64,000 nucleotides of DNA from a virus. The stretch is taken from IMG/VR virus record IMGVR_UViG_3300032087_002755; one strand, given 5' to 3'. Below are positions 1 through 64,000 of the stretch, piece after piece. Position numbers and translations under genes: made by a program. Under the pieces are notes generated by a model, which was not told the origin of the DNA, did no database searches, and worked only from the letters and a program-made list of their open reading frames with translations. Every line of letters starts with the position of its first letter. The first letter of the stretch is position 1.

Positions 1-2
1 GT

Positions 3-407
3 CTGTTCTCACTTTCTACTGATATCAGTGGTGGTGACATGAGATTGTTAATTACTCCAGCAAATACTAATACAAGTGTATCCAGTTCATATATTAAACT
101 TCCAGCTGCTGGAAATTCTACAACATTCTCTGCTACTACAGCAGACCAAGTGTTGTCTAGTGTTTCAACAGGAATTAAGGGAGTTAAATTTGAATTAGTC
201 GCAACTCATGCGAGTGCGGGTTCACATTTTGCAGAGGTGACATTAACTAACGATGGTTCAGACGCATACTTCGTCCAATTTGGAGACGTATACACAAATG
301 CATCATTGTTTACATTAAGTGCAGACGTATCAGGAAGCTCACAGAGACTTCTGATTACACCTGCGAATACTAACACAACTGTTTCAGTTAAGAAAACAAC
401 ATTGTAA
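3..407 (+). CDS. Virion structural / tail-associated protein, 5' truncated by the window edge
   Basis: The frame is open from position 3 (LFSLSTDISGGDMRLLITPA...). The repeated 'ADxSGxxxRLLITPA' unit is shared with the next gene. Confidence 0.6.
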   Translation: MFSLSTDISGGDMRLLITPANTNTSVSSSYIKLPAAGNSTTFSATTADQVLSSVSTGIKGVKFELVATHASAGSHFAEVTLTNDGSDAYFVQFGDVYTNASLFTLSADVSGSSQRLLITPANTNTTVSVKKTTL

Positions 408-419
408 GGAGAATAGAAA

Positions 420-830
420 ATGGCTAAAACAAATGCTTTTAAAATTGCTGAGTTAATCCGTGCTATCACTTTTGATGTTGCGAATGATGAAATAGTCACA
501 ACTAAAGCCATACAGTCTAAGAATAAACAGACTGGTGGAACAACATATACTGCAACAACAGAAGTTGCACTCGATACATTTGCTCACGCATCGTATAGAG
601 CTGCAAGATACGTTATTGCAATGGACGAGGGAACAAACTTCCACTCAACCGAAATTATGTTAGTTCACGATGGTTCTACAGTAACTATGACTTCATATGG
701 AACGTTGAAAGACACCAATCTTGCAACTTTTGATGCAGATATTAGTGGTGATAATGTAAGGTTGTTAATAACACCTGCGAGTGCAAATAGCACAATCGTT
801 AAATTTGATAGAACAGTGGTAGACGCTTAA
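420..830 (+). CDS. Virion structural protein, paralogous to the upstream gene's C-terminal domain
   Basis: AAGGAG RBS. Contains the 'FDADISGDNVRLLITPA' motif typical of T4-like marine phage structural proteins. Confidence 0.6.
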   Translation: MAKTNAFKIAELIRAITFDVANDEIVTTKAIQSKNKQTGGTTYTATTEVALDTFAHASYRAARYVIAMDEGTNFHSTEIMLVHDGSTVTMTSYGTLKDTNLATFDADISGDNVRLLITPASANSTIVKFDRTVVDA

Positions 831-853
831 ATCTAATAAAAGAAAATCTTTTT

Positions 854-880
854 AGGGGAACTTCGGTTCCCCTTTTTTTT
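854..880 (+). terminator. Rho-independent terminator
   Basis: AGGGGAAC-TTCG-GTTCCCCT hairpin followed by a T-run. Confidence 0.9.
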
Positions 881-930
881 GGCTTGAAAAAAACCATAAA
901 TAGATTTAGACAAATATAAATGAGTATTTT

Positions 931-3405
931 ATGGCAACTAATTCGAAATTCAGTGCTGATTTAGGTATACAAACCGATGCAGATTTACAAGTAGACGGAA
1001 ACGTCACTGTATCAGGCAACCTAACAGTCAACGGAACCCAAACAACAGTTAATTCCACTACAACTTCAGTGGAAGATTCAATGTTGGAGCTTGCAAATGC
1101 AAACTTATCTTCAGACACTTTAGATATTGGTATTTACGGAAACTATGATGACGGATTGGGTGACGGAGTATCAGAGTATACTGGTTTCTTTAGAGATGCA
1201 TCAGACTCAACTTGGAAATTATTTGACGGATTAGAAGCAGAACCTACAACTACAGTCAATACTAGTGGGACAGGTTATACACTTGCAGACTTACAGGTGG
1301 GTGACTTAACTGCAACTACTTTGACTGCAACCAACGCCCTTACAGGGTCTTCTATCACCTATCCTACTTCAGACGGAACAAACGGACAAGTTTTAAAAAC
1401 AAATGGAAGTGGTGTTTTATCATTCGGTGATATCCCAGCAGGATATACTGATTCAGACGCTAGAAGTGCAATAAGTGTTAGTGGAAATCTTGCATATGAT
1501 AGTTCAACTGGTGTCATTTCGTATACTGAACCAACCATGTATGCAGACTCGGACGCTAGAAGTGCAATAAGTGTTAGTGGAAATCTTGCATATAATAGTT
1601 CAACGGGTGTTATATCTTACTCAGAACCTACAATGTATGCAGACTCAGACGCTAGAAGTGCAATAAGTGCTGGAACTGGAATATCATATGACAGTTCAAC
1701 TGGAGTAATAACAAATACAGTTTCAAATACTGATACAACATATAGTGCTGGAACTGGATTAACTTTAACAGGAACAACATTCAGTAATAATATAACTCAA
1801 TATACTGATTCAGATGTTGGAACATATCTTTCTTCAAACGGATATGCAACACAATCTACTATAGTTGCAGCGATTACCGATTCAGCACCAGCAACATTAG
1901 ATACTCTAAATGAACTTGCAGCTGCACTAGGTGATGATGCAAACTTTAGTACAACAGTAACAAATAGTATTGCACTTAAAGCTCCATTAGCAAGTCCTGT
2001 ATTTTCGGGTACTGTAGACATGGGTACTTTTGGAAATAGAACAAGAGCTTTTGAAGCATACGGAAGCAATGTTTTATTTGATGGTGGTAGTGATAAAATA
2101 GATTTAATCATTGGTGATGGTTCATCAGCTTATATGTCTATTCAGACAACTGATACTGCTAGTGCCATGAACATTCGTGATTACTCAGGAAATGCAGATT
2201 TGGTTACGATTGAAAGAGCCACAGGCAATGTCGGTGTAGGCACAAATGCTCCTGACGATTTGCTTCATGTTTTTGCAGGAGATTCTACAGCTACACCACA
2301 TAGTATCTCAGCATTCAATATTGAAAGTGCTTCAGATGTTGCAATGAATTTCCTAACTCCAAATACATCTCAAGCACAAATAAGATTTGCAGACCCACAA
2401 GACGATGGAAAGGGCATTATTGGTTATGACCATAGTAGTGATTATATGTTCTTCTCAACCAATGGGCCTGAGAGATTGCGTCTTACAAGTAGTGGTGACA
2501 TGCATCTTGGGGCATCTGATTCGGATGTGTTCTTCTATCTAGGTTCAAATGGTGGATTAACTGGTGGTAATTCATCTCATAATATGAGAGCATCAGGAAA
2601 TCAATTAATGTTCAACGCAGGTGGTGCTTCAAGTTCTTTTGTATATGAAGTAAATGGTTCACAAAAAATGAACCTTGCATCTGATGGTAAACTTAATGTT
2701 ATACCTTCATCAGCAACAGATAATTATGGAATGACAATAATTACAGGAAATAGTGCTGATACTGGAATAAAGATAGGTAGAAGTGGTGCAAATAATGCTA
2801 TGTTTGGTTTAGCAGTTGTTTCAAATGGAACCAATAGTATCGGTAGATTACAGTTTGACGGAGATGGTGATGTAGCTTTTGGTGATGCAGCTAATATAGA
2901 ATTGAGAGATGGTAATCTTGTAAGAATACAGTCTGCATTTTCAAATGATACATATGCAACTAACAGAGCTGTGTATGCAGAAGACCAAGGTGAACTTGGA
3001 TACAATGCATCTGTAAGAGCATCAAAAACAAATATTACAGATGTCGATGATGTTAGTTGGTTATATAATCTAAATGCAAAGACATTCAATAAACGCAAAA
3101 AAATTCAAGGTGAAAAACAATCAGATGGAACATATTCTTACTCCTATAGTGATACTGAACATAGTGGTATAACGGAATATGGTTTTATTGCAGAGGATTT
3201 AGAAGCATTAGCACCTGAACTTTGTTTCTATGGATATACAAGAGATGTTGATGCAGACGGAAACGAGTTAGATACCTTTACAAAAGGTGAATTACAAGGT
3301 ATTCATTACGAATCTATGGTTGCACCTATGTTAAAACTCATACAAAATCAGAAAGACGAAATAGATGCACTAGAAGTCCGTATTGCAACACTAGAATCTG
3401 AATAA
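931..3405 (+). CDS. Tail fibre protein with C-terminal intramolecular chaperone (peptidase S74-like) domain
   Basis: G/S/T-rich fibre repeats, 'APATLDTLNELAAALGDD' motif, 'GNVGVGT' repeats, and a C-terminal 'S.R.SKTNI...YGFIAEDL..L.P...coiled coil' chaperone signature. Confidence 0.85.
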   Translation: MATNSKFSADLGIQTDADLQVDGNVTVSGNLTVNGTQTTVNSTTTSVEDSMLELANANLSSDTLDIGIYGNYDDGLGDGVSEYTGFFRDASDSTWKLFDGLEAEPTTTVNTSGTGYTLADLQVGDLTATTLTATNALTGSSITYPTSDGTNGQVLKTNGSGVLSFGDIPAGYTDSDARSAISVSGNLAYDSSTGVISYTEPTMYADSDARSAISVSGNLAYNSSTGVISYSEPTMYADSDARSAISAGTGISYDSSTGVITNTVSNTDTTYSAGTGLTLTGTTFSNNITQYTDSDVGTYLSSNGYATQSTIVAAITDSAPATLDTLNELAAALGDDANFSTTVTNSIALKAPLASPVFSGTVDMGTFGNRTRAFEAYGSNVLFDGGSDKIDLIIGDGSSAYMSIQTTDTASAMNIRDYSGNADLVTIERATGNVGVGTNAPDDLLHVFAGDSTATPHSISAFNIESASDVAMNFLTPNTSQAQIRFADPQDDGKGIIGYDHSSDYMFFSTNGPERLRLTSSGDMHLGASDSDVFFYLGSNGGLTGGNSSHNMRASGNQLMFNAGGASSSFVYEVNGSQKMNLASDGKLNVIPSSATDNYGMTIITGNSADTGIKIGRSGANNAMFGLAVVSNGTNSIGRLQFDGDGDVAFGDAANIELRDGNLVRIQSAFSNDTYATNRAVYAEDQGELGYNASVRASKTNITDVDDVSWLYNLNAKTFNKRKKIQGEKQSDGTYSYSYSDTEHSGITEYGFIAEDLEALAPELCFYGYTRDVDADGNELDTFTKGELQGIHYESMVAPMLKLIQNQKDEIDALEVRIATLESE
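1450..1710 (+). repeat. 96-nt (32 aa) tandem repeat, about 2.7 copies, in the tail fibre
   Basis: DSDARSAISVSGNLAY.SSTGVISY.EPTMYA units start at 1450, 1546 and 1642. Confidence 0.9.
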
Positions 3406-3461
3406 ATTTTAAATTAATTTCAATAAACCCATCTTTCTTACTCTATTAGGGAGTGAGACTT

Positions 3462-3469
3462 TATAAATA
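3462..3469 (+). promoter_or_regulatory. T4-type late promoter (gp55 -10 box)
   Basis: Exact TATAAATA upstream of a structural gene. Confidence 0.8.
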
Positions 3470-3505
3470 TTCAGGTAAATATCAAAAGTTAGGAGATTCC
3501 ACTCA

Positions 3506-3766
3506 ATGGCAACACAAAATACATTCGTAATTGAGTATGGTTTAACAGTAGGTACTACTGAAATCATATCAAGTGCTGGTAAACTTGCTGCATCAGCATT
3601 ATCTTTATTAGATACAGATAATCTTGCAGAAGGGTCAGTGAATCAATACTTTTCAAACTCTCTCGCAAGGGGTGCTATATCACTTGCGTCAGGTGAAACA
3701 AATTTAAGTTATAATTCATCAAATGGTGAATTATCATTACCACAATTAGATGGAGGAACATTCTAA
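3506..3766 (+). CDS. Small tail-fibre-associated protein
   Basis: AGGAG RBS, 'DTDNLAEGSVNQYF' fibre motif, ends in LDGGTF. Confidence 0.65.
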   Translation: MATQNTFVIEYGLTVGTTEIISSAGKLAASALSLLDTDNLAEGSVNQYFSNSLARGAISLASGETNLSYNSSNGELSLPQLDGGTF

Positions 3767-5367
3767 TGACAGCTAAGAATTTTAATATCAAAAATGGTTT
3801 ATCCATTGGTGGTGTAGAGGTAATCGACTCCAGTGGTAATATTGCCGCAGGTGGAGTAGGTGCAGCGGTTCAAGAAGCAATCGCAGACAAAATCGGTTCG
3901 ATAATTCAAGGGTCAGGTTCAACAACCGTGACTTATGATGACGATGCTGATACAATTACAATCTCATCAACAGGAAAAACTGAAGAAGAAATACAAGATA
4001 TCATTGGTGCTGCTTTAGCAACTAATGGTACACATACTGGTTTATCAGTCGCATATGACGATGCTGGTGATGGTGCAATAGACATAACTGTAAGTCTTTC
4101 TTCATTCGATACAGATGCATTATCAGAAGGAAGTTCAAACCTTTATTATACAGATACAAGAGCAGACGCAAGAATTTCAAATGCAATACTAGATTCAGAT
4201 ACATTTACTGGTGCGTTATCTACTAACGTTCCTTCTGCTGAATCAACAAAAGCATATGTTGATGCACAAACAACAGACGAAACTGCAGAGGGGTCAACAA
4301 ACCTCTATTTTACAGATGCACGTGTGATGACTTCACTAGCAACTGTAGATGCACATATTGTACCAACTACAGACGTAACATACGACTTAGGTTCTTCTTC
4401 AAAACAATGGAGAGATATCTATGTCGGGCCAGGTTCATTATATGTTAATGGACAACAAGTGGTTTCAGACAACTCAGGAACAATTACTGTTTCTGCTGAT
4501 TCAGACCAAAATGTTAGTGTTCAAACAAGTGGTTCGGGTGATATCGAATTAGATGCAACTGGAACAGGTAATGTCCAAATTAAATCACCTATGCAGATAC
4601 AAGCTTCAAATGCTATATCTTCATCAGACGGAAATGCAATTCAATTCTCAAACTCAATTGACGTAGATGCAATCGAGTCAAGAAGTACAGACACTAACTT
4701 AGTGTTGACAGGAAATGGAACAGGTAATGTTACAATTAATGACTCTTTAGCAGTCACAGGTGACCTAACAGTTTCAGGAACTACAACAACTGTAAACTCA
4801 GAAACAATTTCACTTGCAGATAACATTATTGCATTAAACAGTAATTTCACTTCAGGTTCACCAACAGAAGACACTGGTATCAGTGTAACTCGTGGTGGTT
4901 CTGCTGCTAAGACACTTCTTTGGGACGAAACAAATGACAAATGGACAGTAGGTTCAGAAACTTTTGTTGCAGCCACTTTTGAAGGTGCATTAACAGGTAA
5001 TGTTACAGGAACAGTTTCAGGAAATGCTGGTTCAGCAACAATCTTAGAGTCAGCAAGAACAATTAGTTTAGGTGGTGACCTTTCGGGTTCTGCTTCATTC
5101 AATGGTTCTGCAGATATTTCAATCTCAGCAACAATTGCAGACGATTCTCATAATCACGTAATATCAAATGTAGACGGATTACAAACTGCATTAGATACAA
5201 AATATGAGAGTGGAGATAACGTATCATTAGGAACTATAGCTTCAGGTGCAATTACAATCACCAATGCAACGAATGCTGGTGGAACTGCAAGAAATATGTA
5301 CCAATCAACATCAGCTCCTGCTTCAGGTGATGGTGCAGTTGGTGATATGTGGATTCTTTACTCCTAA
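3766..5367 (+). CDS. Tail fibre protein
   Basis: 'TDALSEGSSNLYYTD.R' repeats, 'YDLGSSSKQWRDIY', and a C-terminal 'STSAP..GDG..GDMW' motif common in phage fibres. Confidence 0.8.
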   Translation: MTAKNFNIKNGLSIGGVEVIDSSGNIAAGGVGAAVQEAIADKIGSIIQGSGSTTVTYDDDADTITISSTGKTEEEIQDIIGAALATNGTHTGLSVAYDDAGDGAIDITVSLSSFDTDALSEGSSNLYYTDTRADARISNAILDSDTFTGALSTNVPSAESTKAYVDAQTTDETAEGSTNLYFTDARVMTSLATVDAHIVPTTDVTYDLGSSSKQWRDIYVGPGSLYVNGQQVVSDNSGTITVSADSDQNVSVQTSGSGDIELDATGTGNVQIKSPMQIQASNAISSSDGNAIQFSNSIDVDAIESRSTDTNLVLTGNGTGNVTINDSLAVTGDLTVSGTTTTVNSETISLADNIIALNSNFTSGSPTEDTGISVTRGGSAAKTLLWDETNDKWTVGSETFVAATFEGALTGNVTGTVSGNAGSATILESARTISLGGDLSGSASFNGSADISISATIADDSHNHVISNVDGLQTALDTKYESGDNVSLGTIASGAITITNATNAGGTARNMYQSTSAPASGDGAVGDMWILYS

Positions 5368-5386
5368 TACGGGGTAAAGTGTTGCA

Positions 5387-5394
5387 CATAAATA
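5387..5394 (+). promoter_or_regulatory. Late promoter variant (CATAAATA) for the repeat-protein pair
   Basis: CATAAATA lies upstream of the GGAG RBS and ATG 5421. Confidence 0.65.
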
Positions 5395-5420
5395 ATAGTA
5401 TGTTAACGGAGACAATATAA

Positions 5421-6074
5421 ATGGCTACAGGATTCTTTCAACAACCTAATTCGGGGTCAGCACAAACGGCGGTTAATGCACAAACACCGTTCACTTATAA
5501 TGCTAGATATCCAGCAAGTGCTCAGCAACCGTATACGTTCCAATCACCATTTACATATAGTGCAAGATATCCTGCGAATGCTCAACAACCGTTTACGTTC
5601 CAGTCACCATTTACATATAGGGTGCCTTATATTGCTAATGCAAGACAACCAGTAATTTATAGAAACCCATTTACATATAGGGTTCCATATATTGCAAATG
5701 CTAGACAACCAGTAATCTATCAACATAGGTCTCCTTTCACTTATAGAAATCCTGTATCTGCACAAGAACCTAATATCAGAAATGCACAAACACCTTTCAC
5801 TTACAGAAACCCAGTGAATGGTCAAGAACCTAACATTAGAAACGCACAAACACCTTTCACTTATAGAAACCCAGTGAATGGTCAAGAACCTAATATTAGA
5901 AATGCACAAACACCGTTTACGTATCAGAATAGACAACCATTTACGTATCAGAACAGACAACCGTTCACATATCAGAATAGACAACCTTCTACATATGCGA
6001 CACAAGGTAGAACGCCAGAAGCGAGATGGGACGGAGTAGTAACACAGCAGTGGCCTGCTCAACCAATAACATAG
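5421..6074 (+). CDS. Pro-periodic repeat protein A (putative fibre chain)
   Basis: Prolines recur every 6 or 8 residues (PFTY/PYIANARQ/PNIRNAQT units). The gene lies in the tail-fibre late operon. Confidence 0.75.
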   Translation: MATGFFQQPNSGSAQTAVNAQTPFTYNARYPASAQQPYTFQSPFTYSARYPANAQQPFTFQSPFTYRVPYIANARQPVIYRNPFTYRVPYIANARQPVIYQHRSPFTYRNPVSAQEPNIRNAQTPFTYRNPVNGQEPNIRNAQTPFTYRNPVNGQEPNIRNAQTPFTYQNRQPFTYQNRQPFTYQNRQPSTYATQGRTPEARWDGVVTQQWPAQPIT

Positions 6075-6816
6075 GAATAAGATAATGGCATCAGGAAATC
6101 AAAACGTCAAAACACCTACAGGTTGGAATGCAACACGTGGTGCATGGGTAAAAACACCAGCTGGTTGGAATGCAGTAGACCAAATATATGTAAAAACACC
6201 TTCAGGGTGGAATAATGCATCAGGACAAGAATTAACACAAATTCCATATCCTTACATTGCAAATGCTCAGAATCCTTATATTGCAGATGCACAACAACCG
6301 TATATTGCAAATGCACAACAACCATATATTGCAGATGCAAGACAACCGTCAACCTATCAACATAGGTCACCATTTACTTATCAAAACCCAAGTAATGCTA
6401 GACAACCTTCTACATATAGTCATAGGTCACCATTTACTTATCAAAACCCAAGTAATGCTAGACAACCGTCAACCTATCAACATAGGTCACCGTTCACTTA
6501 CAGAAATCCTGTAAATGCACAAGAACCTAATATAAGAAATAGACAGTCACCGTTCACTTATAGTGCTAGATATCCTGCGAATGCTCAGAGTCCTAGTAAT
6601 AAACAGTCACCATTTACATATAGTGCAAGGTATCCTGCGAATATTAGACAACCTAACAGTGCAAGGAACCCGTTCACATACAGAGTTCCATATATTGCTA
6701 ATGCTAGACAACCTAACAGTGCAAGGAATCCGTTTACATATCGTGTTCCATATATTGCTAATGCTAGACAACCTAACATTGCAAGGTCACCGTCAATCTA
6801 TAACTATAGATTCCCA
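5445..6816 (+). repeat. Degenerate 60-nt and 24-nt coding repeats shared by the two repeat genes
   Basis: 60-nt units at about 5763/5823/5883 and 6337/6397/6457, and 24-nt units at about 5912-5985 and 6250-6345. The cassette TCACCATTTACATATAGTGCAAG occurs in both genes. Confidence 0.9.
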
Positions 6817-6894
6817 ATGGTGTACTTCTATCAAACTGGTGGAGGAAATTTCTTACCACAGGGAGATGGTACGAAGAACGTGGGAGCTCTATAA
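6085..6894 (+). CDS. Pro-periodic repeat protein B with N-terminal triple VKTPxGW motif (putative partner fibre chain)
   Basis: Uses the same repeat vocabulary as protein A, and its proline spacing is the mirror image of A. Confidence 0.75.
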   Translation: MASGNQNVKTPTGWNATRGAWVKTPAGWNAVDQIYVKTPSGWNNASGQELTQIPYPYIANAQNPYIADAQQPYIANAQQPYIADARQPSTYQHRSPFTYQNPSNARQPSTYSHRSPFTYQNPSNARQPSTYQHRSPFTYRNPVNAQEPNIRNRQSPFTYSARYPANAQSPSNKQSPFTYSARYPANIRQPNSARNPFTYRVPYIANARQPNSARNPFTYRVPYIANARQPNIARSPSIYNYRFPMVYFYQTGGGNFLPQGDGTKNVGAL

Positions 6895-6913
6895 TCTCAT
6901 TCACAAATTTAAA

Positions 6914-6936
6914 AGGGACTTTCGAGTCCCTTTTTT
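6914..6936 (+). terminator. Rho-independent terminator
   Basis: AGGGACT-TTCG-AGTCCCT plus T-run, almost identical to the terminator after gp23. Confidence 0.9.
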
Positions 6937-6954
6937 GTATCCTAAATACATTGT

Positions 6955-8529
6955 ATGAAAAACTTGAAATACTATACAGAAGTTTTAGAAGAACTCAAAC
7001 CCGAAGATTGGGACTTTAAAACACTAACTACACAAGAATTATATCAAAAAGAAGATTATCACTTCGGTGCTTTTAATGATATACGAACCATAGACAAAGA
7101 TACTGAAGTATATAAATCCTTTAAATATGTCTTTGAGAACATTATACCACCCACAAAAATCATTAAGTGGGGAGATATTTTAGAATTACGTAAGAATAAA
7201 ACATTCATAGGATTCCAAGGAACTTCATTGGAAGCCATGCATTATCACAAATATTTACCACACGTATATACCGACAAAGAGAGAACTGGTAAACAGATAG
7301 GAAATATGGATTGTAAGACACCTGATGGTGAATATGCAGATATTACGGAATTCACACCTCTATTAACACAAGAACAGAAAGACCAAGACCATATAGGTAT
7401 ATCATTAAACTCTATGTATTATCATAGTGCAAAAGCACATTGGTTGGTTCAAAGTATACAAGAAGAAGGATTACGACACCCTATACAAGGAGTGACATTT
7501 AAAGTTGACGATAGATTTGGTTTTAGAATCCACCCAGGCTCTATTAGGTCTAAAGTGTTTGAAGAATTAGAAGACCCAAATTTCGAAATATTTGCAACAG
7601 ATATACACGATATCTTTGATTCAAAACCTTTGACTTGTGACGAGGTGTTAGAATATTGGTGTAAGAAACTAGAAGAGAGAAAAGATACTATCGGTAATTA
7701 TAACATGTCAGTAACACTATGTAATGGAAACATAGAATACAACCATGCATTAATGGATTTAGACTTTCGAAAAGAAGTTTGGGAACATAGTAAAAAAGCA
7801 ACACTTCAATCCAAAGGTAAACCTCTCAACATTTACATTGGGTATGATAGTAGCCATGGAGACTTACATGAAGTTAGTAAAGATTCAATTCTCAAAACTC
7901 TGAGTAACCAACACCTTGGACACTTAATTAAAGAAACAGAGTGGAAACCTGAGATTAAGTTTCTTGACATTTCCAAACTTCCCGATTATAATAGAGAGTA
8001 TGCAAATCAATCTACTGAATTTACTTATAGTAGATTCTTAATTCCACATTTAGAAAATTATGAAGGTTATAGTATTTTTATGGATAATGATTTCATATGG
8101 AGAAAATCTATACTACCTTTATTCTATTATTTGAACTTAGATGATGCAGTTGCATGTATTCAATACAAACAAATAGAACACGATGAAACCAAGTTTAATG
8201 GTGAGGTTAATATAGACTATCCGAAAAAACTATGGTCAAGTCTTATGGTATTCAATAATGGACATGAAGACTGTAAGAAATTAACACCCGAAGTAGTAAA
8301 CACTTGGACTGGAAAACAATTACACCAGTTTGAATGGACTGATAAGATTAGTAAAATACCCGAAAAGTATGTCTTTACTGAGGGGTATGATGACCCTGAT
8401 GAGAAATGGGATTATCATGGTATCCATTATACAAGGGGAGGCCCATGGGTAAAAGACATGGATTATTCCAACATAAATAACTTAGATGACTGGTTAACTG
8501 CAAAAACCAACTTGCAAAAAAACCAATAA
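6955..8529 (+). CDS. Two-domain protein: N-terminal unknown (ParB/Srx-like?) domain plus C-terminal GT-A glycosyltransferase
   Basis: The C-terminal half has IYIGYD, STEFTYSRFLIP, FMDNDF (DxD), WSSLMVFN, LHQFEW and HYTRGGPW, motifs of a phage/proteobacterial glycosyltransferase family. Confidence 0.75.
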   Translation: MKNLKYYTEVLEELKPEDWDFKTLTTQELYQKEDYHFGAFNDIRTIDKDTEVYKSFKYVFENIIPPTKIIKWGDILELRKNKTFIGFQGTSLEAMHYHKYLPHVYTDKERTGKQIGNMDCKTPDGEYADITEFTPLLTQEQKDQDHIGISLNSMYYHSAKAHWLVQSIQEEGLRHPIQGVTFKVDDRFGFRIHPGSIRSKVFEELEDPNFEIFATDIHDIFDSKPLTCDEVLEYWCKKLEERKDTIGNYNMSVTLCNGNIEYNHALMDLDFRKEVWEHSKKATLQSKGKPLNIYIGYDSSHGDLHEVSKDSILKTLSNQHLGHLIKETEWKPEIKFLDISKLPDYNREYANQSTEFTYSRFLIPHLENYEGYSIFMDNDFIWRKSILPLFYYLNLDDAVACIQYKQIEHDETKFNGEVNIDYPKKLWSSLMVFNNGHEDCKKLTPEVVNTWTGKQLHQFEWTDKISKIPEKYVFTEGYDDPDEKWDYHGIHYTRGGPWVKDMDYSNINNLDDWLTAKTNLQKNQ

Positions 8530-8557
8530 TAGTATATAATGAATAGAGGAACAAAAT

Positions 8558-9118
8558 ATGAATGCATTAATATATAACCAAGATAGTAGACTTACTATAA
8601 GAAAACCTAACGGATTAGAGTGGGATTACGATAATGTTGATAAGCCTGATTTAGGATTTGATTATGAGGTGTTGATATATGAAGACATTGAAGTAAAAAT
8701 ACTTAAATGGGAAGACGGAAAGTGTTTTGACGACCAAGAGAAAGAACCTATATCTGATTCTGAAAAAGATGCAATCGAATTGTATATTGATAATGCAGAA
8801 CCACCTTTAGGTTATAACTTAAATACACAATTTATCAATAGACTTGAAAGTGTAGTAATTGATTATACAAATTCCACTGCACAACAATACGGTATGTATG
8901 ATTTAAATTATGCAAATATTGCTGGAAGAGAGGGGTCTAATCACCCTAGACGTGCAGATGCAAGAAGAACATTAGAATATTTTGATGCAATTTGGTCAGT
9001 GTTTGAAACTGTTGCAAATGAGATTCAGCAAACAAGAGAAGATACTTTAAAACCATTAGACGATTATCTTGCAGCGTTCCCCGACCCAATGGTAACACCC
9101 GATTCAAGAACAGGTTAA
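8558..9118 (+). CDS. Hypothetical protein, possibly a tail-fibre assembly chaperone
   Basis: GAGG RBS, acidic 186 aa protein. Its position is typical of fibre chaperones. Confidence 0.45.
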   Translation: MNALIYNQDSRLTIRKPNGLEWDYDNVDKPDLGFDYEVLIYEDIEVKILKWEDGKCFDDQEKEPISDSEKDAIELYIDNAEPPLGYNLNTQFINRLESVVIDYTNSTAQQYGMYDLNYANIAGREGSNHPRRADARRTLEYFDAIWSVFETVANEIQQTREDTLKPLDDYLAAFPDPMVTPDSRTG

Positions 9119-9121
9119 TGC

Positions 9122-9868
9122 ATGGAACTCATTTACCATGATGAGTCCTTCAAGTTACAAGACATAGGATTCCCACTTAAAGACATTCACATTGTTGATA
9201 ATTGGTTACCTGTACAAATACACCATTGGATTGATAATACATTTTCTAGAAATCAAATATGGTCTAAACAAAACCAAGTGAATGCTGGTAGTCCTACTGG
9301 ATTACCTCATCATCAGTTTTGGGGTGTTGGACTCTTTGACGCTGGACGGAGTGGAAAGAAGTATGAATATCCTAATTTTGCAAAAGAGATGCACGAAGAT
9401 TCTTGGTCTGAGTTATATGATTGTAGAGCAGTCGCAAGATATTTAGATAGAAAATTACAAACAGACTTTGGTTTTAAGTGGGAAAGATTTCAATACATGG
9501 GACTGAATTCACAAACACAAGGTTTACACGGAACAACACATGCAGATTGTGAAGATGAAGATGAGTGGAATCTATCGTTTTTATATTATACCAATAAGTT
9601 TTGGGAGAAACATTGGGGAGGCCCTTTGAGAATATATGACGAAATGCAACAGGGTTTACATGGTCGTGCAAATCATATAAAGAATCACCAAATTGCAGAA
9701 ATAGAATTTAAACCAAATAGATTGTTAATATTTGACGGAAGAATACCACATGGTGCAGATGCACCTACACCCGAGGCACGTTATATGGACAGAAAGTCCA
9801 TAGTTATTAGAGGCGATGAAATTAGACTGGTAGAAGATGAGGAGTTTTTTAAACAATGCCCACGATAG
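9122..9868 (+). CDS. 2OG-Fe(II) oxygenase (prolyl-hydroxylase-like)
   Basis: HxD (THAD), distal H (IPHGA), R (RKSIV), WGG and 'PNRLLIFDG' motifs. Confidence 0.8.
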   Translation: MELIYHDESFKLQDIGFPLKDIHIVDNWLPVQIHHWIDNTFSRNQIWSKQNQVNAGSPTGLPHHQFWGVGLFDAGRSGKKYEYPNFAKEMHEDSWSELYDCRAVARYLDRKLQTDFGFKWERFQYMGLNSQTQGLHGTTHADCEDEDEWNLSFLYYTNKFWEKHWGGPLRIYDEMQQGLHGRANHIKNHQIAEIEFKPNRLLIFDGRIPHGADAPTPEARYMDRKSIVIRGDEIRLVEDEEFFKQCPR

Positions 9869-10752
9869 AATTTAACACATATAACGAACAAACACTTAAA
9901 GATGTAAAACCCGTTCTTGCAAAATCTGTTTCACCCGATTGGTGGAAACAGATGAAATTTAGTGAATATAATCGTGGAAATCTAATAACAACTATTCGTG
10001 CATGTCCAGCTATGGACGATTGGTTAAAAAGTGGTTGGTATTTACTTGCAAACAGAGATATGATTGTTAAGAATGGTAGTATTACAGATTCAGATGACGA
10101 TGATGAAATTTATATGTCAACACATGAATTTGGTGAAGGTTATGAACACCCTTCACCAGCACACCCTAGTGGTCAAATGGGATATGCATTTCAATATATT
10201 CCTGATGACGAAGCACCAATAAGGGGTGCATTTAAGTTTAGAAATCCATGGAATATTACAACACCGCCTGGATATTCTTGTTTATATCTAGACCCATTTC
10301 TATTTCAAAATAAATTCTTTGCAACATGGCAAGGTATTATTGATACAGACAAGTTTAATGCAAACTATGATAATGCACAAGTAATATTCTATCCTCGTGT
10401 TGGACATTCATTCGTTATACCAAAAGGAACACCTCTTTGTCAAATTATACCATATAAAAGAGAAGAATGGCAAGCCACATACCTTACGTATAAGTCTAAT
10501 GATTGGACAAAGAATAGAAGTCATATTACTAGTAACCGTGAAAATAAAACTATGGACGAGTTTTCAAGAGACCCAGCAACTTCTGATGAATATAGAAAAA
10601 ATGAAATGACAGTTGGTGGTTATCGTGGTGGTAATTTACATTCTAATAAAGGTAAACTATATAAACAAGAGAATCCACCACCCGAGTGTCCTTATCATGT
10701 AAGTGAGGATTCACCCGAAATACAATTGGAGTTAAACTTAAAAGATGATTAG
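9856..10752 (+). CDS. Conserved T4-like marine phage protein often found among 2OG-Fe(II) oxygenase genes
   Basis: 'CPAM.D', 'KF.NPW.I.TPPGYS.L', 'GIIDTD' and 'KGTPLCQIIP.KRE' motifs. Function unknown. Confidence 0.55.
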   Translation: MPTIEFNTYNEQTLKDVKPVLAKSVSPDWWKQMKFSEYNRGNLITTIRACPAMDDWLKSGWYLLANRDMIVKNGSITDSDDDDEIYMSTHEFGEGYEHPSPAHPSGQMGYAFQYIPDDEAPIRGAFKFRNPWNITTPPGYSCLYLDPFLFQNKFFATWQGIIDTDKFNANYDNAQVIFYPRVGHSFVIPKGTPLCQIIPYKREEWQATYLTYKSNDWTKNRSHITSNRENKTMDEFSRDPATSDEYRKNEMTVGGYRGGNLHSNKGKLYKQENPPPECPYHVSEDSPEIQLELNLKDD

Positions 10753-11461
10753 ATTATTATTCCCATATGTCTGTATTGAAAGAGACCTTTTAAAAGAAGG
10801 TGCAATCAGTGAAGACTATATTAAAATTCTCAAAGACGCTGTGGACGGAATGAGAAAGAAAGACACAGTTGGTAGAAGTATTTCTAATCAATACACTGGT
10901 TGGCAGTCAAATGATGGTTGTGAAAGTCACCCAGCATTTCAAAAAATAATGAGGATAATTAAAAACACTTTTGATACTGAATTATTAGATTGGAATGGAC
11001 TTGATAGAGGACAGGTTCAACTAACAATGGGTAATTCATGGGCAAACATAAACGACAATACAGCATGGAATGCTCCACACTTACACAATGGTTGTTGGTA
11101 TAGTGGTGTGTTCTATATCCATGCAGATGGAGACGAAGGAGACTTTATAGCAGTTGATAAAGACCCAAAAGTGGTATCAGACTTTCCACATTCACCAAGA
11201 GAACAAGCAAATTTTAAAGTATCACCAACAACTGGTACATTGTTTCTATTTCCAAGTGGTTTGATGCATATGGTGGAACCCAATATGACTCAAAAAGATA
11301 GATATAGTATTTCCTTCAATATGAATGTCACCTACTTAACTGCTGGTCTACAAGCTAGATTAGGGAATCCTAAAGGATATCACCCCGATGAACTTACTTT
11401 TACTACAGACGAAGACGGGAAATTAGTTCATTTATTTCCACAATTAAACAGTAACGACTAA
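10745..11461 (+). CDS. Putative 2OG-Fe(II) oxygenase (TIGR02466-like)
   Basis: 'SWANIN', 'HLH...SGVFY', 'LFPSGLMHMVEPN' and 'RYSISFN' motifs. Confidence 0.8.
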   Translation: MIRLLFPYVCIERDLLKEGAISEDYIKILKDAVDGMRKKDTVGRSISNQYTGWQSNDGCESHPAFQKIMRIIKNTFDTELLDWNGLDRGQVQLTMGNSWANINDNTAWNAPHLHNGCWYSGVFYIHADGDEGDFIAVDKDPKVVSDFPHSPREQANFKVSPTTGTLFLFPSGLMHMVEPNMTQKDRYSISFNMNVTYLTAGLQARLGNPKGYHPDELTFTTDEDGKLVHLFPQLNSND

Positions 11462-11482
11462 TCGACTTTCATAAATACTGGT

Positions 11483-11743
11483 ATGGAAATAGTAGTATCA
11501 CCTTATATCTTGTGGAATGTCATTATGACAGTCGTAATCCTACCCATAGGTTTCTTAGTTAGAAATGTTCTATCAGAACAAAAAAGAATTGATATCTTAA
11601 TCAATAAAACACGTGAAGAAATTGCAAGAGATTATGCAACAAGAGAACAGATTGAAGCTGATTTTCAAAGAATTTTGGACTCAATCAACAATATAGATGC
11701 AAAGATAGACAGACTGCAAAACAAAACGTATTTCCAAGATTAA
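11483..11743 (+). CDS. Small membrane-anchored coiled-coil protein
   Basis: N-terminal hydrophobic helix. CATAAATA late box at 11470. Confidence 0.6.
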   Translation: MEIVVSPYILWNVIMTVVILPIGFLVRNVLSEQKRIDILINKTREEIARDYATREQIEADFQRILDSINNIDAKIDRLQNKTYFQD

Positions 11744-11749
11744 AATCGT

Positions 11750-11757
11750 TATAAATA
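11750..11757 (+). promoter_or_regulatory. T4-type late promoter
   Basis: TATAAATA upstream of gp13. Confidence 0.8.
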
Positions 11758-11779
11758 GTAGTATAACAGGAATACTACT

Positions 11780-12595
11780 ATGGCAGAACCAAATTCAAAA
11801 GCAACCTTTAAAGAGTATATAAAAAGAAAACTTGGAGCTCCTGTTCTAGAAATCAACGTGGACGATGACCAATTTGACGATAGAATGGACGAAGCACTCC
11901 AGTATTTCCGTGAATATCACTACGATGGTTCGATAAAAACATATCTTAAACACCAAATCACTCAGGCAGAGATTGATTCATTTAAAACGAATGAAACTCA
12001 TAATGCAGCGACAACTGGAACACAAGCAATCTCAGGTCAAACTTATGGAGAAGGTCAAAACTACATTACACTACCCGAGCATGTGTTAAGTGTAATCAAT
12101 ATTTTCCCTTTCAATTCGGGTCAGACTTCAAGTATGTTTGATATTCAGTATCAATTAAGATTAAATGATTTATGGGATTTAACGTCAACGAGTGTTTTAT
12201 ATTACTCACAAGTTCAATCACACCTTTCAATGTTAAACGACATATTGGTAGGTCAGATACCTATTAGATATAATATGCACTCTAACAGACTCTACATGGA
12301 CTACAGTGCAAGTAAATTGAGTGCTGGTGAGTATATCATTATTGAGTGTTATAGAAAATTAGACCCAACAGATATGACTGATATCTACAATGATATGTGG
12401 TTGAAAAAATATGCAACTGCATTAGTTAAGTATCAGTGGGGTGAAAACTTATCGAAGTTTTCGGGTATTGCACTTCCAGGCGGGGTAACACTTGACGGTT
12501 CTGCAATGAAACAAGAAGCACAAGACGAGATAACTAAATTAGAAGAAGAATCCCGACTGAATTTTGAGATGCCAGTCATGGATATGATGGGGTAA
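11780..12595 (+). CDS. gp13: Neck protein gp13
   Basis: 'LGAPVLEINVDDDQ' and 'WLKKYATALVKYQWGENLSKF.G..LPGGVTL'; synteny. Confidence 0.92.
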   Translation: MAEPNSKATFKEYIKRKLGAPVLEINVDDDQFDDRMDEALQYFREYHYDGSIKTYLKHQITQAEIDSFKTNETHNAATTGTQAISGQTYGEGQNYITLPEHVLSVINIFPFNSGQTSSMFDIQYQLRLNDLWDLTSTSVLYYSQVQSHLSMLNDILVGQIPIRYNMHSNRLYMDYSASKLSAGEYIIIECYRKLDPTDMTDIYNDMWLKKYATALVKYQWGENLSKFSGIALPGGVTLDGSAMKQEAQDEITKLEEESRLNFEMPVMDMMG

Positions 12596-12599
12596 TTGA

Positions 12600-13442
12600 A
12601 TGCCTACAAATGTATTTTTTAACCATGCAGTAAATACTGAACAACACCTTTATGAGGATTTGGTTGTTGAGTCACTTAGAATGTATGGTCATGAAACTTA
12701 TTATCTACCAAGAGAGATTGTAGAAGAGGATTCTATACTAGGAGAAGACGTACAATCAACTTTTGGTGATGCATATTCAGTTGAAATGTACTTAGAAAAT
12801 ACTGAAGGTTTCGAAGGAGAAGGAGACCTCATGTCTAAGTTTGGTGTCCAAGTAAGAGACCAAGCTACCTTTGTTCTTTCTTTGAGAACATGGGAGAGAT
12901 TCATATCATTAGACTCCAATCTTGCAACATCACTAAGACCCAATGAAGGAGACTTAATATACTTCCCTCTTAGTGGTTCAATGTTTGAAATCAAATTCGT
13001 AGAACACGAAGACCCATTCTATCAAGTTGGAAAACTATTTGTATTTAAATTACAGTGTGAACTATTTGAATATAGTGGAGAAGATTTTGATACTGGTACA
13101 GGTGCAGACTTAATAGAACTAGACCAAGCATATTCATTAGGATTGACAATGAATGGTACAACAGCATACAATATTGGTGAGAACGTAACTAAAGGTGGAG
13201 TTGTGGTTGGTGAGGTTCAGACCTCATTAGGTAATGCAACCACACTTATACATAATTCTGCAACACTTACAGTTGGAGATACACTTGTTGGTGTAGATTC
13301 GGGTGTATCAGATACAATTGCAGCTATCAATGACGTATTGAATATGAACAACGATGGTTCTGCACAAAACAAAGACTTCGAAGATAAAGCAGATAATTAC
13401 TTAGACTTCTCAGAGACGAACCCTTTCGGTGAGGTTACGTAA
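12600..13442 (+). CDS. gp14: Neck protein gp14
   Basis: 'EQ.LYEDLVVESL..YG', 'RPNEGDLIYFP', 'FEIKFVEHE.PFYQ.GK'. Confidence 0.92.
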   Translation: MPTNVFFNHAVNTEQHLYEDLVVESLRMYGHETYYLPREIVEEDSILGEDVQSTFGDAYSVEMYLENTEGFEGEGDLMSKFGVQVRDQATFVLSLRTWERFISLDSNLATSLRPNEGDLIYFPLSGSMFEIKFVEHEDPFYQVGKLFVFKLQCELFEYSGEDFDTGTGADLIELDQAYSLGLTMNGTTAYNIGENVTKGGVVVGEVQTSLGNATTLIHNSATLTVGDTLVGVDSGVSDTIAAINDVLNMNNDGSAQNKDFEDKADNYLDFSETNPFGEVT

Positions 13443-14479
13443 TGTTTGGAACACATTTTTATAATGAAACAATTAAGAGAGCCGTGTCTATCTTTGGAAC
13501 ACTGTTTAATAATATTACATTAAAGAAAACAAAGGAAGACGGAACTGTATTAAGTATAGTTAAAGTTCCTATATCATACGGCCCAAAACAAAAGTTCCTT
13601 GAAAGACTACAAGAAGAACCAAACCTTTCTGATAATAATAGAAGTGCAATATCATTACCAAGAATTGCATTCGAACTTGGTGGTTTTGAATATGACCCCA
13701 CAAGACAACAAAACAAATTAATAAGACATTCAAAATCTGAATTAGATGCAGATAATGTAAAACGTTCTTATCAATACAATCCAGCACCATACAATTTAAA
13801 CTTTACACTTAGTATTCTTGCAAAGAATATGAATGATGCATTACAGATTGTAGAACAAATTTTACCATATTTTCAACCCGAATATACAGTCACAATGAAA
13901 ATGATTGACTCTATGTCAGATACTAGAGACGTTCCAATAACACTGAATAGTGTTGCAATGGAAGACACATATGAAGGTGGATTTGAAGAAAGACGTGTTA
14001 TTGAATACACACTAGAATTTACTATGAAATTATACTTCTTCGGCCCTGTTTACACTGGAAACATTATTAAGAGTGTTATTGAGAGAGAATACATTAACAC
14101 TGGTAATGCAAGTTTCACAACTTCAGAAATTAATTCAAGTGGATTGGTCAAAGAGGTTAAACATTATGAACCTGCGTTTGCAGAGATATGTAATGCAGTG
14201 TCAAACTCCACAACAATCACTTTTGCAAATGCAATAAATACAAAGATAAGTGTAAATGACGAAGTATTTGGAACAGGAAATGCAACCAATCCAACAGTAT
14301 CTTCAATTGCAAGTGATAAATTATCAATCGTAGTGTCAAGTGCAGTTACAATAGATGCAAACACTACACTTAAATTTGTAGGTTCAGTAGACCCAACAGA
14401 TACATTCGTTGTTGCAGAAACAGTGACATTTTATGATGACGGTGCTAAAGAAAGCTTTAGTGAAACCAATGACAATTAA
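13442..14479 (+). CDS. gp15: Tail sheath stabilizer / terminator gp15
   Basis: 'FGTLFNNI', 'VPISYGPKQKFL', 'QIVEQILPYFQP'. Confidence 0.92.
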   Translation: MFGTHFYNETIKRAVSIFGTLFNNITLKKTKEDGTVLSIVKVPISYGPKQKFLERLQEEPNLSDNNRSAISLPRIAFELGGFEYDPTRQQNKLIRHSKSELDADNVKRSYQYNPAPYNLNFTLSILAKNMNDALQIVEQILPYFQPEYTVTMKMIDSMSDTRDVPITLNSVAMEDTYEGGFEERRVIEYTLEFTMKLYFFGPVYTGNIIKSVIEREYINTGNASFTTSEINSSGLVKEVKHYEPAFAEICNAVSNSTTITFANAINTKISVNDEVFGTGNATNPTVSSIASDKLSIVVSSAVTIDANTTLKFVGSVDPTDTFVVAETVTFYDDGAKESFSETNDN

Positions 14480-14481
14480 AT

Positions 14482-14889
14482 ATGACAAAAGAACCAATAG
14501 ATGATAAGTTAAATTCTCTCTTAGATATTAACACCAGTCTCAAAAAAGAAACTGCAGTAGTCAAACTACCCTCTAGAGCAGAGAACATGGAAACGGACTA
14601 TAGATATGCTCGTGAGAACCTCTACAACCTCGTAGAGAGGGGTCAAGATGCAATCGATGGAATACTTGAACTATCCAAAGAAACCGAACACCCACGTGCA
14701 TATGAAGTCGCAGGACAGTTGATAAAGACTGTAGCCGATACTGCAGAGAAACTACTAGACGTTCAGAAAAAAATTAAAGATTTAGAAAAAGAGGACGAAC
14801 AAAGAATAGGTAAAGTTGAAAATCACCTATACGTTGGTTCTACTTCAGAACTGCAAAAGTTTTTGAAGAAAGAAAAGAAAAATGACTGA
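14482..14889 (+). CDS. gp16: Terminase small subunit gp16
   Basis: 'DY.YARENLY', 'HPRAYEVAGQLIK', 'VGSTSELQK'. Confidence 0.9.
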   Translation: MTKEPIDDKLNSLLDINTSLKKETAVVKLPSRAENMETDYRYARENLYNLVERGQDAIDGILELSKETEHPRAYEVAGQLIKTVADTAEKLLDVQKKIKDLEKEDEQRIGKVENHLYVGSTSELQKFLKKEKKND

Positions 14890-16483
14890 TTCAAAAAATG
14901 AAGGTTATCTAGGTAATAATCTAATCAAAAGAGCTGGGATTGAAACCCAGTATACTAAAAAACAGATGGCAGAATACTTAAAGTGTTCTGAAGAACCTGC
15001 TCATTTTATAGAAAATTATACACAAATTATATCACTGGACGAGGGTATGGTTCCCTTTACACTTCGTGGATATCAAGAAGACCTAATCAAACACTATGAT
15101 AAAAACCGTTTCAATGTGGTTCTTGCAAGTAGACAGAGTGGTAAATCAATTACTTCTTGTGCATATTTGTTATGGTTCTTACTATTTAAACCCGAAGTCA
15201 CTGTAGCAGTTCTTGCTAACAAAGGTGCAATTGCAAGGGAAATGATTGCACGTATCGTAACCATGTTAGAGTCTGTTCCATTCTTCCTACAGCCTGGTGT
15301 TAAGATTCTAAACAAAGGGTCAATAGAATTTGCAAATGATAGTAAAGTCGTTGCAGCTGCAACTTCTTCAAGTTCAATTCGTGGACTATCAATTAACTTA
15401 CTATATCTAGACGAGTTTGCATTCGTAGACGATGCAGAGACATTCTATACTGCAACATATCCCGTGGTCACATCAGGTAAAGACTCAAAGGTTATTATTA
15501 CCTCAACTGCAAACGGTGTGGGTAATATGTTCCACAAGATATATGAAAGTGCAGTACACGAACAATCGGAATATAAATCCTTTCTTATCAACTGGTATGA
15601 CGTGCCAGGCAGAGACGAGGAATGGAAGAAAGAAACTATTGCAAACACTTCAGAAGCACAATTTGAACAAGAGTATGGTAACAGTTTCTTAGGAACAGGT
15701 AATACACTTATCAATTCTAATACACTACTTGGTATGAGAGCGTTAGAACCTGATTGGAATAAAGACAATCTGTTTCTTTATGAAAAACCAAAAGAAGGTC
15801 ATAGATATGTTTGTACGGTAGACGTATCTAAGGGTAGAGGTATGGACTTCTCTTCGTTTACAATTATAGATGTGACTACAAGTCCCTTTAAACAAGTGTG
15901 TTGCTATAGAGATAATATGATAAGTCCTCTTCTCTTCCCCGATATTATAAATAAGTATGTTAAACATTATAATGAACCAATCGTTATTATTGAAAATAAT
16001 GCAGAGGGTGGAACAGTAGCAAATCAATTGCACTATGACATAGAATATCCGAATGTTTTTGTCCAAGGACAATTAAAAGCGGAAGACATAGGAGTGACTA
16101 TGTCCCGTAAAATTAAACGTATCGGTTGTTCCACACTGAAAGAGTTATTAGAAGAGAATAGACTTATCCTTAACGATAGACACACGATTACAGAACTTAT
16201 GACTTTTGTCCATAAGGGAAATAGTTGGGAAGCGGATAGAGGTTATAATGACGATATGGTCATGAATTTGGTGTTATTCAGTTGGTTTGTAACGACTGAA
16301 TACTTTTATCATTTAACAGATACACAAGTTAAAGATTTATTGTATTCAGAACAACAAAGGTTAATCGAAGATGATTTACTACCAGCTGGTATATTTGACG
16401 GGGAGACCCAGTCAGATACCTTTGTGGACACTGAAGGAGACCGTTGGTATCATAAAAATATGGATATACCAATTAAATTATAG
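14882..16483 (+). CDS. gp17: Terminase large subunit gp17
   Basis: Walker A SRQSGKS, Walker B LYLDEFAF, 'ITSTANG', and nuclease motifs 'DVSKGRGMDFS' and 'DDMVM'. Confidence 0.96.
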   Translation: MTDSKNEGYLGNNLIKRAGIETQYTKKQMAEYLKCSEEPAHFIENYTQIISLDEGMVPFTLRGYQEDLIKHYDKNRFNVVLASRQSGKSITSCAYLLWFLLFKPEVTVAVLANKGAIAREMIARIVTMLESVPFFLQPGVKILNKGSIEFANDSKVVAAATSSSSIRGLSINLLYLDEFAFVDDAETFYTATYPVVTSGKDSKVIITSTANGVGNMFHKIYESAVHEQSEYKSFLINWYDVPGRDEEWKKETIANTSEAQFEQEYGNSFLGTGNTLINSNTLLGMRALEPDWNKDNLFLYEKPKEGHRYVCTVDVSKGRGMDFSSFTIIDVTTSPFKQVCCYRDNMISPLLFPDIINKYVKHYNEPIVIIENNAEGGTVANQLHYDIEYPNVFVQGQLKAEDIGVTMSRKIKRIGCSTLKELLEENRLILNDRHTITELMTFVHKGNSWEADRGYNDDMVMNLVLFSWFVTTEYFYHLTDTQVKDLLYSEQQRLIEDDLLPAGIFDGETQSDTFVDTEGDRWYHKNMDIPIKL

Positions 16484-16502
16484 TTGTTGGGTTATTTAAA
16501 GT

Positions 16503-16510
16503 TATAAATA
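16503..16510 (+). promoter_or_regulatory. T4-type late promoter
   Basis: TATAAATA upstream of gp18. Confidence 0.85.
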
Positions 16511-16549
16511 AAACAGTAAACAACTTTTTACATTAACAGGAGTAAAAGT

Positions 16550-18538
16550 ATGGCATTTCAAGTATCACCAGGCGTTCAGGTCTCCGAGATAGACCTGACT
16601 AATGTTGTTCCAGCCGTTTCATCGACTACAGGTGCATTTGCTGGACATTTCCAATGGGGCCCTGTTGGTGAAGTAGTAACAGTTTCAGATTCAAAGGGTT
16701 TAGTTGATAATTTCTATCAACCTGCTAATTCCGACGCTGGAGCAGAGGACTTCTATTCAGCGGAAGCATTTCTAAAGTATGGTTCATCACTTAGAGTCGT
16801 TAGAATCAACACATCTCAATTAAACAATGCAAACTCATCAAGTGGGACTGCATTACTAAAGAACAATGACGATTATGTCAATACTTACCAAGACGGTTCA
16901 CAAGCTGGAACAGTTGGTAATTGGACTGCAAAATACGCAGGTTCTTTAGGAAACTCATTAAAAGTATCAGTATGTGGGTCTTCAGACGCATATTTCAATG
17001 ATGCAGTAACAACAACCTCTTCACAAGAGTCAGTTGGACAGACAACCATTTCGGTTACTGATTCATCAGTTTTCTTTGTAAGAGACATTGTTAAGTTTGC
17101 TGGTCATAATACTGAATACAGAGTAACTTCAAAACCCGATGGAACTTCAATAGTAGTTGAAGCAATCGGTCAACCTGCTGGAACAGGTCTAACTGCATTA
17201 GTTGCCTCAGGTGCTAACGTAGATAGATATTGGGAATTCTACAGTTCATTCGATAAAGCACCTGCTACATCGGGTACTGCAACTGCCGCTGGTGGTTCAG
17301 CTGACGAAATTCACATAGTAGTTTCAGACGAAGACGGAGAATTCTCAGGAATTAAAAACACAATTTTAGAAACTTATGGTTTCGTATCACTTGCATCAGA
17401 TAGTAAAGACAGTCAAGGACAATCAAACTACTACAAAAACGTAGTTGCAAGAAGTTCAGACTACATTTACTGGTCAGGTCATTCAACAGACCTACTTACA
17501 ACTGCAAATGAAACAAGAACACACTTACAATCTGCTACAACAGCTTTTGGAAGACCTTCTTCAGTTATAATTTCATCACTTGGTGGTGGAGTAGACGGAA
17601 GAGTTCCTACTGCTGGTGAGAAATATGGTGCATATCAAGACCATTTCGGTGATGCAGAAACAGTAGACGTGTCATTCTTAATCGTAGGTTCAACAAGAAC
17701 AGATAATGGTTCAGGAGTTTCACAAGACATTCTTGCAGACCACAATTCAATTGTTAACCAAATTATTCAAATTGCAGAAAACAGAAAAGACTGCATGGTT
17801 ATATGTTCACCTAGACGTGCATCAGTAGTTGGTGTATCAAGTGAATCAACACAATCAACAAACGTTATTGCTGACTACGCTTCAGTCACTTCTTCCTCAT
17901 ATGCAGTGTTAGACAGTGGTTGGGTGTACCAATATGATAGATATAACGACAAATACTGCTACGTGCCCTCTAACGGTCATACAGCAGGTATTATGGCAAG
18001 GTCAGACTTATTAAGAGACCCATGGTTTTCACCTGCTGGTTTCTCAAGAGGTCAATACCTAGGTATTACTAAACTTGCGTTCAATCCTTCACAATCATCT
18101 AGAGATGACTTATATCGTGCAAGGATTAATCCAATTGTTACCTTCCCAGGCCAAGGTACAGTATTATTTGGAGATAAAACAGCACTAACTTCACCTTCTG
18201 CCTTTGATAGAATCAACGTAAGAAGGTTGTTCATAGTATTAGAAAAAGCAATCGCAGTTGCAGCGAAATCACAACTCTTTGAATTCAACGATGCATTCAC
18301 AAGAGCTCAGTTCCGTGCTGCTGTAGAACCTTTCCTAAGAGACGTTAAGAACAGACGAGGTCTAGTAGACTTCTCAGTATTATGTGATGAAACTAACAAC
18401 ACTGATACAGTTATAGATAGAAATGAATTTGTATGTTCTATCTTTGTGAAACCTGCTAGAAGTATTAATTTTATAACTTTAAACTTTGTTGCTGCTAGAA
18501 GTGGTGTCGAGTTTGAAGAAATTTACAGTGCAGTTTAA
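16550..18538 (+). CDS. gp18: Tail sheath protein gp18
   Basis: 'SPGVQVSEIDLT', 'PWFSPAG..RG', 'FDRINVRRLF', 'KPARSINFITLNF'. Confidence 0.96.
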   Translation: MAFQVSPGVQVSEIDLTNVVPAVSSTTGAFAGHFQWGPVGEVVTVSDSKGLVDNFYQPANSDAGAEDFYSAEAFLKYGSSLRVVRINTSQLNNANSSSGTALLKNNDDYVNTYQDGSQAGTVGNWTAKYAGSLGNSLKVSVCGSSDAYFNDAVTTTSSQESVGQTTISVTDSSVFFVRDIVKFAGHNTEYRVTSKPDGTSIVVEAIGQPAGTGLTALVASGANVDRYWEFYSSFDKAPATSGTATAAGGSADEIHIVVSDEDGEFSGIKNTILETYGFVSLASDSKDSQGQSNYYKNVVARSSDYIYWSGHSTDLLTTANETRTHLQSATTAFGRPSSVIISSLGGGVDGRVPTAGEKYGAYQDHFGDAETVDVSFLIVGSTRTDNGSGVSQDILADHNSIVNQIIQIAENRKDCMVICSPRRASVVGVSSESTQSTNVIADYASVTSSSYAVLDSGWVYQYDRYNDKYCYVPSNGHTAGIMARSDLLRDPWFSPAGFSRGQYLGITKLAFNPSQSSRDDLYRARINPIVTFPGQGTVLFGDKTALTSPSAFDRINVRRLFIVLEKAIAVAAKSQLFEFNDAFTRAQFRAAVEPFLRDVKNRRGLVDFSVLCDETNNTDTVIDRNEFVCSIFVKPARSINFITLNFVAARSGVEFEEIYSAV

Positions 18539-18548
18539 GGAGAAATAA

Positions 18549-19046
18549 ATGGCAACTATAGACCAATTTAAAGCACAACTTATCGGTGGAGGCCCACGTG
18601 CTAACCGATTTAAAGTTTTTATACCAAGAGCTGGTAATAAGATTGAGTTCTTATGTAAAGCTGCTAATATCCCAGCAGGAACTTTAGGAGAAGTTGTAGT
18701 TCCTTTCAGAGGACACAATCTTAAACTTGCTGGTGAGAGAACATTCGAAGATTGGCAGATTACAGTAATCAACGATGTTGAGTTCTCAGTAAGAAGTGGT
18801 CTAGAAGCATGGCAAGAAGAGATTCAAGCTATGGATAGTGGAGAAGGTTCAACCTCTACAGACTATCTTATTTCTAGAGCCTTTGTAGAACAATTAAACA
18901 AAGATGATTCTGTCCTTGCGAGATACGAGTTTTTCAACATGTTCCCTAAAAATATAGGTGCAATCGAACTATCTTACGATACAGTTGATGCACTTGAGGA
19001 ATTTACAGTTGACTTTACTTTTTCTCACTGGGAAAGAGTTCAATAA
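18549..19046 (+). CDS. gp19: Tail tube protein gp19
   Basis: 'GGPRANRF', 'FRG..LKLAGERTFEDW.ITV.ND'. Confidence 0.95.
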   Translation: MATIDQFKAQLIGGGPRANRFKVFIPRAGNKIEFLCKAANIPAGTLGEVVVPFRGHNLKLAGERTFEDWQITVINDVEFSVRSGLEAWQEEIQAMDSGEGSTSTDYLISRAFVEQLNKDDSVLARYEFFNMFPKNIGAIELSYDTVDALEEFTVDFTFSHWERVQ

Positions 19047-19078
19047 CGTTTACCGTGAAAAAGACCACTATAATGTGG

Positions 19079-19086
19079 TATAAATA
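19079..19086 (+). promoter_or_regulatory. Late promoter, probably giving a leaderless portal mRNA
   Basis: TATAAATA ends 5 nt before ATG 19092, with no SD. Confidence 0.75.
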
Positions 19087-19091
19087 TTAGT

Positions 19092-20627
19092 ATGGAAATT
19101 TTAGGTTTTGAAATAAATCGTAAGAAAGACGATTTAAGAACGACAGAGGACAAGAATCAAAAGTCCTTTGTCCCACCAGTTGACGATGACGGGACTCCCG
19201 TCATTGAACAACAAAGTGGTTTCGTATCGGGTGCAGCCTATGGGTCGTATGTCGATATGGAAGGTGGTGTCAAGAATGAGGCAGAACTCATTCGTAGATA
19301 CCGAGAAACCTCTTTGGTTCCCGAGTGTGATTCGGCAATCGAAGATATAGTCAATGAGTGTATCACTTCTGACACATCAGATAAGATAGTGACCCTTGAC
19401 CTCAGAGATGTAAAACTCTCTGACAGTATCAAATCGAAGATACAAGAAGAGTTTAATCACATCTTATCTCTAATGAAGTTCAATCAGAACTCTCATGAAT
19501 TATTCAGAAAATGGTACGTAGATGGAAGGATATACTTCCATAAGGTTGTTGATAGTAAACGACCTAAGTTAGGATTAGTAGACCTAAGAAATATTGACCC
19601 GATTAAAATTAAGAAGGTTAGAAATATTGAAAAGGAAAAAGACCCTAAGACTAAGATAGATAGAATTAAAAGGGTTGAAGAATTCTTTATGTTTAACGAC
19701 AGAGGATTCGATAAATCTACTGCGACCGAAGGGACGACAGTTAAAATTGCACCTGAAGCTGTAACATATACAACTTCGGGTTTACTTGACTACACTAAAA
19801 ATGTAGTTATCGGGTATCTGCACAAAGCATTGAAGACTGCAAATCAGTTAGCAATGTTGGAAGATGCACTTGTTATCTATAGGATATCAAGAGCTCCCGA
19901 AAGAAGGATATTCTACATTGACGTAGGTAACCTTCCAAAAGCAAAGGCAGAACAGTATCTTGCAGACGTTATGAACCGATACAAAAACAAATTGGTTTAT
20001 AATGCAGATACAGGTGAAATCAAAGACGATAGAAAACATATGAGTATGTTGGAAGATTTTTGGTTACCTAGAAGAGAAGGTGGTAGAGGAACAGAGATTA
20101 CTACACTTCCAGGCGGACAGAATTTAGATGATATTGCAGATATAGAATACTTTAAGAAGAAACTATATCAATCACTAAATGTTCCTGCCTCTAGAATGGA
20201 AGCAGACAATGGATTCAATATGGGTCGTGCGTCTGAAATTTCTAGAGACGAACTTAAATTTAATAAGTTCACAAACAGACTTCAGAAGAAGTTTGCAAGA
20301 GTTTTTACAGATATTCTTAAGACACAATTAGTTCTTAAGGAAATCACAACTGGAGACGAATTTGATGAAATCAAAGACTTTCTTCAGTACGACTTTGCAA
20401 CGGACAACCACTTTACAGAGTTGAAAGATGCAGAGATAATAAGAGAGAGATTAGATACTCTCTCAAATATTTCCGACTATGTTGGGGAGTATTTTTCTAA
20501 AGAATATGTTAGAAAATACATTCTAAGACAGACGGAAGAAGACATTAAATTAATTGATAAACAAATCTCCAAAGAAGGAGAGGGACAATCAGATGAAAAA
20601 GGCGAAGATGACTTCGGAGGATTTTAA
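19092..20627 (+). CDS. gp20: Portal vertex protein gp20
   Basis: 'WYVDGR', 'YRISRAPERRIFYIDVGNLPK.KAEQY', 'EDFWLPRREGGRGTEI.TLPGGQ'. Confidence 0.97.
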   Translation: MEILGFEINRKKDDLRTTEDKNQKSFVPPVDDDGTPVIEQQSGFVSGAAYGSYVDMEGGVKNEAELIRRYRETSLVPECDSAIEDIVNECITSDTSDKIVTLDLRDVKLSDSIKSKIQEEFNHILSLMKFNQNSHELFRKWYVDGRIYFHKVVDSKRPKLGLVDLRNIDPIKIKKVRNIEKEKDPKTKIDRIKRVEEFFMFNDRGFDKSTATEGTTVKIAPEAVTYTTSGLLDYTKNVVIGYLHKALKTANQLAMLEDALVIYRISRAPERRIFYIDVGNLPKAKAEQYLADVMNRYKNKLVYNADTGEIKDDRKHMSMLEDFWLPRREGGRGTEITTLPGGQNLDDIADIEYFKKKLYQSLNVPASRMEADNGFNMGRASEISRDELKFNKFTNRLQKKFARVFTDILKTQLVLKEITTGDEFDEIKDFLQYDFATDNHFTELKDAEIIRERLDTLSNISDYVGEYFSKEYVRKYILRQTEEDIKLIDKQISKEGEGQSDEKGEDDFGGF

Positions 20628-20630
20628 TAA

Positions 20631-20816
20631 ATGAGTAGTGAAATTGCAAAAGAAATAGTCAATTCAATTGAAGCAGGTAAGTTAGATACTGCAAAAGACC
20701 AAGTCTTTGACGGAATCAAACAAAAATCTGCAGAAGCAATCGACATGAAAAGAGTCGAAATGCAAGTAGATTGGATGGATAAATCTCAAGATGAACCGAC
20801 AGGTGAAGCTCAGTAA
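20631..20816 (+). CDS. Small prohead core protein (gp67-like position)
   Basis: GGAGG RBS; synteny between gp20 and gp21. Confidence 0.6.
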   Translation: MSSEIAKEIVNSIEAGKLDTAKDQVFDGIKQKSAEAIDMKRVEMQVDWMDKSQDEPTGEAQ

Positions 20817-21121
20817 TGAAATCGTTTGCAGAAATCAGTGTTGAGTTAAACGAGGCAAAGTTTAAATTACCTCGTGGACACAAAGAACTGAAATCTGATG
20901 TTGTAAAGATTGGTGGTAAGAATATTAAGATTACTTACACCGAGTATAGGGGTAAAGTTCATGTATACGTAGATGGACAGGACTTCGGAGGTGCAACATA
21001 CAAGGATTTAAAATCTGCAGAGACGGAAATGAAATCCATGAAGAGTGTCATAAAACAAATGTCAGAAGAAGAAAATATAGACATAGAGGAAATTTTCAAT
21101 GAAATTAATATCAGAGTTTAA
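20816..21121 (+). CDS. Prohead core / internal head protein (gp68-like position)
   Basis: MKSFAEI..LNE N-terminus; synteny. Confidence 0.55.
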   Translation: MKSFAEISVELNEAKFKLPRGHKELKSDVVKIGGKNIKITYTEYRGKVHVYVDGQDFGGATYKDLKSAETEMKSMKSVIKQMSEEENIDIEEIFNEINIRV

Positions 21122-21752
21122 TGACTACAGTGTTTCTCCAGTAATTATAGAGGAGAACGAAAAAGGACAAAAAGAATACTTTATTGAAGGTATTTTTATG
21201 CAATCCGAAATTAAAAACCGTAACGGAAGAGTATATCCTAAAGAGGTTATGCAGAAAGAAGTAAAACGTTACGTAAAAGAATTCGTTGAAAAGGATAGAG
21301 CATTCGGTGAGTTAGGACACCCCGAAGGGCCGACTATCAATTTAGACAAAGTGTCTCATATGATTACCAAATTAGAAGAAGATGGTAACAATTATGTGGG
21401 ACGTGCAAAGATTTTAAGCACACCAAACGGTCAAATCGTAAGAAATTTAATCGATGACGGTGCTAAATTGGGAGTATCATCTCGTGGACTTGGTTCACTA
21501 GAACAGAAAGGTGGTGCTCAATATGTAAAAGATGACTTTCAACTTGCAACAGCAGGTGATATCGTTGCAGACCCTTCTGCACCTGAAGCTTTCGTTAACG
21601 GAATTATGGAAGGTACAGAGTGGGTATATGAGAACGGATTACTTACTGCAAGACAATTTGACCAAATGCGGGACGAAATACGGTCTGCGAAGTCAAATAA
21701 GTTGGAAGAAGTCACAATTAGACAATGGAAGAGGTTCGTTGAGAGTCTCTAA
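21099..21752 (+). CDS. gp21: Prohead core protease gp21
   Basis: 'NRNGRVYP', 'GELGHP', 'GVSSRGLGSL', 'D.VADPSAP.AFV'. Confidence 0.96.
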   Translation: MKLISEFNDYSVSPVIIEENEKGQKEYFIEGIFMQSEIKNRNGRVYPKEVMQKEVKRYVKEFVEKDRAFGELGHPEGPTINLDKVSHMITKLEEDGNNYVGRAKILSTPNGQIVRNLIDDGAKLGVSSRGLGSLEQKGGAQYVKDDFQLATAGDIVADPSAPEAFVNGIMEGTEWVYENGLLTARQFDQMRDEIRSAKSNKLEEVTIRQWKRFVESL

Positions 21753-21754
21753 CA

Positions 21755-21762
21755 TATAAATA
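21755..21762 (+). promoter_or_regulatory. T4-type late promoter
   Basis: TATAAATA upstream of gp22. Confidence 0.85.
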
Positions 21763-21790
21763 AAAAAGTAAACTCAAACAGGAGAAAAAC

Positions 21791-23143
21791 ATGGCAGAGT
21801 TAGAAACAAACCTAGATACAGTTGAAGAAACTGTAGATGCATTAGAGGAAGGTCAACAGCCTAACGCTAAAGCAGAAGATGGTGACAAGAAGCCAGTAAA
21901 ACAAGGGTCATCCGACGCTGAGAAAATCGAAAGCGGAAAGGGTGATGTCGTCAAACCTGAAGAAAATCCTGTTGACAAAGCTGTTGCATCAGTAAAAGCT
22001 GCTGAGAAAGCTCCTTCTAACGAAGGTGACGCTCAGAAGAAAGGTGCAGACAAACCTGAAAAGATGGAAAAAATCAAAGAAGGTGAAGAAGATTCTAAGA
22101 AAGATGTTGCTACAACATCTAAAATGGAGAACATTAAAGCTATCGTCAACAATATGAAGGAAATGACTAAAGAAGAACTTCAAAAAACTTTTGGTGAAAT
22201 ATCAGAAGACGAAGTTGACGAAACCTTGACAAAAGCAGAAGTCGCTAGAAAAATCGTTGAAACACTTAAATCAATGGACGAAGCACAAGTTGCTAAGTTT
22301 GCTGAGAAGTATGAAGACGAAGAAGAAGAAGAACACGAAGAAGAAGTCAAAGAAGAATCTGTTGACGAGGAAACTTCTGCAGCTCTAGAATCTTCATTAG
22401 TCGAGATAGAAGTAGAAGACGACCTATCTGCAATCTCAGAAGCACTTGACCTTTCAGAAGAAAATCAAGAAAAAGCTAAAACAATCTTCAAAGCAGCTGT
22501 AACATCAAAAGTTACAGAAATTAAAGAACAACTTGAGTCTCAATACTCAGAAGAATTAAAAACCTCAGTAGAGAAAGTTAAAGGTGACCTTGCGGAAGCA
22601 GTTGACAAGTATCTTACTTATTGTGCAGACGAGTGGACGAAAGAAAACGAACTTGCTATAGAAAGAGGTTTGAGGTCTGAGATGACTGAAAACTTTATCG
22701 AAGGATTAAAAACATTGTTCGTAGAACACTATGTTGACGTTCCTGAAGATAAGTATAACGTTATCGATGAACTCGCAAATCGTCTCGATGAGATGGAAGA
22801 AAAACTTGACAGTGAAGTGTCTAAAAACATGGAAATTGTTGAAGAAAACGACCAACTTAAGAGAAGTAACGTGATAAGAGAAGCCTGCAAAGACTTATCT
22901 GAATCACAAAAAGAGAAAATGGAATCATTATCAAATGGTGTAGACTTTAAAGATATCGAAGACTTTCAAGAGAAAGTACAAGAAATCAAAGAAGCTTACT
23001 TCCCAGTTGAAGGTGAGTCCATCTCTGAAGACACTATAATTGAAGAAGGAACTGGTGAAATATCAGAAGATAAAGAACCTGTTTTAGACCCTTCAATTGC
23101 TAGATATTCAGAGGCATTATCAAAACTTAAACCATTAGGTTAA
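21791..23143 (+). CDS. gp22: Prohead core scaffold protein gp22
   Basis: Acidic coiled coil, 'KAKTIFKAAV', 'VDKYLTY..DEW..ENELAIE.GL'. Confidence 0.92.
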   Translation: MAELETNLDTVEETVDALEEGQQPNAKAEDGDKKPVKQGSSDAEKIESGKGDVVKPEENPVDKAVASVKAAEKAPSNEGDAQKKGADKPEKMEKIKEGEEDSKKDVATTSKMENIKAIVNNMKEMTKEELQKTFGEISEDEVDETLTKAEVARKIVETLKSMDEAQVAKFAEKYEDEEEEEHEEEVKEESVDEETSAALESSLVEIEVEDDLSAISEALDLSEENQEKAKTIFKAAVTSKVTEIKEQLESQYSEELKTSVEKVKGDLAEAVDKYLTYCADEWTKENELAIERGLRSEMTENFIEGLKTLFVEHYVDVPEDKYNVIDELANRLDEMEEKLDSEVSKNMEIVEENDQLKRSNVIREACKDLSESQKEKMESLSNGVDFKDIEDFQEKVQEIKEAYFPVEGESISEDTIIEEGTGEISEDKEPVLDPSIARYSEALSKLKPLG

Positions 23144-23163
23144 TTTAAAGGAGAATAAAAACA

Positions 23164-24459
23164 ATGTTTTTATCAGAAAACTTACAAGATAAGTGGTCGC
23201 CGATTCTAGAACACTCCGATTTACCAAAAATCGAAGATAACTACAAACGTGCAGTCACAGCTGTTATCCTTGAAAACCAAGAAAAAGCTCTAAACGAAGA
23301 CAGAGCTACTCTTGCAGAAGCAGCACCTTTAAATTCCACAGGTACAGGTATTTCTAACTGGGATCCAATCTTGATTTCATTAGTAAGACGTGCCATGCCA
23401 AATCTCGTTGCATACGACATTTGCGGTGTTCAACCAATGACCGGCCCAACTGGACTTATATTTGCTATGAAAGCAAGATATAACGATGACGTTGACGCTG
23501 ATAGACTGAATACATCAGAAGCTTTACATAACGAAGCTAGAACTGATTACTCAGCATCTGCTCAAACAACATCAACTTCAGTAGGAAGCGACCACTCAGG
23601 AGACCCATTCAATGGTTCTTATGCGTCACAGACTTCTGCGGGTATGTCTACAGCTTCAGCAGAATCACTAGGTGATGGTGCTGGAAACCATTTTGCTGAA
23701 ATGGCATTCTCAATCGAGAAAGCTACAGTGACAGCAAAGTCAAGAGCACTTAAAGCGGAATATTCATTAGAATTAGCACAAGACCTCAAAGCAATCCACG
23801 GTCTTGATGCAGAATCAGAACTTGCAAACATTCTATCATCAGAAATCCTTGCTGAAATAAACAGGGAAGTTGTGAGAAGTGTTAACAACCAAGCGAAAAC
23901 AGGTGCAGCTGCTACAGCTGTTGCTGGTACTTTCAACTTGGACGTTGATGCTAACGGTAGATGGTCTGTAGAAAAGTTCAAAGGACTATTGTTCCAAATC
24001 GAAAGAGAATCAAATGTTATTGCTAAAGAAACAAGAAGAGGAAAAGGAAACTTTATTCTTTGTTCTTCTGATGTTGCTTCAGCACTATCAATGGCTGGTG
24101 TATTAGATTACGCACCTGCTCTTTCAACCAACTTAAACGTTGACGACACAGGTAATACTTTTGCTGGTGTATTAAACGGAAGAGTTAAAGTATACGTTGA
24201 CCCATATGCGTCTTCAGACTACTTAACAGTTGGTTACAGAGGTTCAAATCCTTATGACGCTGGATTATTCTATTGCCCATACGTTCCATTACAAATGGTT
24301 CGTGCAGTTGGTGAGAATACATTCCAACCAAAAATTGGTTTCAAAACAAGATACGGAATGGTATCTAATCCTTTCGTTGGTTCAACACCAGCAGACGGAC
24401 TTGCTTCAGCAGGAACAAACCAATACTACAGAAAATTTGCAGTATCAAACATTCTGTAA
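23164..24459 (+). CDS. gp23: Major capsid protein gp23
   Basis: 'LVRRAMPNL.AYDICGVQPMTGPTGLIFAM', 'KSRALKAEYSLELAQDLKAIHGLDAE', 'FQPKIGFKTRYG'. Confidence 0.98.
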   Translation: MFLSENLQDKWSPILEHSDLPKIEDNYKRAVTAVILENQEKALNEDRATLAEAAPLNSTGTGISNWDPILISLVRRAMPNLVAYDICGVQPMTGPTGLIFAMKARYNDDVDADRLNTSEALHNEARTDYSASAQTTSTSVGSDHSGDPFNGSYASQTSAGMSTASAESLGDGAGNHFAEMAFSIEKATVTAKSRALKAEYSLELAQDLKAIHGLDAESELANILSSEILAEINREVVRSVNNQAKTGAAATAVAGTFNLDVDANGRWSVEKFKGLLFQIERESNVIAKETRRGKGNFILCSSDVASALSMAGVLDYAPALSTNLNVDDTGNTFAGVLNGRVKVYVDPYASSDYLTVGYRGSNPYDAGLFYCPYVPLQMVRAVGENTFQPKIGFKTRYGMVSNPFVGSTPADGLASAGTNQYYRKFAVSNIL

Positions 24460-24480
24460 TCGAATTAGATTTCGAACTAA

Positions 24481-24506
24481 AGGGGACTTTCGAGTCCCCT
24501 TTTTTT
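24481..24506 (+). terminator. Rho-independent terminator after gp23
   Basis: AGGGGACT-TTCG-AGTCCCCT plus T-run. Confidence 0.92.
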
Positions 24507-24570
24507 ATGCACTAAATAATAGGTAACATTAAGTTACAGACATAAACACACATACACACAGGAGGAAATT

Positions 24571-24786
24571 ATGTCAAACGGAAAATCAGGGTTCGAAATC
24601 AGAGCCGAATTACTAAACCAAGCACAAGGTATACTGGAAGGTAATATCTATCGTAATAACGAGGCAGTTGTTGAACACAATAACAACTTCCCGAATGATA
24701 GAAAACCTTACGGTGACCAATTTGTGTCAACGGAAGACGTTATCTCAGTTGCAAGACAATTAAACGAATTTGTAAACGAGAAGTAA
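24571..24786 (+). CDS. Conserved small hypothetical phage protein
   Basis: Strong AGGAGG RBS, 'KSGFEIRAELL..A' N-terminus, CA-rich leader. Confidence 0.7.
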   Translation: MSNGKSGFEIRAELLNQAQGILEGNIYRNNEAVVEHNNNFPNDRKPYGDQFVSTEDVISVARQLNEFVNEK

Positions 24787-24840
24787 CTATAAATAGTATT
24801 GTGGGGTGGAATGATTCACCCCCTTTAGAAGAGAACAATT

Positions 24841-25059
24841 ATGACAGATTATGAAAGAACAGTGAAAGTTTTAGAAGGGCCGTGGTCAACTAAAGCATTC
24901 CCACAAGGTGAAGAAACAACCGAAGGTATTATTAGTAGAAAAATTACTACACTATATGAAAAGGACGGATATCTATGTGAAGAAATCGTCACTAGAGAAT
25001 ATAGAGATGGTGATTACTTTGACACCTCAGTAAACAAAAGGGTATTAAAACTTGACTGA
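24841..25059 (+). CDS. Hypothetical protein
   Basis: ORF downstream of TATAAATA (24788) and a GGGGTGGA/TTCACCCC hairpin. Confidence 0.6.
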   Translation: MTDYERTVKVLEGPWSTKAFPQGEETTEGIISRKITTLYEKDGYLCEEIVTREYRDGDYFDTSVNKRVLKLD

Positions 25060-25594
25060 AACTGCAATTAACAAGTCTATTCTTAATAAGAATAACTTTA
25101 GATTACTGATTGATAAAGTTCCAACAGTGGAATACTATATTCAATCAGTCAATATCCCAGGCTTATCATTCACTGAAACAATCAGTGCAGCTGGTGTGGG
25201 ATTAGATGCATTTTTCCCAGGCGATAAAGTGTCATTCGAATCACTAAGTGTATCATTTTTAGTAGACGAAGACCTTGCAAACTTTAAAGAGATGTATGAT
25301 TGGATGAATGCAATCGTTCCAGTATCAGACCCTACTGATTATGCAAACTTCACTGGAACACAAAAGACTGCAACGGGTGAGTATAGTAACGTTACTAACG
25401 ACCTTGCACAATATTCAGACATTACAATAGTGGTTAACACTAACAAAAACATACCAAATAAATTTTTTAGATTCCATGATGCATTTCCTATATCTCTTAG
25501 TGGTATAGAATTACAGAGTGGTGCAGAGACCGAGGCAGTGGTTGCTACAGTCGAATTTAGATTTACATATTACGACATAGAATCCACTTCCTAA
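25052..25594 (+). CDS. gp3: Tail tube terminator / completion protein gp3
   Basis: 'YYIQSVNIPG', 'F.VDEDL.N.KE.YDWM', 'F.DAFP.SLSG'. Confidence 0.88.
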   Translation: MTETAINKSILNKNNFRLLIDKVPTVEYYIQSVNIPGLSFTETISAAGVGLDAFFPGDKVSFESLSVSFLVDEDLANFKEMYDWMNAIVPVSDPTDYANFTGTQKTATGEYSNVTNDLAQYSDITIVVNTNKNIPNKFFRFHDAFPISLSGIELQSGAETEAVVATVEFRFTYYDIESTS

Positions 25595-25624
25595 AATACC
25601 ATAAGTGTGGTATAATAGTATATT

Positions 25625-26068
25625 ATGACATTAGATGAAATTAAGAGCCAGTGGGAAAAGGATTGTGAGATAGACGATATCGAACTAGATAAATCGTCTT
25701 TAGAAATACCTAAACTCCATGCAAAATACCAAGACTTACTATCCAGTAAGATACTTGTTATGAAACAATACCAATACAAATATGATACACTTCTAAAGGA
25801 TAAGTGGTTGTGGTATAACGGAAAAATGTCTCAAGAACAAATCAAAGAGTTGGGTTGGTCAGACGACCCTTTAGACGGATTGAAAATTATGAAAACTGAT
25901 TTACAAATCTTCTATAACTCAGATAAAGATATACAAGAACTCAATGCAAAGATTGAGTATTTAAAAGTAACGATAGATTATCTCAAAGAGTGTATGCAAA
26001 ATATCACTTGGAGACACCAAACGATTAAGAATACAATCGATTGGAGAAAATTCATGGCAGGGTCATAA
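25625..26068 (+). CDS. uvsY: Recombination mediator UvsY
   Basis: 'W.KD..ID...LD..SL.IPKLHAKY', 'IKN.IDW.KF.AG'. Confidence 0.9.
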   Translation: MTLDEIKSQWEKDCEIDDIELDKSSLEIPKLHAKYQDLLSSKILVMKQYQYKYDTLLKDKWLWYNGKMSQEQIKELGWSDDPLDGLKIMKTDLQIFYNSDKDIQELNAKIEYLKVTIDYLKECMQNITWRHQTIKNTIDWRKFMAGS

Positions 26069-26745
26069 TGATATATCAAAACTATGTTTGGATTGCAGAG
26101 GCATTCTTTACATCACAAGAAGTTGATTCTATAATCGCATGTGCAAATAAAATAGAATGGGAAGAGGGTAGAGTTGGATTTGCAGCTAATGACCCCGATA
26201 GTGCAGAAGCATCAGGACGTGCTGATGATGAGATTAGAAGGTCAAGTGTTAAATGGTTAACACATGAAATGTTACCACAAGAATTTCATGATAAACTTGC
26301 ACAAGGAGTTCAATTCGCACAAGGAGATAATGCATGGACTTGGGATTTAAGTCATTTTGAAAATTTCCAATTTACACAATATAGTGAACAACCTAATACA
26401 AAAGGTGATTTCTATACATGGCATACAGATTCGGGTCATGTTGGACAGGTACATGGTACAGAAGGCCTTATTCGTAAGTTAAGTTGCACCATTCAATTAT
26501 CAGACCCCGATGAATATGAAGGTGGTCATTTCGAATGGTTAGAACCACATAGTATGTTTGATAGAATAAAACAAGGTGACAAATCTGTAGGTATAGATGC
26601 AATGAAAAGAACTGCACCCTTTAGTGCAAAAACAAGAGGAAGTATTTTATTATTCCCTTCAGACGTTCACCACCAAGTCACCCCAGTCACACGAGGAGCT
26701 CGAACATCACTAGTAGGGTGGTTGTTAGGTACTCCTTTCAAGTAA
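26068..26745 (+). CDS. 2OG-Fe(II) oxygenase (PKHD/P4H-like)
   Basis: 'FYTWHTD', 'RKLSCTIQLSDP.EYEGG', 'FPSDVHHQVTPVTRG.R.SLVGW'. The start is placed at the ATG overlapping the uvsY stop. Confidence 0.85.
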   Translation: MIYQNYVWIAEAFFTSQEVDSIIACANKIEWEEGRVGFAANDPDSAEASGRADDEIRRSSVKWLTHEMLPQEFHDKLAQGVQFAQGDNAWTWDLSHFENFQFTQYSEQPNTKGDFYTWHTDSGHVGQVHGTEGLIRKLSCTIQLSDPDEYEGGHFEWLEPHSMFDRIKQGDKSVGIDAMKRTAPFSAKTRGSILLFPSDVHHQVTPVTRGARTSLVGWLLGTPFK

Positions 26746-26752
26746 AACCAAT

Positions 26753-28198
26753 ATGGTTACAGTAGAAAAATTAGATGATGTCTTTATGAAAGTTCATTGT
26801 GATGATGGACTTGCAAGAGACTTATATGACTTCTTTTCTTATACAGTCCCAGGCGCAAAATTTATGCCTTCTTATAAGAATAAGTATTGGGACGGTAAAG
26901 TCAGACTCTTCTCAATGAAGACAAATAAAATCTATATTGGATTACTTCCATACGTTGACGAATTCTGTAGAGAACGTGGTTATGAGTTTGGTGGTATACA
27001 AGAAGTAATCGGAGACAAAACAACAATTACAGACGAAGACGTAGATTTCTTTATTAATGGTGACGACCTAATCCCAGGCTTGGGTCTTCCATTTCAACCA
27101 CGTGATTATCAAATAGAAGCATTCAAAACTGCAGTGCAATACGGAAGACAGTTATTACTTTCACCAACTGCAAGTGGAAAGTCTTTAATCATTTATATGT
27201 TGTGTAGGTGGTATGAAGGAGAAATGTCTCTACCTAATTGTAAGACTATTATTATCGTTCCCACTACCTCATTGGTAGAACAAATGTCAAAAGATTTCAA
27301 AGAATACGGATACAAAGAACCTATCTGTAAAATCTATCACGGTCAAGAAGTATTTGATGCACCTATTACGGTCACCACATGGCAATCATTCAGTAAAGCT
27401 CCTAAAGAAGTTGTACAGGGATTTGACGTAGTGATAGGGGACGAAGCACATTTATTCAAAGCACAAACACTAAAAGGTATCTTAGAGAAAATGAAACACA
27501 CTAGTGTTCGTTTTGGAACGACTGGAACACTGGACGGGTCAGAAGTTCATAGGTTACAACTTGAAGGTTTGTTCGGCCCTGTAAAAAAAGTCATAACGTC
27601 ATACGAGTTAATGGAAGAAGGTACAATTGCAAATTTGAAGATAGATTGTGTCATACTTCGTCATACTAAAATGAAAAAATTGACATACCAAGAAGAAATG
27701 GATTACTTGGTGTCGAATGATAGTAGAAACAAATTCATAACAAATTTAGTTGCAAGTTTAAAAGGTAATACTTTAGTGTTGTTCCAATATGTACAGAAAC
27801 ATGGTGAAGTCTTATATCCTATGTTAGACGGAAGAGTAAAGGACTTACACTATGTCTATGGTGGAACAGATACAGAAGACAGAGAAACAGTCAGAGAGGT
27901 GGTAGAAAAATCTAACGATAGTGTCATACTAGCGTCATACGGAACTTTTTCTACTGGAGTTAATATAAAGAAAATTGATAATGTAGTTTTTGCAAGTCCT
28001 TCTAAATCAAGGATAAGGAATCTACAATCTATTGGTAGAGGTCTAAGGAAAACTGAAGGTAAGAGTGAAATGAGATTATTTGATATTGCAGACGATTTGC
28101 AATGTGATAATTTCACACTTGGTCACCTTAAGGAACGTATAAATATTTACAACGAGGAAAATTTTTCATACGAAATAAAACAATTTGACTTAGACTAA
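26753..28198 (+). CDS. uvsW: DNA helicase UvsW
   Basis: PRDYQ, SPTASGKS, GDEAH, GTTGT, QSIGRGLR. Confidence 0.95.
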   Translation: MVTVEKLDDVFMKVHCDDGLARDLYDFFSYTVPGAKFMPSYKNKYWDGKVRLFSMKTNKIYIGLLPYVDEFCRERGYEFGGIQEVIGDKTTITDEDVDFFINGDDLIPGLGLPFQPRDYQIEAFKTAVQYGRQLLLSPTASGKSLIIYMLCRWYEGEMSLPNCKTIIIVPTTSLVEQMSKDFKEYGYKEPICKIYHGQEVFDAPITVTTWQSFSKAPKEVVQGFDVVIGDEAHLFKAQTLKGILEKMKHTSVRFGTTGTLDGSEVHRLQLEGLFGPVKKVITSYELMEEGTIANLKIDCVILRHTKMKKLTYQEEMDYLVSNDSRNKFITNLVASLKGNTLVLFQYVQKHGEVLYPMLDGRVKDLHYVYGGTDTEDRETVREVVEKSNDSVILASYGTFSTGVNIKKIDNVVFASPSKSRIRNLQSIGRGLRKTEGKSEMRLFDIADDLQCDNFTLGHLKERINIYNEENFSYEIKQFDLD

Positions 28199-28686
28199 TG
28201 GCAACACCAAACGACTTACTTAAACAAAGATACGAAGTTATCAAACTTAAAACTGGTACAGAGTTTGTAGGAATGGTTAGAGACACAACAGAAGGTCTCG
28301 AAGTTACACTTCCTATGATATGTCATTTATCGGTTCAACAACCAATCAATTCAACACTTGCAACCTTCTATCCTTATGCACCTATGAGTGAAGACCCTAT
28401 CGTCAAAATTCCATTCGACCAAGTCTTACATAGAAGTAATATGAATTCTCAATTTATTCCGTTCTATGACGAAGCTTCTGCAAACTGGTTGAAGATGGTG
28501 GAGACAGGTTCCATTCCATTAACCAATGACTTGAAAGGTGTATCAAGAGAATACATGAAAAAAGCAGTTGACTCTATTCTTAAGAATGTCAAAGACGAAG
28601 ATTTATTTGATGAGTTCTATGAGGAACTAGTAGAGAGTGAGTTTGAAGAAGCTATAAAACCTACCGACCCAAAAAAGATTCATTAG
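28198..28686 (+). CDS. Conserved hypothetical protein downstream of uvsW (Sm-like N-terminus)
   Basis: 'VIKLKTGTEFVG' N-terminus; synteny in T4-like phages. Confidence 0.6.
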   Translation: MATPNDLLKQRYEVIKLKTGTEFVGMVRDTTEGLEVTLPMICHLSVQQPINSTLATFYPYAPMSEDPIVKIPFDQVLHRSNMNSQFIPFYDEASANWLKMVETGSIPLTNDLKGVSREYMKKAVDSILKNVKDEDLFDEFYEELVESEFEEAIKPTDPKKIH

Positions 28687-28770
28687 GATTTCTTTTTTTC
28701 TAAATAAGTGCGTATAATTTAGACTTATATATACTTATACAAAATATTTATAACAACTTTTAGGAAAACC

Positions 28771-28947
28771 ATGACCACAGCAACTTTTTTTGCGAAGAGC
28801 ATGGTACGAAAAGCTAGAGAAGTTAATCATATCATTCGTCCAACAAAACGAAAACTGGTTGACACTATCGAATTTCTAGTGCTGATGACTCTTCCCTTCT
28901 TACTACCCTTCATAGTGATGTATTTCAGTATGTGGAATATATTATGA
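28771..28947 (+). CDS. Small membrane protein, 58 aa (not in ORF track)
   Basis: AGGA RBS. MTTATFFAKSMVRKARE...FLVLMTLPFLLPFIVMYFSMWNIL. ATGA overlap with the next ORF. Confidence 0.65.
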   Translation: MTTATFFAKSMVRKAREVNHIIRPTKRKLVDTIEFLVLMTLPFLLPFIVMYFSMWNIL

Positions 28948-29036
28948 ACTTCGAAAAACTTAGAGATACTTTGGAGATAACTACATTAGTAGGTATCTTC
29001 ATGGTGTCCGTTATATCAATTACAGGAATATCATAA
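28944..29036 (+). CDS. Small membrane peptide, 30 aa (not in ORF track)
   Basis: MNFEKLRDTLEITTLVGIFMVSVISITGIS, coupled by ATGA and TAATG overlaps on both sides. Confidence 0.55.
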   Translation: MNFEKLRDTLEITTLVGIFMVSVISITGIS

Positions 29037-29479
29037 TGAGAGAACTAGGACAAGCATTACTATGCACACTTGCAATAGGTGTGTTTTTTGGATTTAAGAT
29101 ATATCCAAATTTAGAATATACAGGTGGAACTGGAGGACATAGTTGCACGGGTCAGTGTTATGTTGACTATGTTGAACAATTTGGAACTGCTTCAGAGATT
29201 GAACAGAGAAAACAAGAACTTGCAAATGCAGACGAATTCTCTTCTATTAGAGGTCTATGGAGTGGTTGTGCAGCTTGTCACGGTGCAGAAGGTCAAGGTA
29301 TGGGAGTCTTCCCTAAACTTGCTGGTCAAAGTTCAGATTACATTGTAAATAAACTCAATGCATATAAAAACAGAGAAACAGTTGGTAATATGTCTTCTAC
29401 TATGTGGGCACAAGCTGGTATGTTGAGTGATGAAGATATCAATATGATTGGTAAATTCATTGAGGTTGAGTTGAAGTGA
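29036..29479 (+). CDS. Membrane-anchored class I cytochrome c (c553/c4-like domain)
   Basis: CAACH haem motif, 'G.G..PKLAGQ...YI...L.AYK...R', distal Met (MWAQA), N-terminal TM helix. Confidence 0.88.
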   Translation: MRELGQALLCTLAIGVFFGFKIYPNLEYTGGTGGHSCTGQCYVDYVEQFGTASEIEQRKQELANADEFSSIRGLWSGCAACHGAEGQGMGVFPKLAGQSSDYIVNKLNAYKNRETVGNMSSTMWAQAGMLSDEDINMIGKFIEVELK

Positions 29480-29655
29480 AAGAGGAAAAACTCTTACAAA
29501 TCGTAAACTTATCACCCAGTGAATCTTGGATTGAAAGAATTGTCGAGGTTCACCCTATGAAACAAGTTGCAGTAATGTCAGTCGTGCAAGTCCTCGTTTT
29601 CGGTTTTATGTTGTTGTCCTTTTGGCTAATCAATCTAGGATTGGGTAAGATATGA
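29476..29655 (+). CDS. Small membrane protein, 59 aa (not in ORF track)
   Basis: GTG start overlaps the cytochrome stop (GTGA). C-terminal hydrophobic helix. Confidence 0.55.
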   Translation: MKEEKLLQIVNLSPSESWIERIVEVHPMKQVAVMSVVQVLVFGFMLLSFWLINLGLGKI

Positions 29656-29789
29656 AACACTATATAATAGGTACAACATTGGGATTATGCATGTTTTATC
29701 TTGCCGTTGGTGAGATTGATAAAATGAGTCGTGCAGTGGAGATACAATCGTTTGCAAAGAGTAGGATTAAAGATATCATCTCTTATTAG
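29652..29789 (+). CDS. Small membrane protein, 45 aa (not in ORF track)
   Basis: ATGA overlap. MKHYIIGTTLGLCMFYLAVGEIDKMSR... Confidence 0.55.
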   Translation: MKHYIIGTTLGLCMFYLAVGEIDKMSRAVEIQSFAKSRIKDIISY

Positions 29790-29814
29790 TATATTCCACC
29801 GCGGCAACATATTT

Positions 29815-29850
29815 ATTTTATCATAGATTTCCCAGTTGTCTAGTGGGTTT
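29815..29850 (-). promoter_or_regulatory. Divergent sigma70-like promoter on the minus strand
   Basis: The reverse complement reads AAACCCAC-TAGACA-N16-TAAAAT with a TG extension. Confidence 0.5.
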
Positions 29851-29880
29851 CTTCAAATAATTCAAAAAAATAAATACTTA

Positions 29881-29917
29881 AAAACCCTCTTACAAAATAA
29901 GAGAATTGGTGTATAAT
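29881..29917 (+). promoter_or_regulatory. Early/middle promoter for gp55
   Basis: AAAACCCT-CTTACA-N17-TATAAT, 6 nt before ATG 29924. Confidence 0.65.
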
Positions 29918-29923
29918 AGATTC

Positions 29924-30481
29924 ATGACTACTAAAAAAGACCCTAAAAAGGCAGAGCATTACGTAAACAACAAAGAGTTTACAGCTGCAGTCTCCGAGTT
30001 TAACATTGCATGTAAACTTGCAGAAGAGAAAGGTAAGTCTAAACCTCAAATGACAGAATACATTGGTGAATGTATCTATAAGATTGCGACTCGATTATCG
30101 ACTCGTCCTAATTTTATCAACTACACATATAGAGATGAAATGATATGTGATGCAATTGAAAATTGTATTCAGTATATCGGAAACTTTAACCCCGAAAAAT
30201 CAACTAACGCATTTGCATACATAACACAAATTTGTTACTATGCATTCCTCAGAAGAATCCAAAAGGAGAAAAAACAGGTCTTCATTAAACAACAGGCCAC
30301 GGACGCTGCTGGAATGATAACAAGTGCATTCGATACTATTGACGGACAACACGACCCAACCCTTACTAATACTAATGTGGAATGGATGCAAGAAAACATG
30401 AATCGTGTTGAATACGAACCTCGTAAATCTAGAACCAAAAAAGTTAAAAAAACAACAAACTTAGAAAAATTTACTGAATGA
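29924..30481 (+). CDS. gp55: Late-transcription sigma factor gp55
   Basis: 'HYVNNKEF', 'NF.NYTYRDEMI.DAIENC..Y..NF.PEKS.NAFAY.TQI.YYAFLRRI.KEKKQ'. Confidence 0.96.
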   Translation: MTTKKDPKKAEHYVNNKEFTAAVSEFNIACKLAEEKGKSKPQMTEYIGECIYKIATRLSTRPNFINYTYRDEMICDAIENCIQYIGNFNPEKSTNAFAYITQICYYAFLRRIQKEKKQVFIKQQATDAAGMITSAFDTIDGQHDPTLTNTNVEWMQENMNRVEYEPRKSRTKKVKKTTNLEKFTE

Positions 30482-31545
30482 AAATAGCATTACTGAATGA
30501 TACCCATTGTGGTGTCCGAGGTGATATGATAGAAATGTCAAATTACCAAGGAAGATTTTATAATGAAGTGTTCTTCCCATATATGGACGAACATAACATT
30601 AAACACATAATACACTTAGGGGACTACTTCGACAGAAGAAAATACATAAATTTTGCTTCCATGAAAGCAAATATCAAACATTTCATTGACCCAATGACTG
30701 AACGTGGTATTACTATGGATTTAATTCTAGGTAATCATGATACTTATTATAAGAACACCAATGAAGTAAACTCACCCGAGTTGTTATTATACAATCAAAA
30801 AAATGTAAATGTCATTCAAGAACATGAAGTCAAAGAGTATGACGGATTTAACATTGCATTATCTCCATGGATTAATCCCGAAAACTATGCAGACGCTGTT
30901 GATTTCTTAAAGACTGCAAATGCAAGTTGGTGTATGGGACACTTTGAATTTGAAGGTGCATTAATGATGCCAGGCATGACGTGTCAACACGGACTAGACC
31001 ATTCTTATGTAAAAAGATTTGAAACAGTTTTGAGTGGTCATTTCCACCAAAAATCTGAATTTGCAAATATCAGATATCTTGGGTCTCAAATGCAATTTAC
31101 TTGGTCAGATTATGGAGATAACAAATACTTTCATATATTTGATACCGAGACCCAAGAACTTACCCCAGTTTTAAATCCAATCACCATGTTTGAGAAATCA
31201 TTCTATGACGATACAAAAGAAACTTTTGAAACAATATCTAACATAGATTATTCTAAATTTACAAACAAATTTGTAAAAGTAATAGTAGTAAATAAAGACA
31301 ATCCTTATTGGTTTGATACATTCTTAGATAAACTACATGCAAGTAATCCAATACACGTTGCAGTTGTAGACGACAACAAACATATGGATTTCTATGGTGA
31401 CGATGATATAGAAGATATCGAAGACACTTTAACTATATTAAACAACTATATTGACGGGTTGGAAATACAAGGGAAGAAGAAACCCCTTGCAGAACTTATG
31501 TCGTCATTATATAATGAAGCTTTGGACGAACATAACTATCTATGA
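30478..31545 (+). CDS. gp47: Recombination endonuclease subunit gp47 (Mre11-like)
   Basis: DTH, HLGDYFD, GNHD, GHF and SGHFH phosphoesterase motifs. Confidence 0.95.
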   Translation: MKIALLNDTHCGVRGDMIEMSNYQGRFYNEVFFPYMDEHNIKHIIHLGDYFDRRKYINFASMKANIKHFIDPMTERGITMDLILGNHDTYYKNTNEVNSPELLLYNQKNVNVIQEHEVKEYDGFNIALSPWINPENYADAVDFLKTANASWCMGHFEFEGALMMPGMTCQHGLDHSYVKRFETVLSGHFHQKSEFANIRYLGSQMQFTWSDYGDNKYFHIFDTETQELTPVLNPITMFEKSFYDDTKETFETISNIDYSKFTNKFVKVIVVNKDNPYWFDTFLDKLHASNPIHVAVVDDNKHMDFYGDDDIEDIEDTLTILNNYIDGLEIQGKKKPLAELMSSLYNEALDEHNYL

Positions 31546-33257
31546 TAAATTTTAAGAAAGTAAGATACAAAAACTTACTATCCAGTGGAAACAAATTTAC
31601 AGAAATACAACTAGACAAACACCAAACGACACTAATCTTAGGTGATAACGGTGCTGGTAAATCTACATTATTAGATGCACTTTGTTTTGGACTCTATGGA
31701 AAGGGGTTCAGAAATCTTAAGAAAGAACTTCTAATCAATTCTGTTAATGGAGGAAACCTTTTAGTTGAGGTTGAGTTCTCTATTGGTAAGAAACAATACA
31801 AAGTTATTAGAGGTGCAAAACCAAACAAATTCGAACTCTATGTTAATGACGTGTTCGTCAATCAAGATGCAACAGTCAGAGACTACCAAGAACACTTAGA
31901 AAAGAACATACTCAAAATGAGTTATCGTTCCTTTACTCAAGTTGCAATCCTCGGGTCAGCAAACTTTACTCCTTTCATGCAATTAAAAGCTGCAGATAGA
32001 CGTAAACTTGTGGAAGACCTTTTGGATATATCAATCTTTTCTACTATGGGAGATATCCTTAAGAAAAAGATTTCTAATCATACTGTTGAGGTTAGAGAGA
32101 ATAATCATGAAATCGACTTACTTGAAGAAAGAATTAACGGACTAAATGAACAACTTAATGCACTTCGTGAAAATCGTGAATCGAAAATCCTAAAATATGA
32201 AAATACCGTTGAGGAAACTCAAGAGAATATTAACAAACTTTTAGGGGACATAGATGAAAAGACGGAAAATGTGGTGGAGAAAAAATCCACCATCTCAGAT
32301 AAAGATACTAAAGAGGATAAACTCAAACAAACAGTTGACATGGAAGCTAGACTTGAGGACGCTCGAAGAAAAGCAATTAAAGACATTGAATTCTATGAGA
32401 ACAATGACGATTGTCCCACATGCAAACAGGGTCTAGACGATGAACACAAGAAGAAACACATTGAGGAAAAACAGAATAAGGTCGCAGAAATCAAGGAGGC
32501 GGTGTCACAACTCGATTTACAAGTCGAAGACCTTAATACCCGAATCCAAGAAATCAACGGAATCCAAGACGAAATAACCACAATTCAAAAAGAGATTGGT
32601 ATCCTACAAACAGAAGTTGTATCTAATCAAAAGTTCATTCAAAAAATGCAGAAAATGATTGCAGAACTCAAACAAGAAGGAACTGGTAATGGTGACGTGC
32701 AAGAGAGAATCAGTGATAGTGAAGACAAACTAGATATTCTACATGCAAAGAAAGAATCATTAGTTGACCAACAACACTACTATGAAATTGCACAAGTGTT
32801 ACTCAGAGACCAAGGTGTAAGACAAAAGATTATCAAACAGTATGTTCCTATTATGAACAAGCTGATTAACAAGTATCTTGCACAATTAGAATTCTATGTT
32901 GGTTTTGAATTGAATGAAAAGTTCGAAGAAACAATCAAATCAAGATTCAGAGACGTATTCAAATACGATAACTTCTCACAAGGGGAGAAAATGAGAATTG
33001 ACCTTGCACTACTATTCACATGGAGAAGTGTTGCAAGAATGAAGAACTCAGTTAACACTAACCTATTGATATTAGACGAAGTTTTCGATTCTTCATTAGA
33101 CTCACAAGGAACAGACGATTTCTTAAAACTACTAAACACCTTGACGGAAAAGACAAATGCGTTTATCATATCTCATAAAGGAGAAACATTATATGATAAA
33201 TTTAATGACGTTATTAGGTTTGAGAAATACAAAAACTTCTCGAGAATTGCAGAATAA
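31542..33257 (+). CDS. gp46: Recombination endonuclease subunit gp46 (Rad50-like)
   Basis: GDNGAGKS, CPTC zinc hook, FSQGEK signature, LDEVFD. Confidence 0.96.
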   Translation: MINFKKVRYKNLLSSGNKFTEIQLDKHQTTLILGDNGAGKSTLLDALCFGLYGKGFRNLKKELLINSVNGGNLLVEVEFSIGKKQYKVIRGAKPNKFELYVNDVFVNQDATVRDYQEHLEKNILKMSYRSFTQVAILGSANFTPFMQLKAADRRKLVEDLLDISIFSTMGDILKKKISNHTVEVRENNHEIDLLEERINGLNEQLNALRENRESKILKYENTVEETQENINKLLGDIDEKTENVVEKKSTISDKDTKEDKLKQTVDMEARLEDARRKAIKDIEFYENNDDCPTCKQGLDDEHKKKHIEEKQNKVAEIKEAVSQLDLQVEDLNTRIQEINGIQDEITTIQKEIGILQTEVVSNQKFIQKMQKMIAELKQEGTGNGDVQERISDSEDKLDILHAKKESLVDQQHYYEIAQVLLRDQGVRQKIIKQYVPIMNKLINKYLAQLEFYVGFELNEKFEETIKSRFRDVFKYDNFSQGEKMRIDLALLFTWRSVARMKNSVNTNLLILDEVFDSSLDSQGTDDFLKLLNTLTEKTNAFIISHKGETLYDKFNDVIRFEKYKNFSRIAE

Positions 33258-33270
33258 TATAAATAGTAAT

Positions 33271-34578
33271 ATGAAATCATTCTCAGAAGTCACTAATCCA
33301 ATAGAGGGAGTCAAACTAGAATTACCTAAGTATACACCTACACTTAGTGAGGGAACAGACGCCTCAACGAAGTTCGAAGGTGTTATAGTTGCATGTCTTC
33401 AAAATGCAAAATTACCAAAGGACAAGTTCATAGAGAAAATGACCAAAGACGAGTATGTCACTGGTTTCCTTAAAACACCAAATAAATTATTTGCAACACA
33501 TAAAGTAAAATCAACAGAAGAGAAAATGGATATTCTTTATGATTTCGCACAAGTATGTAATGCAAAACTTCCAAGTGGTAAACATGACGCGGGTGCTGGT
33601 CAAAGTAAAAAAGGACTAAGTTCATTTTGGAAAGAAACCACTGGTAAAGGTATTGACACTTCAAAGGCAGATATAATTATTGGTGGTTATCCTTCTTCAG
33701 TCAAAGGCCCGAAAGCACAACTAATGTCGGGTAAAAAAGCAGAAGCTAAAGCAACTGTATTATCTGCATTACAAATGGTCAAAACAAGTGAAGACTTAAA
33801 GAATCAATTAGTAGATGCAGTAGACGTTTTTGTAGACAACACTAGAACAGTTGGTGCAGAAGTTAATGCTGGTAATCTTAAAAAAATGACACCCGAACAA
33901 GCAATCGAAAGTGGTAATGCAGAAGCTAAAAAGATTGTTGAAAAACAAGAAAAATTAAAAGGTGATATCAATAAATTATTTTCAAAGGCATTTAATAATC
34001 CCGAAGTCGGTGGTGCATTCGCATATGAAGCTATGACTGGTTTTGAAAAGTTTGGTGGTAATGCAATGAAACAAGGAAGTGGTGACACTAGTGGTATTGC
34101 AACACATATGGTGGTTTGGGATTACAGAATGGATAGAATCAAACAACTAAAGATTGATAGAAAGTTTGCCTCTGCAACTGCAAAGAAAATGTCCATGCGT
34201 GCAGATTTAAAATCCAACTCTTATAAAAAAGACAATAAAAAAGCAGGTTATAATTTCTATCAAGCAATTAGAGTATCAGCAGATGCACTATTAGACAAAC
34301 ATGGTGAACTTAAAAAATCTGCAAATGAACAAGTAGAACAAGTAAAAAATCAATTAAATGAAGGTGTAATCTCAGAGAACAAATTCGTAGACAAACTCAA
34401 AGACATATGGAACTGGATAAAAGGTAAACTAACTGCATTGTGGAATTGGTTTATAAATAAAATTACAGAGTTAGCAGAAAGTGCTAAAAAGTTAATAAAT
34501 GAATCTGTATCAGAAGCTATGAAAGTTTTTGAATTAGATGTAGACGTGAAAGTAAAAACTGAGGTGAACTTTAAATAA
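33271..34578 (+). CDS. Late hypothetical protein, candidate internal head protein with a PD-(D/E)xK-like motif
   Basis: TATAAATA at 33258 precedes ATG 33271 (MKSFSEV...). Contains 'KADIII...SVK'. Start revised from 33157. Confidence 0.55.
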   Translation: MKSFSEVTNPIEGVKLELPKYTPTLSEGTDASTKFEGVIVACLQNAKLPKDKFIEKMTKDEYVTGFLKTPNKLFATHKVKSTEEKMDILYDFAQVCNAKLPSGKHDAGAGQSKKGLSSFWKETTGKGIDTSKADIIIGGYPSSVKGPKAQLMSGKKAEAKATVLSALQMVKTSEDLKNQLVDAVDVFVDNTRTVGAEVNAGNLKKMTPEQAIESGNAEAKKIVEKQEKLKGDINKLFSKAFNNPEVGGAFAYEAMTGFEKFGGNAMKQGSGDTSGIATHMVVWDYRMDRIKQLKIDRKFASATAKKMSMRADLKSNSYKKDNKKAGYNFYQAIRVSADALLDKHGELKKSANEQVEQVKNQLNEGVISENKFVDKLKDIWNWIKGKLTALWNWFINKITELAESAKKLINESVSEAMKVFELDVDVKVKTEVNFK

Positions 34579-35204
34579 TGTTAGAATTGATAGAAGAGGC
34601 CTCAAAGGTCTTACGCACACCACCACCCGAATTTGACTTTGATAAACCACCCGAAGACCCCGAAGAGATAGAATTCAACCTTGCAGCTGCAATGGAACAA
34701 TATGGTGGGATAGGTTTATCTGCAAATCAAGTTGGATTAAACTACAGAGTTTTTGTAATGAGAACTGCAGACAGTGGAACTAAAGCATTTTTCAATCCCG
34801 AGATTACTAAAGTATCTCAAGAAACAGAATTAATGAAAGAGGGTTGTTTATCTTTTCCCGACCTTTATCTAATGATAAAAAGGTCAAAAGAGATAGAACT
34901 TAAATATCAAGATGCACAAGGTGAAGAACACGTAATACACTTAACTGGTTTAGGTGCAAGGTGTGTTCAACATGAATGTGACCATTTAAATGGAATACTA
35001 TTCCTACAACGTGCATCTAGACTCAAACTGGAACGTGCTTTAAAAGCAAGACCTAAAGAGAGAAAAAAGAGAATTGATTATGAAACAAGAATTGCATTCG
35101 CCAGAGCTATACAAGAACGAGAACGTGCTGATTCTTCCGAATCTGATAACGGAACAGGAGTCGAAGGAACTGATTCAGTGGTTCAAGACTCACGAGCATC
35201 TTAA
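34578..35204 (+). CDS. def: Peptide deformylase
   Basis: GIGLSANQVG, EGCLSFP, QHECDHLNG. Confidence 0.95.
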   Translation: MLELIEEASKVLRTPPPEFDFDKPPEDPEEIEFNLAAAMEQYGGIGLSANQVGLNYRVFVMRTADSGTKAFFNPEITKVSQETELMKEGCLSFPDLYLMIKRSKEIELKYQDAQGEEHVIHLTGLGARCVQHECDHLNGILFLQRASRLKLERALKARPKERKKRIDYETRIAFARAIQERERADSSESDNGTGVEGTDSVVQDSRAS

Positions 35205-35730
35205 AACTATAGGAGACGGGTCGGATTACACTGCAATAAACATATTGCATATCCACACCCAATGGATTCGAGATATCTTCAACAGATTAGCATTTGACGT
35301 TATTTCAGAAATATATAAACACTCGGGTTTAAGAGTGTATCCCGAAATGTGTGCAATAAATGAATGGCCTATCGGTGGTGTTCAAACACCACATAATGAC
35401 TCAGTATCAGACGTTGATATAAGAGAAGGACTTATAGACGAAACAAGTAGAGAATGGACTGTAATTCTCTATATAAATGGTCATGAATCCTATAAAGGTG
35501 GTGAAACTTACTTCCCAAATGAAGGGCCAGCAGGTCAAATAATGACTCCTATAAGGGGTACAGGCATAGCATTCAGAGGAATAGACCTAGAACACGGTGT
35601 ATACCCCGTCAGAAGAGGTGCTAGGTACACTATATCACAATGGTATAGTAGTGATAAGAACCGTATAATTACAGACGAAAGAACAAAAAACCTCGATTTA
35701 AACCACCATTCTTTAAGAGATTCCTCATAA
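35080..35730 (+). CDS. 2OG-Fe(II) oxygenase (P4H-like)
   Basis: 'PHND', 'ILYING...GGETYF', 'HGVYPVRRG.RYTISQW'. Confidence 0.8.
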   Translation: MKQELHSPELYKNENVLILPNLITEQESKELIQWFKTHEHLKTIGDGSDYTAINILHIHTQWIRDIFNRLAFDVISEIYKHSGLRVYPEMCAINEWPIGGVQTPHNDSVSDVDIREGLIDETSREWTVILYINGHESYKGGETYFPNEGPAGQIMTPIRGTGIAFRGIDLEHGVYPVRRGARYTISQWYSSDKNRIITDERTKNLDLNHHSLRDSS

Positions 35731-35748
35731 AATAATTCTTCTCAAGGG

Positions 35749-35778
35749 TTGACAATGACCCTCACTTTTTCGTATACT
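35749..35778 (+). promoter_or_regulatory. Strong early sigma70 promoter
   Basis: TTGACA-ATGACCCTCACTTTTTCG-TATACT. Confidence 0.8.
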
Positions 35779-35805
35779 AATAGAGTAAAAGAAAAAAGGA
35801 GAATT

Positions 35806-36111
35806 ATGACATTTAACCCAATATTACGAGTTCCTAAAGGTAAAGAAGGAACACTCGACCCCTCAAAAATCTTAAACTATTTCCATGGATTAGGTTGGAG
35901 AACAACTCCAGTCAAAAACCAATATCAAAAATATTGGATTACCCACAAAATGGATATGTCACTAGACCCCCCTCAAAAATTAGAGTTAATCAGTGGTTCA
36001 AAATACTACAAATTAGTTATCGATTCAACAGAGTTTGGTATCGAATGTGGTGGTGATTTAAATGGTTGGCAATTTGCAGCTGAAATTAGAGATGCAATTA
36101 AATCACAATAA
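35806..36111 (+). CDS. Early hypothetical protein
   Basis: AAGGAG RBS before ATG 35806. The ORF-track start is the promoter's TTG. Confidence 0.7.
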   Translation: MTFNPILRVPKGKEGTLDPSKILNYFHGLGWRTTPVKNQYQKYWITHKMDMSLDPPQKLELISGSKYYKLVIDSTEFGIECGGDLNGWQFAAEIRDAIKSQ

Positions 36112-36114
36112 AAC

Positions 36115-36144
36115 TTGACAATGACCTTCACTTTTTAGTATACT
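36115..36144 (+). promoter_or_regulatory. Strong early sigma70 promoter (leaderless transcript)
   Basis: TTGACA-ATGACCTTCACTTTTTAG-TATACT, 6 nt before ATG 36151. Confidence 0.8.
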
Positions 36145-36150
36145 ATAAAC

Positions 36151-38514
36151 ATGACAAAAAGAAACGAAAAAGACATACTTGCTAAACTAATGGCTACTGA
36201 GAACATTACCATTGTTCACAAGAAAATTGACACTGCATATTTTGATGTAAAGAATAGGATACTTGCTTGTCCTATCTTTAAAGAAGATATTTCTGCAGAA
36301 CTTTATGACCTATTCATGGGACATGAAGTTGGACATGCATTGAATACACCTTACGAGGGTCTTCACTCTGCATTAGAAATGAATAGAACACTTAAAGGAT
36401 ATCTTAATGTTGTTGAAGACGTTAGGATTGAGAAAGCAATCAAAAACAAATTCCAAGGATTAAGGAAATCATTCTACACTGCATACAACGAGTTAATGGA
36501 AATGGATTTCTTCCAGTTAAAAGGTAGAGACCTTTCAACACTTTCATTGATTGACAAAATTAATTTACAAACTAAAGTCGGTTCAAGACTTGGTCTTCAA
36601 TTCAATACAGTTGAACAAGGTTTCTTAGATATGTCAGAAGCATGTAAGACTTGGGAAGACGTTGTTGAATGTGCAACTGCAATCTATGAGTGGTCTAAAG
36701 AGAATGAGACAAGAACTGAAGATGACGAAATGTTAGTTCCTCAAATGTTTGACATTGGTGACGAAGAAGAAGACGAAGACGGAGACGAATCAGAAATAGA
36801 AGAATTTGAGAATGAATCTAAAGAATCTTCAGACGGTGGAGATTCAGACGAAGACGATGCAGAAGAGGATTCACTTCCCGAGTTAAACACTGATACTGGT
36901 GAGACTGAAGAGGAAAATGCTGAACAAGAAGAAGACATTGACGAATCAGACAATCAAGTTAAGTCTACTGGTGGTAAAGAAGGTGGACAAGGATTCCATG
37001 ACAACCAAGACGGTGCAAGGGAATCAATCACTGAACACGCTGCACATAACGGTGAAAACCAATTTCTTTCAGATGAGAACACAATCAAATCTACAATCAA
37101 TCTAAGAAAAGTGTTTGCAGAAAATGATATGCATGACGTTGTGATTCCTTTCAAACAAGTTCTTAAAGACTGGAAAGAATATGTTTCTGATTCTAGTTAC
37201 TACACTGCAGAGAAACTTGAAAAGAATTATGGAAGAGGTGTCTATACTGCAAAGAAACTAGAACAAAAGAACAAAAAAATTATTGCTCATATGGCAAAAG
37301 AATTTGAGATGAAACAAACTGCAAAAGTTTCTAAGAAAGCTTTCAGTGGTAAAACTGGTAAGTTAGATATGAATAGACTTGCAAAATATCAAATTGTTGA
37401 TGACATTTTCAAAAGAGCTATGTATCTTCCCGAGGGTGAAAACCACGGATTGAATGTTCTTCTTGATTGGAGTGGTTCAATTGCTGATGAGGTTGTAGAC
37501 CTTTTAGAACAATCAATAATACTTGCAGAGTTCTGTAGAAAAACAAACATTCCTTACAGAGTGTATCTTTTCTCTGATGGATATGCTAGTGGTGAGACAG
37601 ACGAATATGGATATCAGAGACATGACGGAAGACTTATTGAAATCTTCTCTAATGAAATGAGTAACAGACAATTCAAAGAAATGATGACTTATGTTGGTTG
37701 CATGTATGCAAACTACTTCTCTCAAAAAATTTCATGGAGAAACTATGAGAAAGCTATTGTTTCTTACAATGAGTTCTTCGGTGAGTATGGTGGAATTGAG
37801 AGTGACGGTGCTTACTGGGATTTAGAAACTAACTTCAGACCTCAAAACTATAGACTCGGTGGAACTCCACTTGACCAAACACTTGTTGCACTTAGAACTC
37901 TATTGCCTGAGTTCAATGCAAGATATCAAGTTGAGAAATCAATCTTGACTATAATCACTGATGGGTTTTCACATTCTGCAGACTTCTTAAGAGCGACTGA
38001 AGAAGAGAGAAAAGACATTGCAGAACAAGAAGAATTTATCGGTGACGGTGCATGGAGAACTTCAAGGTCTAGAGACTTAATTGACCCATATTCAAACAAA
38101 GTGTTCCCACTTAAACAAAAGAGTGATTACTATTCAAGGGAAGGTTTTGAAACAACTCAGAACATTCTAGAATGGATATCAGAGACTTGTGGTGTGATTG
38201 TTACTGGATACTTTGTTCTAGGTAAAAAAGGAGACTTGTACAACATTCTAGGATTTGTAGAAGATTCAAGGTCTTACTGTCATGACGAGGTTTGGAGAGA
38301 AATCAGAAAAGAAGGTAAAGTGTTCAAGTGTAGAGGATATAACAAACTGTTTATCACTTATGCAAAGAACATGAACACTGAAGGTTCTGATGAACTTGGA
38401 GACGAGTTTATTGATGCCAAAAAAGTGAGGGTAATGGCTGCCTTCAAAAGAAACCAAAAATCAAAAACCACTTCAAGGTTCTTGACTAACGAATTTATAA
38501 AGGAGATTGCATAA
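36151..38514 (+). CDS. CobT-like protein: N-terminal HExxH metallopeptidase-like domain, acidic linker, VWA domain
   Basis: HEVGH, 'NVVEDVRIE', MIDAS motifs DWSGS, GGTPL and ITDG. Confidence 0.85.
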   Translation: MTKRNEKDILAKLMATENITIVHKKIDTAYFDVKNRILACPIFKEDISAELYDLFMGHEVGHALNTPYEGLHSALEMNRTLKGYLNVVEDVRIEKAIKNKFQGLRKSFYTAYNELMEMDFFQLKGRDLSTLSLIDKINLQTKVGSRLGLQFNTVEQGFLDMSEACKTWEDVVECATAIYEWSKENETRTEDDEMLVPQMFDIGDEEEDEDGDESEIEEFENESKESSDGGDSDEDDAEEDSLPELNTDTGETEEENAEQEEDIDESDNQVKSTGGKEGGQGFHDNQDGARESITEHAAHNGENQFLSDENTIKSTINLRKVFAENDMHDVVIPFKQVLKDWKEYVSDSSYYTAEKLEKNYGRGVYTAKKLEQKNKKIIAHMAKEFEMKQTAKVSKKAFSGKTGKLDMNRLAKYQIVDDIFKRAMYLPEGENHGLNVLLDWSGSIADEVVDLLEQSIILAEFCRKTNIPYRVYLFSDGYASGETDEYGYQRHDGRLIEIFSNEMSNRQFKEMMTYVGCMYANYFSQKISWRNYEKAIVSYNEFFGEYGGIESDGAYWDLETNFRPQNYRLGGTPLDQTLVALRTLLPEFNARYQVEKSILTIITDGFSHSADFLRATEEERKDIAEQEEFIGDGAWRTSRSRDLIDPYSNKVFPLKQKSDYYSREGFETTQNILEWISETCGVIVTGYFVLGKKGDLYNILGFVEDSRSYCHDEVWREIRKEGKVFKCRGYNKLFITYAKNMNTEGSDELGDEFIDAKKVRVMAAFKRNQKSKTTSRFLTNEFIKEIA

Positions 38515-38717
38515 TGGAAGCAAAATACATGATGAATGAAACGTTCATTTTAAGCAGAGACGATTACAGGGATTTAACCAATAGGATAATGATACTGCAA
38601 TCGAGAAAAGAAGAAGCACCTTATATCGTGGAACACGATTATATCCAAGACACTTTTGAAGTGACACTACTGGATAACAGGTATACACTTAAAACAATAA
38701 TGGAGAAGACACAATGA
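38514..38717 (+). CDS. Hypothetical protein
   Basis: GGAG RBS, TAATG overlap. Confidence 0.6.
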   Translation: MEAKYMMNETFILSRDDYRDLTNRIMILQSRKEEAPYIVEHDYIQDTFEVTLLDNRYTLKTIMEKTQ

Positions 38718-38959
38718 GAGACCCTTTAAGAGTAGACGAAGCATATTACATTTCACACCAAACGGATTACAGTAAATTTGCAGATGCAGTTATGGACGTG
38801 GGGCCTTCGCCTTGTGTCAGATATAATTGTCCACTAGTTAATGAGTGTGCAAGTGAAGAGAAGGAGTGTTTTGCCTTTAGAATTTGGGTCAACAATGGTG
38901 GTGAACTGAATGAAAAACAACAACTAAAAATGGGAACAAGATTTGAGTCAATTAAGTGA
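38714..38959 (+). CDS. Small Cys-rich hypothetical protein
   Basis: Four Cys (PCVRYNC...EC...EC); GGAG RBS. Confidence 0.6.
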   Translation: MRDPLRVDEAYYISHQTDYSKFADAVMDVGPSPCVRYNCPLVNECASEEKECFAFRIWVNNGGELNEKQQLKMGTRFESIK

Positions 38960-38967
38960 TAAACTAC

Positions 38968-38997
38968 TTGACAATGGGTCTCACTTTTTAGTATACT
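38968..38997 (+). promoter_or_regulatory. Strong early sigma70 promoter
   Basis: TTGACA-ATGGGTCTCACTTTTTAG-TATACT. Confidence 0.8.
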
Positions 38998-39044
38998 ATA
39001 CAAGATGAGAAAATTAACTAATAACTTAAAACCAAGGAGACTAT

Positions 39045-40295
39045 ATGGATAAAAGAAGTTACGATAGAAGTGAATCGATTGACGTGATGGGAAAACCGTT
39101 TCACTATACACCCGATAGGAAGGAATTCTTAGATGCATTGCAATCTAAGTATCCGAATCAATCGGTTTTTACTAAAGAAGAAATTGACAATACTGGGACA
39201 TTCCCGTATTGGGTGAAATCTTCTAGGTACAATTTTAGAGACAATGGTGTCTTTAATCTTACCCAAGTTATCGGTGGATACAACGGTGGATATTCTGAAT
39301 CTGCAGTAGTTCCTCCTGTAACGTCAGCACCTCAAGTGGTTGCAGTTGCACCACCAGTTGCTCCACAAAACATGCCTGTTGCAGCTGCAACTGAGTCTGT
39401 TAATATAAATGATAATGTAAAAATCATTCCCGAGAAAATGTCTAACTATGTTCCTTTTGGACACTTCAAAGATGTCAAGAACATAATCAAGTCTAAAATC
39501 TTCTTTCCAGTATTTGTTACTGGTTTGAGTGGTAATGGTAAAACATTAATGATTGAACAAACTTGTGCTCAATTGAAGAGAGAACTCTTCAGAGTTAACA
39601 TTACAATCGAGACTGATGAGGACGACCTAATGGGTGGTCACACTTTAGTCAATGGTAATGTCGTCTTCAGAGAAGGCCCTGTTATCAAAGCTATGAGAAA
39701 AGGTGCCGTGTTACTTCTTGACGAAGTTGACTTAGGTTCTAACAAACTTATGTGTCTACAATCAGTTCTTGAGGGTAAAGGATACCTAATCAAGAAAACT
39801 GGTGAGTGGGTTTCACCTAAAGAAGGTTTCACCATTCTTGCTACTGCAAACACTAAAGGACAAGGTTCTGATGATGGAAAGTTCATAGGAACTCAAATCA
39901 TGAATGAAGCCATGTTGGAAAGGTTTGCAATCACAATGCAACAAGAATACCCACCAGTGACAACTGAAAGGTCTATTCTTAAAAAAGAAATGGAGTTAAC
40001 TGGTGAAGTTGACGAAGAGTTTTGTGTCAAACTAGTAGATTGGGCAGACATAATCAGAAAAACCTACTATGAAGGTGCGATTGATGATGTTATCACTACT
40101 AGAAGACTGGTTCACATTGTGAATGCATACAGAATGTTCAATGACAAATTGAAGTCAATAACAATGTGTATTTCAAGATTTGACGAAGAGACTAGAAATA
40201 GTATCCTCGACCTCTACTCCAAGATTGATGCTGGAGTAGACTTGAATGCAGAAAACCCAGTTGACGAAACTGGGTCTTCAGAGTATAATGACTAG
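39045..40295 (+). CDS. CobS-like MoxR-type AAA+ ATPase
   Basis: GLSGNGKT, LLLDEVD, ATANTKG, 'NEAMLERF', 'TRRLVH'. Confidence 0.9.
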   Translation: MDKRSYDRSESIDVMGKPFHYTPDRKEFLDALQSKYPNQSVFTKEEIDNTGTFPYWVKSSRYNFRDNGVFNLTQVIGGYNGGYSESAVVPPVTSAPQVVAVAPPVAPQNMPVAAATESVNINDNVKIIPEKMSNYVPFGHFKDVKNIIKSKIFFPVFVTGLSGNGKTLMIEQTCAQLKRELFRVNITIETDEDDLMGGHTLVNGNVVFREGPVIKAMRKGAVLLLDEVDLGSNKLMCLQSVLEGKGYLIKKTGEWVSPKEGFTILATANTKGQGSDDGKFIGTQIMNEAMLERFAITMQQEYPPVTTERSILKKEMELTGEVDEEFCVKLVDWADIIRKTYYEGAIDDVITTRRLVHIVNAYRMFNDKLKSITMCISRFDEETRNSILDLYSKIDAGVDLNAENPVDETGSSEYND

Positions 40296-40296
40296 T

Positions 40297-40602
40297 ATGG
40301 GTTTATTTAACAAGTCTAAGAAGATAGACTACAAATATAACGAGGGAGAACTCTTAAAGGAGTTCTCTCAGTATATTGATAAAACCTATGACCAACATTA
40401 TAGTTTAAACAAATACCAGTCCACTGAATTTATAATTGACAGTGGTCATGGTGAAGGATTTTGTATCGGGAATATACTAAAGTATGCCCAAAGATACGGA
40501 AAAAAAGATGGGAAGAATCGTGCAGATATACTTAAAGTATTACACTATGCACTTTTCATGCTACATGTTCACGACAAAGCAAATAAGGAGGCTAACAAGT
40601 GA
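40297..40602 (+). CDS. DUF3310-like conserved phage protein
   Basis: 'HY...Q..EFI...GFCIGNILKYAQRYGKKDG...DILKVLHY'. The start is placed after the promoter TTGACG(40261)-N17-TATAAT. Confidence 0.7.
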   Translation: MGLFNKSKKIDYKYNEGELLKEFSQYIDKTYDQHYSLNKYQSTEFIIDSGHGEGFCIGNILKYAQRYGKKDGKNRADILKVLHYALFMLHVHDKANKEANK

Positions 40603-41267
40603 TGAAAATAAGTAATGATACGAGAGATATCTTTAAAAATTTCTCAACAATAAACCAAGGGATAAAGGTTTCAAGTGGTAATACACTTCAGACAATCTCT
40701 AATATGAAAAACATTCTTGCAGTTGCAACTGTATCTGAGGAATTTCCTCAAGATTTCAGTATCTACAATCTGCCTGAATTCTTAGGTGCAACCAGTTTAC
40801 TGGACGACCCCGACTTTCAATTTGGTGATGCAAGTTTAACAATTGCAGACAACAATTCAAGTCTTGCATATTTCTATGCAAGTGAAGGTATGGTGACTTC
40901 ACCCGAGAAAATGATAACAATGCCTGATGCAGAGATTGGTTTTGATATCTCTTCTACACTTCTAAACGAGTTGCAGAAAGCAGCGAGTGTTCTAGGTGTG
41001 GGTGATTTAGTTCTTAAATCAGACGGTTCTACTATCACGTTGCAAGTGACTGATAAGAAGAATGCAACTTCAAACACATTCTCAAGAATCGTGGGTGAAG
41101 GAAACGGTGTCTCATATACCATGAACTTTAAGATTGAGAACCTTAAAGTCTTAGACGGAAACTATGAAGTCTTAGTTTCGTCAAAAGGAATCTCACACTT
41201 TAAAAACAAAGATGTGGATTTAGAATATTTTATTGCATTGGAGCCTGATAGCAAATACAATGTTTAA
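40599..41267 (+). CDS. gp45: Sliding clamp gp45
   Basis: 'KNFSTINQ.I', 'IYNLPEFL', 'Y.IALEPDS'. Confidence 0.93.
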   Translation: MMKISNDTRDIFKNFSTINQGIKVSSGNTLQTISNMKNILAVATVSEEFPQDFSIYNLPEFLGATSLLDDPDFQFGDASLTIADNNSSLAYFYASEGMVTSPEKMITMPDAEIGFDISSTLLNELQKAASVLGVGDLVLKSDGSTITLQVTDKKNATSNTFSRIVGEGNGVSYTMNFKIENLKVLDGNYEVLVSSKGISHFKNKDVDLEYFIALEPDSKYNV

Positions 41268-41385
41268 CCTATATAATAGTGTAGGTATTGTGCTAGTCTC
41301 TGCAATGCATACGGGACATAAGACATCTCATCAATCTTCAAGGGTTCTTATGACAGTTAATTCGGAGGGGTTTTAACTTCTTATT

Positions 41386-42333
41386 ATGAAACAAGAGTTT
41401 TTATTTGTAGAAAAGTATCGTCCTCAAACAATTGAGGACACGATACTACCCGAAGGTATCAAAAATACTTTTAGGGAATTCGTGAAACAAGGTGAGATTC
41501 CAAATCTCATGTTATGTGGTTCTGCTGGTGTTGGTAAAACAACTATTGCAAAAGCACTTTGTAACGAAATGAATGCAGACTTTATTGTAATCAACGGTTC
41601 AGACGAAGGGAGATTGATTGATACTCTCAGAACCAAAATCAAAAACTTTGCATCTACAGTATCACTCAGTGGTGGTGCAAAGGTAGTCATTCTAGACGAA
41701 GCAGACTACATAAGTGCAGATAGTGTTCAGCCTGCATTGAGAAACTTCATAGAGGAGTTCTCAAGTAACTGTAGGTTTATCTTTACTTGTAATTACAAGA
41801 ATAGGATTATCAAACCACTACATTCACGAACCACTGTTATAGATTTCAAAATGAGACCCAGTGATAAACAACAACTTGCTGGTGTCTTCCTTCAAAGACT
41901 CAAAGAGATATGTGAAACAGAGAACATACAATATGACGAGAAGGTATTGGTTGAACTTATACTAAAGTTCTTCCCCGATTTCAGAAGGTGTATTAATGAG
42001 GTACAACGTTATGGTGTTGGTGGTGTAATAGACACTGGTCTTATTGCAACACTCGCTGAAGAGAAACTAACACCTCTCATTGATATGATGAGAGACAAGA
42101 ACTGGACTGGAATGAGAAAATGGGTTGCACAAAACTCAGACAATGATTTCGATTCCTTGTTCAGAAAAGTTTTCAATTCACTTGAACAAAGACTAGAATC
42201 TACTAGTATTCCAGCAAGTGTTTTGATTATTGCAGATTATCAATATAAATCTGCGTTTGCAATGGATAGTGAAATCAATTTCGTTGCATGTTTAACTGAA
42301 ATCATGTCGGAGTGTAAATTCAAAAATGGGTAA
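41386..42333 (+). CDS. gp44: Clamp loader large subunit gp44
   Basis: EKYRP, GSAGVGKT, ILDEAD, 'PLHSR', 'PDFRR.INE.QRY'. Confidence 0.96.
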   Translation: MKQEFLFVEKYRPQTIEDTILPEGIKNTFREFVKQGEIPNLMLCGSAGVGKTTIAKALCNEMNADFIVINGSDEGRLIDTLRTKIKNFASTVSLSGGAKVVILDEADYISADSVQPALRNFIEEFSSNCRFIFTCNYKNRIIKPLHSRTTVIDFKMRPSDKQQLAGVFLQRLKEICETENIQYDEKVLVELILKFFPDFRRCINEVQRYGVGGVIDTGLIATLAEEKLTPLIDMMRDKNWTGMRKWVAQNSDNDFDSLFRKVFNSLEQRLESTSIPASVLIIADYQYKSAFAMDSEINFVACLTEIMSECKFKNG

Positions 42334-42451
42334 ACTCAGACAATGGTTTCGTAATTGGTTTGATAAAGCAATCGAAAGGTCTATGCAAAGACAGGCAAAT
42401 AGATTGTTTGACAAGTCAAGGATTAAGTATAGAGATGGAGATAACACATGA
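42326..42451 (+). CDS. Small basic amphipathic protein, 41 aa (not in ORF track)
   Basis: MGKLRQWFRNWFDKAIERSMQRQANRLF... fills the gap and has an ATGA overlap with the next gene. Confidence 0.55.
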   Translation: MGKLRQWFRNWFDKAIERSMQRQANRLFDKSRIKYRDGDNT

Positions 42452-42717
42452 CACAATATGACAATAGAGTTCAATACCAAAGAGATTTGATTGCAGCTGA
42501 AGAATGGTCTAAGACTGTTAAATCAGTTCATGCACATTCACTTAGTTCAATGTGGTATGACACTAGACCCGAAGATACTGCAGATGGTAAATCTGTTTTA
42601 GATGTCCAATATAATAGTGAAATCATTAGAAGAACAACTTCAGACGGTGAAACAGTTATATTTGGAACACCATTGAAAGGTCAAGAACTTGTAGATTCAT
42701 ACATAAGACATAACTAA
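42448..42717 (+). CDS. Hypothetical protein
   Basis: GGAG RBS; coupled to both neighbours. Confidence 0.6.
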   Translation: MTQYDNRVQYQRDLIAAEEWSKTVKSVHAHSLSSMWYDTRPEDTADGKSVLDVQYNSEIIRRTTSDGETVIFGTPLKGQELVDSYIRHN

Positions 42718-43109
42718 TGTCTAAACGAAATCCATTCGATTTTGTAAAGTCGGTCTCTTACGACAAAAAAGACCTCATGGTTGATGAGGTCGAAGAGAAA
42801 TCATATCAACCATTCCTAATAAACAAAGCATTATCTTATCACCAAGATTCTGTTTTTCTTACTAACGAAATGAATACTAGACACGGGTTAGACAACCGTC
42901 TTCAGTATGTCTTTTTCCTAAATACTCTAAGGAAAAGACAAAGATTTTCCAAATGGAGTAAACCTTACGTTAGTAAAAAACTCGATATAATTAAAGAGTA
43001 TTATCAGATATCAACTAGAGAGGCAAAAGAATATGCAACTTTACTATCTGAAAAACAATATCGTGAATTGAAAAATAGAATGACCACTGGTGGTAAAGAT
43101 AATGGATAA
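42717..43109 (+). CDS. gp62: Clamp loader small subunit gp62
   Basis: 'Y.PFLIN.ALS...D', 'NEMN', 'LRKR.RFSKW', 'KEYY'. Confidence 0.92.
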   Translation: MSKRNPFDFVKSVSYDKKDLMVDEVEEKSYQPFLINKALSYHQDSVFLTNEMNTRHGLDNRLQYVFFLNTLRKRQRFSKWSKPYVSKKLDIIKEYYQISTREAKEYATLLSEKQYRELKNRMTTGGKDNG

Positions 43110-43512
43110 CCAAGAAGACATAGTAAAAGACTTAGTAGAAGTCACATTCCCCGAAAAAGACGATTTCCTAAAGATACGTGAAACACTATCTAGAATAGGT
43201 GTTGCATCAAGAAAAGACAAAGAACTATTTCAGTCATGTCATATCTTACACAAACGTGGTAAGTATTATATCACTCATTTCAAAGAACTATTCAAACTAG
43301 ACGGTAAGCCGTCCAACTTAGACGAGTCAGATATTGCAAGAAGGAACACTATAGTGTCACTTTTAGAACAATGGAAACTAGTTTCAGTTGTCAATAAACA
43401 ACAAATAGAAGAACCAAAAGCACCCCTAAGTCAGATAAAAATCATTCCATTTAGAGAGAAATCCGAATGGAAATTGACCACAAAATACTCAATCGGTTCT
43501 CAAAATAACTAA
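43102..43512 (+). CDS. regA: Translational repressor RegA
   Basis: 'DDFLKIRETLSRIGVAS', 'QSCHILHKRGKYYITHFKELF.LDG'. Confidence 0.96.
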   Translation: MDNQEDIVKDLVEVTFPEKDDFLKIRETLSRIGVASRKDKELFQSCHILHKRGKYYITHFKELFKLDGKPSNLDESDIARRNTIVSLLEQWKLVSVVNKQQIEEPKAPLSQIKIIPFREKSEWKLTTKYSIGSQNN

Positions 43513-43541
43513 ATACCACTGTTATAAATAAATCATAACAA

Positions 43542-43760
43542 ATGGAGGATACTATGTTCGCAGGAATAATAGATTTCATTATGGGAATTTGGAATTTACT
43601 AATGGTAATTCCAGTCGTAATATCGATTTGTAGTGTTATTGTCGCTTTGACACCTACACCACATGATGATAAGATATGGGCCAAGGTATACAAATACCTA
43701 GAAGTCCTTGCATTAGCAATTGGTAAAGCAAAGGATAAAAATCCATTGTTAGATAAATAA
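43542..43760 (+). CDS. Small membrane protein (holin-like?)
   Basis: Late box at 43523, GGAGG RBS, hydrophobic helix followed by 'LTPTP.DD'. Confidence 0.55.
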   Translation: MEDTMFAGIIDFIMGIWNLLMVIPVVISICSVIVALTPTPHDDKIWAKVYKYLEVLALAIGKAKDKNPLLDK

Positions 43761-43776
43761 ATCGAGGTAATACTTT

Positions 43777-44013
43777 ATGGAAATTATAATTGGAATTATT
43801 GTTATAGTTGGATTAGTTTGGTTTTTCAATAAGGATAAGGATTCGAAAGTCTCGAAACCAGCTCCTGCTCCTCAACCTAAGAAACCTAGTGTTGCAGAAT
43901 TGAAGAAGTTAACTAAGAATCAACTCTTAGAAATGGCAGATAAGAAGAGTCTTAAAGTCAAAAAGAGTGGTTCAAAAGCAGCTGTAATCAATGAATTACG
44001 TGACCAGTTATAA
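43777..44013 (+). CDS. Membrane-anchored protein with C-terminal Rho-N/HeH-like helical motif
   Basis: N-terminal TM, Pro/Lys linker, 'LKKLTKNQLLEMA...L.V.....KAAVI..L'. Confidence 0.6.
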   Translation: MEIIIGIIVIVGLVWFFNKDKDSKVSKPAPAPQPKKPSVAELKKLTKNQLLEMADKKSLKVKKSGSKAAVINELRDQL

Positions 44014-44033
44014 ACTGAAACGTGATTGATAAA

Positions 44034-44057
44034 GAGGGGTCTATCGACCCCTTTTTT
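44034..44057 (+). terminator. Rho-independent terminator
   Basis: GAGGGGTC-TATC-GACCCCTT plus T-run. Confidence 0.8.
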
Positions 44058-44078
44058 GTGCGCAGACAATTTTAAAAG

Positions 44079-44086
44079 TATAAATA
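44079..44086 (+). promoter_or_regulatory. Late promoter heading the curli/cyclase operon
   Basis: TATAAATA 5 nt before ATG 44092. Confidence 0.8.
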
Positions 44087-44091
44087 AAGGT

Positions 44092-44385
44092 ATGGATATA
44101 TTTGCATTGATAAGTGAAGTGGGAGCTCCAATTGCTGGAAGTCTAGTAATGGGATTCTTTATCTTTACAGTTATCAAACAAATACTTGAAGGTGTTGTTG
44201 ATTCTATCAAAACCCTCACCATGTTTTGTAAGAGTTTAGAGAACAGAGCAAGAACAATGTCTAACGAAATGATTAAGATAGATATGTTAGTGTCAAGTGC
44301 TTTAGAACTCAGACCCGATATAGAGAGAATTGCACGTGCAGAGAACTTTATAGAAGACGGGAAACTAGACGTGAGAAGGGACTAG
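44092..44385 (+). CDS. TM plus coiled-coil protein (YvrJ/BhlA-like N-terminus)
   Basis: 'LISEVGAPIA...FFIF'. Start revised to 44092. Confidence 0.6.
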   Translation: MDIFALISEVGAPIAGSLVMGFFIFTVIKQILEGVVDSIKTLTMFCKSLENRARTMSNEMIKIDMLVSSALELRPDIERIARAENFIEDGKLDVRRD

Positions 44386-44666
44386 TGGAAAATATAGCAC
44401 AACTTATATCTGATTATGGATTTCCAATCGTAATGATGGTTGGACTTGGATATTTCGTATATTACGTATGGTGGTTTGTGGGTGAACAATTAGAACCCGA
44501 AATCGAAAAACAACATTTTGCATTGATAAAAGTGATTGACCAAGTACGAATGTTAGACCAAGACTTGATTCGTCTACAACAAAAAGTAGACGTGGTTCTT
44601 GAATATAAAGAGAACCAAAAGAAAAAGGGAAACATAACAGATGATAAAGCCGATAGTAATAATTAG
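44385..44666 (+). CDS. TM plus coiled-coil protein, paralogue of the upstream gene
   Basis: 'LISDYGFPIV...YFVYY'. GTG start overlaps the upstream stop. Confidence 0.6.
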   Translation: MENIAQLISDYGFPIVMMVGLGYFVYYVWWFVGEQLEPEIEKQHFALIKVIDQVRMLDQDLIRLQQKVDVVLEYKENQKKKGNITDDKADSNN

Positions 44667-45099
44667 TATTTGTTTTGCACTTAGTGTAAGTGCAGATGAA
44701 ATAGTTCACAAATTCAAAAGTCCTTCCTTCAGTGGAATAGGACAATCATCACATTATCTTACCATTGAGAACCAAGAGAAATCAAGACGTGATAAGATAG
44801 CACAAGACGTAGAAGACAGAATTGCAAAGGCAGAGAGAGACGCTAATAACACTACACTTGCCAAATTTTTAAGAAATGTCGAGAGCAGAATTTATGCTCA
44901 GATAGCAAAACAGTTAGTAGAAAATATGTTCTCTAACGGAGAAGCTGCACAATTCGGTTCCTTCACTATTGAAGGTAATACAGTCACATATGAAAAGATA
45001 ACACTAGACGATGGTGTAGAAGTTATCAGATTAACAATTGTATCCGATGACGGAACAACAACAACATTAGATATACCAGTTGCAACGGGAAGTTTCTAA
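44641..45099 (+). CDS. csgF: Curli assembly component CsgF-like
   Basis: Signal peptide, then 'EIVHKFKSPSFSG.G...HYLTIENQE', similar to the CsgF N-terminal NPSFGG segment. Adjacent to csgG. Confidence 0.8.
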   Translation: MIKPIVIISICFALSVSADEIVHKFKSPSFSGIGQSSHYLTIENQEKSRRDKIAQDVEDRIAKAERDANNTTLAKFLRNVESRIYAQIAKQLVENMFSNGEAAQFGSFTIEGNTVTYEKITLDDGVEVIRLTIVSDDGTTTTLDIPVATGSF

Positions 45100-46053
45100 A
45101 TGAACAGAATTGGACTAGTAGGACTCACGGTAGTCTTGTTCACTACAGGGTGTGCAAGTGTTCCTTCTATGACAGATAGTTGCACCTCTACAGTTATGGA
45201 AAGGGTGGGTTCTTGTATTGAAGAAGCACAAGTAGTGAAGATACCTACTTATCAAGAACTTGCAGAATTACCACCTGCTGAAACAATGCCTATCGTTGCA
45301 GTCTATGGTTTCCTAGATAAGACAGGACAAAGGAAGAGAATGGACGGAGTTGCCTCCTTCTCAACTGCAGTGACCCAAGGTGCAGAAGCATATTTAATTG
45401 ATGCACTTAAATCTGCAAGTGGTGGAAAATGGTTTAGGGTTGTAGAACGAACAAATTTAGATGCACTCGTAAGAGAACGACAAATCATACGTAGTGCTAG
45501 AGAAGACTTTGCAAATCAAGAAGGTAATGAGGATTCCCCAACAGGAATTCAACCACTTCTATTTGCTGGAATCCTACTTGACGGTGGGGTTATTGGTTAT
45601 GATACCAACATTGAAAGTGGAGGCCGAGGTGCAAGAACATTGGGCATCGGTGCTTCGAACTCTTATAGAAGAGATGTTGTGACTGTAAGTTTAAGAGGGG
45701 TCTCTACACTTACAGGTGAAATTTTACTTAATGTACAAACTACCAAAACGATTCTATCGACTGGTGGGGGGTATGACGTGTTTAAATTTCTAGACATGGA
45801 TACCCAATTAGTGGAAGTTGAAGACGGAGTTGCAACAAACGAAGGAGTATCGAAAGCTACTCGTTCTGCAATTGAACTTGCGGTCTTAGAATTAATAAAA
45901 CAAGGTGACGAAAGGGGATTTTGGAAGATAAATTGGCCGATAACTGAATCGAAAATAAAAGAGGAAGTGTCAGACTTTTTAGACGAAAATGAAATTGTCT
46001 TAGTTACAGAGGGAAAAACAAATGAAGAAAATAGAATATTCAATAAAGAATAA
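45100..46053 (+). CDS. csgG: Curli secretion channel lipoprotein CsgG
   Basis: Lipobox TTGC, 'VAVY.F.DKTGQRK', 'STAVTQGA', 'WFRVVER..LD.L..ERQIIR', 'GG.IGYDTN..SGG.GA'. Confidence 0.92.
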   Translation: MNRIGLVGLTVVLFTTGCASVPSMTDSCTSTVMERVGSCIEEAQVVKIPTYQELAELPPAETMPIVAVYGFLDKTGQRKRMDGVASFSTAVTQGAEAYLIDALKSASGGKWFRVVERTNLDALVRERQIIRSAREDFANQEGNEDSPTGIQPLLFAGILLDGGVIGYDTNIESGGRGARTLGIGASNSYRRDVVTVSLRGVSTLTGEILLNVQTTKTILSTGGGYDVFKFLDMDTQLVEVEDGVATNEGVSKATRSAIELAVLELIKQGDERGFWKINWPITESKIKEEVSDFLDENEIVLVTEGKTNEENRIFNKE

Positions 46054-46771
46054 ACTTCTTTTATTATGTTTATCATTAGGGTTAACTGGTTTCGTAACTG
46101 CAGCTGCAGATGATAACGAGATATGGTTACAACAGTCGGGTGACAATCTAACATTAGATTTCACTCAAAAAGGTTATGGAAACAAAGTTGGTGGAGATGA
46201 CTTTTCAAGTTCAGCAATTGACATGATTTTGACTGGTGGAACTAACAGTTTTACATTATTGCAAGATGGTGATGCTAACAAACTATACGGGCCTTTTATT
46301 GCAGATAACTCAACAGTAGATTTAACTTTCACTGGTGATTCAAATTCAATGGACTGGAACGTAGGATATGTTGGAAGTGCAGATAACTTAAACATGTTAG
46401 GAACTATTACAGGTTCATCAAACACATTTGATATTGATGTCGGATATGATGCATCTGCAGAATATCTTAACTGGGATTTATCACTCAGTGGTTCATCAAA
46501 TGTATTCACTACAAAAATAGACAGTGATAATGCTGTTTGGAATTGGACTATTACTGGTTCATCTAACGACATTAACACAAACCAATCTGATGCATCTGAT
46601 AATAGTATCACTGCAACTTTAACTGGTTCTACCAATGACATCGACATCATTCAAAAGAGTGGTTCAGATGCTGGGTGTCCTTCGGGGTCACTATGTAGTG
46701 GTATTATTGATGTATCTTTCGTGACTTCTAATGCAGATATTGACATCGTACAAAAAGACTCTGCTGATTAA
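46022..46771 (+). CDS. Secreted curlin-like beta-solenoid protein
   Basis: Signal peptide and repeated (Q/T/S)-G-x-x-N units about every 23 aa, inside the csg operon. Confidence 0.65.
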   Translation: MKKIEYSIKNKLLLLCLSLGLTGFVTAAADDNEIWLQQSGDNLTLDFTQKGYGNKVGGDDFSSSAIDMILTGGTNSFTLLQDGDANKLYGPFIADNSTVDLTFTGDSNSMDWNVGYVGSADNLNMLGTITGSSNTFDIDVGYDASAEYLNWDLSLSGSSNVFTTKIDSDNAVWNWTITGSSNDINTNQSDASDNSITATLTGSTNDIDIIQKSGSDAGCPSGSLCSGIIDVSFVTSNADIDIVQKDSAD

Positions 46772-47867
46772 TATTTTACTTATTGGTTCACTTCAAGGTG
46801 AACCGATAGGTGAGATAACAGAATATAAAGGGTATGCAGGCCTGCAAAGGGACGGAGAGAATTCCGTTGTCCTTGCAGATAGTGAACCCGAAGTGTTGAT
46901 GTATGATACAGCACAAACTCAGAATGGGAGAATGAAAATACAGTTTCTTGGAGACGAGGAATTGGATTTAACAGAACACTCCAAGGTTTGGATAGACGAG
47001 GTCTACTATGACCCCGACCCTTCCAAATCTAAAATGGCCATACGAATGGCACAAGGCACCGCTCGATTTGCTTCGGGATTCGGTGGTAAGATAAAAAAAA
47101 GTAATATCAAAGTGTCCACACCCACAGCACAAATCGCTGTGGTTGGAACTGATTTCACTACAAGTATAGATGAAATCGGAAGGTCTCTTGTTATACTATT
47201 GCCTGATAAATGGGGTAACCCTTCGGGTAAAATTATCGTAAGTAACGCAGGTGGAAGTGTAACACTAGAAGAAGCCTATCAAGCAACTATGGTTTCTACA
47301 TTTGATGATTCACCGACTAAACCAGTAACAGTCAGTGGAATAAGTGTAGGAATGATTGATAATATGTTTATTGTCAATCCACCCGAGGAGGTGCAAGACC
47401 AAATTGCAGAAGAATCGTCTAACAACGAAAATGATAGTAGTAACATACTGGACGTGGACTTTTTAGAGTTCAATGATTTAGAAGAAGATTATTTTGAAGA
47501 TGACGAATTAGAATATACAGAACTCGATAGAGACTTATTAGATATCGATTTCTTACAGGATTTACTAGACGTAGTTTTAGATATTGACCGAAAGGTTGGT
47601 ATTGATGTAGAGAGAAAGGCAGACGCTTTTTCTGTTGCAAGAATAGAAGGAACTGCGTTTGGGTTTGACAAGGACACTCAATACAATACAATTGTTGACA
47701 AGGGTCTTGGTCAAATTTGGTTCTACAGGGAAGTTAATGGAATTATATCCATTAAAATACCAATCTATGCACAAGCAACGATTAGAACCACTACAGACGA
47801 AAAAGGTTCACTAATTAAAGTGGGTGATGGTTCGTCTATAAATATTACCATTACACAAACAAACTAG
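46731..47867 (+). CDS. FecR-domain protein with acidic C-terminal region
   Basis: 'D...T..GRM.I.F.....L.L.E.S.V.I' and 'V.TPTA.IAVVGTDF' FecR motifs. Confidence 0.8.
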   Translation: MQILTSYKKTLLINILLIGSLQGEPIGEITEYKGYAGLQRDGENSVVLADSEPEVLMYDTAQTQNGRMKIQFLGDEELDLTEHSKVWIDEVYYDPDPSKSKMAIRMAQGTARFASGFGGKIKKSNIKVSTPTAQIAVVGTDFTTSIDEIGRSLVILLPDKWGNPSGKIIVSNAGGSVTLEEAYQATMVSTFDDSPTKPVTVSGISVGMIDNMFIVNPPEEVQDQIAEESSNNENDSSNILDVDFLEFNDLEEDYFEDDELEYTELDRDLLDIDFLQDLLDVVLDIDRKVGIDVERKADAFSVARIEGTAFGFDKDTQYNTIVDKGLGQIWFYREVNGIISIKIPIYAQATIRTTTDEKGSLIKVGDGSSINITITQTN

Positions 47868-47875
47868 GAGATTAT

Positions 47876-48025
47876 ATGAATAGTATGTTAGAAAAACTTC
47901 GTAATTGGCACGAATTCCAAATTGACGGATTTCGAGATGCACTGAGACTAGACGATTACCATATGTTATGGTTATCATTCCTCAAGGGAGTAGTATTTAC
48001 ATTATTATTTTTATGGTTAATATAA
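47876..48025 (+). CDS. Small membrane protein, 49 aa (not in ORF track)
   Basis: AGGAG RBS, internal late box TATAAATA at 47837, C-terminal hydrophobic helix. Confidence 0.6.
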   Translation: MNSMLEKLRNWHEFQIDGFRDALRLDDYHMLWLSFLKGVVFTLLFLWLI

Positions 48026-48030
48026 GTTAA

Positions 48031-48849
48031 ATGAAAGATACCACACTGAACATTGCAGTTTTATTTCTACTTTCCATATTAGGATTGGGGTGGTCAAGTG
48101 TGGCATCTGCTAATGATAATTCAATAACAATTAAACAAGTTAATAGTGGTGATAATGTTGATTTAGATGTAACACAAGAAGGTTTTGCAAATACAATTGA
48201 CTTTTCCTTTGACCACCAAAACAACACTATGAAATTAATTCAAAGTGGTAATAACAATTATATTGGATATACAGATGCATGGGGTTCGGGTTATCAGTGG
48301 GGTGGTGACCTAGACGGACAAAACAGTGATATAGAAATCAGACAAAAATGTTCTTTTGCAACATGTAATGACAATGATTTCCAATTTCATATTCAAGGTG
48401 ATTCCAATCAAGTTATCTTTGGTCAAGGATATGAACTCAATAATTCACTTACACCTACTTGGAGTTATGACGGAACTGAGCCTGGTGGAAACTTTGTAAG
48501 ATTAGATATTCATGGTTCCTCCAATGATTTTGTAGGAAGTCAGAAACAAGATACAAGTGCTGTTGAGCATAGTATGACTTGGAACATTTATGGTAATAAT
48601 AATTATGTCTATTCAAAACAAATGCAGAATGGAAATAAGACACTTACAGGAACAATCAACAACAGTAACAATACAATATCAACAGTTCAGAAAAAGGCTG
48701 GTGCTCACACTGCAAACATAACTCTTAGTGGAACTTACGGAACAAATCTTACCTTAACTCAAACAGGTGACACTGCACAATCATATACACTATCCCAAAC
48801 TTGTCAAACAGTTGGTGGTTGTACATTATCAGTAACCCAAGGAAATTAA
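48031..48849 (+). CDS. Secreted curlin-like protein (CsgA/CsgB-like repeats)
   Basis: Signal peptide and QxGxxN repeats (QEGFAN, QSGNNN, IQGDSN, IHGSSN, IYGNNN). Confidence 0.7.
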   Translation: MKDTTLNIAVLFLLSILGLGWSSVASANDNSITIKQVNSGDNVDLDVTQEGFANTIDFSFDHQNNTMKLIQSGNNNYIGYTDAWGSGYQWGGDLDGQNSDIEIRQKCSFATCNDNDFQFHIQGDSNQVIFGQGYELNNSLTPTWSYDGTEPGGNFVRLDIHGSSNDFVGSQKQDTSAVEHSMTWNIYGNNNYVYSKQMQNGNKTLTGTINNSNNTISTVQKKAGAHTANITLSGTYGTNLTLTQTGDTAQSYTLSQTCQTVGGCTLSVTQGN

Positions 48850-48850
48850 A

Positions 48851-49108
48851 ATGACAGAATGTCCACCCGAGTTTTATGAGTGTCTCACTGAAGAAGAGTA
48901 TGACGACATATTAGAACTCTTTGAAGAGAACAATATTTCAATGCCTGAATCAATGGGTGACGCAGAAGTAGCTGCACAATTTGTTTGGGAAGTTCTTTTT
49001 CTCGGCCCAGTAGAGTTAATCTCTATTGGACTTACAATGACGGTTCTTGCAACATATGGTTTAACAATATACTATATGTTTAAAAAGATACAAAAGAAAT
49101 TTAGTTAA
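48851..49108 (+). CDS. Small membrane protein
   Basis: Acidic N-terminus with a Cys pair and a C-terminal TM helix; coupled to the cyclase. Confidence 0.6.
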   Translation: MTECPPEFYECLTEEEYDDILELFEENNISMPESMGDAEVAAQFVWEVLFLGPVELISIGLTMTVLATYGLTIYYMFKKIQKKFS

Positions 49109-50946
49109 TGTATAGTTGGAAAACAGTCCTAATCACAATAGGTGCATTAGTAGGACTTAAAATTTGGTCTCCCTATCTAGTAGAAAATATCACTTGGTCT
49201 TACTTTGATGTTTTACATCAATCTCAGGAAGTTATCAGGTCAGATGACATTGTCTTAGTCGACATAGACGAAAAATCACTTGAAGTGTTCGGTCAGTTTC
49301 CTATCAAACGTAGTATCTATAGGGATATCATGCTTGACACTCATTACACTAATACACATGTTTTTACTCAACTCTTCAATCAACCTGATAGAAATTCAGG
49401 AGAAGATGAAATTTTTGCAGAAGGATTAGTCAACCGATTATCAATTCTTGCAGCTGCACCAACCATACAAAAAGACACTGGTTCTGCACCCTTCGTAGGT
49501 AACTCTACCTTTGGGGGTGGAAGTGCAACAGACCACCTATGGAACTTCTCAGGAATTTCAAGTCCTATCAGGATACTTCAGGACAATACTTACGGAGTTG
49601 GGGTTACTGTTGCAACACCTAGTGTAACTGGGACTGCAAACTTTGACGGGACGACTAGGTCAATACCTTTAATCGTCACTGCAAACGAACAGGTATATCC
49701 GTCACTTGCACTAGAAACACTTCGTGCATTAAAAGACCAACCTTCATACCAAACTAAAATTACAGAAGTTGGAGTAGAGTGGGTAAGAATGGGTAGGGAC
49801 AAACCTATCACCACCACTTCAACAAGTGATGTTATGGTAACCTATTGGAACGAATTCCAACGGGTTTCTGCAGTAGACTTACCTAGTCTAAATCTTAATA
49901 ATAAGATTCTTGTTTGGGGACTGACTGCAGAGGGATTGAATAATCCAGTTTCAACCCCAGTGGGTGTATTGTATCCTCACGAAGTTCAAGCGAACCATAT
50001 CCAAACCGTTTTGTCAGAAGTTCGTATACAACAATCCTACTATCTTGAACAGCTAGAAATTGTTCTTCTTCTGATAGTTCTTGGATTGATATTGGTGATG
50101 GTTTACAAACTTCCCACAGCTCTTGCGGGGATAATGAGTCTAACACTTGTAGGACTTCAAATCTTCGGGAGTTATTATATTTGGACTTCAAGTTACGTTC
50201 TTTTCGATACCTTCTTTTCATCGATTGCCTCCTTGATTGTTTTCGGTCATGCTTCATTCAATCAATATTACACAACTTACAAACTCAAAGAACAAATTAA
50301 GAAGCAGTTCCAAAAGTATTTATCTCCCGACATGGTTAACCAACTTGCAGAAAACCCCGATTTACTTAAACTAGGTGGTGATAGAAAAGAGTTAACTTTC
50401 ATGTTTATGGACATATGTGGATTTACCCCCATAAGTGAACACTATATGAAACAGGACGACCCCGAAGGATTGGTAGAACTAATCAACAAGTTTCTTGACA
50501 TGCAAACTAAGATAATCCTAAATAACAATGGAACCATCGATAAGTATATGGGCGATTGTATTATGAGTTTTTGGAACGCACCATTAGATTGTCCGAATCA
50601 TGCTGAAATGGCAGTAAAGTCTGCAATAGAAATTTTAGAAGCAACCAAGGAACTCAATGAAGAACTCAAACCGCTTAATCTTCCACCCATTAACGTGGGT
50701 ATTGGGATTAACACTGGTGAGTGCATCGTTGGAAACATGGGGTCAGAACTTAGATTTGACTATTCCGTCATTGGAGACGCCGTCAATCTCGGTGCTAGAC
50801 TCGAGGGACAAACAAGAAATTATGATGGGGTGGACGTGTTGTTGGGAGAAGCAACATATCGACAATGTCCGTCTAGAGCATTCACTGAAGTCGACAGAAT
50901 TCTTGTCAAAGGTAAATCTGAACCAGTTACAGTTTACACTATCTGA
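49108..50946 (+). CDS. CHASE2-domain class III adenylate cyclase
   Basis: CHASE2 motifs 'IVLVDIDEKSL...GQFP..R' and 'YPSLALE', three TM helices, catalytic FMDICGFT, IDKYMGD, RFDYSVIGDAVNLGARLE. Confidence 0.92.
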   Translation: MYSWKTVLITIGALVGLKIWSPYLVENITWSYFDVLHQSQEVIRSDDIVLVDIDEKSLEVFGQFPIKRSIYRDIMLDTHYTNTHVFTQLFNQPDRNSGEDEIFAEGLVNRLSILAAAPTIQKDTGSAPFVGNSTFGGGSATDHLWNFSGISSPIRILQDNTYGVGVTVATPSVTGTANFDGTTRSIPLIVTANEQVYPSLALETLRALKDQPSYQTKITEVGVEWVRMGRDKPITTTSTSDVMVTYWNEFQRVSAVDLPSLNLNNKILVWGLTAEGLNNPVSTPVGVLYPHEVQANHIQTVLSEVRIQQSYYLEQLEIVLLLIVLGLILVMVYKLPTALAGIMSLTLVGLQIFGSYYIWTSSYVLFDTFFSSIASLIVFGHASFNQYYTTYKLKEQIKKQFQKYLSPDMVNQLAENPDLLKLGGDRKELTFMFMDICGFTPISEHYMKQDDPEGLVELINKFLDMQTKIILNNNGTIDKYMGDCIMSFWNAPLDCPNHAEMAVKSAIEILEATKELNEELKPLNLPPINVGIGINTGECIVGNMGSELRFDYSVIGDAVNLGARLEGQTRNYDGVDVLLGEATYRQCPSRAFTEVDRILVKGKSEPVTVYTI

Positions 50947-51250
50947 ACCACCTAGTAATCGTCAATGGACTATATTCATTAGTCTACAACTCTTAGATAT
51001 CTATACAACCTATCGTGGACTTCAATATGATTGTGTTGTAGAAATGAATCCAGTATTGGGTGAATCACCTTCTGTAAGTAAAATGTTTTTCACTAAGGCT
51101 GCTTTACTTGCACCAGCACTCAATTACGACTTAAAGAATGAAAATCTTTCACAAGAAGTCTTTAACGAATTAAACTCATTTATGACACTTGTAGTTGTAA
51201 ATAACATTAATACAGCCAATAAAGCAAAAAAATATTGCATAAAAAAGTAA
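50657..51250 (+). CDS. Membrane/secreted protein (DUF5658-like C-terminus) overlapping the cyclase 3' end
   Basis: 'LQLLDIYTTYRGL....EMNPVL' motif. AAGGA RBS and a signal-like N-terminus at 50657; the start is uncertain. Confidence 0.55.
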   Translation: MKNSNRLIFHPLTWVLGLTLVSASLETWGQNLDLTIPSLETPSISVLDSRDKQEIMMGWTCCWEKQHIDNVRLEHSLKSTEFLSKVNLNQLQFTLSEPPSNRQWTIFISLQLLDIYTTYRGLQYDCVVEMNPVLGESPSVSKMFFTKAALLAPALNYDLKNENLSQEVFNELNSFMTLVVVNNINTANKAKKYCIKK

Positions 51251-51312
51251 AAACCCCCTTGAAATTTTAGAAAAAACCCATATAATAGTAGTATGGTGTT
51301 ATAAATACCATT

Positions 51313-51405
51313 GTGAGAGAACTTTAAAAGAGCTCGGATTTGGAACTTGGATTGGGCAACGCCGACATCAAGTGACCCCATTTCTTCAAAAGAGCTCGGT
51401 TCTCG
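51313..51405 (+). ncRNA. Candidate structured RNA downstream of late promoter 51300
   Basis: Nested pairings GAGAAC/GTTCTC, GAGCTC/GAGCTC, ACTT..GAT/ATC..AAGT and GGC/GCC, with no credible ORF. Confidence 0.4.
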
Positions 51406-51413
51406 AACATTAA

Positions 51414-51471
51414 TGCAATGCTCATTAGAGGTTGCACATTATAAACTTGCTTAATAAAGGAGAAAACTATG
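51414..51471 (+). promoter_or_regulatory. ROSE-like RNA thermometer in the hsp20 5' UTR
   Basis: CUUGCUU pairs with the AAGGAG SD with a bulged G. Upstream hairpin at 51414-51436. Confidence 0.55.
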
Positions 51472-51885
51472 ACTATCTATGACGATGTCTTCGGGAAATC
51501 ATTCCCATTCGCAATCGGGTTCGACAGAACTCTTCAACTATTAGAACGTGCAGATGTACAATCTAATGCAAACTATCCACCTTACAATATTGTAAAAGTC
51601 GATGCAGAAAACTTTGTAATCGAACTTGCAGTAGCTGGATTTGGTAAGAAAGAAATTTCAATCTTAAAAGAGAAAGAAGTTCTTATCATTAAAGGTGAAC
51701 AGGAAAAAGAAGAAAGTAAAGAGTTTGTTCATCAAGGACTCTCTTCAAGAAACTTTACTAGAAGGTTTACACTTGCAGACGATATTGTCGTCAATGGTGC
51801 AGACATGAAGGACGGTATTTTGAAGGTATCACTTGAGAGAATTGTGCCTGAGGAAGACAAACCTCAAGAAATCAAAATTTCTTAA
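51469..51885 (+). CDS. hsp20: Small heat shock protein Hsp20 (IbpA-like)
   Basis: 'YPPYNI', 'IELAVAGF', 'HQGLSSRNFTRRFTLA', 'DGIL.V.L'. Confidence 0.95.
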   Translation: MTIYDDVFGKSFPFAIGFDRTLQLLERADVQSNANYPPYNIVKVDAENFVIELAVAGFGKKEISILKEKEVLIIKGEQEKEESKEFVHQGLSSRNFTRRFTLADDIVVNGADMKDGILKVSLERIVPEEDKPQEIKIS

Positions 51886-51897
51886 AAACCCTCTTAC

Positions 51898-51936
51898 GGA
51901 TACACCTGTTATGTTGTATAATAGGTGTATCCTTTT
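51898..51936 (+). terminator. Hairpin plus T-run after hsp20, overlapping the next promoter
   Basis: GGATACACCTGTTAT/ATAATAGGTGTATCC inverted repeat, followed by TTTT. Confidence 0.55.
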
Positions 51937-51954
51937 ATATTATGGAGATTTACT

Positions 51955-52476
51955 ATGTTATCAACAGGTGACTTATTCCCTGCGTTCTCACTGCAAGGGG
52001 TTAATGAAAACAATGAATTTGTGAGAGTTACAGTAGAAGAAGGCTATACACCACTCAAACATGATTGGTCAGTGGTTTACTTTTATCCTAAAGACTTTAC
52101 CTTTATATGTCCTACAGAGATTGCTGGTTTCGACACATTAGTCGACCATGCAAACGTGATAGGAATTAGTGGTGATAATGAGTTCTGTAAATTAGCATGG
52201 AAACAAGATAATGAACTGATTGGAAATATCAGACATACACTTGCAGCTGATTGTGGACTTGGTTTATCGAATGCACTAGGTATTGTAGATGAAGAAAATG
52301 GTGTTTGTTATCGTGCAACATTTATTTTTGACAAAAACAGAGTCATTCAACATGCTTCAAGTAATGCATTAGACACTGGAAGAAACCATAACGAAGTTCT
52401 AAGAACTTTAAAAGGTTTACAAGCTGGTGGACTAACTGGTTGTGCATGGGACGATGGGGACGAGTTTGTCGGATAA
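51955..52476 (+). CDS. ahpC: Peroxiredoxin (AhpC-type)
   Basis: FYPKDFTFICPTE, 'RATFIFD', GRN, C-terminal Cys. Start placed after GGAG. Confidence 0.9.
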   Translation: MLSTGDLFPAFSLQGVNENNEFVRVTVEEGYTPLKHDWSVVYFYPKDFTFICPTEIAGFDTLVDHANVIGISGDNEFCKLAWKQDNELIGNIRHTLAADCGLGLSNALGIVDEENGVCYRATFIFDKNRVIQHASSNALDTGRNHNEVLRTLKGLQAGGLTGCAWDDGDEFVG

Positions 52477-53890
52477 ACTGTATCAAGTCTTAAAAGACAA
52501 TGCAAACGAGAAGGGTTTACCTTTAATTGAGGGTAAACTCTTTGATGCATTAACAGAAGAATACGGAAGAGAAAAGTTCCGTGAGGTTCTTGCAGATTAT
52601 ATTGAAAAAGAAAGACCCGAGTTCCCTCTAAAACAAATCTCTCATGAAGATATGAGAAACACCTTTATCAAACTTTTAAACTATGACGTATGGAAGTTTA
52701 TATACCCACACGAAAATTTAGAAGAAGAAGTCGTAGAAAAATATGACGACTACAAATACCCATATTCAGAATGGGGACACGGAATGGTCAATGCACCTTC
52801 CACATTCAATGACGCAAGTGATTACTTTATGCAACACCTAAGACTTGCATGTGATTCATATGGACATAGAGCACCATTGAATGCATTCAAAGAATCAACT
52901 GCAAAAGAATTAAAATCACCTCTCGGTGCAATATGGAGAGGGGTTAATGATATTCAAAAAGAGACAACAACAGACGTAGACGGAAATGAAGTTATTAGAT
53001 TAGTTGGTGGTTCATTAAGAGAAGACACCTACAGAATGGCATTCAGACTAGGAGCTTATATTGCAACACAATTCAAACCAGTAGTTGCAAAGTGTTTCTA
53101 TGAAATGACTGATGCAAGAGTTGTATTAGACACTAGTTGTGGTTGGGGAGATAGACTATGTGGATTCTTTGCAAGTCAAAGAACAGAAATGTATATTGGT
53201 TGTGACCCAAACCCAAACACATTCGAAGTATATAAGAAACAATGCATAGAATATGAAAAGATTCTTACAGGTAATAAACCTACAATTACAGAAACCGAAG
53301 ACAAGTTTATGTCAGTTGGTGAGAAGAGAGTTATAATTTATAGAAGTGGTGCAGAGGATATTCCTTATGATAAGTTCCCACCAGTAGATTGTGCATTTAC
53401 TTCCCCACCATATTTTTCAACAGAGACCTATAACAAAGGTGGAGAACACGAAGAAGACCAGTCATGGAGTAAGTTCTCAGAATATGAATCATGGAGAGAC
53501 GACTTCTTTATTCCAGTTTCTAAAAAATCATTTGAAGTGTTATCCGATGACGGACACTTACTTATTAATATTATGAATCCGAAGGTGAAAGGTAAAATGT
53601 TCCCTTCATGTGATGAAGTAGTAGACGAACTAAGAGAACACTTCAAAGGTCAGATAGGAATGAGAATCATGCAGAGGCCTCAATCTTCTACTGCATTCTT
53701 AGAGAAGTGGTCAGACGTAAAAGGTGAAAATGATAGTAATCAAGTATCTGATAAAGAAGGTATTGATAGAACTGCAATGCAAGACTTTATGAAAAAACTA
53801 TACATGGAAAATGTATGGTGGTTCTCTAAAACAAATAAAGACTTATTCTTACCTAACAGACGTAATACATTGGAGAGTTTCTTTGGGTAG
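52454..53890 (+). CDS. Amino (N6-A/N4-C) DNA methyltransferase-like protein
   Basis: SAM motif 'LDTSCGWGDR', 'GCDPN', catalytic 'FTSPPY'. Confidence 0.8.
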   Translation: MGTSLSDKLYQVLKDNANEKGLPLIEGKLFDALTEEYGREKFREVLADYIEKERPEFPLKQISHEDMRNTFIKLLNYDVWKFIYPHENLEEEVVEKYDDYKYPYSEWGHGMVNAPSTFNDASDYFMQHLRLACDSYGHRAPLNAFKESTAKELKSPLGAIWRGVNDIQKETTTDVDGNEVIRLVGGSLREDTYRMAFRLGAYIATQFKPVVAKCFYEMTDARVVLDTSCGWGDRLCGFFASQRTEMYIGCDPNPNTFEVYKKQCIEYEKILTGNKPTITETEDKFMSVGEKRVIIYRSGAEDIPYDKFPPVDCAFTSPPYFSTETYNKGGEHEEDQSWSKFSEYESWRDDFFIPVSKKSFEVLSDDGHLLINIMNPKVKGKMFPSCDEVVDELREHFKGQIGMRIMQRPQSSTAFLEKWSDVKGENDSNQVSDKEGIDRTAMQDFMKKLYMENVWWFSKTNKDLFLPNRRNTLESFFG

Positions 53891-54206
53891 AACACCACTA
53901 TTTGACGAAGGTGTTTATTGTGTAGTAGACAATAACAAACTTAACATGTCAGGCATTCAAATTACTAAAGGAGAATGGGAAGGTGTTATCTATGTTTATG
54001 GTAAAGTAGAATTTGTAGAAGGTAAGAAACACTTAAATTTTCAAAGAGATATTGTTGTCGTTCCCGAGAATCATGACCTTGAAGAACTCCTAAATAATAT
54101 CGAACTAAATAATCTTATGGGAGATATATTGGTTGAACTCATAGAGGAACAAGCGAGGAAAGAGAATGAACAAAGAGATACTAAAGGAACAGATAAAAAG
54201 ACATGA
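53883..54206 (+). CDS. Hypothetical protein
   Basis: GGAG plus TTG start. 'I..G..EGVIY.YGKV.F' and 'GDILVELI' motifs are seen in T4-like phage proteins. Confidence 0.55.
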   Translation: MGRTPLFDEGVYCVVDNNKLNMSGIQITKGEWEGVIYVYGKVEFVEGKKHLNFQRDIVVVPENHDLEELLNNIELNNLMGDILVELIEEQARKENEQRDTKGTDKKT

Positions 54207-54621
54207 GGGTGAAGTCCTAGAGATTTATGAAGACTCACTAGGATATTTAACTTTTGGTGTAGGACACCTAGTTAAAGAAGGAGACCCCGAGTTTGGTCAA
54301 CCAGTAGGAACACCCGTTTCACAAGAAAGAGTAGACGAAGTATACGAACACGATTTTGAAAAACACGTAGAAGAAACAATTCATGTGTTTGAGTCAAAAG
54401 GTGGAGAAGACTTCTATGCACTTCCCGAAGATATACAACATGTTCTCATAAACATGACTTTCAATTTAGGTGGAACTAGATTTGGTAAGTTTAATAATAT
54501 GTGGAAAGGTGTTGTTGAATGTGATTGGGAAAAGGTTGCAGTCGAAATGGAAGACAGCCGTTGGTTCAAACAAGTAGGAAGACGTTCAATCGAACTACAG
54601 GAGATTGTCAGAAGTGTCTAA
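54166..54621 (+). CDS. Lysozyme (T4-lysozyme/GH24-like)
   Basis: 'HEG....Y.D..G..T.GVGHL', 'NMTFNLG', 'EM.DSRW..QV..R'. Confidence 0.88.
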   Translation: MNKEILKEQIKRHEGEVLEIYEDSLGYLTFGVGHLVKEGDPEFGQPVGTPVSQERVDEVYEHDFEKHVEETIHVFESKGGEDFYALPEDIQHVLINMTFNLGGTRFGKFNNMWKGVVECDWEKVAVEMEDSRWFKQVGRRSIELQEIVRSV

Positions 54622-54901
54622 AGTAAAATGTATTAGACTTGACACTGGAGAAGTATTGATTGGTTTTGTTTCTACTTCACTAATCAGTGGTGATTATACA
54701 ATCAGTGATGCACAAATTTGTTTAACAAATACCGAAGACGGAAAGTATGAAGTTAACCTTGCACCATGGATTCCGTTTGCAAAAGAATATACATTCACAA
54801 TAAATAAAGACTTAGTTCAAACAGTATTTGAACCAAGACCACAACTAGAAACTAACTTCAAAGTTGCAACTGGTAACAACAAAAGACAAAGGGGTAAATA
54901 A
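54605..54901 (+). CDS. Conserved small T4-like protein (Sm-like fold)
   Basis: 'IRL.TGE.LIG' and 'LAPWIPF'; typical position before gp43. Confidence 0.6.
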   Translation: MSEVSKVKCIRLDTGEVLIGFVSTSLISGDYTISDAQICLTNTEDGKYEVNLAPWIPFAKEYTFTINKDLVQTVFEPRPQLETNFKVATGNNKRQRGK

Positions 54902-55134
54902 TGGGAAGAGAAACACTATTAAAAGCACTATTGAGTCAATATCAAGGTGAAATGGATATTGCAATGGCAAACATTGAAGTATACAAAAACAATCCAGCTG
55001 GTATTGGTGAACACCCCGACATTGCTCAAGCACTCGATACTCAAATTGAGAAACTTGCAAATGCAAAAGAAAAGTATGATGTCACTTATGACATTTTACA
55101 CAACAAAAACAAAGTTACTACCTTGACAGAATAG
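54901..55134 (+). CDS. Conserved hypothetical protein
   Basis: 'ANIEVY..NPAGIGEHPDI' motif. Confidence 0.65.
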   Translation: MGRETLLKALLSQYQGEMDIAMANIEVYKNNPAGIGEHPDIAQALDTQIEKLANAKEKYDVTYDILHNKNKVTTLTE

Positions 55135-55158
55135 ACCCCCTTGTAGTATAATAACTAC

Positions 55159-57675
55159 ATGGATTTCTATACTAACGTTTGCAGAACACGTGACAAAATA
55201 CTTGTCAAAGGCTACAAGAACGGGAAACAACAAAAACTAACAGTTTCCTACAGACCCAATCATTACATTCCTTCAAAGAAAGGAGACACCCCATTCAAAT
55301 CATTAGACGGAAGGTCACTGGAAGCAGTGAACCTAAACTCTATGGGTGGTGCAAGAAAGTTCAGAGAACAATACAATGGTGTAGACGGATTCGAAATCCA
55401 TGGATACGACAGATATATCTACACTTATATTGCAGATAAATTTCAAGGTGACATAGAGTTTGACTTAAAACATATAAAGATTGCAACACTTGATATTGAG
55501 TGTGAGTGTGAAGACGGATTTCCCGAACCAACTCTTGCAACTGAAAAGGTCAATGCAATCTCACTAAAACCACTTGGTAAAGATACACATGTTTTTGGTC
55601 TTGGGCCTTGGGAACACAACAGAACAGACGTAGTATATCATAACTGTAATAGTGAGGTTGACCTCTTAACTCAGTTTATCAAATACTGGAGACAAGAATC
55701 TTTTGATATCATTACAGGTTGGAATGTAAACTCATTCGATATTACATATCTTTGTAATCGTATTGACAGAATACTAGGAGAGGGAGAACACAAGAAGCTT
55801 TCACCATGGAATCAATGTGACGTGAGAGAATTCATGTCTAACTATGGTCAAAGACAAATGATATTTAATTTATATGGTGTCAACGTTCTTGACTATCTTG
55901 AACTCTATCGTAAACATACATTCGTAAATCAAGAATCCTACAAACTAGAAAACATTGCACAAGTAGAACTTGGAACAGGTAAACTAGATTACTCAGAGTA
56001 TGGAAATCTACATACACTCTACAAACAGGACTATGCAAAATTCTTAGAATATAATGTCAAAGACGTTGTCCTTGTTGAACAACTAGAAGAAAAACTTGGT
56101 CTGATTGAATTGACTTGTGCAATGTCATACAATGCAAAGTGTAATTACAACGACACTTTCGGAATGGTGAAGTATTGGGAAACTATTATTTACAACTTCC
56201 TTAAAGAACAAAACATACAAACACCACCCCAAAGATTAAAGAGTGGTAATGATAAAACACACCAAATTATTGGTGCATATGTTAAAGACCCAATTGTCGG
56301 TGGACATGACTGGGTTGTCTCTTTTGACTTGAACTCACTGTATCCACATATCATTATGCAATACAATATCTCACCCGAGAAAATGATAAAGGGAAACAGA
56401 CAAGACTTGACCATTGACAGAATGTTAAACAAAGAATGTGATTTATCTTATGTCTATCAACAAGGTCATGCAGTATGTCCAAACGGTGTAATGTATTCTA
56501 AAAACAAACAGGGATTTCTTCCCGAACTCATGGAAAAATTCTATGACGAAAGAAAAGAGTGGAAGAAGAAAATGATTGGTTATCAGAAAGAACGAGAAGT
56601 CTGTAAAGAACCCAAACGTAAGAAAGAACTTGATACACTTATTAAACGTGCATATAACAATCAACAGGTTCGTAAGATTGCACTGAACTCTGCATATGGA
56701 GCTCTTGCAAATCAATACTTTGCATTCTTTTCTATTGACCTTGCAGAATCAATTACTACCAGTGGTCAGTTAATTATCAAATGGGCAGAGAAGACCATTA
56801 ACGAATTCTTAAACAAGACACTTAATACAGAAGGTGAAGACTATGTGATTGCAATGGATACTGATTCAGTTTATATCACTATGGATAAACTGGTTAAACA
56901 AGTGTTACCCGAAGAAACAGACAAGACTAAGATTGTAGATTTCCTAAACAAATCAGAGGGAATGATTGAACAAGTTCTTGCACGTGGTTTTGACGACCTT
57001 GCAGAATACACCAATGCATTCCAACAGAAAATGCAAATGGGACGTGAGGTAATTGCAGACAGAGGTATTTGGACTGCAAAGAAAAGATACATTCTCAATG
57101 TTCACGATAACGAAGGTGTCAGACTTGCAGAACCTAAACTTAAAATGATGGGTATTGAGACTGCAAAGTCTTCTACACCTCAATGGGTCAGAACCAAACT
57201 AACAGAAGCCTTAAAGGTGGTTATGAATGGAACTGAACAAGACCTATGGGAGTTCGTAGAGACTGCACGAAAAGAATTTAGAAACCTTCCACCCGAAGAA
57301 GTTGCATTCCCAAGAGGTGTTAAAAACCTCGTAACCTATTCAGACCCAGCTCATATTTACGGAAAGGGTACACCAATTCATGTTCGAGGTTCACTTCTAC
57401 ACAATCATTTACTGAAATCCAAGAACCTCAACATGAGATATGAAATGATTAAGAACTCAGACAAGATTCGTTTTGCATATCTCACAACCCCAAATCCAAT
57501 CAATGAAAATGTAATTGCATTCTCAAGTTCTTTACCAAGAGAGTTAGACTTACATAGATTCATTGATTATGATATGCAGTTTGATAAAGCATTTAATGAA
57601 CCATTAAAGAATATTGTTAATCTAATCAACTGGAATGTAGAACCAGTTGCAAGTTTAGATTCGTTCTTTGGTTAG
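55159..57675 (+). CDS. gp43: DNA polymerase gp43 (family B)
   Basis: Exonuclease DIE, SFDLNSLYP, KIALNSAYG, DTDS, KKRY. Confidence 0.98.
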   Translation: MDFYTNVCRTRDKILVKGYKNGKQQKLTVSYRPNHYIPSKKGDTPFKSLDGRSLEAVNLNSMGGARKFREQYNGVDGFEIHGYDRYIYTYIADKFQGDIEFDLKHIKIATLDIECECEDGFPEPTLATEKVNAISLKPLGKDTHVFGLGPWEHNRTDVVYHNCNSEVDLLTQFIKYWRQESFDIITGWNVNSFDITYLCNRIDRILGEGEHKKLSPWNQCDVREFMSNYGQRQMIFNLYGVNVLDYLELYRKHTFVNQESYKLENIAQVELGTGKLDYSEYGNLHTLYKQDYAKFLEYNVKDVVLVEQLEEKLGLIELTCAMSYNAKCNYNDTFGMVKYWETIIYNFLKEQNIQTPPQRLKSGNDKTHQIIGAYVKDPIVGGHDWVVSFDLNSLYPHIIMQYNISPEKMIKGNRQDLTIDRMLNKECDLSYVYQQGHAVCPNGVMYSKNKQGFLPELMEKFYDERKEWKKKMIGYQKEREVCKEPKRKKELDTLIKRAYNNQQVRKIALNSAYGALANQYFAFFSIDLAESITTSGQLIIKWAEKTINEFLNKTLNTEGEDYVIAMDTDSVYITMDKLVKQVLPEETDKTKIVDFLNKSEGMIEQVLARGFDDLAEYTNAFQQKMQMGREVIADRGIWTAKKRYILNVHDNEGVRLAEPKLKMMGIETAKSSTPQWVRTKLTEALKVVMNGTEQDLWEFVETARKEFRNLPPEEVAFPRGVKNLVTYSDPAHIYGKGTPIHVRGSLLHNHLLKSKNLNMRYEMIKNSDKIRFAYLTTPNPINENVIAFSSSLPRELDLHRFIDYDMQFDKAFNEPLKNIVNLINWNVEPVASLDSFFG

Positions 57676-57683
57676 GAGACACT

Positions 57684-57857
57684 ATGAAACACATGATACG
57701 TTGGATGAAGATTAATGCATTTATTAATCTATATCTTGGAATAATTTTAACATTCGTTTTGATTGCACTGGTAGTGGATATTACACTGGACAGTTATTGG
57801 CATTCAAACGACTTCAAAGATTTACTTTTAGGTAAAGATGTGGCACCTACTGATTAG
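57684..57857 (+). CDS. Small membrane protein, 57 aa (not in ORF track)
   Basis: AGGAG RBS and a central hydrophobic helix. Confidence 0.6.
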   Translation: MKHMIRWMKINAFINLYLGIILTFVLIALVVDITLDSYWHSNDFKDLLLGKDVAPTD

Positions 57858-57903
57858 TATAAAGTTTTATGTGTATAGTGTATCGACTGCACATACACTG
57901 ATA

Positions 57904-58080
57904 ATGTTTTATATGTTCCCAATTATACCAATTGCAATAGGTTATATACTTCTTGCAGCTGCAATAGGTGGTTTTGGTTTGTATATTGCATATGATTACG
58001 ATAGAACATTCACTCAATACAAGAAAACTCAAAACCCGATGGATTGGGACTTGTTTGACACTAAATACCATAGGAGTTAG
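57904..58080 (+). CDS. Small membrane protein
   Basis: Hydrophobic helix PIIPIAIGYILLAAAIGGFGLYI. Start uncertain. Confidence 0.45.
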   Translation: MFYMFPIIPIAIGYILLAAAIGGFGLYIAYDYDRTFTQYKKTQNPMDWDLFDTKYHRS

Positions 58081-58127
58081 ATTCTCAGTTGGAGGTCTAA
58101 TGAAATTAATCCATAACGGAGTAAACA

Positions 58128-58403
58128 ATGAAAATAGCATATATTGCTATTTTTGTGGGTATATTACTTCCTTCTTGTGCCTCAGTTGGAGCAGTTATTG
58201 AAGGTGGTAAAGAGTTTACAACTGGTGTTGTCGATGGTGCAGTTCAAGGAACTCAAACATTGGTAAATGCAGTTGCAGATGATGTAGTCTCAGTTGGAAC
58301 TTTAGCAGCTAATACTGCAACAGGTGTTGTTAACACTGTAGCAGACGAAGTTGATAGACAGACAGATGAACTACAAGAGGAAGAGAAAACTGAAAAAAAG
58401 TAG
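58128..58403 (+). CDS. Lipoprotein (possible -1 frameshift extension to 58495)
   Basis: GGAG RBS and lipobox LPSC. Ends in A_AAA_AAG immediately before TAG. Confidence 0.7.
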   Translation: MKIAYIAIFVGILLPSCASVGAVIEGGKEFTTGVVDGAVQGTQTLVNAVADDVVSVGTLAANTATGVVNTVADEVDRQTDELQEEEKTEKK

Positions 58404-58482
58404 AGGAGGTCATTCCGACAGTTGTATTACTGGAGGCTATGATGCTCTATTGTTCAGAGTTCCCACAAAAATGTAGAACTAG

Positions 58483-58511
58483 AAGAGGGAACTAGTAGTT
58501 CCCTCTTTTTT
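58483..58511 (+). terminator. Rho-independent terminator
   Basis: AAGAGGGAACT-AGT-AGTTCCCTCTT plus T-run. Confidence 0.85.
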
Positions 58512-58530
58512 ATTAACATAAATAAATATA

Positions 58531-58950
58531 ATGGCATATAGTAAACAAGTAGTAGATAGATTCGAAGAGGTTTTAAATAACCCCGAGAAACATGCAGTCG
58601 GAAGATTTGACCCTAAAGACCCAATGGTCGCAACGGGTATGACTGGAGCTCCTGCTTGTGGTGATGTCATGAAACTTCAATTGAAGTTAGACATGGACGA
58701 GAGAATCGTTGATGTTAAATTTAAAACATATGGTTGTGGAAGTGCTATTGCAAGTTCTTCTTTGTTTGTTGACATGCTTACAGGTAAAACTATCGAAGAA
58801 GCAAAACTAGTTAAAGATAAAGACATTGCAGAAGCATTAGAACTACCACCAATCAAATTACATTGTTCTGTTCTTGCAGAAGACAGTATAAGAAAAGCAA
58901 TAGAAAACTGGGAAGAAAAATCTTCTCATAGGAAACATAATTATGTATGA
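58531..58950 (+). CDS. iscU: Fe-S cluster scaffold IscU
   Basis: GAPACGDVMKLQ, FKTYGCGSAIASSS, LPPIKLHCSVLAED. Confidence 0.95.
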   Translation: MAYSKQVVDRFEEVLNNPEKHAVGRFDPKDPMVATGMTGAPACGDVMKLQLKLDMDERIVDVKFKTYGCGSAIASSSLFVDMLTGKTIEEAKLVKDKDIAEALELPPIKLHCSVLAEDSIRKAIENWEEKSSHRKHNYV

Positions 58951-59404
58951 GTATAAAGTAACAGTAGTCAAAGTCGTAGATGGAGACACTATTGATGTGG
59001 ATATCGATTTAGGTTTTGGTATGGTTTACAAAAAACAAAGAGTTAGAATGTTGGGTATTGACACGCCAGAATCTAGAACTAGAGATAAAGTCGAAAAATT
59101 ATTTGGTAAAGCAAGTAAGAAACACCTTAAAAAATTACTAGAGGAGTGTGAAAGTGTATCACTTGTATCACACGACAAAGGTAAATTTGGTAGAATCCTT
59201 GGTGAGTTATTTACACACCACGTAGAAGGTCACCCAGTATTTGGTCATAAAGTTAATATCAACAAACAAATGATATTAGATTCACATGCAGTTCCTTACA
59301 CTGGAGACAGTAAAGACCTAATTGAAGAACAACACTTGGATAACAGACAAAGAGTTATGCACCAAGGTTATGTAACACAAGAGGATATAGATAAAGTATC
59401 ATGA
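58943..59404 (+). CDS. Thermonuclease (SNase-like) family protein
   Basis: 'VVDGDTID..IDLGF', 'R..GIDTPESRT', 'GKFGRILG'. Confidence 0.88.
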   Translation: MYEYKVTVVKVVDGDTIDVDIDLGFGMVYKKQRVRMLGIDTPESRTRDKVEKLFGKASKKHLKKLLEECESVSLVSHDKGKFGRILGELFTHHVEGHPVFGHKVNINKQMILDSHAVPYTGDSKDLIEEQHLDNRQRVMHQGYVTQEDIDKVS

Positions 59405-59571
59405 TTATAACAATAATGGACTGTTTCTATATCTTTATGATTGCAATAATCTTTGGATTTATTATACACCTAGAATCTAAAGTTAATCAACTTGTTTCTA
59501 TGATGGAAGAACATATCAAGGTTGACCAAAAACTTTGTGAAATTTCAAACAAATTAGACAAAACCCCCTAG
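59401..59571 (+). CDS. Small TM plus coiled-coil protein, 56 aa (not in ORF track)
   Basis: ATGA overlap; MIITIMDCFYIFMIAIIFGFIIHLE... Confidence 0.5.
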   Translation: MIITIMDCFYIFMIAIIFGFIIHLESKVNQLVSMMEEHIKVDQKLCEISNKLDKTP

Positions 59572-59623
59572 ACAATAACGGACTACATATGTATAATAGA
59601 GTTATACATTATGGAGAAGTGTT

Positions 59624-60676
59624 ATGTCATTTATTAAAGATTTAGTCAAATCAACTGGAAACGAATATGCAAATATAGTTTCAGATGGTGTGGCTGCTGG
59701 AGACGTAGATACATTCGTAGATACGGGTAGTTATGTCTTCAATTCACTTTTGAGTGGTTCACTATATGGTGGACTTCCCTCAAACAAAATCACTGCAATC
59801 GCAGGTGAATCTGCAACAGGAAAAACTTACTTTGCCTTGGGTATGGTAAAACAATTCCTTGAAGACCACCCCGATTCTGCAGTTATCTATTTCGAATCTG
59901 AATCTGCAATCAGTAAATCAATGATTGAAGATAGAGGAATCGATTCAAAAAGAATGGTTATCGTGCCTGTGGTCACTGTTCAAGAATTCAGAAAACAGGC
60001 AATATCCATACTTGATAAGTATCTTGAAACACCCAAGGATAAGAGACCACCTATGATGATGTGTCTTGACTCACTTGGAATGTTATCAACTACTAAAGAA
60101 ATCGAGGACACTGCCGAGGGTAAAGAAACCCGAGACATGACTCGTGCTCAAGTTGTTAAAGGTGCATTCAGAGTTCTAACACTTAAGTTAGGACGTGCTG
60201 GTGTTCCAATGATTGTAACTAATCACACTTATGACGTGATTGGTTCTATGTTCCCTCAGAAAGAAATGGGTGGTGGAAGTGGTCTCAAATATGCAGCCTC
60301 TTCAATTATCTATCTTTCAAAGAAAAAAGAGAAGGAAGGAACAGAAGTCGTTGGTAATATCATTCATTGTAAGAATGCAAAATCTAGATTGACTGTAGAA
60401 AATAGAATAGTTGACGTAAGACTATCTTATGACAGTGGACTAGATAGATACTATGGTCTTTTAGACCTTGCACTTGCAAGTGGAATCTTTGAGAAAAGTT
60501 CTACTCGTATCAAACTACCAAATGGTAAAACAGAATTTGGTAAAACAATTAATAACAACCCCGAGAAATACTTTACACCCGATGTAATGGAAAGACTCGA
60601 AACAGTAGTAGAAGGATACTTTAAATATGGAAACACGAATAGAACAGACGATACTGAAGAACCTAGTTCAGAATGA
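59624..60676 (+). CDS. uvsX: RecA-like recombinase UvsX
   Basis: [15 protein letters not shown], 'DMTRA', 'MGGGSG.KYAAS'. Confidence 0.95.
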
Positions 60677-62024
60677 AGAGTTTGCACGAAAGTGCGTCCC
60701 ATTCATTAAGTCCGAGTATTTTGCCGATACTGATGAAAGAACTGTATTCAATGAAATACATGAATACTTTCAGAAGTATATCAAATCCCCAACTGTAGAA
60801 GCACTTCTCATAAATCTTGAAAACAATTCTTCTCTTAACGAGAGTATTGCAAAAGGTTCAAAAACTATAGTTGATAAGATTGGTAAAGATAAGGAGACCA
60901 CACCAAGTGAGTGGTTAGTGGAAGAAACGGAGAAATGGTGTAAAGATAGAGCAATCTATATTGCAGTCATGGATTCGATTGAAGTCATTGACAAGAAATC
61001 ACAAAGGTCTACTGGTGAAATACCCGAACTATTGAAAGACGCACTTTCCGTGTCCTTTGACACAAACATTGGACATGACGTGTTAGAAGACTCAGATGCA
61101 AGATGGGAATTCTATCATACGGAAGAAGAGAAGATTCCGTTTGACTTAGAATACTTCAACAAGATTACCAAAGGTGGATTACCAAACAAAACACTTAACA
61201 TTGTTCTTGCTGGAACTGGTGTTGGTAAATCATTGTTTATGTGTCACCAAGCTGCTTCATGTCTTATGATGAACAAGAATGTTTTATACATTACACTAGA
61301 AATGTCAGAGGAAAGGATTGCAGAGAGAATAGATGCAAACACTATGAATGTTCCTATGAAAGAATTACCCGACTTGTCTAAGAAAATGTTTGAGAAGAAA
61401 GTTGATAAACTGAAAAACAAAACTAAAGGTAAACTTATAGTCAAAGAATATCCAACTGCAACTGCACATGTAGGACACTTCAGACACCTATTACAAGAAT
61501 TGGATATCAAAAAAGACTTTCAACCCGATATTATATTTGTAGATTATCTGAACATATGTGCTTCACATAGAATCAAGCCAGGAGCTGGTGCAAACTCATA
61601 CACACTAGTAAAGAGTATTGCAGAGGAACTCAGAGGTCTTGCAGTGGAGTTTGACGTTCCATTAGTCAGTGCAACACAAACCACAAGAAGTGGATTTGGT
61701 TCTACAGATATAGGACTTGAAGATACTTCAGAATCCTTTGGATTGCCTGCAACTGCAGACTTAATGTTTGCATTGATTACCAGTGACGAACTAGAAGAAC
61801 TAGACCAACTCGTAGTGAAACAGTTAAAGAACAGATACAATGACCCTACAATCTTCAAAAGATTTGTAATCGGTATTGATAGAAGTAGAATGAAACTCTA
61901 TGATTGTGAACAAGAAGCTCAAGAAGAGTTATTTGAGAATACTGAGAGTTATAATGACGACACTCCAGTGTTTGATAGAGGAAGGAATGATGGTCAAAAA
62001 AGGGACTTTAACGACTTCAAATAA
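60627..62024 (+). CDS. gp41: Replicative helicase gp41
   Basis: AGTGVGKS, 'LEMSEE', VDYLNI, ATQTTR, '[11 protein letters not shown]', KNRY. Confidence 0.96.
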
Positions 62025-62071
62025 AAACCCTCTTTACAGACCACCTAAATAATGTTATACTAGATGGTTCT

Positions 62072-62248
62072 ATGAAGAAAGTGATAAAAGGTTCAGAGGT
62101 TATTTCAAGTATAACCGAAAAAATTGAACTCAAAAAACAATTGAGAGATGCACGTGCATCTAAAGATATTAAAGAAATTGATAAGATTTCTAAAAAAATT
62201 GCAAAAATAGAGACAAAACTATCTTCCTCACCCCTTGCAAAATCCTAA
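62072..62248 (+). CDS. Small basic protein, 58 aa (not in ORF track)
   Basis: Follows the promoter TTTACA(62033)-N17-TATACT; Lys-rich coiled coil. Confidence 0.5.
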   Translation: MKKVIKGSEVISSITEKIELKKQLRDARASKDIKEIDKISKKIAKIETKLSSSPLAKS

Positions 62249-62293
62249 ATAATAACATAGATTACATACACTATAGTTAATCACGGAGAAGAT

Positions 62294-62731
62294 ATGTCAA
62301 GAGAAACAGCAAAAACCCAATTAGAATCTGATATTGCAGCTTTAAATTCCAATAAAAATTGGTATAAAGGTGTAAGTGGTACTTATTCTGTTGTATCACA
62401 ACCTAATTCAAGTGATTTTGGTGCTGATAAAACAACAGTAAGTTTATCAGATTGGACAGGTACAGGTAGAACTGGTTGGTTAACTGCATGGAAAACTGCA
62501 AATTCTTCAGTAACTAAAGACGATTCACATAGTTTCCCTGCTGATATTGCCGATTACTCACATACAGATTACTTGCAACATTATTTCAGAAGACATGAAG
62601 ATATGGGTTCAGACTATGCTGATGACCATAAAGTCGTAACAGACATAGATGCAAATATCGCTGCACTTCAAACAGACTTAGATGCTATCAATGCATCTAT
62701 AGCTGCTGGTGAAGAAGACCTAGGGTCATAA
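62294..62731 (+). CDS. Hypothetical protein
   Basis: GGAG RBS; late-like box CCTAAATA at 62244. Confidence 0.6.
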   Translation: MSRETAKTQLESDIAALNSNKNWYKGVSGTYSVVSQPNSSDFGADKTTVSLSDWTGTGRTGWLTAWKTANSSVTKDDSHSFPADIADYSHTDYLQHYFRRHEDMGSDYADDHKVVTDIDANIAALQTDLDAINASIAAGEEDLGS

Positions 62732-62781
62732 ATTTCCATAAATAGTAGTAATATCACCAAGATTGTGGTATAATTACTATT

Positions 62782-63981
62782 ATGGGTGCAAAAAATCTAC
62801 ATTTAGAACATTTAGAAGACGAGATTATCAATCAAGGGATTGATGGTGGTCGTGGTGCTATAAACTTCTTACAGGGTCTTAGAGACATGTTGAAGGGTAA
62901 TAGTAATTCAAGTGTTAATATGACAGTCAAATGGGACGGAGCTCCTGCTATCTTTTGTGGTAAACACCCCGAAACCAATCAATTCTTTGTTGCAAAGAAA
63001 TCATTATTCAATAAAGAACCTAAATTCTATACTTCAGAACATGAAATTAAAAACTCAGACCTTTCGGGTCAATTACAAGAAAAGTTTCTAACTTCATTCC
63101 AATGTCTATCTAAACTATCTTGGAATACAATCATGCAAGGTGATTTAATGTATACCAATGATAAGAAAATGCAAAAGATTGACGGACAATCTTTCGTCAC
63201 ATTTCAACCTAATACAATCATGTATGCAGTCAATGTAGAATCAGATTTAGGTAAAAAGATTGCAAACTCTAAAATGGGAATCGTATTTCACACTACCTAT
63301 AGTGGTGGAACTATAGAAGACCTATCTGCAAGTTTTGGTGCAAACATATCCAAACTAGGAAACAGTTCAGACGTGTGGATTGACGATGCAACATACAAAG
63401 ATGTCAGTGGTAAAGGGTCAATGACTGCAAAGGAAACACTTGCACTTACACAAGAACTATCTAAAACAGGTAAAGCCTTTCATGGAATCAAAAGAAAGGA
63501 TTTAGATAAGTTCCAAAAAATACAGGAAGAGATAGGTAGAAAAGGTGCTGGTGCATCATACAAAACATATTGTAATACACTTATCAGAGGTGGTTCATAC
63601 AAACCAACCTATGACGGATACATGAAACACTTTGAGAACTATTGGAGAGACAAAGTAGTTGGTAAAGTCAAAACAGAAAAAACAAAACAGATTAAAACAG
63701 AGATTGGTGAACAACTTTATAACGAACTCAGAAGTTTAAAGAAAATGATAACTAATCTTACTTCATTTATGGGACACTTGGTTGTTGCAAAACAAATGAT
63801 TATAGAATCCCTAAATAGAGTAAAGAGTATCGGAACTTTTAAAAAGACTGCAACAGGTTTCGAGGTAGTTAACCCCGAAGGTTATGTTGCAATTGATAGA
63901 ACAGGTAGTGCAGTTAAACTCGTAGATAGAATGGAATTTGCATTCAATAACTTCACTGCACAAAAAGCGTGGGATAAGTAA
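62782..63981 (+). CDS. Conserved T4-like phage protein with RNA-ligase-like nucleotidyltransferase motifs
   Basis: TVKWDG (KxDG), QGD, EGYV and KLVDR in ligase motif order. Confidence 0.6.
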   Translation: MGAKNLHLEHLEDEIINQGIDGGRGAINFLQGLRDMLKGNSNSSVNMTVKWDGAPAIFCGKHPETNQFFVAKKSLFNKEPKFYTSEHEIKNSDLSGQLQEKFLTSFQCLSKLSWNTIMQGDLMYTNDKKMQKIDGQSFVTFQPNTIMYAVNVESDLGKKIANSKMGIVFHTTYSGGTIEDLSASFGANISKLGNSSDVWIDDATYKDVSGKGSMTAKETLALTQELSKTGKAFHGIKRKDLDKFQKIQEEIGRKGAGASYKTYCNTLIRGGSYKPTYDGYMKHFENYWRDKVVGKVKTEKTKQIKTEIGEQLYNELRSLKKMITNLTSFMGHLVVAKQMIIESLNRVKSIGTFKKTATGFEVVNPEGYVAIDRTGSAVKLVDRMEFAFNNFTAQKAWDK

Positions 63982-64000
63982 TGAAATCATTCAGTGCATT
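63981..64000 (+). CDS. Start of the next gene (MKSFSA...), truncated by the window end
   Basis: TAATG overlap with the upstream stop. Confidence 0.5.

Follow-up and report, generated by a model that had tools for sequence, protein, structure and literature searches.

Two adjacent genes of a marine T4-like phage, here called A and B, encode proline-punctuated repeat proteins whose proline spacings are mirror images of each other, and the two products probably constitute an antiparallel fibre shaft in which the register between the chains would be coded by the repeat units themselves. The genes were found in IMG/VR virus record IMGVR_UViG_3300032087_002755, and the term window designates hereafter the whole stretch of 64,000 nucleotides that was analysed. 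An earlier note on this DNA, made from the letters and their translations, had suggested that A and B zip together as a register-matched two-chain fibre. This central proposal is supported by the co-variation of the two proteins in homologous pairs. The relevant features of the locus are collected in Table 1.

Table 1. Features of the A/B locus and of the genes and signals upstream and downstream of it (window coordinates).
Feature	Coordinates	Strand	Description
T4-type late-promoter motif TATAAATA (exact)	3462..3469	+	likely start of the orf86-TF2-A-B transcript; assigned by position only
orf86	3506..3766	+	86-aa ORF; Shine-Dalgarno site; stop overlaps TF2 start
TF2	3766..5367	+	tail-fibre-like, 533 aa; PHROG tail-fibre and long-tail-fibre-distal-subunit families; synteny
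Gene A	5421..6074	+	217 aa; proline-punctuated repeat protein without N-terminal domain
A repeat core, P23-P199	5487..6017	+	24 units of 6 or 8 residues and one of 10
A C-terminal tail	6015..6071	+	P-E-A-R-W-D-G...W-P..P-I-T; conserved
Gene B	6085..6894	+	269 aa; putative partner repeat protein of A
B N-terminal head	6106..6216	+	three 14-residue V-K-T-P-x-G-W repeats; direct DNA repeats, near-invariant columns
B repeat core, P54-P244	6244..6816	+	mirror and type-complement of the A core
Intrinsic terminator	6915..6936	+	GGGACT-TTCG-AGTCCC, then six T; folding -13.6 kcal/mol, z = -3.8

The window phage is a T4-like myovirus, with genes for gp13/14-like connectors, sheath stabiliser, sheath, portal and capsid located downstream of the pair. 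Myophages of Pelagibacter and Methylophilales are its closest cultured relatives, and its major capsid protein shares 64-66% identity with the corresponding proteins of the Methylophilales phage Melnitz and the Pelagibacter phages HTVC008M and Mosig. Neither A nor B was found in Melnitz, HTVC008M or Mosig, and blastn and tblastn searches of 50,697 cultured-phage records returned no homologue, the one match, to a Streptococcus phage, being spurious and of low complexity. IMG/VR contains relatives of B at 249 loci and of A at 217. The gene order in every locus is orf-orf-TF1-TF2-(A,B or B,A)-g524-g186-oxygenase-g298, with A preceding B in the window's clade and B preceding A in most other loci. 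Genes for 2OG-Fe(II) oxygenases and a glycosyltransferase-like protein, whose products might act on the prolines, are found in the neighbourhood of the pair. TF1 and TF2 match tail-fibre PHROGs, and TF2 is the gene directly upstream of the pair in all loci. From this synteny, the pair appears to be part of a conserved tail-fibre module with the composition orf86-TF2-A-B-terminator.

Both A and B are preceded by Shine-Dalgarno sites (GGAG lies 10-13 nt upstream of the A start) and were judged to be real ORFs. The earlier note had placed them between a tail-fibre gene and a terminator, under a late promoter. The tail-fibre-like gene is indeed found upstream, and the hairpin with its U-run is a real terminator, confirmed by folding and missed by a pattern scan for sigma-70 promoters and terminators. 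The late promoter was located imprecisely, since directly before A there are just 7-of-8 matches to the motif, and the nearest exact copy upstream of A, at 3462, stands before orf86 and TF2. The exact motif occurs 15 times in the window versus 6 expected, with 14 of the 15 matches on the + strand. The copy at 3462, the small or overlapping gaps among orf86, TF2, A and B, and the terminator at 6915-6936 together delimit one likely late transcription unit, orf86-TF2-A-B, in which it is more likely that A and B are co-transcribed with the upstream fibre gene from that motif. Identical A and B fragments are present in metatranscriptome assemblies of two studies, which is weakly compatible with expression, carry-over of DNA being another possible source.

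When the translations are cut at their prolines, protein A (P9, P23 and onwards to P199) gives an interval of 14, then 8,6,6,8,6,6,6,8,6,6,8,8,6,6,8,6,6,8,6,6,8,8,8,8, and finally 10. Protein B (P54, P56 and onwards to P244) gives 2,8, then 8,8,8,8,6,6,8,6,6,8,6,6,8,8,6,6,8,6,6,6,8,6,6,8, and finally 6,8. The 24 central intervals of B are exactly those of A in reverse order. The flanks match as well (10 = 2+8; 14 = 6+8), and P9-P199 and P54-P244 both span 190 residues. All of this had been described in the earlier note and was reproduced, as was the observation that the two genes share the + strand, are separated by 10 nt and differ in frame. The statement that the symmetry does not correspond to a DNA inverted repeat also held, with zero inverted repeats found in 5380-6940. 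The only DNA repeats in this interval are direct ones, some of them common to A and B in the same orientation.

A reverse match of all 24 intervals is rare under the shuffling check that the note had called for, arising in 0 of 20,000 interval shuffles, in 1 of 20,000 module shuffles and in 6 of 720 permutations of whole tandem arrays. Nevertheless, the evidence from this single pair, significant but not overwhelming, is weaker than "24 of 24" implies, and it is the comparative data that carry the weight. A and B share one directly homologous block whose spacing (8,6,6 twice, then 6,8,6 twice) is palindromic, and 11 of the 24 interval matches result from direct homology of this self-palindromic block. 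Because the shared block is self-complementary, local A:A or B:B pairing, or intrachain hairpins, are also conceivable.

The mirror itself is due to neither chance nor a DNA palindrome. A reading in which the symmetry arises in the nucleic acid, through antisense coding or through inverted repeats of DNA or RNA, or else as an artefact of assembly, could point to the long minus-strand ORFs that are also present in the repeats, but its likelihood is close to negligible. Apart from the lack of inverted repeats, A and B have motifs in common that read in one direction in both genes, conservation of the + strand ORFs reaches 43-97% amino-acid identity in more than 60 independent contigs, and the identical sequence is found in two DNA runs from other studies, whose contigs tile the stretch with zero differences. 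These two, neither flagged as a possible source, belong to a set of 14 DNA runs in which 96-98% of the sampled words of the stretch are present; the set covers about ten studies of marine, estuarine and biofilm samples. The bins at 6383-6439 are without cover in any run and contigs break at the repeat borders, so that the runs can neither bridge the arrays nor confirm their copy number. Sense-antisense peptide coding was also considered as a source of the pairing and was rejected, since the reverse complement of the PFTY codons does not encode the facing units and there is no inverted repeat.

For comparative purposes, 63 distinct A/B pairs were drawn from the related IMG/VR loci, all from viral metagenomes, with lengths of 190-559 aa for A and 247-739 aa for B and with 41 distinct A architectures represented. 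In nearly every pair, the interval string of B follows that of A read backwards over almost the entire core, and "10,8" in A systematically corresponds to "2,8,8" in B. In a single ungapped antiparallel register, prolines of the 63 cognate pairs coincide on average in 89% of cases, versus 57% in the parallel register and 56% in non-cognate A/B combinations. The antiparallel register scored above the parallel one in 63 of 63 pairs, the cognate B was the best of the 63 B proteins for 51 of the 63 A proteins, and the register constant was 35-36 in 55 of the 63 pairs.

The lengths of the two cores were also compared using anchors set separately in each protein, from Met1 to the proline before R-W-D-G in A, and from the P-x-P that follows the GW repeats to the G-G-G motif in B. 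In the 36 measurable pairs, with cores of 170-520 residues, the two lengths were correlated with a Spearman coefficient of 0.99 and agreed within 5 residues in 30 cases; in the window pair both cores measure 198 residues. Independent comparisons were obtained from a tree of the neighbouring 524-aa gene, on which 17 path-disjoint pairs differing in A length were chosen. B changed length in the same direction as A in 15 of the 17, in the opposite direction in one and not at all in one (r = 0.94). The check proposed in the earlier note, whether gains and losses of repeats in A are mirrored in B, thus came out in favour of the pairing, both over the 63 pairs and in these independent comparisons.

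Five of the 63 pairs are out of balance (L013, L046, L141, L142 and L144). By the anchor measure, L013, L141, L142 and L144 are off by precisely one repeat block or two (20, 44 or 88 aa), whereas L046 has no anchor measure and is set apart solely by its proline coincidence of 0.70. Near-identical sibling contigs carry the matched version in several cases (L124 for L142 and L144; L106 for L141), which favours a collapse of tandem repeats in short-read assembly as the likeliest origin of the unbalanced pairs. If these pairs are real, strict register matching would not be obligatory. Another apparent exception, L159, disappears when a GTG start 89 codons upstream is used.

The mirror concerns not only the length of the units but also their type. 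Units were assigned to class F when they carry an aromatic residue at position +3 (the P-F-T-Y kind), and to class N when they do not (P-x-N-A-x-Q, P-Y-I-A-N-A-x-Q and P-N-I-R-N-A-Q-T). In the window pair, an F unit stands against an N unit in all 24 cases, and over the family in 1846 of 1948 (95%), compared with 989 expected from the class frequencies. Antiparallel A:B pairing complements 88% of the A units, and the controls reached 35% (A:A), 37% (B:B), 33% (parallel) and 34% (non-cognate), so that the complementarity is both hetero-specific and partner-specific.

At the level of single residues, only the odd positions of facing units share mutual information, and they do so with an antiparallel topology, a result that depends in part on the mirror. 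The strongest couples among 8-residue units are F5-N3 (z 51), F5-N1 (44), F7-N3 (36), F1-N5 (35), F7-N1 (29) and F1-N7 (27), with the even positions F4 and N4 being uncoupled although they are equally variable. In a proline-to-proline register, the near-fixed or co-varying facing couples are Tyr:Ala/Gly, Thr:Gln/Arg, Arg:Ile (seen 1007 times out of 1035), His:Arg, Asn:Ala, Ala:Ala, Ser:Asn, Gln:Tyr and Tyr:Tyr. Over the family, the spacings between core prolines are even in 2511 cases and odd in 144 in A, and even in 2803 and odd in 68 in B; nearly all of the odd ones are conserved intervals at the termini or anchors, of 13, 3 or 7 residues in A and of 15 in B. Extended beta-like chains lying side by side would give a two-residue periodicity with the specificity on one face, and the even spacings and odd-position coupling fit such chains, a fit that stops short of proof.

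Searches of family and structure databases placed neither protein in a known class. In Pfam, residues 111-137 of A matched Cementoin (PF10511) with 35.1 bits against a cut-off of 27, and B reached 9.8 bits (E 0.8), under the cut-off. The match to A is most likely compositional, as it concerns one module type only; Cementoin itself is a mammalian 6-residue repeat (the trappin transglutaminase substrate), resembling A in being a short repeat rich in Gln and Pro. No other Pfam or PHROGs family was matched by A or B. When the A and B alignments were used as profiles against the PDB, the repeat cores had no match at E <= 1, the only return being a Hint domain contributed by longer B homologues. There was no named protein among 266 database relatives of B, and the look-alikes in the ESM Atlas were the query protein's own viral clusters only, with a gp38 row at a TM of 0.28 that is not meaningful. 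A natural B-A fusion of the "Rosetta stone" type was looked for among 145 retrieved relatives and none was found. Single-chain AF2 models of A (pLDDT 33) and B (pLDDT 37) showed no confident fold; neither protein is predicted to fold alone, which is weak evidence in favour of the two-chain reading.

These results bear on the view that A and B assemble separately, for example each as a homotrimeric beta-helix or beta-solenoid of 18-22 residues per turn with prolines at the corners, and that the mirror is a by-product of shuffled modules shared by the two genes. The modules that A and B have in common in the same orientation would be expected in that case, and the interval sums of 20 (8+6+6) and 18 (10+8, 2+8+8) may be taken to resemble the lengths of solenoid coils. 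However, separate assembly leaves unexplained the reversed order of the modules between the genes, a cognate match far above the non-cognate one, the opposite type of nearly all facing units and the length compensation in the independent comparisons, and the AF2 models do not predict either protein to fold by itself. It is thus considered very improbable.

In the model proposed here, A and B would be the two strands of one hetero-oligomeric fibre shaft, running side by side in opposite directions and physically bound to each other. The register would be fixed, residue i of A standing opposite residue 252-i of B, approximately, and each proline opposite a proline. Each unit of A would thereby face a unit of B that is of equal length (6, 8 or 10 residues) and of opposite type, with the aromatic P-F-T-Y-x-x placed against one of the polar units P-x-N-A-x-Q, P-Y-I-A-N-A-x-Q or P-N-I-R-N-A-Q-T. 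The chains may be extended and beta-like, with their specificity residing on the face formed by odd positions. The geometry might be the two-stranded beta-ribbon with proline kinks that the earlier note put forward, with a putative 1:1 ratio of A to B, and the whole might act as a distal fibre or needle. The head of B is modelled by AF2 as three beta-hairpins (strands within residues 7-44, pLDDT about 55), and the tail of A, with R202, W203, D204, W211, P212 and P215 as invariant columns of its alignment, falls opposite the third GW repeat of B in the antiparallel register. The GW-hairpin head of B and the RWDG tail of A would meet in this way at one end of the shaft, presumably that of attachment, and the N-terminus of A and the variable C-terminus of B would meet at the other, presumably distal. 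The shaft might contain three AB pairs, as in trimeric fibres. At full extension, with 190 residues of about 0.33 nm each, the rod of the window phage would measure roughly 60 nm, and those of relatives as much as some three times that length. Since the number of repeats would set the length of the fibre, an expansion or deletion in one gene would have to be compensated in the other: slippage in one would produce a bulge, and in the pairs compared such changes are accompanied by a matching one in the partner gene.

A different role for the same contact can be envisaged, with A serving as a "ruler", a template or chaperone that matches B in register and assists its assembly, pairing with it transiently while it folds and being absent from the virion. 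In phage T4, gp38 and gp57A assist fibre assembly, and A and B are found downstream of the distal fibre gene, a position that in T4-type phages is taken by fibre chaperones or adhesins. Besides, A has no terminal domain save its 19-residue tail, while B has a head and often a C-terminal domain. A ruler would still need the same antiparallel, register-coded binding, though, and the full-length one-to-one match and the conserved A tail opposite the B head are rather suggestive of a permanent partner; in addition, A and B bear no similarity to known chaperones in Pfam or PHROGs. A purely transient function of A is accordingly regarded as unlikely, and a shaft containing both chains, which would be present in the tail fibres of the virion, as the preferred reading. 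On balance, it also seems favoured that the pair amounts to a protein analogue of the strand complementarity of nucleic acids, in which a small alphabet of proline-delimited units (6F:6N, 8F:8N, 10F:2+8N) and rules of residue pairing would specify an antiparallel heteroduplex of defined register and arbitrary length, evolving by slippage and compensatory change.

The claim of the earlier note that no described phage fibre is built in this manner agrees with the literature searched: no published fibre of such design was found in the full text searched, which covers a minority of the subscription journals. The nearest likeness is offered by the T4 long tail fibre protein gp37. Its tip, which Bartual et al. 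are said to have described in 2010, reportedly consists of extended strands that run out and back, so that N- and C-proximal parts are antiparallel and in register. It shares with the proposed shaft the design of a phage fibre segment made of long extended antiparallel strands in register. The two strands of gp37 are parts of a single chain, in a needle some 15 nm in length, whereas A and B are two gene products with cores of 170-540 residues, encoded separately in 63 of 63 pairs. They also have a proline-punctuated alphabet of units and a compensatory evolution of repeat number, unlike gp37. Seven iron atoms coordinated by histidines lie along the trimeric gp37 needle (PDB 2XGF; PMC6957217). 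The corresponding HxH motif is absent from A and B, which have one and three histidines, respectively, all in Q/S-H-R-S.

Other systems of matched antiparallel arms differ more widely. In the stalk of streptococcal antigen I/II (SpaP/SspB), Ala-rich and Pro-rich repeat regions of matched number run antiparallel along the whole length. That stalk is intramolecular and belongs to a bacterial adhesin, with an alpha-helix wound around a polyproline-II helix and repeats of 82 and 39 residues; A and B differ from it in being two chains with units of 6, 8 or 10 residues and an even spacing suggestive of beta-like structure. In the coiled-coil arms of SMC/Rad50 proteins and in the spectrin alpha/beta heterodimer, irregularities are mirrored in the antiparallel partner and strand lengths co-vary. 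These are alpha-helical, do not have a code of unit-type complementarity and are not viral fibres, and the SMC arms are moreover intramolecular. Among fibrous shafts, the triple beta-spirals of adenovirus and reovirus consist of one homotrimeric chain whose pseudo-repeats are some 15-20 residues long, in contrast with the 6-, 8- and 10-residue units and two mirror-complementary chains of the A/B pair, for which no fibre-shaft family was matched in Pfam or PHROGs. Collagen-like phage fibres are composed of Gly-X-Y triplets, and the A and B cores have no Gly periodicity and a proline spacing of 6 or 8 rather than 3. A and B lack, in sum, each testable defining feature of the gp37 needle, the antigen I/II stalk and the SMC arms.

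If the chains pair as their sequences imply, A and B would represent a fibre architecture for which no precedent was found, with the register held in a unit-level code and kept by compensatory evolution of the repeats. The family would constitute a rare case in which a protein-protein contact can be deduced from the co-variation of repeat architecture alone, and the rules of residue pairing could be read from its more than 40 natural "designs". It would equally offer a simple scaffold for engineering rigid protein rods of programmed length, its code being usable for programmable fibres. For the phages themselves, such pairing would explain how fibres with about 170-540 residues per strand are built and retuned in abundant uncultured marine myophages, relatives of the phages that infect SAR11 and OM43.

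The homologous IMG/VR loci (L002-L160), when compared with the window, revealed that the two adjacent genes coding for the proline-punctuated proteins A and B occur in either order, with the order A-B in the 11 distinct pairs of the window's clade. All other loci have B-A, and several of these present a gap of about 300 nt between B and A. Whichever the order, the flanking genes are identically arranged. In the window, A and B probably share a late transcription unit with the tail-fibre-like gene TF2, the first gene of this unit being an 86-aa ORF that may specify a small, putative fibre-associated protein. The motif TATAAATA is found 15 times in the whole window (6 expected), 14 of these copies being on the + strand and most lying immediately 5' of structural genes (e.g., at 11750, 16503, 19079 and 21755), a distribution consistent with T4-type late promoters.

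Downstream of the pair, the gene for a 524-aa protein is a conserved neighbour, as are those for two 2OG-Fe(II) oxygenases. In its C-terminal half the 524-aa protein is similar to nucleotide-diphospho-sugar transferases, sharing 30-38% identity with annotated glycosyltransferases; the oxygenases match PF13640, whose members include prolyl hydroxylases, and PF13759. It is conceivable that the regularly spaced prolines of A and B are candidate sites for hydroxylation or glycosylation.

A and B also have in common a block in which a pair of "PFTYSARY-PANAQQ-PFTFQS" modules precedes a pair of "PFTYRV-PYIANARQ-PxxxRN" modules. The two module types complement each other, which makes the block self-complementary, as is a palindromic DNA site, and in principle it might also pair with itself. 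One metatranscriptome contig (run X15), with three further letter differences from the window, lacks exactly 60 nt, corresponding to one 20-residue module of A, and represents either a related strain whose A is one module shorter or an assembly collapse.

Features of the window and of homologous loci
Feature	Location	Remark
86-aa ORF	3506-3766	directly after late motif; stop overlaps TF2 start
Shared block, A	5487-5720	
Shared block, B	6550-6790	
Segment absent from X15 contig	5774-5835	
524-aa protein	6955-8529	
2OG-Fe(II) oxygenase	9122-9868	
2OG-Fe(II) oxygenase	10745-11461	
B with Hint/intein-like end	L019:4522-5721	example locus
B with Hint/intein-like end	L080:4001-5614	example locus
B relatives with Hint/intein-like end	P0001-P0004, P0019-P0020	database examples among many

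PFTY/PNIR-like units also occur in a broader group of unnamed viral proteins (P0121-P0131; 470-700 aa, N-terminus M-S-D-D-I-F-I-K), where other C-terminal domains, Hint in some, come after them; the unit alphabet is therefore not confined to the A/B pair. Many B homologues of 375-540 aa end in a Hint/intein-like domain, with 6TMM and 6Y75 as closest PDB matches. It is immediately preceded by a poly-Gly run (G-G-G-G|C-F-V-A-G-T-P ... V-V-A-H-N), and the residue after V-V-A-H-N is non-nucleophilic. The window's B, without this domain, stops shortly past G-G-G-N-F. The Hint/intein-like ends suggest a putative self-cleaving C-terminal module, possibly ligating, whose suggested position is the fibre end adjoining the N-terminus of A.

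Follow-up and report, generated by a model that had tools for sequence, protein, structure and literature searches.

The needle at the tip of the T4 long tail fiber, formed by gp37, is a thin rod in which six antiparallel beta strands run up and down, with a receptor-binding head at the turn (PMC9659904). Another T4 protein, gp5C, forms an octapeptide triple-stranded beta-helix in which several chains are intertwined (PMC3004832). We compared these systems with two adjacent genes for proline-punctuated repeat proteins, A and B, from an uncultured T4-like marine phage (IMG/VR record IMGVR_UViG_3300032087_002755), of which a 64,000-nucleotide stretch, here called the window, was analyzed. The A/B locus lies between the tail fiber genes and the gp13/gp15 neck genes, the genomic region that constitutes the host recognition cluster of pelagimyophages (PMC7029224). 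The window belongs to a T4-type marine myovirus with a tail sheath 51% identical to those of the Pelagibacter phages Mosig and HTVC008M, and by its sequence the phage is pelagimyophage-like.

A and B appear to share with the gp37 needle domain, reportedly described by Bartual et al. in 2010, antiparallel arms, a conserved attachment base, and, where the arms turn, a head that varies. Inward residues are i and i+2 on one strand in gp37 and by prediction in A/B, and both belong to a T4-type tail fiber module. Each gp37 hairpin is made by one chain, whereas the up and down arms of A/B would be separate gene products. The gp37 core is of the His-x-His/iron kind, but there is no H-x-H in A or B, in which Phe/Tyr would instead be set against Ala/Gly. 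The gp37 rod measures about 15 nm in T4, compared with 190 to 540 paired residues in A/B-type chains, and gp37 lacks the regular prolines and the tandem, length-variable repeats that A and B both have. The gp5C helix and hexapeptide left-handed beta-helices have 8- or 6-residue sides between kinks, like A/B, but are built from identical parallel chains rather than from two different chains in a predicted antiparallel arrangement. The 6/8 periodicity is compatible with beta-helix repeat families, but A and B gave no Pfam match to them and AlphaFold2 (AF2) predicted no solenoid for B.

Searches with phmmer against PDB chains returned no match for B at an E value of ≤1 and only a chance match for A (E = 0.08), and neither protein matched PHROGs or NCBIfam. 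The sole Pfam match was to Cementoin (PF10511), on P-V-x-G-Q-E-P segments of A (35.1 bits against a 27-bit cutoff), with none in B. We rejected membership among the Cementoin/trappin transglutaminase substrates, as the match is a compositional one to Gln/Pro hexapeptides in a viral rather than a mammalian secreted context; additionally, A has not a single lysine and hence no Gln-plus-Lys cross-linking motif. A collagen-like triple helix was also rejected, given that Gly is rare in the repeats and that prolines are spaced at 6, 8, or 10 residues, with 96.9% of 5603 Pro-Pro spacings in related pairs being even. The 245 homologues recovered from databases are all metagenomic viral proteins without names, megablast against cultured phages gave no match, and the only tblastn match of B, lying under a glycerol kinase gene, was spurious. 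An Atlas search recovered the proteins' own family together with weak gp38-like structural rows (TM, 0.2 to 0.3), and a literature search found no description of a two-chain, mirror-matched fiber of this type. The fiber shaft that A and B probably form would be of a kind without earlier description.

Gene architecture and genomic context

Genes A (5421..6074, plus strand, 217 amino acids) and B (6085..6894, plus strand, 269 amino acids) are separated by 10 nt and two stop codons and lie on one strand in different frames. The A protein, a “type-2” chain, opens with a short lead at its N terminus, runs through 25 segments delimited by prolines, and closes with a conserved C-terminal tail rich in Trp. 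Its repeat core (residues 23 to 198; 5487..6014, plus strand) follows a pattern of 8, 6, and 6 residues and so on, and the tail (residues 199 to 217; 6015..6071, plus strand) carries an R-W-D-G ... Q-Q-W motif. This tail, the conserved “base” end of A, is invariant in an alignment of relatives and was found in all 65 of the partner chains described below. The B protein, a “type-1” chain, starts with a conserved “base” domain of three 14-residue Trp-rich repeats (residues 1 to 53; 6085..6243, plus strand) and continues through about 27 segments into a short, Gly-rich tip tail (6814..6891, plus strand) made up of F-Y, a Gly run, and 17 more residues. The pattern of its repeat core (residues 54 to 243; 6244..6813, plus strand) is the reversed complement of that of the A core. 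All segments of both cores begin with proline and are 6, 8, or 10 residues long, and tandem repeats of 60 nt and 24 nt underlie them at the DNA level. Long alternative-frame open reading frames overlap the two genes at 5604-6062 (minus strand), 6116-6373 (minus strand), and 6563-6958 (plus strand); these were rejected as genes and attributed to the scarcity of stop codons in the repeats. A precedes B in the lineage of the window, and elsewhere the B-type gene precedes the A-type gene.

Immediately upstream is a gene for a 533-amino-acid fiber protein (3766..5367, plus strand) with matches to PHROG tail fibers, present in 63 of 80 syntenic loci. Two genes upstream of the pair, at 931-3405, we found a self-cleaving fiber or spike of 824 amino acids with a Peptidase_S74 (endosialidase chaperone) domain at residues 698 to 764. 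Downstream, a strictly syntenic cassette of five plus-strand genes (6955..11461) encodes a glycosyltransferase-like protein (6955-8529), a protein without assigned function (8558-9118), a 2OG-Fe(II) oxygenase (PF13640; 9122-9868), a second protein without assigned function (9856-10752), and a TIGR02466-type oxygenase (10745-11461). All four downstream genes were present in each of the 78 loci with enough flanking sequence. Gene order was kept in all 78 at ∼50 to 60% identity, which is unusual for a “hypervariable” host recognition cluster. This conservation hints at hydroxylation or glycosylation of a Pro/Thr/Tyr-rich fiber, the link to the fiber being conjecture.

In some relatives (L173 to L176, L178 to L181, and L188 to L218), a further repeat system, paralogous to A/B, lies ∼8 kb upstream of the pair and is encoded either by two genes (370 to 408 plus 214 to 271 amino acids) or by one fused chain of 443 to 541 amino acids. 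The split and fused forms have the same ends (N-terminal M-A-D-E-I-Y-I-N and C-terminal K-I-H-Q), and the occurrence of the system as two genes or one chain marks the tip as the point of fission or fusion. In a proline-register test of arm pairing, single-chain paralogues did not score above shuffles and split pairs scored only modestly above them, so the paralogous system supports the fusion/fission topology and not, by itself, the pairing. Like the A/B pair, it is preceded by a fiber gene, analogous to that for the 533-amino-acid protein. The fiber genes before both systems end alike, in Gly-(Asp/His)-(Met/Leu)-Trp-(Ile/Phe)-... (5355-5367 in the window and ∼1480-1491 in L188 and L190), and this shared end might serve as a peptide on which the base of each repeat pair docks.

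Antiparallel complement in the window and in related viruses

A first-pass annotation of the window had proposed that A and B segments, aligned antiparallel by their prolines, pair nonrandomly, each type with a fixed partner. Reading the A segments in order against the B segments reversed, with B residues 222 to 229 as the first partner, we recovered each pairing that it listed (e.g., PFTY(S/N)ARY with PYIANARQ). Its rule that a single member of each of 24 central pairs carries an aromatic residue at position 4 holds in all 25 central pairs, which are of equal length and have Y/F at that position in exactly one member; the A 10-mer faces a 2+8 arrangement in B. The alignment takes in the entire A chain (residues 1 to 217) against B residues 37 to 252, with one gap residue. 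When the 12 repeat units of B were shuffled 5000 times, every shuffle scored below the observed 24 (shuffle mean, 10.7; shuffle maximum, 20).

Two repeat cassettes are common to A and B in parallel order, and direct DNA repeats link 5481-5770 with 6544-6773 and 5697-5926 with 6334-6563. In terms of blocks, A is built as M1-M2-D and B as E-M2-M1, and the effective independence within the window is therefore closer to roughly four blocks than to 24 pairs. Because the cassettes are shared in parallel order, each faces its own paralogue once the chains are set antiparallel. The further claim that certain pairings occur twice in each orientation thus stood as a count but is partly automatic. The shared cassettes do not by themselves produce the reversed block order, the matched block sizes, or the complement of aromatic segments (two of three in the M1 of A and one of three in the M1 copy of B, with M2 the reverse). 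The native order scored highest among the 24 possible orders of the four blocks of B. No inverted repeats occur within 5400-6900, and a nucleic acid cause, such as an inverted repeat or antisense coding, was rejected.

We scanned IMG/VR twice, seeded with B and with a downstream gene, and obtained 160 loci. Two adjacent repeat genes were present in 136 of these, yielding 65 unique gene pairs. Their chains have about 20 to 70 segments each and are 190 to 559 amino acids long. Segments were coded by length and by aromatic or nonaromatic position 4, and the codes were aligned locally in four configurations. Almost letter for letter, the code of one chain corresponds to the reversed, case-swapped code of its neighbor. 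The antiparallel-complement configuration was the best of the four and exceeded all 100 segment shuffles in 65 of 65 pairs, a count that overstates the number of independent events given that the sequences are related and the repeats are copies. Its mean score was 21.1, whereas the other configurations averaged 5.0, 7.9, and 8.8 and the shuffles 4.5. Each chain aligned with itself scored only 8.2 or 8.3, and self-complementary homodimers were rejected on this basis. The complement extends to blocks without parallel homology, for example, where a block of six segments with four aromatic faces a block of six with two. The result across all 65 pairs removes the doubt raised by the shared cassettes of the window.

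A second, residue-level antiparallel alignment, scored on Pro-Pro coincidence alone, covered at least 95% of the shorter chain in 55 of the 65 pairs and at least 90% in 64, with a median of one gap residue, and always started at residue 37 of the B-type chain. Core lengths, measured separately for each chain, were closely correlated (r = 0.986; slope, 0.98) over 32 distinct lengths. Based on a tree of the neighboring glycosyltransferase-like gene, the two lengths changed in the same direction in 15 of 19 phylogenetically independent contrasts and agreed within 8 residues in 12. About 10% of the metagenomic pairs differ by at least one repeat unit (L013, L031, L064, and L067). Compared with the near-identical L007, L030, and L065, these loci differ by one or two units in one gene only. 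The mismatches could reflect collapse during short-read assembly, or they could be real, as tolerated differences or intermediates of coordinated expansion; real tolerance could weaken the idea of a strict register.

Residue covariation between facing segments

The near-complete evenness of Pro-Pro spacings indicates that a two-residue alternation, as in a beta strand, is unbroken through both chains. Under the proline-anchored alignment, aromatic residues lie opposite small ones at 2.3 to 3.2 times the expected frequency. The rule of a single aromatic residue at position 4 per pair holds for 98.3% of the paired 8-mers and 88.5% of the paired 6-mers. The 10-mers follow a rule of their own, in which a P-Y-P-Y start lies opposite an aromatic 10-mer and Gly8 of the latter lies opposite Tyr. 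Facing segments share mutual information only at even positions along the antidiagonal, with odd positions near zero. Values were 0.86 at (6,2), 0.44 at (2,4), and 0.43 at (4,2) for 6-mers, and 0.76 at (6,4), 0.74 at (6,2), 0.65 at (2,6), 0.49 at (2,8), and 0.48 at (8,2) for 8-mers. The same-position values (2,2), (6,6), and (8,8) were ≤0.14.

The facing rules are specific: His/Tyr6 is found opposite Arg4, Asn/Ala6 opposite Ala4, Phe2 opposite Ala/Gly6, Val6 opposite Ala2, and Asn6 opposite Val/Ser/Asn2, with Ala2 never opposite Asn6. In the two chain orientations, xHRS faces P-N-I-R in 255 of 282 and 225 of 259 instances, and Val6 faces Ala2 in 59 of 60 and 99 of 100. The proposal that cognate segments pair irrespective of which chain carries the aromatic member is thereby borne out, since the rules hold in both orientations and are conserved across the 65 pairs. 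Covariation across homologous pairs had been put forward as the check on the pairing, and the even-only, antidiagonal pattern is as expected if big residues pack against small ones between antiparallel beta strands. As read from these sequences, it is the signature of two antiparallel strands with one common face, and the original observation is confirmed in a stronger form than was visible in the window. Much of the pairing vocabulary may nevertheless consist of conserved homologous interface modules that were copied by coordinated duplication.

Fiber model and alternative explanations

Reversed-complement patterns recur in 65 related viruses with chains that differ greatly in length, and the two chains of a pair thus probably zip together head-to-tail. 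We consider it likely, on the strength of the comparative evidence, that A and B pair as the two chains of an antiparallel, heteromeric beta fiber shaft encoded in the host recognition cluster. The chains would run antiparallel along the full length of A, opposite B residues 37 to 252, with segments of equal length abutting proline against proline. Even-numbered residues would form the shared interface or core, in which bulky residues (F2 and Y4) of one chain would pack against small residues (Ala/Gly/Ser) of the other, and secondary pairs (His/Tyr6 with Arg4 and Val6 with Ala2) would tell the segment types apart. The number of repeats would set the length of the shaft, and coordinated duplications in both genes would change it.

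The end formed by the B N terminus and the A C terminus is invariant across relatives and the opposite end is variable; a conserved attachment end with a variable distal end is the usual polarity of tail fibers. The Trp-rich domain of B and the C-terminal tail of A would thus make up the proximal base, which probably docks onto the upstream 533-amino-acid fiber protein, its likely carrier. The distal tip would hold the B C terminus and the A N terminus. Past the last paired residue, the B-type chain has a short Gly-rich tail in 34 of the 65 pairs, as in the window, a Hint/intein-like domain in at least 12, and an unrelated globular domain of ∼150 amino acids in about 17, and these variable tip domains begin exactly where pairing ends. 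In many database homologues, the Hint domain starts with Gly-Cys-Phe directly after the paired region. Examples of Hint-tipped B-type chains are L014:4001-5302, L019:4522-5721, and L158:1635-3560, in which the domain starts no more than ∼15 residues from the last paired residue. The Hint domain is positioned at the tip, next to the N terminus of the partner chain, and can be compared with the C-terminal, self-cleaving chaperones of other phage fibers. The B protein of the window has no Hint/intein domain: it lacks the C-terminal His-Asn block and has Asn in place of the Cys that would follow Gly, with only 14 residues after it.

For the overall geometry, we would guess at three A/B “split hairpins” around a threefold axis, resembling a greatly lengthened T4 gp37 needle, although we hold this arrangement at somewhat less than even confidence. 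Several A/B ribbons, probably three, would in that case bury their even face (Phe/Tyr against Ala/Gly) around a common axis. AF2 modeling of B alone, from a 25-row alignment, gave a mean pLDDT of 38.4, with the repeat region predicted to be disordered and beta hairpins only in the N-terminal domain (pLDDT 50 to 67 at residues ∼20 to 50), and the single-chain paralogue L190 reached a mean of 33.6 from a 15-row alignment. At such low values, geometry and stoichiometry are guesses. A 3:3 complex prediction of the base halves (B residues 1 to 155 and A residues 97 to 217) had a partner pLDDT of <50 and counts neither for nor against the model.

The same partners and register could also be accommodated by a different geometry, a two-start (or 2n-start) antiparallel beta-helix of approximately triangular section with prolines at the corners. 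Each 6- or 8-residue segment would then form one side, A coils and B coils would stack alternately, and aromatic and small residues would alternate along each internal ladder, giving a short rod of about 10 to 25 nm rather than a long needle. Sides of these lengths also occur in the hexapeptide left-handed beta-helix and in the octapeptide helix of gp5C (PMC3004832). The repeat units nearly always comprise three segments, or 18, 20, or 24 residues, which are typical coil perimeters, and 95% of type-2 prolines face a proline in the proline-anchored alignment, as expected for turns at common corners. However, 8-mers occur in runs of 3, 4, and 6, two-segment units of 18 residues exist, and in 300 Pro-polar columns the proline is lost from one chain without a change in length. 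The lack of a solenoid in the AF2 model of B alone points the same way, although weakly. To our knowledge, no antiparallel heteromeric beta-helix has been described, and on balance we regard this geometry as unlikely.

It is very improbable that the two proteins are flexible, proline-rich spacers that are anchored at the same two structures and hence equal in length but not zipped together. Spacers of this kind would account for the length covariation alone, and AF2 does render the repeat region of B as disordered, but they leave unexplained the reversed order of segment types, the rule of one aromatic residue per pair, the even-only proline spacing, the covariation between facing even positions, and the cognate pairs in both orientations. 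The idea that no direct pairing exists, and that the pattern is a by-product of shared cassettes, period-3 length patterns, and chance block order, is scarcely credible: two cassettes of the window do occur in both A and B with the same orientation, any 8-6-6 pattern read backward is a rotation of itself, and at the level of four blocks the native order ranks first among no more than 24, but none of the 5000 unit-preserving shuffles matched the observed score, the complement recurs in 65 of 65 diverse pairs and in blocks lacking parallel homology, lengths match exactly over 190 to 559 amino acids, and the covariation is antidiagonal at even positions.

Returning to the paired antiparallel shaft, a wider reading is that its register is set by a small, orientation-symmetric vocabulary of cognate segment pairs of 6, 8, or 10 residues, with the chains pairing like complementary strands. 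One member of each pair would be aromatic at positions 2 and 4 and the other small, with His6-Arg4 and Val6-Ala2 as additional contacts. We advance this reading tentatively and lean somewhat against it. If it is true, fiber length would have been reprogrammed in evolution through mirrored duplications in two genes, and in lineages with a Hint domain at the tip, its thioester might covalently join both chains into a hairpin.

If the chains do zip, A and B would constitute a natural heteromeric beta fiber with length and register that can be read straight from sequence. For protein design, they would supply cognate strand pairs ready for use in beta assemblies built to a chosen length, and several hundred unnamed metagenomic proteins would gain a role. 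The pair would also represent an unusually clean case of two-gene coevolution through coordinated gain and loss of repeats. For phage biology, this would be a new design of tail fiber shaft, used by a phage group that ranks among the most abundant in the ocean.
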